DNA of 45,433 nucleotides, the filler included, from Jimgerdemannia flammicorona (Eukaryota), in the NCBI GenBank assembly GCA_003990765.1. It is 2 parts of 2 records of this genome, joined end to end, with 100 filler letters (N's around TTAATTAATTAA, not from the genome) between each part and the next. Parts side by side here need not be neighbours in the genome. Positions count along the whole stretch, not along the records: positions 22,769 to 45,433 come from RBNJ01001231.1; 1 more part is not named here. One strand, 5' to 3'. Shown piece after piece: positions 1-45,433 of the stretch. The position numbers and the translations under genes were made by a program. The notes under the pieces are model-generated. The model saw only the letters and a program-made list of their open reading frames with translations. It was not told the origin of the DNA and did not search any database. The first letter of the stretch is position 1; each line of letters begins with the position of its first letter.

Positions 1-1225
1 TTTTTTTTTTTTAAAGTCACTTGGACTTCTACTTTATTACCTAATTACTAACCTATATTATGTATACCAATACAGATCCCCCCTCTCCATCTCTCCAGAA
101 TACTATTATCTCCCCAGGTACCCCAATCCTCTCTCTACTCTACTAGTATATTTTTTCTACCAGCCTTCTATTGAGCTCTCCTCCAGGGCCCCACTCCTTC
201 CATCAGCCATTTAATAGCTCCAACATCATCCACTCTCACCTTGCAATCCATACTCCAAGCACCAATTGTTATCTCTTCTCAAATATATATAGCCAATATC
301 TAGTAAGCCCAATCTAAATAACCAGTACCCACTCAAGAGTTAACCACTTATCTCCAACCCCTTCTACCAGCTGCTGCTGTAGCTCTCTCCATCTCCTCCC
401 CACTATAGGCTCTGGTAGGTGAACTTCCAAAAGACCTTCAATTGTTCTCCAAAAGTCTCTCATTATCTTATATTCCCCCAACCAATGCTCTGGGGTCTGT
501 ATCACCCCACTCTTCTGCCTGACATTGAAGCACTCTTTGTACTCCAATACTCTCCTATTTACCAAATATCCTGACCAATTGTTTAGCATCACATTTTGCC
601 ACAAGAGCCTCCACTATACTATCCAGAACTTGGAAATCCACCATGCTATCTGGTGGCTCTATGACTATACTCTATTCTAATCTCACTTCTCTCTAATCTC
701 CACCCCTTGCCATACTGTGGGTCACAGATTTTGCCCATGCTCCAAAGATACTTCATACTATCCTTTAGACTGAAATTATCTACTGGAGTACCTCCTAGCA
801 GAAAGCAGTCTCACCTCTACATTCTGAGTCTCCAGTCATTCTCCCCCTCATCACTCTGCCATCTGATACCAATTTGATGTGTGCTATCAATCATGCCCCA
901 CCAAAAACCCTTGAAGTGTATCTTCTGGCACTCCTTTAGCACTACTAAAGAAAGCAGATCACCAGACATGTCATGGAGAGAGAACCATATCTCTCATACT
1001 TTCTGCATAAGTAGTACCCACTCACAGCCCCTCAACTCACTAGCTTGCTTCAACCACCATACTTGCAAGCAATGTAGATGCTTGGCAAAGTCTACCAAAC
1101 CTAGTCCCCCCTGGTCTACCAGAAATGTTAACACCTCCCAGCCTATCTGACTCCTCCATCCTGCCCATATCTTGGTCCTGGTCATCTTCAACAGCCTCTT
1201 GACCACCCACACCAGAAAATCCAAG
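1..1225 (-). mobile_element. 5'-truncated L1/Tx1-like LINE (3' part of ORF2 plus poly-A tail), degenerate
   Basis: Poly-T at 1-12 is followed by AAAGTCACTTGGACTTT, matching the 3' end of the full-length LINE at 33909. Minus-strand peptides include GGLGLVDFAKHLHCLQVWWL (post-RT motif) and a decayed C-terminal zinc finger (ECFNV...QTPEHWLGEY). Many stops; CpG-depleted. Confidence 0.85.
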
Positions 1226-1267
1226 TAAAAATTATTTTACCATGACAGGAAGAAACACGCGGACTCA

Positions 1268-1288
1268 AAAAAAATAAAATAAAAATAA

Positions 1289-1340
<52 letters not shown>
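1268..1340. repeat. A-rich/poly-A tract
   Basis: Directly visible. Other long homopolymer runs lie near 3707-3745, 6192-6213 and 6479-6556. Confidence 0.95.
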
Positions 1341-1341
<1 letters not shown>

Positions 1342-1419
1342 CAGAATGGTAGAAATGGTGTCAGGACGGACTACCATTATTGAGTTCTTTTAATTAGAAA
1401 AGAGTTCAGTGAGGCAAAT

Positions 1420-1640
1420 AACTTTGGTGCTTGCATCCACTCCGAAATTGGTCACAAATAACCTCACTACCTGAATGTGTCCGGTGCTGTCCATCTCTGG
1501 CGCTGGAGTCAGTTTCGAGCAACCCCACGATCTTGACGCTTCCCCGACTTTCGTGGCGATATGGAGCGGAGTCCTGCCAAAACAGTCATCAGTGCTGACA
1601 ACCGTCGTATACTCGGTCACCAGCAGAATCAAACGCCTAG
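1420..1640 (-). pseudogene. ankyrin-repeat gene fragment
   Basis: Minus-strand translation LVTEYTTVVSTDDCFGRTPLHIATK...GHIQVVRLFVTNFGVDAS fits the ankyrin consensus (GxTPLHxA...GHxxVVRxL), preceded by a TTTCTAG acceptor. No complete gene could be reconstructed. Confidence 0.65.
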
Positions 1641-2053
1641 AAATAAAATAGTTAAAGTCGGATTCGCGGCAAACGGTACGTGTTGGTTCCCACGATGTGT
1701 CTCGTTGGAAGCGCTCTGTCGGTCAGTTGTTGATGCTATTGATGGAAGTGCCGTTGCGTGTAGTGCGCCTATCGAATTTTAGCAATTTTTTATTTAATGT
1801 CGACGGACAGGGACGAAAACTAAGAACGCCGGTCGGTAAATAACAGCATGCAATTGCCAGCAGGCAATCTCCTTGCCGTTTGCCGCGTAGTTTCAACCTT
1901 CTGCTACTTTTAAATTTCTGACCAATTTTGAGAATGGCGCAATTTTTTGTGCGAGCTGCAAGAGCGAGCTGCAAAAGCTTATGTTCTGGGTGACATCATC
2001 CGTAGTATCACGTGATACGAACATGTCAATAAATAGGACGTGCCTTTCCCCCC

Positions 2054-2112
2054 AATTTCCACATCAATTTCCATCTTCAATTTCCATCTTCAATTTCCAT
2101 CTTCAATTTTCC
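2054..2112. repeat. 13-bp tandem repeat (AATTTCCATCTTC) x3-4
   Basis: Directly visible. Confidence 0.85.
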
Positions 2113-2339
2113 ACAATGGTCGCCAACACTGAAGCTTTCGCACGTTGACGCGAAAAAAATTCATCACGTGATAAGACAACGTTTCACGGAGGTTCCCGGA
2201 TTTCTTAATTTGGAATGAACGGCCTCAGAATGGGTTTGCAAAATGGGCCAGTTTGCTTCCGCACCAATTTCCAGGTCGAAAGGCTACACTTTGACCTCTT
2301 AAGAGATAGCCGTTAATTACTGACGGTTTAGAAAATAAG

Positions 2340-2347
2340 TATATAAA
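2340..2347 (+). promoter_or_regulatory. TATA box of Cys-rich gene copy 1 (paralogous box at 4222-4229)
   Basis: AAATAAGTATATAAAG is conserved about 100-110 bp upstream of the ATG in both paralogues. Confidence 0.6.
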
Positions 2348-2443
2348 GTACCATGAGTTGCACCTCTAGTTCAATATCCTCGTTCGGTTCCACACAAAGC
2401 AAATCACCTTCACCGCTTCCTTCCAAACAAAGCAATGCTCGCC

Positions 2444-2864
2444 ATGGCCTACAAAAGTACCTGATTCTCCAGCGCTTTTGCCATGCTTACGGCAGTATTA
2501 GGTATTTACCTCTATCCACCTTTTCACTCGCTTCCAGTTAACGTTCAAAATGAAAATTGAAGCTAACCCTTTACGATTCGCTTCGCAACCAGCCGGACCT
2601 CTCCCTCCGCCCGACAGCGGCCCCGATGATTGCGCTGGCGTAAAATGCCACTCACCCTTCGTTTTGAATCTTGACACATGCAAATGCATCAAGGCTATTC
2701 CGCTGCCTTCGCCGTGCGCCAAAACCCTCTAGGGGTGTCTCAACGCTGGATTTGATGGCTTCGACAAGGTCAAATGTCTGTGCACCTCGATCACGATATG
2801 TATTGATGTCCACACTTGTCCTAAGGATCAAGTCTACAACTTTAACTTTTGCAAGTACATGTAA
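2444..2864 (+). pseudogene. small secreted cysteine-rich protein, copy 1 (signal-peptide exon, intron 2502-2562, three Cys modules)
   Basis: Exon 2 reads ANPLRF...DDCAGVKCHSPFVLNLDTCKC...PCAKTL*GCLNAGFDGFDKVKCLC...ICIDVHTCPKDQVYNFNFCKYM*. The internal TAG at 2730-2732 is CAG in copy 2. Exon 1 has TGA at 2462-2464. Confidence 0.75.
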
Positions 2865-3706
2865 AACAGTCCAAATGTGAATCCCCAGTGGGAAACCACA
2901 AGAGATTCCCCAAAGGATTAATGTACTCGCTTTTAGCCACCATTGTAGTTTCGTTAATTAGGGTATCGGAGTTTAGCGATATTATCCAGTATAAATTCAG
3001 ATTAGTATTAAAAGAAAATCAAAAACCAACACGTGCCTCCCTTCGTGAAAATGGATGTTGGGACAACGAAATCGAAGGCGGAATTTAGAGTATGTTTTTA
3101 TAAGACATACTAAAGGTAACAGTTGTTTGAAATAGCGCTACTTCAAGCAGCGACTAATGACCTACACGAGATTTAACGGAAAGACTCCTGTAGCCTATAG
3201 TAACTTACTTGATGATGATCTAGGTTGATATTGTTAGTCATAATTTTCCAATTCTCATTGAGATGGCGGTCATGCGGCTATGTATTCCGCATCTTTTAGG
3301 GTTCAAGTTCACATCTGCTGAAGTTTAATTCGAGGGTCATGTTTGGCGGAATATGCCTTGAAGTATTTATTATTATTATTGGAAGATAAGATAATGTCAG
3401 GTCTGTGAGGATATTTATTTGTAGAAATAGAAAACTGAATTTGTATAAGGTATTAGAATAAATTGTGAGAGATTTTTCCGACATCCCTATCAAGAGATTC
3501 TAAGGATAGGATGCAGCAAGCACTCTCATGTGATAGAAGCCTATGTTAGGAACAAAATCGTGAAGAAAGTGGAACAGATTACAATGTGAAGAATATAGTG
3601 CAATAGTAGGCTTTGATTTGTTTGGGGTTTATGACAGACTTGATTGTCGTCGTTCTGTGCCATAGTTTTTGGTATTACTGCCATTTGATCAGCTTTCTGC
3701 TGATTC

Positions 3707-3746
<40 letters not shown>

Positions 3747-4334
3747 ACTTCATATTCTCCTTATTGATGGCCACTGGTAGTGGTGGCGGAATTTGTCTTT
3801 CTGGGAATAGGTCTTCAATATTGGGGAATATCTTTTGCGTAGGCTGGCATACTGGATGGATTCATTGGTTTTCATTATCACACTATGTGACTCGCAATAT
3901 GACTTTAGACGTGAGGGTCATGTTCGGTTGCTATATATACCAAAATCGATCGACAGAGAGGGACAGTCCCGGCTTACGAATGCAGTTAAAATATATTGGC
4001 GTGATCCTCTGGATATTTCAGATACGTTTGATATGTGAATTCACTCACGTGATTGAACGACCTTTCTTAGTTCGGGCTTGGTGGTAGGACCGGTGTACAA
4101 CCCTATTAACAGCTCCGCACATCGCTAGTTGCCCGGTTTCCGCCAAAGTAGCATCGGCACCAATTTCTAGCTCAACATTTCGATGGAATCTATTTACGTA
4201 CTGGTAGTTCGCACAAATAAGTATATAAAGGGTCATGAATTGCACCTCAATTTCAATATCATCCTTCTGTCCATACAAAGCAAATCGCCATCACCGCTTC
4301 CTTCTGCACAAAACAAAGCACCACGCTAATCGCC

Positions 4335-4703
4335 ATGGCCTACAAAGGTACTTGTTCCTCTTCGCTACGCTTGCGGCAGTGTCAGGTATTTGCCACTCCA
4401 TCTTTTCACTCGTCTCCAGTCAACGTTCAAAACTGAAATTGAAGCTCACCCTGACCTCTCCTTCCGCCCGACAATGATAATTGCGATGGCCTAAAATGTC
4501 GCTCGCCTTTCATTTTGGTCTTCAAGACATACACCTGCAAGAAGCCGGCTACGCTGACCCCGCCGTGCACCAAAACCCTCCAGGGGTGTCTCGATGGCTT
4601 CGACAAGGCCAAATAACTGTGTACTTCGACCCCGATATGCATTGATGTTTACACTTTTCCTAAGGGCCAAGTCTACAACTTTGACGTTTGCAAGTGCGTG
4701 TAG
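4335..4703 (+). pseudogene. small secreted cysteine-rich protein, copy 2 (intron 4386-4444)
   Basis: Colinear paralogue of copy 1 from TATA box to 3' UTR. The hydrophobic stretch YLFLFATLAAVS is out of frame with the ATG, exon 2 has a 25-nt deletion, and TAA at 4614-4616 replaces a Cys. Confidence 0.75.
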
Positions 4704-6472
4704 ACAGTCCGAATATGAATCTCAGGCAGGAAACCGCTGTAGATGCCAAAGACTTCACCCGTCAAGCCCCGACTTGTATTCACTTTAGCCATTGTAATTT
4801 TATCACTATCATTGGATTGAGTTCGGAATGGTATTGAATAAAAGAAGTAAAAAAAAACAAACAAACGCGCGAATACCGACGGCTATTCTATGCAATATCG
4901 GATCTTTTCGAACAGTTTTGATAGGTGATTTCGCTTGGTAAACATGAGCAAGAAGTGGGTTTTAGGACAAAGTGAGCACACGGAAGTCGTCTACATGCAT
5001 CATAGCATTTGTAGGGTCCATGAACACGTCATTTGCGTTCTAATATTCAGTAATATTGCGATCGTGATAAGTCAACGGAATTAGATAAAGCTTATACAAG
5101 CCGCTCGATCATGTAATCGAAAATTTGTGGTAATAAATTAGACCGCACTACACAACAAATGCCAATAACAGTAACCTCCATGACATTGTTGAAGCTGCCG
5201 CAGGTGTGTCAAGTCCGGCGCGTTTCGCGACAACTGAATTCCGGGAGGTTCTTATCATTTTCAAGATGCGTCCACGTGTTCTTCGTCAAGGTGACTTTCC
5301 AAAACGTGTTTGGCGTGATTTTATGTTGGTAATCGAGTGGGTCCTGTATCTTGTTGTATCGGTAACATTCATGAATTTGTGTAGATAGTCATTATATCAT
5401 CACGTTAATTTCTCATATTCCGCGCGAATTGATATGCTTGAATGCCCGCCTCGTTGTCAAAACGCAGCAGTGGCCGCTAGCCCTGATATCTCTATACAAC
5501 GAGCTCGGTGCAAGGTTTGTGGATAGGATTGTGGCGCAGCAGTTAGTCTGTAAAGTCGCATCTATCGCTAGTAAAATCTGAAAAATGACCTATTACGGAT
5601 TCTTCCTGACGGTGCTCTTCTAGCTAATCCACCGGACTTTATTACTCCCATATTTATACGGCCTTTCTACCTCTCTGACTAATACTATAGATTACGTAAC
5701 GGTCGCCGCGTAAGCCTTATGGAAAGGCCTCGAGGATGCGCATAGAACTGTTCGGCTTGCGTAGAGTTGCGACCCGTTGTTCAACGTGGATTACACCACC
5801 ACCCCCTCAACCCCGGTAAAATTGCCCACCTCCCATCATCAGGTCTTTGTGAGCAAGTAGCTTGCGCAAAATATGATTCTTTGCTTGTTGTCCGTGGTGA
5901 CGAACTCTTAGATCTGGTCTAGAACTCTCGGCATAAATCGCAAGAACGTCAAACCTGAAATTGGGGCTGCATCAATTCGGGTACCTCTACACAAACCCCG
6001 TGTGCGCTTTGAATAGATTTTCGAACAGAAACAAGCACATTCACCCCTACACTCATTCGCCCCTACACTTACACCCATTAATATGTCTTTCACAGAACCC
6101 GGAAGAGCACCACCCCGCTTTCCCCGGAGCTGGAACCAACGAGGAAGCCGTGCCAGGGTGAGGAGCACGACCATTGTTATCAGAAAAAATGAAAAAAAAA
6201 AAAAAAAAAAAAATCAGATAGCTGGGCAAATCGCCTACCGACATGATAAACCGACTGAAAGTTTCACGGGAGAAAAGTCGCACGCCGCAGCCGGGGTTGG
6301 GCCTACGGTCCCCGTCGTCCGAGTTCGAGTCGTTGGCCATGCGATCCGAAGCCGCCGTCTAGATGACGGAGTACTGGAGATGATTTGAGGCAAGTGTGAG
6401 AAAAGGCTAAATTGAACGTGATTGATTCAGCTGCTAAAGTGAGCACGTGCACTACGTCGGGTCTATTCTCCA

Positions 6473-6559
<87 letters not shown>

Positions 6560-7050
6560 TTCTGTTTATGTCTATAATTGTGAATTATTTTGTGTAAAAA
6601 GGAAGGTGGAATAGAAATAAAAATAGCACAAGTTGGATTTATTGCAGAGAGCCATGTTTTGTTATTCAGAAAGAATTATAAATAAAATTAAAATTAAAAG
6701 GATGACACATTCCAAGTCGGTTCTTCTATTGGACTCCCAAGCTTTCTTTTATATTTGTCCTGGGAGGGGGGTGCATCGAGGCGGCATTCCTGACGATAGA
6801 GGGTGCTCGGAGCAAAGGCAGACACTAGGTGTCATCGTGATCGATTTGCATTAGATGAAGACGGCAAGGAGAACAAGACGGGGTAGTCTATATTCGTTGC
6901 GTTTTTTGTATTCTATCTTTCGAGAATCGAGTGAGGATGCTTTCCAACGCTTGAGAATTTGTAAGCTCGAATTTCACTATGGGTTGGCGTGGGCTTTGTG
7001 GTGCAGGTATTTGATGTAGGCTGTGAAAATTTCAATCGGTTTCATGATAT

Positions 7051-7495
7051 GGGGCGTGCTGCAACAAAACCAGACAAAGTGAGCAAGTGAGATGAAAAGA
7101 AAAATTCAAATTTCCTTCCTCACATTCATCTCGAATGGAGTCGCGGGGAACCAATCCTGGTGTCACAACTGCCAGGAGTTCTTTCGCAAGGTTATACCTT
7201 GTGTTATTGGCATCACAGCGAAAAGGAGGAAGTGGTTGGTGGTCGGATGAGAGGATGATGGAGGCCCCCGAAAGAGCAATATTCGCTGCCACGTTTGCAT
7301 CCCTTCCTCTAGTGGTGTGGTTGATCCTCCTTGCTGGGCACCGGGGATGGACGTATTCAATGGCACCATGCAAATGGATGACTCGTTCTTTTCCATCAAC
7401 TGTCCTATGAGCATGATGGAGAATGACTTTGGAGAAACAGAACAGGCATGTCTTCGAAGAATTGTACTCGTTTGTAATCGCTACATTATCGTAGC
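7051..7495 (-). pseudogene. Fanzor1 (eukaryotic TnpB-like nuclease), C-terminal RuvC-II / Zn-finger / RuvC-III fragment
   Basis: One open frame: VAITNEYNSSKTCLFCF...HGAIEYVHPRCP...RGRDANVAANIALSG...LPPF. This matches the TnpB/Fanzor ExxSSxxCxxC...C...RDxNAAxNI signature. The N-terminal part is missing. Confidence 0.88.
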
Positions 7496-7898
7496 AGTCC
7501 TACCTCTGCCTCCAACAGAACCCCTACTCAGGCCCCACCCAGCAGTGACCCTCCAGTTCTCCCAGGACTTGCCTTCCCCTTCTCCCCAGACCTGCCTCCC
7601 TGAGCACCACTAGGCCACCCCCCTGCCTTCACCTTGTCAGCAAAGCTCATGAGCCTCACTCCTCCACCACCTGCACCAGGTACTGGATGCCCTCCAGACC
7701 CCCCCCCTGCCCACTCATGCTGTGAAGAAACCCATACCCATGCTATACCCACATCTGACATACTGCCACCTGAAGGCCCCAGGTCCACCCAACCAAGCAC
7801 ACCTGTCTGAACTCTTGTGCAATGTCATGTTGCTAGTCTCTTTTCATGGAAAGTGTTGTAAAAGCTTGTGTAATGTGAATTGTAATGGAGAAAAGGTG
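7496..7898 (-). mobile_element. 5' fragment (5' UTR and ORF1 start) of the L1/Tx1-like LINE
   Basis: Minus strand CACCTTTTCTCCATTACAATTC...ATGACATTGCACAAGAGTTCAGAC matches the LINE 5' end at about 19517. Peptide SFADKVKAGGWP matches SFANKVKVGGWP in that copy. Confidence 0.85.
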
Positions 7899-8986
7899 GT
7901 CTGGTTTTGTTGCAGTACACCCCATATAAGAGGTTTAAACTGTGTCAGTATTTATACTCCTGAGGTATGGTATGCAGAGTGTGTTGAACCTAAATTGCAC
8001 TGTAGAGCGCGCGGATGCCTTATTTAAAGCATTGGAGATTCCGGTCGAAATGGCGAAAACTGAACACCATTATCATTCATTCCGGAATGCTTCTTTTTTC
8101 CATATTCAGCCACACAGACAAAGCTAACAAATACATTCACCAACGTGACGAATTGGAATGTTTGAACTTCACACTTCTACCTGCCTGCGGAAGGCAAATC
8201 AATATTTTGGATGTCAATTGTCAGAAAGAACCTGACACGCAGTCGCCTTGACACGCATTCGCCTTGATACGACCATGTGGCTTCCTAGGCATATCATTCT
8301 ATATTTCCCAAGATTACTGTGCAATCAAAATGAGCAAATTCTGCTTCCAAAGTGCTTAATGCGGTCGATGGCCTAGTTTCGCTATAGCCTTTGGTTTGGT
8401 TCCACGAGTGGGTTCGACGGTTTCGATTCCTCAGAATTTTGCTTGTCTATGAAAAAAAGGAGCACTTTTCCCCGGCAACTAGACGAGGTTTGAAACGAGT
8501 TGTGTTGACTATTCCCTTGTTCGGTTCTGTGGTTCGCTAAACTGGACAATGTTATACAACCAATGCGCGTAATAGATCTTGGCGTATTTTTAGATGTTCC
8601 CTATTCGTTGGCGATGGGTTGTCGCAGCTATTTTACTTAGCAAGTCACCCTTATCCCTTTATTCAACCCTTATTCCTTTATTCAAGCGAATTATAAACAC
8701 ATGTAGAGAGGTCCATTGTTATTGTTGATGTTGGGAAAGCCACTACATCATTTTTATCGCAACTACGATAATATTCGCGCTCAACTTATTTACAATCAAA
8801 GTTAATCTTAAGCCATTGGAGTTTCAAAAACGACCACAAAGGAGGTTGACAATTAGAGTATCCCGACAGGACTTACATAGCGATTAGGATCACAAACGAA
8901 GTTGGCCACCTGGTCGACGACTTTCCCGGCTTTCCCTATTCCATATTCGGGAGTTTGAGTGGGACTAGGCAGAATGGTAGTGGTCG

Positions 8987-9997
8987 TCAGAAATATAATA
9001 GATAAATCGCCGAACCGAAAACGAAAACGAAACCGAAACCGAGACCGAGACCGAGACCGAGACCGATCACCGTCGCTATATGATGCGTGGGTTGCGTGGG
9101 TTGCGTGGGTTGCGGAGCGATGATTAATTCGTCCATTCCATCTTCGGAGACCTCAAATTCCTCGCCAAATGTTATCGTGCGGTGGTAGTATGCAAGCTGA
9201 AATTTTCGAGGCCGCTGAAATCAAAATAAGGTTTCTGCCTCTTTTCAGAACATACGTCTGACAGTACGTGGCAAAGTCGAAGATGGCAACGTGGCCTTCT
9301 TTATCTGTTTGTTCCGCCCAGAGAGAGCCTCGCAGACCCCGCGACGAATGCGCTATACTTCTTGCTCTTCGACGAGCCCAATCGTCCGCCCTTATAGCCT
9401 GTATACGACCTTTGGTTCGGCCTCGACGATGATAGCACCGCCGACCCTTTGCCTTTCCCCAGCTGCAGGATCTGCTTCTCGTCCAGGTGCCCGTTGCCTA
9501 ACTCCGGCTTATTCCCGTCGTGGTCATGCCCGTCGTGGTTGGATAGGAGAGAAGGTACGACGGAGTAGCAGCAGTTCAACAGGGAGGATGCGTGTCTCGA
9601 GTTTCTGGAGGTGTGAGCAAAGATCTGTCCATGATATAGTGCTGGAAAGCAGGTCCTGGCCATCCGGAACGAACGGAACGATACTGGTCAATTTTCCGGC
9701 ACCGGTCGTGGCCCGAGTAGAAGATGAATGTTGAATCGGGTCCATACGCTTGGCGAGCGAGTCGATCGCCTCAAGTATGGCTTCTTGCGTTGCTTTTTCT
9801 CCCGTCAGGGTGGTCACTTAACTCTCAGGATAGGCGCACCGAGACTTGTCGGTCAGGACATGCTTGAATCAGTGTGCGTCGTTAATGGTGCTTTCGAATT
9901 TGAGGGCGATTTTGCCAATGATGTCGGGTGCCAGTGGCAATGAGGAGGGCGTCACCCTTTGTGAAGGAGTCCAGTTTGTTTCCTCAGTGGACGACAT
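8987..9997 (-). pseudogene. caspase-family (peptidase C14) protease of bacterial type with C-terminal hydrophobic tail; apparently intronless, frameshifted
   Basis: Ordered motifs across frameshifts: FTKGDALLIATG; TINDAH*FKHVLTD..CAYP..VTTLTGEKATQEAIL; STFIFYSGH (His 9708-9710); LLNCCYS (Cys 9571-9573); GKGSAVLSSSRPNQRSY; YSAF...EALSG; QKPYFDFSGLENFQLAYY. Confidence 0.85.
9011..9113. repeat. hexamer repeat (CCGAGA/CCGAAA/ACGAAA)n and 9-mer (TGCGTGGGT)x3, coding in the caspase tail
   Basis: Directly visible. The minus frame gives PQPTQPTQPT and GLGLGLGLGFGFVFVFG. Confidence 0.9.
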
Positions 9998-10569
9998 GGT
10001 ATTTGGGTTGAAAACGATAATCTAGGTGTTTTTAAAAAGCATGCACATGCCGAAGTCATACATGGCATGCGCAGGGTCAGGTTGATGGAGATGTTTTGAG
10101 TTACACGTCCTAAATTAGACGTAAATAAACAAAAAGTGAATTGGGAAATACACCGAAACCAAACTCGGCTGTGATGTTAAGTTCAAATGTGTATATACGT
10201 TCGAGTACTCCCTCCATTTGTCCATAGATAACAGTTTCTTCGAATCGTCGATGCTGCACTATGTTTTTGCTGCTCGGTATCCTTTTCCCGTTGATCTCTT
10301 GATCGTGCTTAGAAAATCGACCTTTCTATATAGTGTTTTACGAGGAACACAATCAAAACACCAACTTTGGATTATTCCAGTATGAACAAGTTTGTGGCTT
10401 GGATTGGTGGCGGACCCCGTGATATTTCTATCGCTTAAGTGAAGCGTCGCAAAACGACCACGTTTCATAGCGCGCTTTTTTACCTGAAATGAACGAAATT
10501 CTGAAATCTGGAACTTGAAATCTCTCCTCCCTATTTTATTACTAATGGTAAGGCCCACGTAAGGGTGCT

Positions 10570-12815
10570 GCGTATGCATATAGAAAGCCTCAAGAGTTAT
10601 ACAGTTTTGTGAAGAGTTTGCACGGTCCTTGCAACATTGCGCCAACCATTCCACAACCTTGGTTTGGACGTCGCGTACCTTACAAAATGTGATACACAAA
10701 CGTCGCTAAGTCGCGAGATACTATACAACACAATTGAAATAGCCACCCTTCCTATTTTGGAGATGTCCGATGGAATGCCCAACAATCTTGAGGTTGACTT
10801 GCCATCTTTTCCCGACATTCCTTCATCCCCGTATGCCCGCTGCTTTCCGGAGGGCTCAGTCATAAAAAAGCAACGAGAATCTCGGTCAAGGCAGATGCAG
10901 CTCTGTAAGCAAAGGCACGGACGGTGGCCATCAAGAAATCAAAAGAGGGGTACGGAGAGTAAGGATGTAGAAACGATGGTGCAGAACGAATTGAAAATGC
11001 TCCACCATCTCCGCGAATCCCACCCTTCGACTAATACCGCCACCCCTTTTTTTAATATGGATTGTCATAGAATACGCGAAAAAACAGTGACCTCGGAGAA
11101 TTTCTTTGCAAGGGTAATCTAATGGGTCTGTGGCTGGCGAAAGTACAGTTGGGTTGGTTGGCATCTATTGCCCAGAATAGTGCTTGGCGGATTGAACTTT
11201 TAGAAGCTTTCTTGGTAACAAATCTCTTTTTCTTCCTCCCTTGGGAACATTGCCAAAGTCCTCATCATTGTTACGTTACACATGGTTTTCTGACACCAAA
11301 GATACTTTCCGCATAAATGGTTTCTGCCTGAAATAGTCGTGAGCTGTGTTAATTTCGTAATATTCAGGTTCGTGTGTGTTTCCTCATTGGTTTTATATCT
11401 TTATATTATTATAGAGCTCCCGACTTGGACATAGAAAGACGTTTGCCTCCATGCTAGGCGGCACCAGAACACTTGGTCGGAAACATCAAGATGAGTCATA
11501 AACAGTTAATACTCGCGGACATCTATGGATACGGCATGGTTGTATGGCAGGTCATTACGGATGGCGCATTGCCTTAACATGTTGATTTGAAGAACACGCA
11601 GTGTTTGCGGGGGAGGTACATGTAATAAACACAACAAACGACCCGCTTGGCGACTTGGGAGATATTCCTGATGGCGTGCCTCTAACCTTCCGAGATCTCG
11701 TACGTGAATGTCTGGCCTCGGAACCGTCTCACTGTCCATTACTTACTTCGATCCGGAAACGTCTTGAAAATTATCTACGGTATTTCAGACTTGTGTGAAT
11801 TATTGTTTGCAAATGTATAGTGTGTTCCAACTCGCGATCTCTTGTTGCTCGTTCATCCCCTGTTCATCATTAGCCAATGAAAGGGGAACACACGCACTGG
11901 TCGAATCTCTGAAGCAAAATTCCATTATAACCACGCTGCATCTCGAAAGTATGTCAGAACGTGTGAACTGTTGCTTGTGGCTGTTCGCGACCTGTGCGTG
12001 TTTGCCCATTCATTTCCCGTTCATCCTCAGGGAATCAAATCATTTCTGAAACAGCATACGCACTGTACGAGGTTCTGAGACAGAGCATGACCTGGACCGC
12101 ATTGAATCTATTTGGTGTGCTTGAACTGTGTGAACTGTTGCTTACACCTGCTCCAGCTCACAGTATTGATATGCCAATATATATGCAGGTATAATGATCG
12201 GCAGCGAGGGAGCACGAGCATTGGCCGAGTCTCTGAAGCAGAACAGGACCCTGACTACGTTGTATTTTGATCGTATGTTAGAACTGTGTGAATTTTTGCC
12301 TGCTGTTGCGTGATAATTTCAGCTCGCTACCTGCCTATCATCCCTTGTCCAGCTTCAGGCTACAGGATTGGTGTCGAGAGAACGCGCACTGGCCCCCTAA
12401 CAACGTTGGATCTCAATTGTATGTTGGAATATTGCTTGCAGCTGTGCGATGGTTCCAGCTCACGTCCAGCTTATCTATGCCTTGATTGTATGATAGAACT
12501 GTGTGCAATGCTGTTTGCAGCTGCGTGATGGTTCAAGTTCATGAGTTGTGAATGTTTACTGGTCTATCCTCTGTTTACCTTCAGACAACAAGATCGGCGA
12601 CGAGGAAGCACGCGAACTGGCCGGGTCTCTTATGCATATCACGACCCTGGCCCTCTCTGGTATGCTACATCTATGTGAATTTTTGCTTGCATCTGCGCGA
12701 TAGTTCCTATCTATGTTTGTTCGTCTATTCTCTATTCATTTTCAGTAAAGAGCATATGCAATGAGGGAGCAGGTAAGTCTCTGAAGCGGAAGGCGAACTA
12801 AATCTCAATGGTATG
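10570..12815 (+). pseudogene. protein kinase fused to RNI/NLRC3-type leucine-rich repeats (about one LRR per exon)
   Basis: Kinase motifs: VAIKK (10924), VQNELKMLHHL, WIVIEYA, HGFLTP, APE (11461), DIYGYGMVVWQV (11518), LVRECLASEP. Intron-separated repeats follow: ALVESLKQNSIITTLHL, IGSEGARALAESLKQNRTLTTLYF, NKIGDEEARELAGSL. Several stops and frameshifts; the 5' limit is approximate. Confidence 0.82.
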
Positions 12816-12849
12816 TTAGGGCTTTGCTAGCGATGACATAGTCGTTACG

Positions 12850-14130
12850 AATTTTGTCCAAAAAGCATGTTCCAAATGGTCGAGGTGTTCAAAGAGGTCA
12901 TCATTTTCAATCGGACGAACTTCATGATCACCAACCACCGGGACTATAGACATAAATATTGAACAATATCAATCAGCAAATATATGTGTTCAAGATATAA
13001 CATCATGTAAGATAACGTACCGGTAGTTTCGATTTCAATTTACCAATGTGTCATAGTGTCGGCATATTGGATTGGTAACTTAAGTAATTGAAGTTCGAAT
13101 ATAACATGTCGATTTCAGAAGATAGAGTATCAAAATCCTTCGGATCACGGAATCTATATAGCTTCCATTAAGGTTATCGTTGAACTCTTCTTCTGATAAG
13201 TTTATCAATTTCTTCTACTGACTCGGCCTCTCTACAATTAAAAATGTTAAATGAGTCGAAGAATTCCAGAAAACCTATGGAGCGAAAGGGTTTCAAAAAC
13301 ATGCTTTATCACTCATTTAAATAAGGCATGGTTTTTGAAAAATTGCGCCTCATATATTTTAACCGCCAGGAATAATACACGGGAGATTTAGCGAGTAACA
13401 TACGTGATTATTTCATCAACTTTCGCACCAGGAAATCTACATTACATCATACGTGCCACATGCCATGATTCCACTTTTCAAGAAGAGATGCTACTTGTGA
13501 AATGCAAGTCGGCAACCAACCCTAATTCAAGGCCAGGTTTCAACGGGAATGTGGTACGGCAATGTGTATATTCGACCGTGTATCATAGGCGGGGGCTGAT
13601 GCACAGTAGGATTGAGGATATCCTTTCTGAATGGCAAATCAATATTCCAAACAAAAATGATCAGATGTGCTGCTCAGATAGCAAGAGTACATCTCCGGAG
13701 TGTTTTCTGTGCCAATTTTCAATCACTCGACGGTTCAATAATGTTACCAGATCGTTGATCAACTTTGAGTTCCGAGTCGCGAACCCTTGTTTAAGTCCAT
13801 CTTCTTAGAGCTTGTCTTCTGTTAGGTCGAAAAGTTTATGCCGGCAGCTTCTTGATCAGGGATGACTTGAATGTGTGTGTGTACTGTTATTACGGAATTC
13901 GATATCAATCTTTTTGTTCCGAGATTTTTGGGGATGACAACGCCAAAGTTGACAAATGCCCCATCTTTTTGTGCATTTGTCAGTGCTTCCATCTCCGAAC
14001 CCCTAAAATATTGCGGAGGGCATTTATTAAAAGTGAAAGTTGAAATATCGAAACGTCGGACAAGAGTATGCTTTTCTTCGTGGTGGAGCAGATGATGTTT
14101 TGGGCCACCCAAAAAATTCCTTGACACCTA
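12850..14130 (-). pseudogene. degraded intron-containing gene of unknown family
   Basis: Protein-like minus-strand pieces (ALTNAQKDGAFVNFGVVIPKNLG; SKLINDLVTLLNRRVIENW; YRFRDPKDFDTL; VVGDHEVRPIENDDLFEHL) with plausible GT..AG introns and stops. Confidence 0.3.
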
Positions 14131-14455
14131 TGCGAACAGCAAGTATATTGTTGGACAATCTGCTCCAAAAAAAAAAAAAAGCTAGATCAGTACAAAGAGT
14201 TAATTTTGTATCTATGCTGGTTTAGACTATTAAGGGCCTAAACCCGAAGTAAATGTGAGAGCACTGACTGCGAAGTCGTTACGAGATGCGTGAGAGCCAT
14301 CACTGAACTATCATGTTGCAAGATCATGGTCGGCTTGTGAGTTATAACCGTTATTTATTCTCTTAAGTAGGTATTATGAGAAGTATCTTGAAAAATTGGG
14401 AAATCGGTGCATGTGCGTGAAGGGTGACGTCATCACCAAGCCACGATTTATATAT

Positions 14456-14487
14456 GGGGCGTACTGCAACAAAACCAGACAAAGTGA
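14456..14487 (+). repeat. solo terminal inverted repeat of the Fanzor element family
   Basis: GGGGCGTACTGCAACAAAACCAGACAAAGTGA is 31/32 identical to 7051-7082 and is again preceded by ATAT. Confidence 0.9.
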
Positions 14488-14759
14488 ACTTATGTCATCC
14501 ATTATTATTTCTTACGGCTTTTTTTCAGCATTAAAAATACCGTCAATGCTGTTATTGTCATAGTTGCTAACACAGTAGGAATCAATCACATCAGTGATAT
14601 GCAATACTGGCTTGTTCTTCGGTAGAATACCGAGTAGATCGGTACATCACTTCTATTAGGATCGCACTATGCCACTTTATATGTCTATGTATTATGTTGA
14701 TAACAAACGTATCTATCCTATGCTAATAGTGTTGTTATCATACTGACCCTCCGCAGTCT

Positions 14760-15300
14760 CCCTATCCAAAATTTCTAGTCTGGCCAGCTCTGTCGAAGGT
14801 CTTTCATCTGTCCCAATTGAAGAACATTACGGTTAAGGGCCTTAGAATCGCAAGGCCGTCCAGTGATTTCACACGCGATAGCATGACATACCCATCGACT
14901 TGCCATATGGTGGGTTCAACAATTGCCTTGGACATGGTTGAGCCTTGACATTTGTAATCTGTTAATGTATAGCAGGAGTTTGCAATCGCTTGACACGTAT
15001 TTTCTCCGTTTGTCCAGTCACAGTTTGTATTCAATATTGATATCACTCCATCTTGGTGTAATAGGGACCACACCAGACGATAATGATGTGATTTGTTTAT
15101 GTCATGGATTTTCAAGCTCATACGTCCCAGTTCATACACGATTTGCTTCAGTCTTCCTTTTGTTCCATTAACAACTCCATTATCATTACAAGCATTTCTA
15201 ATACAAGAGGAAGAAACCTGGAACTCCATCTGTTTGTCGATCGGACATTGAAAGTAGTCTCTTACGAAACGATGGTTCTGTAATAAAAACCTGCTTGTCT
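14760..15300 (-). mobile_element. PIF1-like helicase C-terminal fragment (probable Helitron relic)
   Basis: NGTKGRLKQIV...YTLTDYKCQGSTMSKAIV...YVMLSRVKSLDGLAILRP corresponds to PIF1/RecD motifs V-VI. Confidence 0.8.
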
Positions 15301-15653
15301 TCTATCAATGGCGCATGAGATTAAAACACGCTGTTTTTCTCTTGCAATTTAGAGATAAAGCGACGTTTTAACAACGGAGGCTTAGTCAAAATGGTTCGAT
15401 CACTCGAGTCACGTGTCAACGCATATGTAAATATGGCTTGTGATCTGTCGACGAGACTTTTTCCTTCAGATATGTCATTAATAAAAGGTTTGTAAAATCA
15501 TTCATTACTCTTGCGATTTACTGATAACTCTGCAACGAACAAAAGACGCGTCTGCGGCAGAGTAGAGATCTGTCGGAAGCCAGTTACTGGCAAGTCATCG
15601 TCTAGGAGATGGCCGGCCTTGAATGAAAGACATCCCGATTTAACGATTACTGA

Positions 15654-18551
15654 ATGGTTTTGTTCAAACACAATACTCACTACCTTTTTTAATTGCAACG
15701 AAGCCACAAAGATTCCCCGCACAAAAATCCTACAGCAAATCCATACCGACTGGATCTTGTCATATCATAGCCCTACTCCACTGGAATTCTTTCGGCGGAT
15801 TCAGCCAACGCATCGAGGCCGTGCATTCGAAAAATATCAAAAAACTCTTCGTCAGGCCATCAATGTCTGTAAGAATTCAGAGCAATTGAAGAGATTGAAA
15901 GAATTGGATGGAACCTCAGATGTACGTAATTGAGTATGGGTTACTTCAGATACATCGGAAAGTAGTATGTCTAGCATTGTTGTCTTTATTAAATAGTGTG
16001 ATGCAGACTGGGAGCTCTGGTTAACAGAGAAGAGAGCGGTATGTTTGGTCACATAACATAAATTTATCGAGCAGGTTGATGGCTATTAATCACGATTTTC
16101 ATATCTGACAGAAAACTATCCGGAAAGAGATACATTCAACGAACAAAGAAGTGCTTAGGGAACTAAACATGATTGTCAGCAGCCGATATAGTTCAAAGGT
16201 ATTAGTGATCCTTTGACCGTTAATTGCAAATGAGTACAGAAAATGTAATTTCTGAATTTCTGCAGGGTGATAAGAAAAAGAAAGACGGGGATGCCACCAC
16301 TATAGTTAATGATGCGGTGGAAGACATTGAAAATATCGACGACGCAGATGACACCAAGGTCAGAGTCTTTTTTTCGTAATGAAGCACGGGCATGGCCATA
16401 AACTGTTTGTTTCTGATGTCACATTTATCATAGGATTATGGCAGTGATCAGCAAGATGAGGATGCGTCTGTTTCTTGTGTTTTGAAGGAAATAAATCAGA
16501 GAGATCAGCCGGACAAGCGAAAAACTACTCTAGTTGAGAAAGACGATGAGAGTGAAGACAAGGATCAAGAACCAACAAAAAGAGTTAGGCTTGAATCTGT
16601 CCCCAGCTCAGTTTGGGAATTCGAGTATGAAATGCCGATCTGGTTGCCAAAAGTGATGAAGAAGCATGAAACGACGATTTTGACTACAAATGCAAGTCAC
16701 GAATTGGCGTTAAAGTAAGTATTTGTGTATATAACTTAACACACTTTTTATTTAGTTTTTGGTTTGAATTCTTTCAAGTTATTTCCTTTATAGACCAATT
16801 TATAGACATTTCGGAGTACAACGACACGTTGTCGAATGCCGATTTATCAAGCCTAAAGTTGATGTTCACCACTGTGCTGAATGAGATCTCTTGGACGAGC
16901 CTGGAACCGGCCGCGGAAAGATGTTTACAGGCACTCGGCAAGGTAAATAAATAGCATATTATAATTGCATTGTCTCCGGTTAATTTATTTCATTTTCACC
17001 TATAATCTGAAAACTTGGTTTCTAGATTAATAACAAGCAACTGCAATCGATCGGGGAAATGGCGAAAGAAGAAGGAACTCATGGGGCTGTTGTGGAGATA
17101 ATAAGAATGCTAGCCGATTTCAAAGAATCTCATCGAAGCCCAGGTTTGTTCAGCGACGATGAAGATACCGCACCGCAACTGAACTTTCTTGAAGAAGATT
17201 TCCGGCATGAAGATGTTGGATATATCATCGAGTTGTTACGATATGCGTAAGTCTCTGGCAATCAAATATTACATGCACTTAATTACTAGTACTTACTACT
17301 GCTTCTCATTATCAGGTGTGAGATGATTCAAAAAGGAATACCTCAAAGAAACAACTCAGAGCGCGACATCGACATTTTTGTAAAAAGACACGTGTTTGCT
17401 TGCATGGATAGTATAGTAGATAACCACTTGTAAGTTTCTTATTATTATTATGTTTTCTACTGCTCGTGATTAATTACTTACAATTGATCAAATTAGTGGT
17501 GAGGTTGTATCTCGGGCATCCCGTGAACGCCGAACCAGTGCACAGGACAGCTGCGAAAATTCCGAGGGATATCATATTGACTGGCTCTTTACGGTATGGT
17601 TTCCATGGGATTTTTTTGCTGTCGGTATCCGAATAATTCACTTACAGAATCCTCATTTACAGCGTCACGATCTTGGAAGAGAGCTGCCATGGGGACGAGA
17701 GTTCTCTTTATGCGAACGGGCAGGCTCGAGAATTTCAAATGACAAAAAGGTGTTTTTGGATACCCTCAGAGTGCAGAAAACTCTACGGGATATGCACCAA
17801 TCTTTGATGGAAACGATCACAGCAGCTGGTGGCAGGGCATTTCGAAAAAAAAAAGTCCTATATGCGAGCCCGAAACTCCTCATGCCGGGCTTTATGTCTT
17901 CTTCATTTTCTATCCACGACTTACTTGTCTATATAGGTGCTGGAATTTACACGTCGGTGAAGTTGGCCAATTTTGACATTCCTGAGTCATATGGCGAAAT
18001 CGGCGGGGTGGTCAAAGTGGCTCGTATAATGCTTCAAACCAAGGTCAGTGGAGTCCCTCTTGCTCATTTATTTAATTGGATTACATTATTAATGTTTTTA
18101 TGAGTCAATGCAGAAAATACTGCGCTCTACGATATCTCGATATAAACAGATGAAGGAAAGAGCTGCAAAGGAGATGTTCGATACCGAAACCACGATGCCG
18201 ACTGGGCGGGTGCAGGAACACTTAACGCCCAAGAAGAGACGCGTAAGAATTCTCCTATCCATGCTCTTTTTGCAATAGTTAGAATGTGCCCATTTGGATT
18301 TCGGTCGCTACTTTCCACAGATTGCCAAAACCAAGACTGTTATACAAGAACCTGAGAATGATGATGAGTTGGAGCCAGGCCTACAGTTCCATATCGATGT
18401 TGGCGAGAGATGGGCTGGTGATGATATGGGCGATGAGCGGGAAATGCCAAAGAGCAATTTTAGAAATGGAAAGGCTTTTGGTGTGGGGAAATCATACTAT
18501 AGAGATACAGTTTCGATAATTATGTATGCACACAGGACTATCCTTGTATAA
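15654..18551 (+). pseudogene. multi-exon Crinkler-type PD-(D/E)xK nuclease-like gene with one apparent frameshift
   Basis: About 13 exons with canonical GT-AG junctions. The C-terminal part reads NSERDID...FGEVVSRASRERR...GYHIDWLF...EFSLCERAG...KKVFLDTLRVQKTLRDM. Frame is lost near 16800 (KPI/IDIS). The start ATG and last exon are uncertain. Confidence 0.65.
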
Positions 18552-18589
18552 AATTTTATTATATGAAGCTAATTTATATTAAGTCCACA

Positions 18590-19515
18590 ATGGAACCAAA
18601 AAATTACAGTATCATTAGAAGCATTCTGAAAAGAGAATGGGGTGAGAAAATTACCCTTTATATATTCAAATTAACTGACACAAAAATGATCTGAGAATAT
18701 TTAGATTAAGAGAGAATTACTTATGAAATTTATCAGAAAGAACTGAAAGAAAAACTTAAGCCAGAATTATCAGAAACTTTAGAAGAATCAAGGAAAAAAG
18801 GAAAATATAAAGAGTAAAGATATATATATAGTAGTAGTTCTATATATTCTTTAGTATACAATATAGAAGAAATTTAACAAATTCTGACAAACTGTATATA
18901 AAAAATATATATATATATGTATATATATATAGCAAATGACAAAAATCTAACTAAGTATGAGAAGATATTCTATTTTTTAGAACTTGGCTGTGGTTGCAGT
19001 TGCTTGACTAAGATACCTAAAGATGAATTTGCCAAATTGCAGAAAGTCTTTTAAGCCCTTTCCAAGCCTGAACAAGATATCTTTTTAATGGCCCAACTCA
19101 AATCTATAGATGGAGGAGTGATCAATACTAGTTAATATCTTAAGAAAAAGATATATATCAATAAGAGAACTATCTACTACTGAAATCATAATTCTCTTAT
19201 TTGCTAAAAAAAACTTACCTTAATATACTTATTATTGGCTATAATTATTTTAAAAATATCAGAAATCATTGACTCAAAAATGTTCTTTTATTATAAGTTT
19301 ACAATAATATAAAAAAGATATTATAGTGAAAAATCAAAATAGTTATTAATAAAGATATAGCTATATCAGTGAAGAATTTTTTGCTAAATTATATCAAAGT
19401 TTATAGCTTATCTAGCCCAGTAAGAGATATTAACTATATCACTTAATTAATTATTTTTTTACTTATATAAGTCTGTTTACTATAATTTTTTTAGCTAATC
19501 TAGAAGAAGATAATC
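18590..19515 (+). mobile_element. heavily mutated DNA transposase N-terminus, Sola2-like
   Basis: Decayed motifs GCGCSC...ALSKPEQDIFLMAQL...IC.K.TYL...KNFLLNYIKVYSLSSP resemble the 'FLxNYxxxHGLPSPGR' family. Very AT-rich; cut off by the LINE. Confidence 0.5.
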
Positions 19516-19516
19516 A

Positions 19517-22032
19517 TCACCTTTCTCCTGTACAATTCGCGTTACACAAAAACTTCAAGCAACAGTTTTTGATACAACTAGGAGAAAAGATACTATCAAG
19601 ATGTCATTGAGCAAGAGTTCTGACGGGTGTACTGAGTTGGGGGGAGCTGGGGTTTTTGGCTAGCAGAAGGTGGGGAGGGGGTATGGTCTGGGGATGGGGG
19701 CCTTTGGAGGGTCGAAGGTGGGAGAAAGCTCTGGAGGTGGACCAGTATCTGGTGGATCTAGAGGAAGGTCTGGTCCCTCCAGCTTTGCCAACAAGGTGAA
19801 GGTGGGTGGATGGCCTACTGGAACAAGGGTTGGCACTGCTGAGGGGAAGGGCAAGGCTAGTGTCAGGAGGGGGAGTGGCCCTCAGAGGGGAGTGGTGAGC
19901 ATAGGGGCTGGTGGTACTATGGCTGGGGGTGTGACTGTTGATGGGAGTGTGATGGGGGATCAGGAAAAAAAAAGAGATGAGACGGCTGATGGCAGGGTGG
20001 GGCAGGAGTTCCCAATGCAGAAGGGGGACCTGGCCGATGGTGTAATAGAGCTGGTGGTGGCACCATTACTCAAGAAGTCGATCTCGGAGTTTGTAGTAAC
20101 TCTGTACTTCTGAGGCTTAGGGGTGATGGCAAGGATAGTCTTGGGGCTTATCTTGAAGCAGGTGGCTGAGGCAGCTTTGGTGAAATTCCTGAAGGGTCTG
20201 GAGGGAGTTGAGGTGGGCTTTAAGGAGGTGGGCCCACTGGAAGAGGTGCTGAGGGTGGGAGTGGCAGTTGGAGAGGTGGTGGTCCTCATGGTACGCTGTT
20301 TGAGGTGGGACCCCAGGGTGGTGCAGCTGCTGGTGAAGGGGGTGCCCACAGTGATGAAGGAGGAGACAAGGAGGAGAGTAGAGGAGGTGATGGCAGAGTA
20401 TGGAAATGTAGTGGATATTGGCTTCCAGGTGTGGGAGGGGATGATGATTAGGACTAGCGATGTTGATGTCAGGATTCGGCTGGCAGGGAGGGAGGCCACA
20501 GGGAAGGCAGGTGACTGGCCCTCAGTATTGATGTGGGGGGCCTTTATTTGTAAGGTGTCGAGGGTGAAGGGGAGTGAGGAGGAGGAGGAGGATTTGTTGG
20601 AGGTATTGGAGGAGATGAGTGGTGTGGTGGAATGGTGGGCAAAGGCCTGGAAGCTCTATGAGGAGTCAATGCACTTGGAGATTATAGAGGGAAAGTATAT
20701 CTGCACTGACAAGAGGCAGTGGGAGTGGGCCCAGGGGTGCTTGAGGCAGAGGGAGCTCTTGGCGAGTATGATAGGAGGGGAGAAGAAGAAGGTTGATGGG
20801 ACTGAAGGGTCTGGAGGTGTCAAAGTCAGTATATGGGCTAGCGAAGGCAGAAAGGAGGCAGTGGTGACAGAAGAATGGGCTGCGAAGGTGCTGAGCAGGG
20901 ATCCCTATGCAGATGGTACTTTCGAGGTCTGGGAGGAGGAGTCAGATAGTACCCCCCCCCCCACTTATCAGGAGGGGCCCGGTGGGGTAAAGAGGGGCAG
21001 CGGAAGATGTACCAATGCAGGGGGCCCAGTAGGTTACCTTTGGGGTCCCAGATGTGGTGAAAGGGGGCCAGGTGGTGGCTGTTGGTAAAGACGAGCTGGT
21101 GGATGTCCCAGAAGAGGAGTGGAATGAGGATGCCAGTGTAGGTGTGGATACTACAATGCTGGATGCAGAGTGGCCAGAGACCCCTGGAGGGAAGGAGATT
21201 GGGAATCTGCTGTGGATGAGCAAGGTGATAGATAATCTTACAGCTGAGATATTGGGGGAAGTGGATCTGAGGGTCATGCTGGAGGAGCACTGGGCACAGA
21301 TTCTGCGAGGTGAGGGAGTGGTGGAGGTGCTGAAGATGGAGATTCTTATGATACTACTGGAGGAAGAGGGTTATGAGGTGGATGAGGTGAGGAAGGTAGA
21401 GCTGGTGGTTGTTGTGGGTGAGCAGGCAGCCTATTATTGGGCAGAATGCCATGGTTTGTAGTTCTGGTAGGAGGCCTGTGGGAAGTATCGGGAGGACTTT
21501 GAGGAGAAAGAGGATGGGGCAATGGTTGAACTTCTGGAGGGATTGGAGGCACAGGGAGCTGAGAAGAAGGAACTGGCTGCAGAATATGTCTTGGATTTGG
21601 CACAGGAGGACTTAAGTGTGGATTTGTAGAGAAGAGATTTAATCTTTAACAATATTCCTCATGAACAGTACAACTAACATTTTCTCTCTCAATGTGAATG
21701 GTCTTCGAGGATCTGGGTGGCATAAGAACATTTTTACATGGCTAAAGGGATTGGAGGCTGATCTCTTTTTACTGCAGGATGTACAGTGTGAGGATGAGGA
21801 TGATCAGGTCGAATGGACTAGGAAATGGGGTGGGGCTACCGCTTGGTTTGGAAAGGTGGTAATTCTGATAAAGAAGGGTAGAGGAGATTTGGAGGAGATC
21901 AAGAACTGGGGAGATCAATTGGTCTGGTGTGAGTGGCACCAGTCAGGGTGGAAATCAGTGAGGGTGGGCTCGTATTACTGCCCGGCAGCTAGGGGAGAGA
22001 GGATTGCGTGGATTAAGGAGCTACTACTGGAC
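19517..22032 (+). mobile_element. L1/Tx1-like LINE 5' half: ORF1 (19601-21630, disrupted) and start of the ORF2 APE endonuclease (21661-)
   Basis: MNSTTNIFSLNVNGLR...ADLFLLQD is the AP-endonuclease N-terminus. Colinear with the minus-strand copy at about 37260-39650; ends abruptly near 22032. Confidence 0.9.
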
Positions 22033-22668
22033 GGTCTCCACCTATGGCAAGCGCTCTATTGCTTCCCAGGATTGACATGTACTGAAAAGATAAGACAGTA
22101 GTATGTAAAAGCAAGATCAGTGAAACTGTGGACGTAATCGGCAAGGTTTTCTAGGACACTGGCGTCAAAATAGCGCATGTAGTTCAGTGAGTAGTGTTTT
22201 TTTATGATACCCACATCACCGACAAGACATTTATTTGACGCAGAATGTTCAGGAAATGGATCATTGTGATTGTGCGGCGACTCTACACCGAATACCACTT
22301 TTTCAACGACGTGCTTGACGCGCTATCCTTTCTTTACAACTCTCATATGATCTTTCACTACCTCTAGGAGTTTGATATTCACCAAGGCTTCTAAAGCTTA
22401 CTCTTCCAACTCCGCGCATATCTTCATCTGCATCTCCACCAGAGCCCGGTCTCAGAGAGAATCTATCGACCGTGGTTACTAGCAATTTTAGTTTTGGAGA
22501 ACTACTCAGGGTGCGGACAGACGAGAGGAACAGAGACGTCAAATCCCTGGAGGGGGTGGGGCCCTTAGGGTGGTCGCTGTCGGCATCTGGTGGAAGGGAT
22601 TTTGTAAGAAGAGTGGTGGGCAGGTTGCAGTGGTTAACGGTATGGTTGTCTTTGAGAGGGTGGGGGTG

Positions 22669-22768
22669 NNNNNNNNNNNNNNNNNNNNNNNNNNNNNNNN
22701 NNNNNNNNNNNNTTAATTAATTAANNNNNNNNNNNNNNNNNNNNNNNNNNNNNNNNNNNNNNNNNNNN
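22669..22768. other. artificial contig-joining spacer (N44-TTAATTAATTAA-N44)
   Basis: Exactly 100 bp with a six-frame stop linker in the centre. Confidence 0.97.
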
Positions 22769-22794
22769 TCGGTGGGCAGGTTGGTGGGCAGGTT

Positions 22795-23143
22795 GGCGGA
22801 GGGAGCGCGCAAAATTTGCGGCCCTCCGCCGGTAGCAAGGGGCAGCCCCAAGCCACAAGTGTCTGGGTCGGGGGGGGAGGCGGAGGGAGCGCGCAAAATT
22901 TGCGGCCCTCCGCCAGCAGCGAGGGGCAGCCCCAAGCTGTCAGCGCCCGGGTCAGTGGGTGGGGTCGGTTGGCGGGCGGGGCAGGCGGAGGGAGCATGCA
23001 AAATTTGTGGCCCTCCACCAGCGGTGTAGGGGCAGCCCCAAGCCGCCAAGGAGTCCAGGGCAGAGGGTGCTTCTGGCAGTCGGAGGGTGCTTCTGGCGGT
23101 CGGAGGGTGCTTCTGGCGGTCGGAGGGCGTTTCCGGCGGTCGA
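22795..23143. repeat. GC-rich array: three hairpin-containing ~60-bp units with variable spacers, then a 21-bp repeat x4
   Basis: GGCGGAGGG-AGCGCGCAAAATTTGCGG-CCCTCCGCC at 22795, 22879 and 22984; (GGAGGGTGCTTCTGGCGGTC)-type units at 23062-23143. Confidence 0.9.
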
Positions 23144-23322
23144 AGTCGCCGGTTCGGGTCCCATGGGCCAAGGGGCCGGTAGGGCCCTGCATAACGGCTA
23201 AGCTAGTACTACATAAGAGGCGCCCGGCCCAACCCCCCTATATAAGACTGCCTAACCCGCACAAAATGGCTGCCTAACCCTCACGAAAGATTGCCTAACC
23301 CTCATGAAAGATTGCCTAACCC

Positions 23323-25300
23323 TCACAGAAACTGCTCCACCCACCGGTCCCAGGCCTTGATGAGCCTGTCATCCATTGTGAGTGTGACGACTATTGTGTC
23401 CGAGCTCTCCTCGAAGGCGACGGTGCCGTAGTGGTCGTGTGGTTGGAATAGGATGGCCGTGTTGGCTGCAAACGGGACCCCGAAACTGTAGGTGAGGTCA
23501 TACCAGACTCCGCCGCTGTCCTCCCAGGTTGGGCCCTTCCTTTCCGGGACGTAAAACATTACCGGGGTGATGTTGTTGTCTGTGTGTGTGGGCAGAGAAA
23601 GGTTGCGCCCAACATATCCTGATGTGACACGAGTGTACGGTTGGGTGAACCCTTGGCCCAGGACCTTATACTGCCAGGCTGTGCTAGTGGATGCCTGCCC
23701 TTGGTCCAGCCCCGGGAGCCCCAGCTTGGAAACCTGCCAAAATGGATAGCAACTGGTCAGTCCTTTTTGTGTTCGGGGGGCAGAAACCCCCCGGGCTGCA
23801 GAAACCCCCCGGGCTGCAGCACCCCGAAAGAGTGGAGCTCCTCACCTCATACGGCACACTAAATTGTGCCAAGAATGTACGTACAGCCGTGCTGAGGTCA
23901 CCACCAAGCTGGCCTGCCATACGCTCTACCAATCTGCTCAAAGAACCCCAGATCATCGCCGCCATCGCCACACAGGCCGTGTCGTGCTCGCGTGCAGTTT
24001 GCTCTTCGACGGCACTTCTAAAGTTCCGGTAGGGGTATAGAATCTTGTGCATCCCTAGAATTATATCAAAAAGAGTATGTCGGTGAAGAGTGTGATTTAT
24101 CTGGGGAGGGGTTAAAAAAAAAGGGAGATGAGTGTGGGGGATTTCGGAACCCACCCTTCGCCAGTATTGCAGTATACCCAATTCCCATCCAAACCCTCCC
24201 TCCTTGCTTTTTTTACCCCCTCTTCCCTGCCACCTGGTATTTGATGCAATCCTCGCAAATCTCATTGATGTGGTGGTGAAGCTCGTCGCCGTAGAGATTC
24301 CTTACCACCATCGCAACCACCTCTCCGCATTCGTTAATAAAGATATGGTTCTCTTCGTCATTGGTTACTCCTGCTGGTCAATGGACCCCTTGGTCGAGTA
24401 TGATTGGCTCTGATTCAAATGTAGACCCCCAAGCCTTGATGACGATGCTGGTACTACTCATGCTGAACATCTTGCCCTCAAATTTCTCTATTTGATCAGA
24501 CGCCAGACTTGGTTGAACTCGGATAACTTTGAACTCTCCTTTCCACTAGAACTGAGCCCTGATCTGAGGGACCGAGATAAGTATACAGACGGGTTGCATG
24601 TGGGTGGGTTGCATGCGGGCGGGTTGTGGGTGGTATGCGGGCGGGTTGCGTGCGGGCGGGCAGGTTGCGTGCGGATGGGTTGCGTGCGGGTTGCATGCGG
24701 GTGTGGGTGTTTTTTAGGGGGAGACTATGTAAAAATGAAATTAAATAAAACACGGAGATGGGTATTTCAGAAAAAGAGCACGAGTGAGTGAGCTGCATGC
24801 CGATGAGTTGCATGCCGACGAGTTGCACGCCGACGAGTTGCACAAGTTGCACAAGAATTGCTCATGAAGGCTTGCTTCTGTTCCTTTTGAGACCTCCGCC
24901 ACACGATGCATTGACTCAACAGCTCAGCCACCAAAGGCATGCCCCACAACGTCCGCCAGCCTTTCTTCATCTTGACCAGATGTTGCGAATAAAGTCAGCA
25001 GATCTCGCCATAGAGCTGTGGACCCTGAGAAAAGCATGAGGTGAATTGGGTCATGCTGGGGAAGTTTAAATAAATAAACATAAGTAAACAAGTGGTGGCC
25101 GAGTGAGCAACCTACATCTACTATCGGCTGCTCCAAAAAGGCTGCCGCGTACATAGCTGTGAGGTCTGTGAATTCTGAGGTCTGAAGGGCCACCATGAGT
25201 TGTTGCCGGAATTCTCCCTCATCCCCGCCATCGCCATCGCCACCGCCACCACCACCGCCGTCACCCCTTTGGCTCTCGATGAGCAGCTTGTGTGCTGTCT
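23323..25300 (-). pseudogene. TET/JBP-family 2OG-Fe(II) dioxygenase, multi-exon, with premature stops
   Basis: Phase-0 exons 24563-24234, 24100-23846 and 23733-23323 splice in frame: HIFINECGEVVAMVVRN...GMHKILYPYRN...NLSLPTHTDNN (HxD 23578-23586)...GGVWYDLTYSFGV...ILFQPHDHYGT...RLIKAW. Stops at 24546-48 (TAG), 24378-80 (TGA) and 24995-97 (TGA). Upstream exons are less certain. Confidence 0.72.
24590..24855. repeat. intronic short tandem repeats (GGGTTGCGTGC-type and 15-bp GAGTTGCATGCCGAC-type)
   Basis: Directly visible. Confidence 0.8.
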
Positions 25301-25574
25301 ATATGAGAAAGAATCTAACATTGTCAGCAGAGAGTGCATTTCCACCTTGAATACTCCCTCTTTTGACGATCATTGCAGAGTGAAAAATGAGTAGACTGGA
25401 CCAACGTACGAATTTAGGGCTGCTGTTTTGTTTGCTCGTAATGCGGCAGGAAAGAACAAAGAAAAAGAACAAAGAAAAGAGAGGGAACAAAGGAAAGGGT
25501 GATGTCACCAAAGTGCGGCAGGAAAAAAAAATAAGAGCGAAATGAACAAAAGAAGGGGTGATGTCACCAAAGAT

Positions 25575-25771
25575 TTCAATCCAAATGGATCAATCCGGAT
25601 GGGTCAATCCGGATGGGTCAATCCGGATGGATCAATCCAGATGGATCAATCTGGATCAATCCAGATCAATCCGGATCAGATCACGAGACCAATCCGAGTT
25701 GATTCGAATCCATCACATGACAAATCTGAATCAAATCTCATCCGGATCAACTCCATTCGTTCGGAGCACTA
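25575..25771. mobile_element. DNA-transposon end: GGATCAATCC/ATCCGGAT subterminal repeats ending in TIR ...TTCGGAGCACTA
   Basis: The terminus is the reverse complement of TAGTGCTCC, resembling the MITE ends at 29487, 29702, 30103 and 30327. It sits exactly at the break in the dUTPase frame. Confidence 0.75.
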
Positions 25772-26120
25772 GTTGTAGGATCAGAAAGATCAACATTTGT
25801 GCCAATCAGTCCTTCTTCTTGACTGGAAATGGGATTGTAGAATTGTGATTCCTAGCAATGAGTAGAATTTCTCCAGTATAGTCTGAATCGATAACTCCTC
25901 CTTCGATTGTGATTTCGCTTCTAGCCAGGTTGCTTCTTGTCTTGAGAATCCTGACATGATCCTTTGGGATAGTCATCTCCAGTCCAGTTGCGAGTAGGGT
26001 GGTTGTCTGGGGTTCCAGTACAGTCTCTTCTACTGTAGTGATGTCCATTCCGGCTGCATTTTCTGACTTATATTCTGGCAAGACTGCATCAGGGTGGATC
26101 TTTTGAATCTTGACCTTGAT
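25772..26120 (-). pseudogene. dut: retroelement-borne dUTPase domain
   Basis: Trimeric dUTPase motifs 1-4 are recognisable. The motif-4 Arg is TGA, and motif 5 is cut off by the insertion ending at 25771. Confidence 0.9.
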
Positions 26121-28569
26121 TTCTTCTTCATCATCACTGTCCTCCAGGAGGGCTGGTGGTTCATCATCTTCCTCCTTCTCTTCTTCCCTGATCTGTTTTT
26201 TGAGAGCTTTCTGCCTTCTTTCCTGGTGGTTCTTCTTGATTCTGATAGTACACTGGTAACAATCATTGATATACTCTATATAGTACATCTTGATCCCATG
26301 AGGACAGATTCCTTGTGGGACATAACCTTCTGTGATCTTCTTGTACCATTCTTCTTTACTTATCTATCCAACTTTCTTCTTCTTTGGAGTAGTCACCATA
26401 TAAGCTTCCTCTTGCTTGCTCTCTTCTTCCTCTATGTTAGGCAGGACTCCTTTATTGACATTGATGGGAATTCATATCTTCTATCTCCGGTAGGTGATCT
26501 GCATCTTCTGGGCATTGAGATCAATTACTGCTTTGGCTTTGTGAAGCCATTGATTGCTGATGAGGATGTCATAGTTAGTGGCATTGATTACAATTACATC
26601 TACTGAGATGGTTGCTCCTCCAATCTTGATGGGAATATCTTGGATCTTTCCCAGAGGTGTGGCTCTTGTGCCATTGGCTGTGATGAATACCAGCTTAGTT
26701 GCTTCTTCTACATTCCAACCTAGGCAGTCCGCTGCCTTCTTGCTGAGGAGACATCCTCCTGCTCCCGTATTAATGATGGCTTTAAAGATTCTATCTTCAA
26801 TTTGGCATATTGCATAAGCAGAGGTTTTGCAATTGTCCTCACTTTCTTCTCCTGAGTCCTCTTGAACATTATTGGTCTCAGTTATCTTCCATCCTTATTC
26901 CTTAGTTGTTTCGGCAAGTCCAAACCTCATTTGCTGTCTAAATGTTAGGATTTCTGTGAGCTGACCAAAGGTTGCATTGATCTTTTATTGACTAAGGTCC
27001 TTAAAGATATCATACTTGAAGGTCTTGGTCTTGTGAAGCTTCTTTTCTTTTTCTCTTTTACTGGCTAGAGTGGTTCCTTGGATAATATCTTGAACTGCTT
27101 GTTCCAGCTTCATATCTTGGTCCATCTCTTCAGCTTGGCTTTTGGTGGCCGTTTCCATCTGCTTTTCTACTGGGTTCTTCTTGGGTCTTCCTGGTGGTCT
27201 TTTGTAGAGTTCCTTGTGAACATCCTTCTTAGTAGTCTGAGCAGGATAAGCCTCCCATTCTTCTTCATCAGAATCTCCAATTTCCTTGAAGGTAATTGTA
27301 TTGGCCTGCTCCTTGTTTCATATAGCATTGCTTGATTGAGCCTTATACTTGGTTTTACTCATACATTCATAGGAGTAGTGGCCTTCTTCTCTGCAAGTAT
27401 AGTAAGTGCCTTTCTTCTTGTCTGAGGTGGTGGCAAACTTCTGGACAGGGTGGCAGTCTCTTCCTCGAATTTTCTTTACTACATCTCCCAGGTGGGCAGT
27501 CATTTCGGCAAACCTTTTGGCGAGTTCCTCCATAGGGTCACTGTTCTTTTGCTGCTCTGTAGCTTTTGGCTGAGGTATGTTTCGATTGATCATTGTGGTA
27601 GGGATCATACTAATTACCTTGAGTGCTTCGATTTTGACTCCCATGACCCTTTCCATTGTATGGTCTTATGGATGTCTGGCTATCCAGTATCACTGAGCAT
27701 AGGTGACCTTCTGTGGCAGATCCAGAATTACTGGTGATGAACAGATGGCCATGGCTATTTCTGGGTGGACTCCTTTCATGAAAATTGCTTTGGCTACTTG
27801 ATATCAGATAGCAGCAGCATAATCTACAAGGATTATCTGATATCGAATTCTGGTATAGATGTGTTTAGATCCTTGCTCATTCCTTGGTATGTTGTATTGA
27901 GCTGATCCTTCAGGGCTTGTTTGATCTCGTCTGTATAATATGTATTTCAGAGCCAGGTCTTCTGTGCTATCAGTATAGCATTGTCATCATTTTCTGCATG
28001 AGTTGTGGCTGTGAATACTACTCTGGCAGGACCTTGTAGGCTGAAGAGCATGAGGGCTACTTGCTGTACTGCTGTCAGGGTCCTTACAGTGGCATACTGC
28101 TCAAAATCATCAATGAAGGTAATGATTAATTCATCTGAGGTATATGTATCTATAGAATACTGGTGGTCTCATATCTATCTTATCTGGGTATTGGGGCTTG
28201 GTTTGTATGGTTGTTTGGATAGTAGCAGTTGTTCGTTATTCAGCTTGAAAGTGAGGGATTCATCTTGAATCACCAGCCAATGGCACCAAGTTGTAATGTA
28301 GTGGATGCTTACTCTTGAAAGTACATTAGATTTCTGTATCTTAAAAACTGACTGTTCTGACTCTTGCAGAGTCTCTTGAAGTTGCAGGAGAGGGTGGGTG
28401 AGTTCGAAGTGTATCTGCCCACAGGCTTACTAGTTCCTTTGCTATCTCTTTGCTTTGAACTATTTCTATCTGAGGTTTATTTACTCGAAGATACTGGGTT
28501 ATTTATACAAGTTTTGCTAGCTATGAGATGGTTACTGGGTTACATGGCTAAGTTATGAGTCATTTAACA
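25772..28569 (-). mobile_element. Ty3/Gypsy-like LTR retrotransposon 5' part: LTR, PBS, gag, protease, dUTPase (degenerate)
   Basis: TG...CA LTR at 28292-28569 and PBS TGGTGCCATTGG. Gag includes FIDDFEQYA...LQGPA and the knuckle YYTCREEGHYSYEC; protease is IINTGAG; dUTPase is AAGMDI...KTRSNLA...GGVIDSDYTGEI...KD*LAQML. Confidence 0.9.
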
Positions 28570-29486
28570 CTTTGCAAAATATTTTGCCAGTTGCAAAATG
28601 CTATACTATATCAAGAAGCTCAATCTCGCACTTTGTGAAATATTTAGCAAGTGGTAAAATCAAGGACTGCTTACTATGTAGCTATACTACTTTGGGACTG
28701 GATGTGATCAAGTGTCTGTTCCCTATTTCCTTCTTCCGAATCTGGCTATATCATCATAATATATATAATGATTTATTATACTCTTTTCTTTTTTGTCTGA
28801 ACCTATTTATTGAATTTGATACTAAACTCTAGATATTTATTAAACTGAAGGACAGTATACTAGACTACTTGAAAAATAATACTATTTTATTATTTATTAC
28901 TCAAATTAGTAATATTCTCAGAGAATACTCTATAGAAGTAGTCAAGAACTTAGGATTAGATATAAAAAAGGATATAAAGTCTTTTGGTAATAATATAGAT
29001 ATAATTATTATTAAAAAGATAAACTTATTACTTAGTATTACTAAAAGTAGCTTATTTATAGATAAGATATCTGATCTTATAGTACTTCTTTAATTCTTAT
29101 TAATGGTAGAAGACCTGAAAATATTGGATTCTTCTAAGATATTATTGGACTTTATTTGGATCTAGATCTTCAGAAGTTTAGTTAAATTCTATTGACATTT
29201 AATAGCTATAAGGATAGTAGTAGTGATTTTGTTTTTAGTTTATTCTTAGTATCTTTACTAAGTACTCATATTGATATCAGAAGTATTTAGAAGTATAGCT
29301 GTCTTTTAGAAATTTCATCAGAATTTTCATTATATTAGATATTTATATCAGATTACTGCTTCTTCTGTATTTAGCAAAAGTTATCTTCTTTTTTTCAGAT
29401 GATATCATACTTAGAGTATTCTTTCTATTTTATAAGATAGTACCAGGTAAACTTAACAGCTTATTCAAATTAGTAGTTCTTGTAAT

Positions 29487-30327
29487 TAGTACTCTTAATA
29501 AATTAAATTGAATTAAATATGACCTAAATTCAATTTGATTTAATTTGATCAAATTAAGGTCTAATTTGATTTGATTCAAATTAAATTAAATACTAATTCA
29601 ATTCAAAATTTAATTTGAATCCTATTTTTTGAAATAATAACTCAACAAACATATATCTAAATTTAATAGTCTTTAGCTTATTAGATTCTCCTATATATAG
29701 TTAGTGCTCTCAATAAATCAAATTGAATTGAGGTCTAATTCAATTTAATTTGAATCAAATCAAGGTCCAATTCAATTTGATTTAAATTTCAATTTGAACC
29801 TAAATTTTTAAAATTCAATAACTTGATGGAAAAATGTCCAAATTTAATAATATTTATTATACTGGATTTGCCTTATTAAAGCGAATCTAACAAGCTAAAA
29901 TTCATCAAATTTGGATATATTTTCATCAAGTTATTATATTTCAAAGTTTGACTTTCAATTTCAAATTAAATCAGACCTCAATTCAATTCAAACTCAATTC
30001 AATTGGAATCCAATTTGAATTGAAAAATTCTCAATTTGATTTGATTCAAATCACTCTCAATTTAATTCAATTCAAATTGATTCAATTCATTTTGGGAGTA
30101 CTATATAGTAAATCTAATAAGCTAAAGAATATTAAATTTAGATATATTTTTATTGAGTTATTATATTTCTAAAAATAAGAGTTGAATTAGACTCTTGATT
30201 TAATTTGAATTTTATTTAATTCAAAATTTATTTGAATTAAAAATCTCTAATTCAATTTTATTCAAATAATTCTCAATTCAATTTAATTCAATTCAAATTG
30301 ATTTATATAATTTATTTAGGAGTACTA
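29487..30327. mobile_element. palindromic hAT-like MITE (outer), 8-bp TSD CTTGTAAT
   Basis: Ends TAGTACTC...GAGTACTA. CTTGTAAT occurs at 29479-29486 and 30328-30335. The arms are long imperfect inverted repeats. Confidence 0.9.
29702..30103. mobile_element. second palindromic MITE of the same family nested at the centre of the first
   Basis: Ends TAGTGCTC...GAGTACTA, internal palindrome centred near 29875, imperfect flanking duplication TATAGT. Confidence 0.85.
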
Positions 30328-30679
30328 CTTGTAATCCAAAATATAATTGACTTTATATTCTAGTTCTTGGTTGATAATAATTAAATCTGAGGATAGTACT
30401 GTTCTTTCTTTAAAGATATTTTCAGTATATAGTATAATAAGTAAATAGTATAATATAGCTAAATAATGTGAACTCCCAGTATAGTATAGTTTCTTATGTC
30501 CACTATACTTATAATTAGCCAGAATACCAAATCAAGATTATTTATCTATATTCTGAGAATATACCTATATTTGGCAGACATACTCATATTCTGCAGATAC
30601 ACTTATATCCTATAAATAAACTCAAACATTACCAGAAATAGTAAATCTATAATTATCCAGATAGTAACCAGATAGCAAC

Positions 30680-33600
30680 TATAATGTATAAAATACCCCA
30701 GAGATAGGAGTAAATAAACCTCAGTCTAAAAAGTCCAAAATTCAAAGTAAAAGATAAGTCTGCCTATTATACTTTGAGAGATATATCTATCAAAAGCTAC
30801 TTGATCTAGGAAAGATTACAATATTTAGGAGAAATACCTACTCTAAAGCTACTACTAGGAGATTATGAGTATTGGTTCTTTTTTTCTACTTCAGTCTACT
30901 TTCTGATATAAAGAATGAGCTTGTTTTTGGTCTGCTTATCAGATAAACCTAAAGAATTCAAGAAATTCATTAAGTTTGAGTAAAGAACTTTGCTACTATT
31001 TGAGTAATCTGCTACTTAAGAAAAAGCTACCATTTTTAAGAAATCTGCCATCTTGTCACAAAGCCAGTCTAATGATATGTATAACTCTATATAAATGAAG
31101 CCAGTCTTATAGTAACTTTGCTCAAGAAACCTGCTATTCTCAGAGAGCCACTAATTCAAAAAGAATCTGTAATATCTGAGCTATCTGAGTTATCTAAATT
31201 ATCTACATCATCTGAGTTATTTATCTATTCCCAGTAAGCCTGATTCAGAAGAATCTGTGCCATCTAAGTTATTTCCTAGAAGCTGCTAATTTAGGAGAAT
31301 CTGCACCAAATTAAGTTATCTGCCAAATTGTATAAGGAAATCTACCAAGATTGTTATATCAGAAATCATATACTTTTGGAGATCATTATACTATACAGAG
31401 ATTGCCTACTATTCAAGAAAAAAACTACTAAATTATCAGATTATTCTACATAAGAAACCTGTCGCACTATACAAAGAGATTGTCATACAGAAATTGTATA
31501 AAGAAATCCATTGTACTATATAAGACCATCATATAAAATTGCTGCTATACTCAAGAACCTATCTCAATAAAAAAATTGCTCACAGATATCTAGCTTTAAC
31601 TATTATACTACTAAATACCAAGGATCTCAGAAATCTTAGAACATTTTATTACTTTTTAACAAAGTAACTAAGAGCTCAAGCCAAACTACATTAACTCCCA
31701 ACCTTATAATTTATCTCCATTGAGTCAGGCATATTATATTTAGGAGCTCAACTGGAAATAGATTTCAAAATCGACATAACTTTTTGGCTTACAAGAACCT
31801 ACAGTCAAACTGGATACATTTGATATAACACTAACCTCTGCTACTATAGAAGAACTAGTCATCACTAGCATTTGGACAGAAAGAGAAGTAATTACTTCAA
31901 GACTTACATATAACTACTCAGTATTAGAGGGATCCTAACCAGAAGCCAGTATAGTATAGAATCCTCAGACAGCACCAACAGACTTATTATAGGATCAACC
32001 AGATCAATCAGATTATACAGACAGTCCCACTAGAGTTTTTGATGAGCTTGTATAATAATTTGAAGACCTTATTTTATGAGCCTGAGTTCCTACAGAAGAC
32101 CTACTAATTTTGCCTATTAATTTCCTACCACCAGCTGCCACAAAATAGGAAGACCAAAGAATAGCTCCATCAAGAATACCTAGACCTATTCTATCTTATC
32201 CAAGATCCCCAATACCATCCTCAGAATATCCAAGTATCCTAAACTCTAGCAAAAATTCAGAGAGTGAATCAGAATCTGAATTAGAATCAGAATCAGTACT
32301 AGAATCAGAACCAGAATTAGAAGACAGTGATGACAAAATAGCCATCCTATTGCCAATCTTTGCAGAATATCCAGATGAAGACCCAAGAGAATTCCTTGAT
32401 AAAATTGAAGGAATTGCAGCCCTGAAGAACCTTTCTCATAAAAGAAAAACTACTATATACAAGACTCAACTCAGAGAACTAGCTAAAGGAATTTTCACCC
32501 AAGCTATGAATGACATAAACTCAGATCTTAGAGCTGCTATCTATATAGCACCAATCTGGCTAGCAGAGTATCAAACCATGACCCACTGGTTTATTGAGAA
32601 GTATGTAGGAAATGAGATCTGCCATAGACCCAAGAATCTATTATGAGAATGAAGATAAATCTTGAAGAATTGCCCAGAGTTTTCTTTACAAGAATCCAGA
32701 AAAGAATACATACAGCCAGGTTCAATGCCACCAACCAAGACATCATAGGTCCAATGACTTTCATAAATGTGATTTTGCCAAACATTGCTCAGTATGTCTA
32801 TACTCTAGATATCAGAAGGTCTAAGAAATAAGTAGATGTAGCCCAAGGATTTTTTGATATCAGATAAGAAACTATCTGGAGTGACTATGATAAGAAGGAT
32901 GACAAAGAAGACATCCTGGTCAAAACCCTATAAGGACTCCTTCAAGGATAGGAGAGATCTGAAGAAAAAAGGCCAGCCAAAAAAGAAAAGAAGAATAGGA
33001 GTGAAATTCAAGATATTAGTTCTAAGTTGAACTGATTGGTTAGATAGATTGAAAAACTCACTATATGTAAAAATCAGAGTTATCAACAAGACAACAGAGG
33101 ATATCCACTACAGAGGAACCAAGGTTATCTGCTCAGAGATAACAGGAGTTACCCACAAGAAGAAAGAAGATATCCTATCTGGGACAGAGCCCAAGTCCAA
33201 TACTTTCACTGTAGATAATTCAGACACTATATCACTAAATGTGACAATAAAAGAAGTGACCAAAGGGACTCAGAATTACTAAACCAAAGGAATGAAACCT
33301 AGTATAAGAAGACTGAGACCCATTCTGTCAAAGATTTTAAGAAAGAAAGCAATAGTGAAGACTACAGTGACCTGGACTTGTATCCAGCCAAAGTCATCAC
33401 CCAAAAGACAGTTTATCTAGCAGAGAAAAGGAAGAGGCCTGTAGGAAGGCCATTCAGGAATACCAGCAGAAGAATCCAAGAGAAGGATGAAGAATATGAA
33501 GAGGAGCAAGTGGAAATACCTCTCTATTCTCTCTTATCTTTTGTCTCTGAAACAAATGAACTGCCTCTAGAGGATGAAGAAATGGAGCAAGAAAAATGGA

Positions 33601-36600
33601 AACCTGCTGCCCCAAAGCCCAAGAAGAAGTATACTCTGAAGACCATATCCAGAGACATCTACAATGAAGTCTGGTAAAAGATTCAAGAAGCCAAGATAGA
33701 AGTTCTGCAGTTTCTGTAACTAATACTAGCTGGAGTCTGAAAACAATTTGCTGAGAACCACCAGGTCTAGCACTGGCCAAGTTCCAATCCTATAGCAAGA
33801 GCCAGCTCCCACCCCTATCTAAGCTACAGAGAGATATGTCAGTACCTACCTATATAGAGATATTGGAGAACAAAAGGTGAAAATCCTTATAGATATAGGA
33901 GCAGCTATTTTTTTTTTTTTTTTTTTTTTTTTTCTTTTTTTTATAGTCACTCAGACTTTTATTTATTATCACTCAATCTATAAATAATACAACATATGTA
34001 CTCACAATCTCTCAGCCAATGCCTCTCAGATCCCTCTCCCTACTTGCCATCTCTCCCCACCAAAGGACAACCTAGCCACCTATCACCTGAACCCTCCCTC
34101 CACTTTTCTTACAAATACAATTCACCAGATTCTGACAGCCCCCCCCACCTGGTCCCCACCCTCTCCACCAACCATTCAAAATATCTAGTATTAGCTATTC
34201 TCAATGTGCTACCCTAGCTTCAATCACAACCTACTAGCTCTCCTCAAAGACATAAAGCCAATGACTGACCATCTTTACCCAAATTACCAGGGCCCATTCT
34301 AAGGTCAATCATTCATCTCCCACTCCACCCACTAACCTTTGTCAGAGGTCTCCCCATTTCTCTTCTTCCCTTCCCACTAGGGGTTACAATTCTAGCCTAC
34401 TAGAAATACTGTACCAAAACTCCTCCAAAACTTCACACTCCTCTAGCCAATATTCAGACATCTGTACCACTCCCCCCTCCTGGTCAATATTCATACATTT
34501 CTCACACTCAAATATGCCATCTGCCACCAAGTGCTCTGACTGATAGTTCAGCATCACATTTCACCTTAGAAACCTCTACTATACCACTCAGAACTTGGGG
34601 GGAAGTCAACATATCACCCACTTGCTCTAAGGCCAAATACCATTCCAATCTCACTCCTCACCAATCCCAACTCTCTGCCACACTTCAGGCCACATATCAC
34701 TCCCAAGCTCTCTCATATATTTCATTCTATCACTAAGCTAAAAGTTCTCCGCCAATGTATCTTCCAGTAATAGCTGGTTCTATCTCCACATCTATGGTCC
34801 CCAGTCCTCCTCCCCCTCATCACCCCTCTACCAAAGTCCAATTCTCCTTATACTATCCACCACTCCCTACCAAAAGTCTTTGTAATACATTCTCTTGCTC
34901 CCATCTATGGCCACCATTACAAACAGGTCACCAGTTGCTCCATAAGGAGAATAACAGACTTCCCACACTCTCTACATAAGTGGCACCCACTCTCAGCCTC
35001 TCAACTCACTCACTCTCTTCAGCCACCATACTCTCAGGTAGTATAGACACTTGGTAAAATCCACTAAACCCAATCAACCTCTGTTAACAGGCAGGGTCAG
35101 GACCTCCCAGCCTATCTGACTTCACTACCTGGCCCAAATCCATGATCTTGCCATCTTCAGAAGATACCCAACTACCCATACTAGAAAGTTCAGATAATAC
35201 CCTACATACTATAGCTTTGGTAGCCAATATATATTTAGCACTATCACCCTTCTTATTAAGGATAGATACTGACCACCCCACCTTAAAAAGTATTCTTCTA
35301 TACTAATAGTTGCTATTCCCACTATATATGGGGCAAAAGAGATCCATATACTGAGAAGTATATCCCCAAGTACCAGACCAGTTCTTCTGCTGGAACTACT
35401 GTTCCAATCACATTGCTACTAACAATTCCACCACTTAGCACCAGAGTCTCACACTTGTGCCAGTTGAGTCAAGCACCTGAGCCCCTCTCATATCATTCCA
35501 CAGTCCTCCTTAATTCCTCTATATCTACTAAAGAACTCAGTCCAACCACTATATTATCCACAAAAGCTTCAACCTTCCAGTTAATCTCCAAAATGTCCAA
35601 ACCTCTAATTTGGTGCTGAATCCTGTCTAATAGAAGCTTCAAGAAAAGGGTATATAGGATGGGTATCAAAGGATCCCCTTGTAGCATCTTACAACCCAGT
35701 GAAAAAGTCACACCTGCTTGACTGTTCTCCAATAGACTAATTAATGACCTTCTGAATACTGGGGAGACTCTCATATATTTCAGCACTCCTTCTAGCCAAG
35801 TCCTCCTCACTCTGTCATATGTCTTCTCCTGATCTAGAAATACTAACTAATCATCAACCCCAGCTGCCTGAGCCCCTTCAATCACTCCATAAACCCAGGC
35901 AGTCTTATCTCAGATCAACTGACTCCCAACAAATCTCCTCTGCTCTACTCCTAGTACCTGCTGAGCTATTCTCTGCAACTTAGTCACCAAGATCTTTATC
36001 ACTAGCTTGTAGTCTATATCAAGGAGTATGATCAGTTGCCAGTTCTTCCAATCTTCTCTTTTTCTCTTATTCTTATAGAGCAAGGAGACCAGCCCTAGAT
36101 GCTGGCCTCCAATCTAAGTTCCAAACTAAAGAACCTCACTATACATCACTGTTATCTCCTCTAATACTATCTCTACCCCAACCATTTTCTTCCAAAAATC
36201 CCAGAGAAGTCCATCCTCTCCTGGAGCTGTCCTCTTACTTATTGAAGCCAAGATCTTGCATACTTCCTCCCCCTGCACCAGATCTTCCAGCATCTCCAGG
36301 CCCAGTGCTGGGTCTGGATACCAATCCTCTAACTGATGTTCAATGTTCAGGGCATCCTCACCCCCTTCTGCTTTACTCTATAAATTTCCCCACAAGCTCT
36401 CAGCAATTCCAAAATCTTAGGGGTCCCCACCACCATCTCTCCATTCTCATCTAATATACCATCTCACTGCTATCTGGTCCTCCAAGCTTGGAGCAACTGT
36501 AAAAGGAATCTAGTGGGCCTCTCTCTCTCCTCCAACCTCTGCCACTACAGTCTTGCCACCACTCTCTTCAGCTGAATCTCTTCCTCCATCCATAGTACCT

Positions 36601-39600
36601 TCTTCAGCTCATCTACTTCCTTTTGTATCTATAGAATTTGCCAGTTAGCTGCCCTCCAATCCTCCAGCAATCCTGCCTATCTCCCCAGAAGTATTGCCAA
36701 TCTCTGTGAAGCTCATTGCACTCACCACCACCACTGAGCACTCCTTCCTTTCTCTGCCTCCCTCCAATACCGCCAGCAATCCCCAATTACCAATTCCTAC
36801 TCTTACCACTTACTAATCTTTTCAACAATTTCCACCTCTCAGTCTATCTATAAGGAATCATTCTCTAACAAAGAAGAATTCAGTCACCAATATCCAGGCC
36901 CATCCCCACTTCCCCCAAATCTCCCACTATCTATCAGACCTCAGTGATCCAACCACAGACACCAAATCACCTCTAACATGTCCCAGACATCCACTCCCCA
37001 ATACTCTGCCATTAACACTCAGTTGATCCTAGAGTCCAGCCCTGCAATCCAGTGGGTATAAATTTGGTGATCCACCCAGTACTGTCACCCTGAGTCAACC
37101 AAGGAGCTCACTCTCTCAACCTCCATCCAATCATCCAATCTGCCACTTCTATCTCTCATTCCTCTCCCTCCATCAGTCCTGTCTATTCCATTATCATGCA
37201 CTATGTTAAAATCACCCTCCAGATAGTCAATTCCTGCCTCACCCATAACCCCAGTCTCTCTCAGATCTCTAATCCAATCTACATATTCCCCCCTCTCAGC
37301 TAGGCAATAACATGACCCAATAGTCAAAGGGTTCTATCCAGGCCTTTTTCATACTCTCCACACTAATCTACTCCCCCAATGTCCAATATTCCCAATGTCC
37401 CCCATCTCCTTTTGAATCAGAATATCCACCTACCCAGTCCACACAGCTGCCCCACCCCATTTGCTAGTTCAATTCTATAAGTCTACATCCACCTCATACC
37501 ATACATCCTGCAGTAAGAAGAGATCTGCATCCAGTCCCCTCAGTCAGCCAAAGATGTTCCTTCACTATACTGCTCTCCTCAACCCATTCATATTCAAAGA
37601 AAATATTCTAGTTGTACTATTCATATTGAAAAATGTTAGATATTGAAAGCCCAGTCTAGAATTCCATACTCATCTTGTCATCAGCCAGATCTATATACTG
37701 CTCTGCCTCCAACTCATCCTCTGCTACAGCCTGAGCATCTAGTGCTTTCAAGATTTCCTGATACTCTACTCTGTCCACAATCACCATTTCCACCTGATAA
37801 TCTATACATACTACTCTCCACTTCTCCACCCTCTTCCTCAAGCCTTACAAGTATACCATCCAGTCATTTGCAATCCCCCTAAGGGCCTTCTCCCTCTGAT
37901 TGTCAACTTGATATTTCTTAGACTCCAAGAGCACTACCAGGATCTCATTTCTAATCTTTCTCAGCACCTCCTCCCCATGAAGGATTTCCTCCCAATATCT
38001 ATCACTTAGTACCTAAAAGTTCTCTCCCCCTAGCTCCTTAGCTACCACTCCCTCCAGAGTCTTCCACAGCCACTTCTCTTCATCCACCACCTTGGCAACA
38101 CTCTGAGTGACTCCTTCCACCCTTACCACAGGGTCCACCAAAGTGCTCCTCCTCTCTGACTCATCTCACTCCTCTTTTAGTACATCTAGTAGTTCTTTCT
38201 CTCCCCCTGCCCCACTTGGGACATCATACTGAGGATATACTTCCTCCCCCATTTCTGCATCCTCTACTATACCACTCTGTCCCTCCTCTCTCAATTCACC
38301 CTGGACTGAATCCTGAGCCACCTGGTGCTCCCTAGCCCAGATGCTCTCCCTCAGTCCAGCACCACCTTCTCCCACTCTGCTACCTGCCACACTCTCTCCC
38401 AGCTTCTCTAATAACTCCTTCTGGATTCGCCTCCCCTGCACCTTCTCCCAGGCCACCTTGTCTATCCTGATCCACTTTCTATCCATAATCTCCACCACTG
38501 TCTTGACTTCATACTCCTTCTAAGTCAGTCTCCTTCTCTCAACTGCTTCTGCCAGATCCTCAAGAGCCTCCAGCAAGTCCTTCTCTCCTTTGGCATCCCT
38601 TTCACCCATGAGACCTTGCACTCAACTGGATCCTACTTAAGAATTGTAGGCCAGTCCCTCATCTTCCCTATATTCTCTCTTCTAGCCAGTCTCACCCTGA
38701 CATCAACATCTCCTGTCCAGAGTTCAGTACTCTCTCAGACTCTGAACCTGATATCTATGATCTTCCCATACTCCTTGACCACCTCCACAATCAGCTCCCT
38801 AGCTCTCTCTCTTGATACTATAGGAAAATCCAGCACTGTCAGCTATACTACTCAGGGGTCCCAGTGTATACACCTGGTCATAGAAACCACTACTCTGCCC
38901 CCTTCTTCATGGCCTTCAACAATGATACCTCTTCCTCAAATCTAACCTTAACTCCTTCTTTCCCCTTCAAGAACTTCACCAAAGCTGCCCCCTTCACTTC
39001 CTGTACCACCAACTCCAAAATTATCCTTATAGTTACTGCCAAGTCTTGGAAGCACAATGTAATAGTGAATTCTGACCTCAACTTCTTGAGTAATGGTGCC
39101 AACACTATGCCCATCATGCCATCCATCAGGTCCCTGGGCCTCATGCCCTCTCTCTGTCATAATCTACCAACAACTGTCACATCTGGATTTTTTTTCCAGA
39201 TCCCCAGTCACAGCTCTATTAGCGGTCACATCTCTAGCCCTGACTACTCTCCCCCCTCCATACTGCCTGACCCTCCCATGGGGGCCCCTTCCTGTCCCCC
39301 AACTGTAGCCTTTGGTGTCTTCCCCAGCCCCAACCAACTATCCAGACCTGCTGCCATTCTCCCCATCTTGATCTTATCAGCAAAGGTTATCCTCTTCTCT
39401 TCTTGATTCCTCAATCTACCCCTCTCCCCACTACCAATACTGTAACCAACCATAGAAGGCTCTGGCATCCCCAAACCATCTCTCTGTCTCCTTTCAACAT
39501 ACTGCCAGTCAAAGGCACTGCTGTTCCTTTGGCCAATATGCTCACTAGTACAGTTATTGCTATCTATATTGTTAGTCTCCTTTTACCAAAAATATTACAG

Positions 39601-40400
39601 AAAGTGTTATCTGAGTCTTGTATTATCTGAATGTTACTAGTGAAAGATAGTATATAGGAGCAGCTATCTGTATCATTGCCAAATAATTCCTGGATACTCT
39701 CCAATGACTCATTGATGGACTATCCAACCTCAGCATCATAGTAGTAGATAGAGCCTGAACTCAACTCTTTGGAGAAGTACAAAACATCACCATCTCTTTT
39801 GAACATATTTAGTTCTCTATCCCAAAAGCTATTATTACTAAAGCTATCATCTATAATATAATCCTTAGCACCAACTAGATGAAGGAAATGAATACAGTTA
39901 TTGATATTAGTCAATAAGTTCTCAAGTTTGACTACTGAGGTAAGAAGTATAGAGTTAAGGTAATCAGCTATAAGTAATCAAAGAAGAAGAAAAAGGTCAT
40001 CATCTAGGAAGAATATACCAGTAGTAAAGAGTCTACTATAGAAGAGAAAGAATCTGAAAATGGAAATAATCTCAGACTTAATCCCCAAATCAACTTAGTA
40101 GATAACAGACCAGAAGATAATGTATGGGTCAGAAATACTATCTTCATCACTATTGGAGTCATTGTAGGAGAAATTAAAGGATGCCCCACTTATATCAAAA
40201 GATACAAATATCTTAAGCACTCCTCCAAGATCATTGGAACAAGGAATTCACCTGGTACAGCCTGCCCTAAGTGTAGAAAAAAGAAGAAGAAATACAGATA
40301 TGTTTCAGAGACACCTGTAGCCAAAGCTGCAGAAGTATAAGTAATCTGGAATCAAGAATTATCCAATAAAGAAGAAACTCCTAAACAGGAGATTACAAGT
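30680..40400 (+). mobile_element. degenerate Ty3/Gypsy-like element (LTR core near 30690-30820, gag about 31700-33680, protease split by a LINE)
   Basis: Gag reads PIFAEYPDEDPREFLDKIEG. Protease KILIDIGAAI (about 33880-33908) resumes at 39652 as IGAAICIIAK...GEVQNITI...YNIILSTN*M. Limits are approximate. Confidence 0.8.
33909..39651 (-). mobile_element. full-length L1/Tx1-like LINE (ORF1; ORF2 APE-RT-zinc finger; poly-A), degenerate, 16-bp TSD
   Basis: TSD ATATAGGAGCAGCTAT at 33893-33908 and 39652-39667. APE motif EGDFN; RT motifs QGDPLIPILY and AFVDN (decayed FADD); poly-T from 33909. Confidence 0.95.
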
Positions 40401-40419
40401 TTGCCTTGATCATCTAAGT

Positions 40420-42800
40420 ATAAATCTGATGGTAGAAGCTTTTTGGAATTTTATTAGCAGCTTGGCTCATATAGGTTAAAGCTTTTTATACTTCCTATTG
40501 ATGCTCAAGTCTATTGAACTAAGTGTAGAGCTAAGCCTTATGGATATTATATCTATCTATATAGTCTCTATTTACTCAAAGGTTGTTGGCTTATTCTATT
40601 CTATAGATATCTTCTCCAATTTACTTTACTTAGTTATACTTCTATAGAGCAGAATCTCTCAGAAGTGATTTTTTGATTCTGAGCTTTCTCTGGACATCTT
40701 ACTGCTTGATTACTGCTTATACTTCAATTTCTTCAAGAAATTCCTTGATATCTTCACTGTCTGTATTATGGAATTTCTAAAGATAGCTTATATCTGGTTC
40801 AAATTTGCTATCTGAGTTTAGTTCTGGAGTAGAGTTTCTTAATGATTCTTGAGATAGAGATAGTAAAGATACTTGATGAGCTAGTGATACTAGCAAAAGA
40901 TAGTATCTTAGTGAGGATATAGAGAGTCTGATCCTTTTAATTAAAGCTGGAGTAGAGGTTCATAATAGTAATAGTTCTCTAACTAAGTGATATGTAGTGA
41001 TCACTAAATGCTAAAGTACTAAGAGAGCTAGAGCTTCTTGTCTCTTAAGGATAGTATTAGAGTGTAAAGGACCAAGGTACTGAGGTTCTGGTAATTGAAA
41101 TAGGACTGATGTAGCTAATGTTTAGTTTGTCTGTCCCTTGCTATTAAGAAGTAGTAGAGTTCTGTTCATCTTATCAAGAGTCTATATTATTGTCTAAATA
41201 GTAATAGAGATTGAATTTATCTCTTAGATAGTCTGATTGAATTTTCTAATTATCATCTTCTTTTTGTTCTAGAAGGTAAGAATAGTAGTCTTCTTCTTCT
41301 TTAGATGTTTCAAAATATATTTGATCTAGTGGTATGGCTCAGGTGATGACAGTAGTAATATTTACTTCTGTCTGAATCTCTTCTGTAGATTAGGGTCTGG
41401 TATTCTTTAGAAAAATCTTTTTCTTATTCTGAGTCTCAGGTCTGGATAGACTCAGGTTATCCTCTGAGTTATCTTCTTTCTCTTGAGGTTAAACTATAAT
41501 CTAAGTTATTTCTTTCTTTTAACTTAGTTTCTTAACTACTAGTTCCAAATAGAGTGAGAGCTGTTTTGATAATAGTGTGGACTTCTCTTCCTAAAGTAGA
41601 CTGTTATTGGCTCTGATCTTATTGCTGACTAGTTTCTCCTAAATTCTCTACTATAGATAGCTGCTGAGTTTTTGAGCCAAATGGTCAAGTCTTTAGAAAC
41701 CTTTTTCAGTTAAGCTTCTAAAATATAGTATGTGATTTATATGTCTAGTTTGCTAATATAAATAGTTCAATATACTACTGATTATTTATATACTATTTAT
41801 CTCTTTATCTACTAACAATATTCTGGCTTAATGTTTACTTTAACTGCTGTTCAATTTGTTTATATTTGTATACTTCAAGTTATTGATCATATGACTGATC
41901 ATTTATATACATATTAAAAGAGTAGTCATTTGTATTATATATTGTTCTTAAGTTTCCTGGTGAGTTGGTAATTCTCACATTGTCCTTGAGTTTCCTGGTA
42001 GTATTCTGATATTTCCTAGGTTTTATATTCTAATAGTAGTTATTTTCTTATCTAACTATAATAGTATTTTCTTACTTGATAGGTTTTATTACTAATAGTA
42101 GTTTTTCAGATAGTTTCAAGTGGTAAGAGTGATTTATCTTCTCAATCTCTGAGCTTTGTGCTCTAGATAGATATATTGATCTCTAGAATAATTCATTCTT
42201 TGTATCTTAAAGAAGTGGTCTTGATCTTGTATCTTGAGTTTTATAATGATTTTTATAGTATTATTTATAAGAGTAAATTCCTTCAGTTTATAATAACTCT
42301 TATTTCTATCTCTCTCTTATCCTTTAGATACTGAGAGAAATAAGGTATTACTTAGAGACTTAGTATACAATATATACCAAGAAGCCTTCAGTATGAGAAA
42401 GTACTTATTTAAAAGTAGTTATAGCAGTAGTGCTCTTCTTATTAACCTTGGTTGTAAGGAACTTGTTCTTTACTGTACACAGACTGAATTTGCCTTGGAA
42501 TTCAGGTTCAATGGGTTTACTTAAGTCTTTGTGATTTATATACCAGTCTCAGTTCTGGCAGAAGTTAGCTAGATTTCTGAAGTTTAATCAGAAATACTAG
42601 AGTTACTTAAGTGTCATTACTAAAACTCAGAAAAAATGTGTATGTATAGAGGGAACTTGATTCTTGTATCAAGGACTGAACTAAAACTGCTTTATTTTGG
42701 ATAGAAACTGGGGGGTATTTATACAAGTTGGTCCACAATTTCTAACTAAGTATAAGTGACTAATTTGGTAACTATGGTGAGGTTTATGATTGCAACCTTT
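40420..42800 (-). mobile_element. third, strongly mutated Ty3/Gypsy-like gag/LTR relic
   Basis: Minus strand KFHNTDSEDIKEFLEEIEV*AVIKQ*DVQRKL near 40660-40780 parallels the gag at 32350. A TATA/AATAAA LTR-like core lies at about 42690-42725. Confidence 0.6.
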
Positions 42801-43039
42801 GTCAGGTGGTTTGTGATCAAAAACACTTTGTGATCAGGACCTCTATTGCTAGGCAATTATTAGCATTTCTACAGCACTGGTTGCTGTGGCGCCGATTACT
42901 GGGGATAAGCTGGATATCGTTTATTTGCATCATTCGCATTGTTCGCATCGTTCGTTATGTCGTGCTCGATCGTGATGTCATCGCCGGGTCACGTGATCGC
43001 TCTTCGCGTCTCGTCTGTTTGCTCGTTCGTTCGCTCGTT

Positions 43040-45433
43040 CTATTACACAGCTCTTGGAGTCTTTTTTCCAAAGTTCTTACACTCAACTTCCTTTATATTT
43101 CAGAACTAATTGACTGAGGTTTATTCACTACAGATCAGGGATATTTATATAACTTTCAGACTATGTATAAGGCTAGATAATTAGTTATAACTCCCAATTA
43201 CATACTAGAAGATACTATTTAGTACACTTTTGGAATTCAGGTGATTAACTAACTAGATAAGGCTAATTTTATATTTATGATGAATTTAGCTAGTTAATAT
43301 GCAGTCACTGTACAAATAACTAACTTACTCAATTTGGCTAATAGAGTCATCCTCTTTTTTTGTTTAATGGACATAATAGAGTCATCCTTATACATCTTAA
43401 AATTTAATATAACTGAGATTATATCATTCTCATCTTTCTTTTTATTTTCTTCAAGAAGTTTGGCCAAATCATTTTCTGCATCTCCCACAATTGTACTGAG
43501 GTCAGTAGTGGGCTCTGGGAGTGAGTAAAGGAAGTTATTAATATTATCTTTTAATAAAATAAGTAGGTTGCTATTATTCTCTAAGTTATCTAAACAGGTA
43601 ATGTCATTAAAGAATATAAGATCATTCTGCTCTTAAGGTCTCTAATCAATAGTGAGGTCATCCACAAAGTAGAGAACATCTGTGGAATTCTGAAGATAGC
43701 AGACTCTCAAGGGAGGGTCTTAAAATAGTATAATTAGACTATAAATAAATTAATCTAGATTGTGTTCTAAGATAGAGTTTCAAAGGTCTTAAACCTTATT
43801 ACTCTTAACTGTGATAGTAGATTGGGCCTCTTCTGTAACCATTTCTTCAAAATGGTCTATATAGCAGCTTATCAGTTTTTAGATATCAGAGACTTTGACA
43901 TAGTCTAGATTAGGAATAGCTCAGAGTATATATCTGAAGATCTGATGAACTCTTTTGACTAATTTCTATTTATACTCATCTATATATATAGTGTCTGCAA
44001 TTTCTTGAGAGCTGGCTTGAGTAAATTCTTAGTGGAGATATGTAATGTCTTATCTTGTATTCTTACTATATCCAAAGATACTCAGCAGTAGTAGTGATTC
44101 TTGTCTCTATTTCTTAGTAGTTGAGAGTATAGTAATAGAGATCTCTTATATAGAGATTTAGACTAGGGGTCCTTTTTGTACATAATCTCATTATTCTCTT
44201 GATATTAGTGAATATCTAGAACTGATGGACCTGGGTAACTTCTTGATCTTACTACTTAGTAAATAGTAGGTATTTTATTTTATAGTAAGTCTCTTATTTA
44301 TAGTTGATATTTGTACTTCTTCTATTGATACTTCTTTTATATCTTGAGGGTCTTCTCCTTTAGTCTAGAGAGTAGAGTCACCTGACTAGTAGTAGTATAT
44401 CACTAGAGTCATTATGAGTCATTATGAGTTCAGATACAAATTATTTTATAATTAAGATAAGTTATAATTGAGTTATAATTTGCAACTAGTGACTTATAAA
44501 GTCAAGAAGTCTTCTGAATTCTAATATCACTGGTTTCAAAGATATTGTCAAACTATATTATAATAAAACTATATATGAATAAAATTAATATATTACAGAT
44601 AATTAGATATAACTATTAGCTCTAAGTTCTGAGTTCTGTAAGAAAGTATAAGTTTTAAATATCTATATAAAGAGATAAGTTCCTTCTTTATATTAGAAAG
44701 TAGATCAGAGTAGAAAGAGAATAAGCTCACAACTTCTAATAGTAGCTCTCAGTAGGTATTCCTTCTAAGTATTATGTATAATTCTTTTTGAATTAAGTAG
44801 CTCTCAGTAAGTATTCCTTTTAAGTATATCAGATAATTGACTATTGACTGTTGCTTTTCTTCAGCTTTCAGACTGAGGTTTATTTACTTAAATCTTTAAG
44901 ATATTTATATATATTAAGGCTAAAGCTAAATATAATATACTAGATATATATATCTATATATAACTTCTATATTGGAAATTTCATTATAATTTCTATTAAT
45001 ATTTCTATTGATAATTTTTAGTAACTTATTGTTATATAATAAACTATTATATTCTTTCCTTTTTTGTTAAATATGATAAATTTCTTATATAGTTTTATTA
45101 TTAAGTTTATCAAATTTCTCTTAGCTAATATCTACTTATTCATAATTCTATTAGCTTCTTCAGCTTAGTTCTAAAAGATAGCCAGGGTGAAGATATTCTT
45201 TAATTATTACTAATAATATTAATATATTGACTGAGTTTTCTATAGAGTGTCACATAGTGGTTGCTGAGTCCTTCAAATACGCCAGATTCTCTTCAAGGTA
45301 TATCTCTTAGACTAACTCAAGTTGTTATAAGCAAGTTCTTATTGGAGTGCCTTCCCAAGGTCTTATAGTCCTCAAACTTCTTATCTTTAACTGTCTTGTT
45401 ATCTCTTAGATTACTTGCAAGGAAGTGTGTGTA
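43040..45433 (-). mobile_element. further LTR relics and decayed element sequence
   Basis: LTR core motif CTGAGGTTTATT..CT...GATATTTATA near 43114 and 44873, as in the LTR at 28480. Almost no CpG and no long ORF. Confidence 0.55.

What the first reader, a model, noticed from the sequence alone, without database searches (positions are those of the whole stretch)
8987..9997. Bacterial-style caspase gene in a fungal-type genome
Seen: an apparently intronless sequence with the caspase dyad motifs (YSGH; NCCYS for DCCxS) among intron-rich neighbours. From recall, FxxGxALLI, TxxDA...CAYP...ExAT, GxGxxVLxSS...SY and QxP...NFxLAYY are typical of bacterial caspase-family proteins rather than yeast Mca1-type metacaspases. 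Inference: a horizontally acquired family, with this copy now dead (TGA and TAA stops, frameshifts). No single ORF in the track reveals it.
Basis: partly seen in the sequence, partly recalled or inferred. Interest (0 to 1): 0.7.

Follow-up and report, generated by a model that had tools for sequence, protein, structure and literature searches.

The report
Dead bacterial-type caspase gene in fungus
This is a broken copy of a protease gene that an early-diverging soil fungus most likely took from bacteria long ago; its intact sister copies look like parts of a sensor-plus-protease immune switch of a kind known from bacteria.

Summary
Confirmed: an intronless, minus-strand caspase-family (C14) pseudogene at 8830-9997. 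It has 9-11 frameshifts and two stops in the protease domain, is 79% identical to an intact paralogue, and sits next to intron-bearing genes. The family has about 29 loci in this genome (14 open frames) and occurs in Endogone and Calcarisporiella. It forms one clade (100/100) nested among bacterial, mostly Chloroflexota, proteins (99/93), far from fungal metacaspases. AU tests against joining the metacaspases were borderline (p 0.036 and 0.076). An old transfer from bacteria is likely; contamination is not. Most intact paralogues end in Gly/Asn-rich tails. In 3 of 12 tested, the tail matches the N-terminus of the head-to-head ankyrin or Sel1 gene. The nearest named bacterial relatives show the same pairing with STAND NTPases. 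This suggests an amyloid-type sensor-to-protease link; it is untested. The window copy and its paralogue carry a predicted membrane anchor instead of that tail. The scan noted the tail pairing before on other pieces of this genome (e1-7556318). The tree, the bacterial pairing and the membrane-anchored variant were worked out here.

The parts
8830..9997 (-). Intronless C14 caspase-like pseudogene, from the ATG to the position of the paralogue's last codon
   Evidence: DNA and codon-wise alignment to intact paralogue G000:C13374; 218 of 276 comparable residues identical over the first 310 codons
9939..9965 (-). First strand motif FxxGxALLI, in a frame shifted from the ATG frame by a 1-base deletion near 9980
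9869..9871 (-). Premature TGA (Trp43 in the paralogue)
9818..9820 (-). Premature TAA (Gln60 in the paralogue)
9708..9719 (-). Catalytic His motif YSGH, followed at once by a 14-base deletion
9562..9576 (-). Catalytic Cys motif NCCYS, with the family's Asn where prokaryotic relatives and metacaspases have Asp; a 6-base deletion follows
8990..9070 (-). Hydrophobic stretch (best 19-residue Kyte-Doolittle mean 2.14), largely encoded by a 6-base microsatellite at 9013-9066; aligns with the paralogue's predicted transmembrane helix (mean 2.24)
9084..9114 (.). 9-base tandem repeat, 3.4 copies, in the linker before the hydrophobic stretch
8987..8989 (-).
8550..8829 (-). 3' flank shared with the paralogue (65% identity), showing that the two copies arose by a DNA-level duplication
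10763..12700 (+). Head-to-head neighbour: decayed protein kinase followed by LRR-like exons separated by introns; not shared with the paralogue's contig
   Evidence: tblastx to kinase-bearing loci L183 and L184 and to repeat exons in L180; L183 and L184 are Pkinase; the LRR label is recalled from the repeat consensus, Pfam did not name it; no match in C13374 beyond 55 bases

Best explanation
The window holds a dead duplicate of a single-exon caspase-like cysteine protease gene (shown). Its family most likely entered fungi once from a bacterium, near the base of Mucoromycotina or of Endogonales plus Calcarisporiella, and has since gone through birth and death (inferred, about 0.8). The likeliest job of the family is immune or cell-death signalling by induced proximity (inferred, about 0.55). 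A repeat-protein sensor encoded head-to-head carries a short N-terminal motif. On activation it would template amyloid-type assembly of the matching motif at the protease's C-terminus, and so cluster and activate the His-Cys domain. The bacterial relatives have the same paired layout with STAND NTPases. One subfamily, this copy and G000:C13374, lost the tail and gained a C-terminal membrane anchor, so it was probably a membrane-tethered protease activated by clustering in the membrane (inferred, about 0.5). This copy then decayed and makes no protease (about 0.95). The substrate is unknown; the Asp-to-Asn change before the catalytic Cys may shift specificity away from Arg/Lys (inferred).
For: Lesions. 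Contigs of public runs carry the window's frameshifts near 9980 and 9928 (X1, no differences) and near 9743 (X2, a different haplotype). dN/dS 0.12/0.30 over 271 codons and a longer branch for the window copy (0.19 vs 0.09) fit selection followed by decay. Family: 33 matches at 29 loci, 14 with open frames, 12 of these keeping His and Cys. Fold: the AlphaFold model of the paralogue matches metacaspases, GSU0716, legumain and MALT1. Origin: the family profile scores metacaspases 12-27 bits against 171-219 bits for the 130 hits that follow the 20 family rows among 1.84 billion proteins. Best BLAST bits are 72-214 to named prokaryotes and 25-56 to metacaspases, in 32 of 32 rows. Trees. Pairing in the fungus: diagonal scores 60, 74 and 56 against an off-diagonal mean of 28.5 (sd 4.8), 0 of 1000 shuffles each. 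A whole-genome search with one partner's first exon returned only the two partner exons and two caspase tails of that contig. Pairing in bacteria: 19 of 57 loci, many partners being NACHT, NB-ARC or other STAND proteins; L033 and L043 score 77 and 80, 0 of 1000 shuffles.
Against: AU p was 0.036 on 69 rows and 0.076 on 49 rows; the metacaspase branch is about 4-5 changes per column, so the root is weak. 8 of 11 tailed paralogues had no matching neighbour, and one off-diagonal score reached 56. Fungal tails do not align convincingly with the tails of L033 and L043 (best 21 and 26 of 1000 shuffles for the own-genome tails). The fungal partners show no NTPase. The window copy has no such tail, and its head-to-head kinase gene is not shared with the paralogue. 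No amyloid or protease activity was measured.
Confidence: 0.7

Rival explanations
1. The family is an old eukaryotic C14 lineage, inherited vertically and lost in most fungi, or a fast-evolving offshoot of metacaspases.
For: AU did not reject union with metacaspases on the reduced set (p 0.076). Presence in Calcarisporiella, reported as sister to other Mucoromycotina (PMC6899921 and PMC12574304, passages), shows that the family is old. Only the best 150 of 754 hits at E 1e-30 or better were seen.
Against: All free trees nest it in bacteria. Diagnostic motifs and bit scores side with bacteria. The genome keeps a separate intron-bearing metacaspase. No other named eukaryote appeared among 53 and 70 hits.
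Confidence: 0.08
2. Same bacterial origin but a more complex history: two transfers, or later passage between fungi, rather than one old transfer followed by loss in Mucorales.
For: Endogone protein P0155 keeps the bacterial Asp, is 44% identical to L033, and joins the family only at 63/81. This genome has no orthologue of it (best 34%). The Calcarisporiella copies sit inside the Endogonales diversity, with the window's subfamily (90/72 and 93/83).
Against: The Asn-type family is one clade at 100/100, and its GC and GC3 resemble host genes. P0155 could be an early branch of the same transfer.
Confidence: 0.3
3. The tails are not amyloid. They are ordinary docking peptides or low-complexity ends, and the proteases do housekeeping or developmental cleavage.
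For: Most tails have no matching neighbour. Partners lack an NTPase. No gasdermin was found by the Pfam model (weak for fungal forms). Some bacterial tails are classed as EAD10 or EAD7 adaptors, described as domains that link effectors to core components (PMC8195603, passages).
Against: Pair-specific motif sharing between adjacent genes is the published criterion for amyloid signalling pairs (PMC9815663 and PMC12261475, passages). Tails are 20-47% Gly+Asn in the last 45 residues of all 11 tailed own copies, and one holds a VQIG core like the RHIM/PP/BASS3 signature (bioRxiv 10.1101/2020.01.06.895854, passages).
Confidence: 0.3
4. Bacterial contamination or a chimeric contig.
For: The gene is intronless, with GC 0.53 against 0.42-0.43 in its flanks; the assembly is fragmented (35,354 contigs).
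Against: It has 29 loci on separate contigs beside intron-bearing genes, relatives in other fungal genera including a 1.7-Mb Calcarisporiella contig, only about 30-38% identity to the best named bacteria, and shared non-coding flanks with a paralogue.
Confidence: 0.02
5. The gene is alive: the breaks are sequencing errors, tiny introns or recoding.
For: The net frame returns to zero several times. Read support is thin (depth 2.3-2.4), covers only parts of the gene, and X1 may be the source sample.
Against: Two stops lie in the ATG frame. Indels of 1, 1, 1, 14, 1, 1, 1, 10 and 1 bases are too short for introns and hit both dyad motifs' neighbours. A different haplotype shares the frameshift near 9743.
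Confidence: 0.03

Closest known systems
Bacterial caspase-family (C14) proteins of Chloroflexota, Cyanobacteria and Acidobacteriota encoded beside STAND NTPases, with EAD10, EAD7 or TCAD2 parts (conflict systems of PMC7159879 and PMC8195603, passages read)
   Same: Nearest sequences and tree neighbours; same N-terminal protease plus C-terminal short motif; motif shared with the N-terminus of an adjacent gene; ESM Atlas look-alikes are 98-100% bacterial clusters.
   Different: The fungal members have Asn for the Asp before the catalytic Cys (30 of 32 rows against 0 of 64). Their partners are spliced ankyrin or Sel1 genes without an NTPase, head-to-head rather than in operons. The window subfamily has a membrane anchor.
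Amyloid signalling motif pairs: fungal HRAM, PP, sigma, PUASM and bacterial BASS1-10 (PMC9815663, PMC12261475, bioRxiv 10.1101/2020.01.06.895854, PMC7889193; passages read)
   Same: Effector C-terminal motif matched by the N-terminal motif of an adjacent receptor-like gene; Gly/Asn-rich; RHIM-like core in some.
   Different: In the passages read, effectors are HeLo-like, Bell, PNP-UDP, hydrolase, TIR, cyclase or CHAT domains and receptors are NLRs, in Ascomycota, Basidiomycota and bacteria. A C14 protease effector, NTPase-free partners and Mucoromycota were not mentioned there. The window copy lacks the motif.
Fungal type I metacaspases (Mca1/Yca1)
   Same: Caspase-hemoglobinase fold and His-Cys dyad.
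   Different: Separate clade with a very long branch; no QTSAD motif; no Pro/Gln-rich N-terminal prodomain (recalled feature); the genome's own metacaspase has introns and is a different gene.
Fungal CHAT proteases that activate gasdermins (PMC10197012, PMC12881547; passages read)
   Same: Caspase-like protease used in fungal cell-death gene clusters, with ANK, TPR or WD40 sensors.
   Different: CHAT is another family (PF12770), usually fused to its sensor. No gasdermin was found here by PF04598.

Membership tests
Peptidase C14 (caspase-hemoglobinase fold) | Pfam PF00656 above the curated cut-off | tested here: met
   Intact paralogue 51.7 bits against 21.4. The window's single frames do not score; its membership rests on the alignment to the paralogue.
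Peptidase C14 (caspase-hemoglobinase fold) | His-Cys dyad in one reading frame | tested here: not met
   In the window copy the His and Cys motifs lie in different frames, behind two stops. The dyad is intact in 12 of 14 open-frame paralogues.
Peptidase C14 (caspase-hemoglobinase fold) | Caspase-like fold | tested here: met
   Model of the paralogue (pTM 0.68) matches metacaspases, GSU0716, legumain and MALT1 at E 1e-7 to 1e-9.
Fungal type I metacaspase (Mca1) | Groups with fungal metacaspases | tested here: not met
   Separate clades at 100/100; AU against union p 0.036 and 0.076.
Fungal type I metacaspase (Mca1) | D-x-C-H motif and QTSAD motif | tested here: not met
   Asn in 30 of 32 family rows; QTSAD in 0 of 32 against 67 of 73 metacaspases.
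Horizontally acquired bacterial gene | Nested among bacterial sequences with support | tested here: met
   33-row clade at 99/93 with 6 named prokaryotes, 5 of them Chloroflexota; 97/88 on the reduced set.
Horizontally acquired bacterial gene | Vertical alternative rejected by a topology test | tested here: inconclusive
   p 0.036 and p 0.076; very long outgroup branch.
Horizontally acquired bacterial gene | Integrated in host DNA among eukaryotic genes | tested here: met
   Spliced kinase-LRR neighbour in the window and spliced ankyrin neighbours of paralogues; relatives in other fungal genera.
Amyloid signalling motif pair (ASM/BASS) | Short Gly/Asn-rich motif at the effector's C-terminus | tested here: not met
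   Not met for the window copy and C13374 (hydrophobic helix, Gly+Asn 11%); met for the 11 other paralogues tested (20-47%).
Amyloid signalling motif pair (ASM/BASS) | Matching motif at the N-terminus of the adjacent gene's product | tested here: met
   Met at family level: 3 of 12 intact paralogues, plus a duplicated pair with a broken protease. Not met at the window locus.
Amyloid signalling motif pair (ASM/BASS) | Partner is an NLR with a NACHT or NB-ARC domain | tested here: not met
   Fungal partners are ankyrin or Sel1 proteins with no NTPase match; the Sel1 gene is cut by its contig end. Met in bacterial relatives.
Amyloid signalling motif pair (ASM/BASS) | Forms amyloid and is templated by the partner | not testable with these tools
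   Needs fibril and cross-seeding assays.

The most novel reading that the evidence does not exclude
An early-diverging fungal lineage took a bacterial caspase together with its amyloid-type recruitment logic, and rewired it to eukaryotic, NTPase-free ankyrin and Sel1 sensors. The result would be an inflammasome-like sensor-adaptor-caspase circuit built independently of animals. The family diversified into at least 14 open-frame paralogues with distinct tail codes, pseudo-enzymes, domain fusions and a membrane-anchored form, of which this window is a dead copy.
Probability: 0.4. Interest if true: 0.8.

Novelty: new variant of a known kind. Interest (0 to 1): 0.55.

Why it matters
The locus itself is a pseudogene. 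The family it belongs to matters for two reasons. It is a candidate case of a bacterial immune protease becoming an expanded fungal gene family, which bears on how eukaryotes repeatedly gained cell-death parts from multicellular bacteria. It also offers small, directly testable pairs (a protease tail and a partner's first exon) that would extend amyloid signalling to a C14 caspase effector and to Mucoromycota, a group of plant symbionts that host endobacteria. I did not find this family described. Searches: (caspase + horizontal gene transfer + Jimgerdemannia) returned 0 papers. The library lacks most subscription journals, and I opened no supplements; those of PMC9815663 and of the BASS preprint could list such proteins.

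Tried and rejected
Scans of GTDB genomes and of metagenome contigs with the fungal alignment found no confirmed locus, so gene neighbourhoods in Endogone, Calcarisporiella and metagenomic members were not seen. No RNA holder was listed for the stretch, so there is no evidence on expression either way. Read depth at 8993-9069 comes from the microsatellite and was ignored. Pfam did not name the window's kinase-LRR frames or the two longest caspase frames. A NACHT search gave only 2 matches, against 49 for NB-ARC. Of 20 NB-ARC loci fetched, one (L155) had a Gly/Asn-rich N-terminus by eye; its best tail matches were weak (scores 50 and 48) and were not counted as pairs. A MACPF-like gene (E 0.004) lies head-to-head with one paralogue, but the 4 MACPF matches in the genome lie on contigs without family matches, so MACPF as a general substrate was dropped. 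No gasdermin was found. The paralogue's C-terminal 92 residues match only itself and the window copy, plus one hit at E 0.25. The solved-structure sequence search gave only weak metacaspase hits. No complex prediction was run, because short amyloid-type pairs suit it poorly. In the first tree, 8 of 18 metacaspases were badly trimmed; this was fixed for onward. The reduced tree left out 20 of 69 rows, among them the long branches and the pseudogene.

Full report
What is there. The window joins several contigs; bases 1-22668 are G000:C1230. On its minus strand, from an ATG at 9997 down to 8830, lies a caspase-family sequence whose motifs are spread over all three frames. A DNA search of the genome found one close relative, G000:C13374, at 79% identity. 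It is a single open frame of 388 residues that passes the PF00656 cut-off and is identical to a protein that NCBI lists for Jimgerdemannia flammicorona. The two align colinearly with no intron-sized gap, and share about 50 bases upstream and about 300 bases of 3' flank. They therefore arose by DNA duplication.

The copy is dead. Against the paralogue it has 11 frame-shifting indels in the protease domain (two cancel within three codons), stops at 9871, 9820 and 8989, a 14-base deletion right after the catalytic His and a 6-base deletion right after the catalytic Cys. Contigs from two public runs cover parts of it at depth 2.3-2.4. X1 matches 9865-10109 and 8789-8977 without a difference; X2 covers 9591-9808 with three substitutions and an 8-base insertion but keeps the frameshift near 9743. 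X1 may be the source sample, and the middle of the gene is uncovered. dN/dS is 0.12/0.30 over 271 codons, which fits a period of selection followed by decay.

The family. A PF00656 search gave 13 matches: one intron-bearing canonical metacaspase and 12 members of this family. A search with a paralogue gave 33 matches at 29 loci, 14 with open frames and 15 broken or partial; these counts are lower bounds. Twelve of the 14 keep His and Cys; two have lost the His, one of them fused to a BTB domain. Outside this genome, the named eukaryotic hits were Jimgerdemannia, Endogone and Calcarisporiella thermophila, the last on a 1.7-Mb contig. Two papers place Calcarisporiella as sister to the other Mucoromycotina (PMC6899921, PMC12574304; passages). 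A model of the paralogue has the caspase fold.

Origin. Among 1.84 billion representative proteins, the family profile ranked 20 family rows first and then 130 proteins at 171-219 bits; fungal metacaspases score 12-27 bits. A GTDB scan with their alignment gave 79 named loci, many of them Chloroflexota, with Cyanobacteria, Myxococcota, Bacteroidota and others; 64 yielded a usable protein. In a 69-row mixture-model tree the 16 family rows, pseudogene included, form a 100/100 clade inside a 99/93 clade with five Chloroflexota and one Acidobacteriota; the 11 metacaspases lie apart on a very long branch. A 49-row tree agrees (97/88). The AU test against joining the family with metacaspases gave p 0.036 and 0.076, so the topology test alone is not decisive. 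Motif counts and bit scores all side with bacteria, though the prokaryotic set was chosen for likeness. I put bacterial origin at about 0.85-0.9. No donor can be named beyond 'probably a Chloroflexota-like bacterium'. Endogone protein P0155 keeps the bacterial Asp and may be an early branch or a second transfer.

How the family probably works. All 11 other intact paralogues tested end, after an acidic linker, in a Gly/Asn-rich tail. I compared each tail with the 1.5 kb upstream of each gene on the opposite strand. Three of 12 matched their own neighbour at scores 60, 74 and 56, against an off-diagonal mean of 28.5 (sd 4.8, maximum 56, between two related pairs), and 0 of 1000 shuffles reached them. 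The partners are two ankyrin-repeat genes, with the motif in a first exon that ends at a canonical splice donor, and one Sel1-repeat gene. One pair is duplicated on its contig, and a whole-genome search with the partner's first exon returned only the two exons and the two protease tails there, the tails at weak E-values of 0.4-0.5. Among bacterial relatives, 19 of 57 loci show a tail matching a neighbour; of 16 neighbours scanned, 9 matched STAND-type NTPase families and 6 matched EAD10 or EAD7. Two close named relatives, L033 and L043, both pair with a STAND gene; in L043 it lies directly upstream. Shared motifs between an effector's C-terminus and an adjacent receptor's N-terminus are the published mark of amyloid signalling (PMC9815663, PMC12261475, bioRxiv 10.1101/2020.01.06.895854; passages). 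I infer sensor-templated clustering of the protease. Against this, 8 of 11 tails have no matched neighbour, fungal and bacterial tails do not align well with each other, the fungal partners show no NTPase, and nothing was measured.

This copy's subfamily. The window copy and C13374 lack that tail. Both have a hydrophobic stretch after the linker (Kyte-Doolittle means 2.14 and 2.24) and a further 55 residues found nowhere else in the genome. A membrane anchor probably replaced the tail before the duplication. A second record of the species (P0003) has its catalytic-Cys region translated in a shifted frame, which suggests that this orthologue is disrupted or misassembled. The window's head-to-head neighbour is a decayed kinase with LRR-like exons. 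It is absent from the paralogue's contig, so a functional link is possible but unsupported.

Relation to what is known. It works like bacterial caspase-STAND pairs (PMC7159879, PMC8195603; passages) and like fungal and bacterial amyloid signalling pairs, but fails the NLR-partner test. It is not an Mca1-type metacaspase. The passages read name CHAT, TIR, hydrolase and cyclase effectors for BASS motifs. PMC9815663 has no occurrence of caspase, C14 or Mucoromyc- in its main text. PMC8778642 notes high C14 counts in other early fungal lineages, not in Endogonales. Supplements were not opened. I found the pairing, before the word look-ups; these then showed that the scan had noted it on other pieces of this genome.

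Verdict. Observation confirmed and interpretation supported. The locus is a pseudogene; its interest lies in the family. New variant of a known kind, interest 0.55.

Noticed in passing
window 7035-7499, minus strand: Frame with a CxxC pair and an RDxNxAxNI-like motif, resembling the end of a TnpB/Fanzor nuclease (recalled); Pfam gave no match.
   Followed up: partly
window 14807-15301, minus strand: Fragment ending in a motif like PIF1-helicase motif VI, possibly a Helitron remnant (recalled); no Pfam match.
   Followed up: partly
window 1393-1722, minus strand: Ankyrin-repeat fragment (Pfam E 0.0024).
   Followed up: partly
window 20114-22100 plus; 25806-27665 minus: LINE-like remains (endonuclease E 0.0003), and on another contig an element with dUTPase-like and aspartic-protease-like frames (by eye; similar frames in L023 matched those Pfam families).
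   Followed up: no
L131, L134, L135, L137 (G000:C98, C8136, C20318, C20223): A broken copy of the caspase family sits inside a stretch of at least 2.8-3.2 kb repeated at 96% identity on four contigs and is 83% like the C1797 gene: probably captured and spread by a mobile element.
   Followed up: partly
L132:1405-3087 plus (G000:C2821): Caspase-family domain lacking the catalytic His, fused to a BTB domain.
   Followed up: partly
P0173: Jimgerdemannia protein with the caspase domain, a short tail-like motif and a P-loop region, resembling Crinkler-type layouts (recalled); Pfam names only C14.
   Followed up: no
L019:3-2681 minus (G000:C814): Long open frame with a weak MACPF match (E 0.004), head-to-head with an intact paralogue; a possible substrate at that locus only.
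   Followed up: partly
L155:1033-2226 plus (G000:C8327): NB-ARC protein whose N-terminus carries a Gly/Asn-rich stretch loosely like the caspase tails (best scores 48-50); a possible unlinked receptor.
   Followed up: partly
L159:600-2972 minus; L028:6871-8394 minus: CHAT protease fused to a STAND NTPase; a similar CHAT-like frame lies next to paralogue C3151 (by eye, no Pfam match).
   Followed up: no
L043:2798-6026 plus (Anaerolineales): STAND NTPase and caspase genes one base apart that share both a RHIM-like motif and a zinc-ribbon-like stretch at their outer ends.
   Followed up: partly

Follow-up and report, generated by a model that had tools for sequence, protein, structure and literature searches.

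Transposon-borne TET/JBP enzymes are thought to help mobile elements to escape methylation-based silencing, a role that is putative for the PU and PE types. A stretch of DNA from Jimgerdemannia flammicorona, initially described as a TET/JBP-like 5-methylcytosine oxidase gene that had been disabled by C-to-T changes, therefore raises the question of which enzyme was encoded here, what carried the gene, and what inactivated it. All coordinates given below refer to the window, which is the whole stretch of 45,433 nt analysed, and the part bearing the gene belongs to the record RBNJ01001231.1. The locus is probably a pseudogene of a TET/JBP-superfamily Fe(II)/2-oxoglutarate dioxygenase, which belongs to an HxD clade co-linear with the PE-type enzymes, resides on a repeated, CpG-retaining element, and has been inactivated by deamination-type mutations.

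Gene structure

The TET-like gene extends from 23323 to 24940 on the minus strand and comprises, in a homology-based model, four exons with 367 codons and without any frameshift. The coding segments (24940-24866, 24563-24155, 24054-23846, and 23733-23326; 1101 nt in total) join in phase, and the length is close to that of the relative P0003 (374 aa), whose tblastn search against the window gave three co-linear pieces (E 2.7e-31). The parts of the gene are:

24866..24940, minus strand: exon 0 with the start codon, 25 codons long (MPLVAELL...KQAF)
24564..24865, minus strand: intron 0, 302 nt, splice dinucleotides ATGAGC...CCTCAG
24155..24563, minus strand: exon 1, a single frame with three in-frame stops and no frameshift
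24055..24154, minus strand: intron 1, 100 nt, GT..AG, phase 1
23846..24054, minus strand: exon 2, GMHKILYPYRNF...SVPYE, open, found by tblastn with P0003 residues 167-240
23734..23845, minus strand: intron 2, 112 nt, GT..AG, position as in the metagenome locus L001
23323..23733, minus strand: exon 3, the catalytic core, 136 codons plus TGA, found by phmmer and tblastn

The preliminary description had proposed three exons splicing in phase; the phase was correct but homology gives four coding segments. It had also extended the gene further upstream, where the stretch 24941-25300 showed no homology to any relative in tblastn searches. The intron positions are shared with L001, in which one intron lies at the place equivalent to intron 0 and another, after 'ASG', at the position of intron 1. 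Exon 0 had no tblastn match either, and its pattern LL..W..Q..K..F looks, by eye, like the N-terminus of P0003 and that of the upstream exon of L001. Intron 0 contains two tandem-repeat arrays (24590-24701 and 24790-24842), and its donor is AT, not GT, which could possibly represent a G>A lesion.

Catalytic motifs and disabling lesions

The motifs reported previously, namely HxD, a GG-aromatic strand, and ILF..HYGT, are all present in the minus-strand frame 23323-23841, which holds HTD, GGVWY, and ILFQPHDHYGT:

23578..23586, minus strand: HTD, the HxD iron-binding motif, its His invariant in 7/7 rows of alignment A1
23500..23514, minus strand: GGVWY, the GG-aromatic strand, one Gly and the Tyr invariant in A1
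23422..23439, minus strand: HDHYGT, the end of ILFQPHDHYGT, in the frame of exon 3
23428..23430, minus strand: TAC (Tyr) in place of CAC, the distal iron-binding His, as judged from relatives and other copies
23365..23367, minus strand: candidate 2-oxoglutarate-binding Arg in DDRLIKAW, from the alignment

The other Gly of GGVWY is replaced by Ser in P0002 and P0004 (A1). The distal His, within xH[GA][ST], is kept in all seven distinct relatives (P0001, P0002, P0003, P0004/L001, P0008, P0009, and P0010), so that it is a family feature which the window copy no longer has; both the His of HxD and the distal His are conserved among the homologues. The acidic residue is Asp in the window, P0001, P0002, P0003, P0009, and L001, and Glu only in P0008 (HTE) and P0010 (HNE). 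The Arg in DDRLIKAW, which aligns in the window, P0001, P0002, P0003, P0008, and P0010 and is absent from P0004/L001 and P0009, lies downstream of the distal His and may correspond to the Arg that binds 2-oxoglutarate in the TET/JBP family. In the intact relatives, iron would accordingly be expected, from these alignments, to be held by the His and Asp of HxD together with the distal His.

Exon 1 contains three in-frame stops:

24546..24548, minus strand: TAG at codon 31 of the gene model
24378..24380, minus strand: TGA at codon 87, from TGG (Trp)
24213..24215, minus strand: TAA at codon 142, from CAA (Gln)

The polarity of the lesions was read from other copies of the gene in soil-metagenome contigs (runs X1-X4). 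At 23430, G, which restores CAC, accounts for 107.1 of 115.2 depth of the other copies (11 contigs, X1), so that the proposed reading of TAC as a former CAC is borne out by both proteins and DNA. At 24378 every other copy has C: in X1 this covers 464.5 of 464.5 depth over 26 contigs, and X2 and X3 are likewise uniform. At 24215 the other copies have G, with 71.1 of the 78.3 depth in X1 and the full depth in each of X2-X4. Because the other copies encode His, Trp, and Gln at these codons, the three lesions are C>T or G>A transitions. The TGA had been suggested to derive from CGA, which is contradicted by the TGG of the other copies and hence a G>A change; TGA and TAG stops had both been noticed correctly, the list lacking only the third stop, TAA. 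P0003 residues 92-167 align by tblastn to 24377-24153 and read across this TAA, at which position the protein relatives have Lys. No tblastn match covers the TAG site at 24546-24548, and its flanks 'RAQF' and 'KGEF' resemble 'RTQF...SDF' of P0003 by eye. With three stops in exon 1, Tyr in place of the distal ligand, and an AT donor, the window copy cannot make the enzyme.

Relatives and family assignment

The 136 aa of the last exon (exon 3) were compared by phmmer to 1.84 billion representatives, and best matched P0001 (E 1.2e-69, 83% identity), P0002 (3.1e-34), and P0003 (2.4e-15). A word-index search gave no longer relatives of exon 3 among 87 candidates, and a metagenome scan retained two loci, L001 and L002, out of 185 pattern matches. 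Three further phmmer matches were kept out of the alignments: the repetitive P0005, matching in 5 stretches, was judged unrelated, and P0006 and P0007 match in 7 and 6 short stretches, respectively. The clade has only a handful of relatives in this collection and is invisible to Pfam. Neither PF12851 (Tet_JBP) nor PF20515 (2OG-FeII_Oxy_6) was matched in hmmscan by the window exons, by P0001-P0004 and P0008 (all at E up to 1), or by P0009 and P0010 (E up to 10), so that the Tet_JBP HMM proposed earlier as a check did not return the family for the window exons or their relatives. Sequence searches of the PDB yielded nothing beyond one chance row at E 0.87.

The family assignment is obtained through intermediates. 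P0003 matches P0010 in BLASTP (E 6e-9) co-linearly across about 340 residues, and hhalign aligns the window clade (A4) to P0010 plus P0008 (A5) over 253 columns (96.4%, E 1.2e-9). P0010 and P0008 contain the strings SAGSRS, GGHFY, GIYRMD, and AIVTS, as do PE-type rows in the available part of Table S1 of Kojima 2025 (PMC12730594); their PE-type status is based on these strings and on reading by eye, and not on an alignment to the Table S1 proteins. The first structural neighbour of the Atlas model of P0010 (pTM 0.72) is a Tet_JBP cluster, with 265 residues aligned at TM 0.48/0.69 (rated 'meets the bar'), and a PF20515 cluster is among its further neighbours. In the Atlas feature search with exon 3 of the window, a PF20515 cluster came up at 0.91. 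Membership in TET/JBP is therefore indirectly supported by the chain from exon 3 via P0003 to P0010 and P0008, with their PE-type strings and Tet_JBP-cluster neighbours. The TET/JBP identity given in the preliminary description is supported along this chain only, the Pfam and PDB sequence searches having returned no match.

The AlphaFold2 models of P0003 (pLDDT 38.2) and P0010 (pLDDT 41.4) are too poor for geometry, and Foldseek lists from models with pLDDT of about 40 are weak leads only. The low-confidence P0010 model has CcTet, NgTet1, and CMD1 at the top (E 4.4e-4 to 3e-3). The P0003 model, that of the closer relative of the window gene, has HIF prolyl hydroxylases (PHD2 chains) at the top (E 3.6e-3) and CMD1 at rank 32, and no match at E <=1e-3. 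At the level of these predictions, the fold of the window clade itself shows a 2OG oxygenase, not specifically a TET enzyme.

The repeated element and its surroundings

The gene lies on a repeated element, of which only a part is visible. The spacer N/TTAATTAATTAA/N occupies 22669-22768, and because the record starts at 22769 the second terminus cannot be seen. The features of this region are:

22769..25785, no strand assigned: visible part of the gene-bearing repeated element, its left end cut by the record start
22795..23331, no strand assigned: tandem repeats downstream of the gene with 84-nt, 20-nt, and 21-nt units, from the repeat search
25576..25696, no strand assigned: subterminal tandem repeats with unit lengths of 14 and 10 nt, some 90 nt short of the right edge
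25786..27665, minus strand: truncated piece of an LTR retroelement with zinc knuckle, protease, and dUTPase, from Pfam

In X1, the soil metagenome, 1219 contig pieces match, with depth in 30 of the 30 bins over 22769-26200; their identities are at least 99% in 127 pieces, 95-99% in 416, 90-95% in 483, and below 90% in 193. A depth spike at 25184-25298 in X2-X4 was rejected as copies of the element, being low-complexity GCC-rich sequence from other organisms. The repeated element has a sharp edge at 25785/25786. Beyond the edge, the retroelement piece (dUTPase 1.1e-15, RVP_2 6.4e-10, zf-CCHC 0.0025) stops where the reverse transcriptase should follow, and other copies of it diverge left of 25786 in a loose end in X1, in record 16 of X2, and in record 24 of X3, among the matches listed. 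The 84-nt unit contains, by eye, a short palindrome.

None of the ORFs scanned with Pfam has a transposase domain, and the inverted-repeat search gave no terminal pair, with neither TIR nor target-site duplication in the visible 3 kb of the element. The right terminus was compared by eye to the termini given in the accessible text of PMC12730594 (TAYGG, CAC, CATCA, TGT, CA..TG, and TC..CTRR), and there was no convincing match. In the flanks of L001 and L002, too, a transposase-like ORF was not seen by eye. The earlier suggestion of a transposon-borne gene is supported in part, by the high repetition and the sharp edge. The carrier would be a highly repeated element that retains CpG and lies next to a broken LTR retroelement.

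Mutation spectrum and CpG content

At 31 of the 40 best-supported differences the window has T or A where the others have C or G, which supports the proposed C-to-T disabling as a class of mutation. Transitions outnumber transversions by about 18 to 1 (305 versus 17 places, X1). The 31 C>T-type sites are distributed over CpG (12), CpA (12), CpC (6), and CpT (1), corresponding to per-site rates of 3.7%, 2.3%, 1.1%, and 0.24%, respectively. This transition bias over the whole copy is consistent with inactivation by cytosine deamination, whether tied to 5mC or RIP-like, and a knock-out mostly by C-to-T type mutations is an expected end for genes of this sort. Of the three disabling lesions that were polarised, two lie in CpA and one in CpC context, and none at CpG; since they are outside CpG, we only infer their tie to methylation, the process that the enzyme may have opposed.

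The repeated element has retained 144 CpG in 3 kb (CpG O/E of about 0.65). The neighbouring repeats are nearly free of CpG, with O/E of 0.00-0.04 over 30-42 kb and 0-1 CpG per 1.5 kb. This depletion is an indirect sign of the heavily methylating host that had been postulated, and speaks for it to that extent only.

Alternative and preferred explanations

It could be argued that the gene was a 2OG-Fe(II) dioxygenase outside the TET enzymes, such as a prolyl-hydroxylase-like enzyme or an oxygenase of small molecules, now dead, and that the TET likeness reflects just the common double-stranded beta-helix fold. The PHD2 chains heading the Foldseek list of P0003, with CMD1 far below, and the silent Tet_JBP and PF20515 HMMs would agree with this. 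However, the P0003 model has a pLDDT of only 38, and P0010, which is co-linear with P0003, has Tet_JBP clusters nearest in structure, CcTet, NgTet1, and CMD1 as top PDB matches, and motif strings in common with PE-type TET/JBP proteins in the available Table S1 (PMC12730594), so that we regard a non-TET oxygenase as improbable. The gene might also still be functional if the stops were hidden in unrecognised introns or were assembly errors, for which nothing more than the intact exons 2 and 3 can be brought forward. This is scarcely credible given that the P0003 alignment passes through the TAA, and that in other copies sense codons stand in place of two of the stops and His in place of the Tyr.

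Concerning the carrier, a multi-copy host gene family or a segmental repeat would account for a visible 3 kb without transposase, TIR, or TSD, and for flanks of L001 and L002 in which no transposase-like ORF is apparent by eye. The very many diverged copies in X1, the sharp junction inside a retroelement, the subterminal tandem repeats, and the published relatives, which are transposon cargo according to the sections 3.1-3.4 available from PMC12730594, make such an origin unlikely when compared to transposon cargo. Decay by ordinary neutral mutation, and not by a deamination-based genome defence, would be compatible with disabling lesions in CpA and CpC instead of CpG, and the 31 sites are a small number. 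Against this stand the excess of transitions, the ranking of the per-site rates (CpG > CpA > CpC > CpT), and the flanking repeats almost stripped of CpG, and we give neutral decay little chance.

On the preferred reading, the locus is a TET/JBP dioxygenase pseudogene whose small clade runs co-linear with the fungal PE-type transposon enzymes but has kept HxD instead of HxE. The most likely activity of its intact relatives would be the oxidation of 5-methylcytosine in DNA, a function we infer, and the window copy may have been inactivated by cytosine deamination linked to 5mC or similar to RIP. It is tempting, although rather doubtful, to go further and to regard the clade as a fourth, undescribed type of mobile-element TET/JBP, PE-like with HxD, whose enzyme would protect the CpGs of its carrier from methylation-driven decay. 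A single dead copy limits the significance of the locus. It adds a divergent HxD clade missed by standard domain models, and provides a clean example of gene death through nonsense mutations and loss of an iron ligand via transitions. The CpG-retaining element amid CpG-free repeats offers a measurable contrast, by which it could be asked whether a TET gene slows methylation-linked decay.

Comparison with known systems

The structurally characterised enzymes CcTet (Coprinopsis cinerea, AG-type; 7VPN, 8JKK, 7W5P), NgTet1 (4LT5), and CMD1 (7CY4-8), which are the top Foldseek matches of the P0010 model, share with the window clade the logic of the 2-His-1-carboxylate metal triad. They differ in having no detectable sequence similarity, and the TM-scores are only 0.2-0.35 with the poor P0010 model. 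The PU-type TET/JBP of rust fungi, found on seven DNA-transposon lineages according to the available text of PMC12730594, resemble the present case in being linked to transposons and in occurring in genomes whose repeats undergo C>T hypermutation (sections 3.1 and 4.2). Their motifs in the accessible Table S1 are different, by eye (GG.MW..GWRK, FFN.PH.D..D, and HCT). Compared to RIP-like processes or 5mC deamination of fungal repeats, the mixed context of the 31 sites does not clearly meet either the Neurospora CpA rule or the rust TCG rule, as given in the available section 4.2 of PMC12730594, whereas the strong C>T/G>A bias and the loss of CpG in repeats are in common.

The closest system is the PE-type, which Kojima 2025 describes, in the sections available, as transposon-encoded, fungal TET/JBP with HxE as the stated hallmark (section 3.4). 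The PE-type itself reached only an HHpred E of 1.4 to CMD1 (section 3.2.3), and the function of transposon-encoded TET/JBP is stated there as not experimentally validated (section 4.2). The window clade deviates from it by HxD in place of the hallmark HxE (PMC12730594, available sections), and the window copy is dead. The strings PTHTD, PTHVD, HTDNN, and YGFGV are absent from the text of Table S1, which is a weak sign because its long cells are incomplete. In the N-terminal half, the window clade has, co-linearly with the PE-type, the 'GE[IV]VAMV.RN' strand followed by the 'G....G[YW][ST]' segment. The order of the core, H-x-acid ... GG.[FW]Y ... HG[TS] ... R, is likewise that of the PE-type, and so is the occurrence in multiple, repeat-associated copies.

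Gene structure and relatives

The minus-strand stop-to-stop frame 23323-23841 bears the HxD, GG-aromatic and ILF..HYGT motifs of the preliminary description (HTD, GGVWY and ILFQPHDHYGT), whose presence is beyond chance as judged by phmmer.

23578-23586, minus, HTD
23500-23514, minus, GGVWY
23422-23439, minus, HDHYGT, end of ILFQPHDHYGT

With the 136-residue last exon as query against 1.84 billion representative proteins, eight matches were found at E up to 0.001, including P0001 (E 1.2e-69, 83% identity), P0002 (E 3.1e-34), P0003 (E 2.4e-15; 374 aa, full length), P0004 (E 1.1e-10) and P0008 (E 4.5e-4). Judged from these comparisons, the homology of the last exon is not due to chance. Three matches were dropped: P0005 because it is repetitive, and P0006 and P0007 because their alignments break up into many short stretches. 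One more relative, P0010 (485 aa), listed as a hypothetical protein of Paramarasmius, came from a profile search. Two metagenomic loci, L001 and L002, also contain a related gene whose introns fall at the same places; they are AT-rich contigs (34% GC) from different metagenomes and are 99% identical.

In tblastn, P0003 matches the window in three co-linear pieces with a combined E of 2.7e-31.

24377-24153, minus, piece 1, passing straight across an in-frame TAA
24055-23807, minus, piece 2
23730-23341, minus, piece 3

Residues 1-91 of P0003 have no tblastn match in the window; farther upstream, 'IRAQF*WKGEFKVIRV' and 'MPLVAELLSQCIVWRRSQKEQKQAF' look, by eye, like the N-terminal parts of P0003 and L001. 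With splice sites set by alignments to relatives, the following gene model was obtained.

24940-24866, minus, exon 0
intron 0, minus, 302 nt, donor AT (at 24865), acceptor AG
24563-24155, minus, exon 1
intron 1, minus, 100 nt, GT..AG
24054-23846, minus, exon 2
intron 2, minus, 112 nt, GT..AG
23733-23326, minus, exon 3, followed by TGA

The model comprises 1101 nt or 367 codons in phase without a frameshift, compared to the 374 aa of P0003, and the introns of L001 are at the same three places. The count of three exons was therefore nearly right. Above 24940, the initially proposed span has no homology to any relative in tblastn. The first intron holds two tandem-repeat arrays with units of about 15 nt (24590-24701 and 24790-24842), and parts of the first array are skipped or re-joined in some other copies (joints 24626/24689 and 24627/24590).

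Disabling substitutions

Codons 31, 87 and 142 of the model are internal stops. Contigs of four soil-metagenome sequencing runs (X1-X4) were aligned to 22769-26200 at 80% identity or higher; of the 1219 pieces from X1 by itself, 127 reach at least 99% identity.

Other copies of the element at disabled positions (X1)
23430: G, giving CAC (His); depth 107.1/115.2, 11 contigs
24378: C, giving TGG (Trp); depth 464.5/464.5, 26 contigs
24215: G, giving CAA (Gln); depth 71.1/78.3

The distal His in xH[GA][ST] is kept in all seven distinct relatives and is Tyr in the window (alignments A1 and A3), so that the proposed origin of TAC from CAC is borne out by the relatives and the other copies alike. The two polarised stops belong to the proposed class of C-to-T changes, but the TGA does not derive from CGA; its source is TGG, through a G>A change that corresponds to C>T on the opposite strand. 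Besides the TGA and the TAG (24546-48), one stop is a TAA, from CAA.

Among the 40 best-supported differences, the window has T or A against C or G in other copies in 31, in the contexts CpG (12), CpA (12), CpC (6) and CpT (1). Per available site these correspond to about 3.7% for CpG, 2.3% for CpA, 1.1% for CpC and 0.24% for CpT. The three polarised disabling lesions are in CpA, CpA and CpC contexts. At the places listed for X1, there are 305 transitions versus 17 transversions. L002 is interrupted by in-frame stops and differs from L001 at 23 positions, 15 of which are C/G>T/A in L002; by their sequences, the two loci are a second, independent pair with the C>T pattern of the window.

Probable mobile context and CpG content

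The spacer N44-TTAATTAATTAA-N44 at 22669-22768 joins two records, and the gene is in the second, starting at 22769. Because the records are separate and were stitched together, the DNA left of 22669 should not be read as the surroundings of the gene. X1 has depth in 30 of 30 bins of 22769-26200, with many diverged copies. The sequence family switches at 25785/25786, right of which a minus-strand LTR-retroelement piece is found. Other copies of the retroelement are followed on the left by different DNA, as seen at a loose end in X1 and in record 16 of X2 and record 24 of X3, both of which begin at 25786.

22795-23331, further tandem arrays of the TET-bearing unit
25576-25696, subterminal tandem repeats of the TET-bearing unit
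25809-26363, minus, dUTPase of the retroelement piece
26484-26894, minus, protease
27321-27665, minus, zinc knuckle

The other end of the TET-bearing unit is lost at the record start. The gene is likely transposon-borne, as had been proposed: the repeated copies and the junction speak for this, but neither a transposase nor a terminal inverted repeat was seen in the searched DNA (ORF scan, inverted-repeat search). The retroelement fragment (25786-27665, minus) has its dUTPase after the protease and ends exactly where the RT should come. Upstream of the gene, depth in X2-X4 spikes over a Gly/Asp-rich stretch of GCC repeats (25184-25298). The spike comes from unrelated GC-rich contigs and was rejected as conservation, being a low-complexity artefact.

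CpG observed/expected ratios along the window
1.5-18 kb, most of record 1: about 1.0
22.5-25.5 kb, TET-bearing element: 0.64-0.70 (144 CpG)
27.0-28.5 kb, retroelement piece: 0.17
30-42 kb: 0.00-0.04 (0-1 CpG per 1.5 kb)

This bimodal content is as expected for repeat-targeted CpG methylation with deamination, and the pattern fits such a process. The family of the TET-bearing element retains CpGs. Differences private to the window copy look about as dense left of the junction (about 32 listed in 3 kb) as right of it (8 in 0.4 kb), and the CpG contrast therefore characterises the families rather than copy age. The retention may reflect either a recent arrival or self-protection.

Strand asymmetry is strong elsewhere, with a GC skew near -0.5 at 34-39.5 kb and near +0.49 at 20-22 kb. 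The regions 34000-39500 and 19900-21900 have repeats in common, of 66-69% identity and in opposite orientation, and include an RT domain (35496-35846, minus) and an endonuclease domain (21643-22101, plus). They are probably one non-LTR retroelement family with C depletion on one strand. At 29500-29990, where GC is 22-24%, inverted repeats rich in AT are densely packed; their arms reach 94 nt and are 72-92% complementary.

Relation to known TET/JBP enzymes

The preliminary description was largely right in its observations. Its interpretation is reasonable, with the enzymatic activity, the carriage by a transposon and a tie of the mutations to methylation as inferences. The suggested HMM (Tet_JBP) check was negative: Pfam models matched neither the window pieces nor any relative, and PDB sequence searches gave no match. 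Membership in TET/JBP rests for this reason on a chain of four links. The window gene connects to P0003 by the phmmer and tblastn matches. P0003 and P0010 are co-linear over about 340 residues (BLASTP, E 6e-9), and alignment A4 of the window clade matches A5, of P0010 and P0008, at 96.4% with E 1.2e-9 over 253 columns (hhalign). The 'PE-type' TET/JBP domains listed in Table S1 of Kojima 2025 (PMC12730594) have the strings SAGSRS (7 occurrences in the table), GGHFY (3), GIYRMD and AIVTS, all of which are also found in P0010, and, read by eye, P0010 and these entries plainly appear to be the same family. Finally, the Atlas model of P0010 (pTM 0.72) has a Tet_JBP cluster as first structural neighbour (TM 0.48 by query, 0.69 by hit; 265 aligned), graded by the Atlas as 'meets the bar for a name', followed by more Tet_JBP clusters and a PF20515 cluster.

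The AlphaFold models are poor (pLDDT 38 for P0003 and 41 for P0010), and structure searches with them gave a divided answer. Foldseek with P0010 placed CcTet, NgTet1 and CMD1 on top (E 4.4e-4 to 3e-3, TM only 0.2-0.35), whereas with P0003 the best-ranked structures are HIF prolyl hydroxylases (E 3.6e-3), CMD1 coming at rank 32. The predicted folds thus point to a '2OG oxygenase', not specifically to TET, for the window's own clade.

The 'GEIVAMV.RN' of a Tuber Helitron PE entry in Table S1 (PMC12730594) corresponds to 'GEVVAMVVRN' of the window. None of four window-clade motifs occurs in the Table S1 text, as far as the first 400 characters of its entries, which is a weak result (PMC12730594). 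According to section 3.4 of Kojima 2025, HxE is the hallmark of the PE type (PMC12730594); in contrast, the window gene, P0001, P0002, P0003, P0009 and L001 have HxD. We therefore file the gene as a putative member of the TET/JBP superfamily close to the PE type but outside it as defined. Kojima 2025 covers C>T hypermutation as well as the TET/JBP genes of transposons (PMC12730594). To this already described kind, the window gene, which is dead, adds a new member from a divergent clade.
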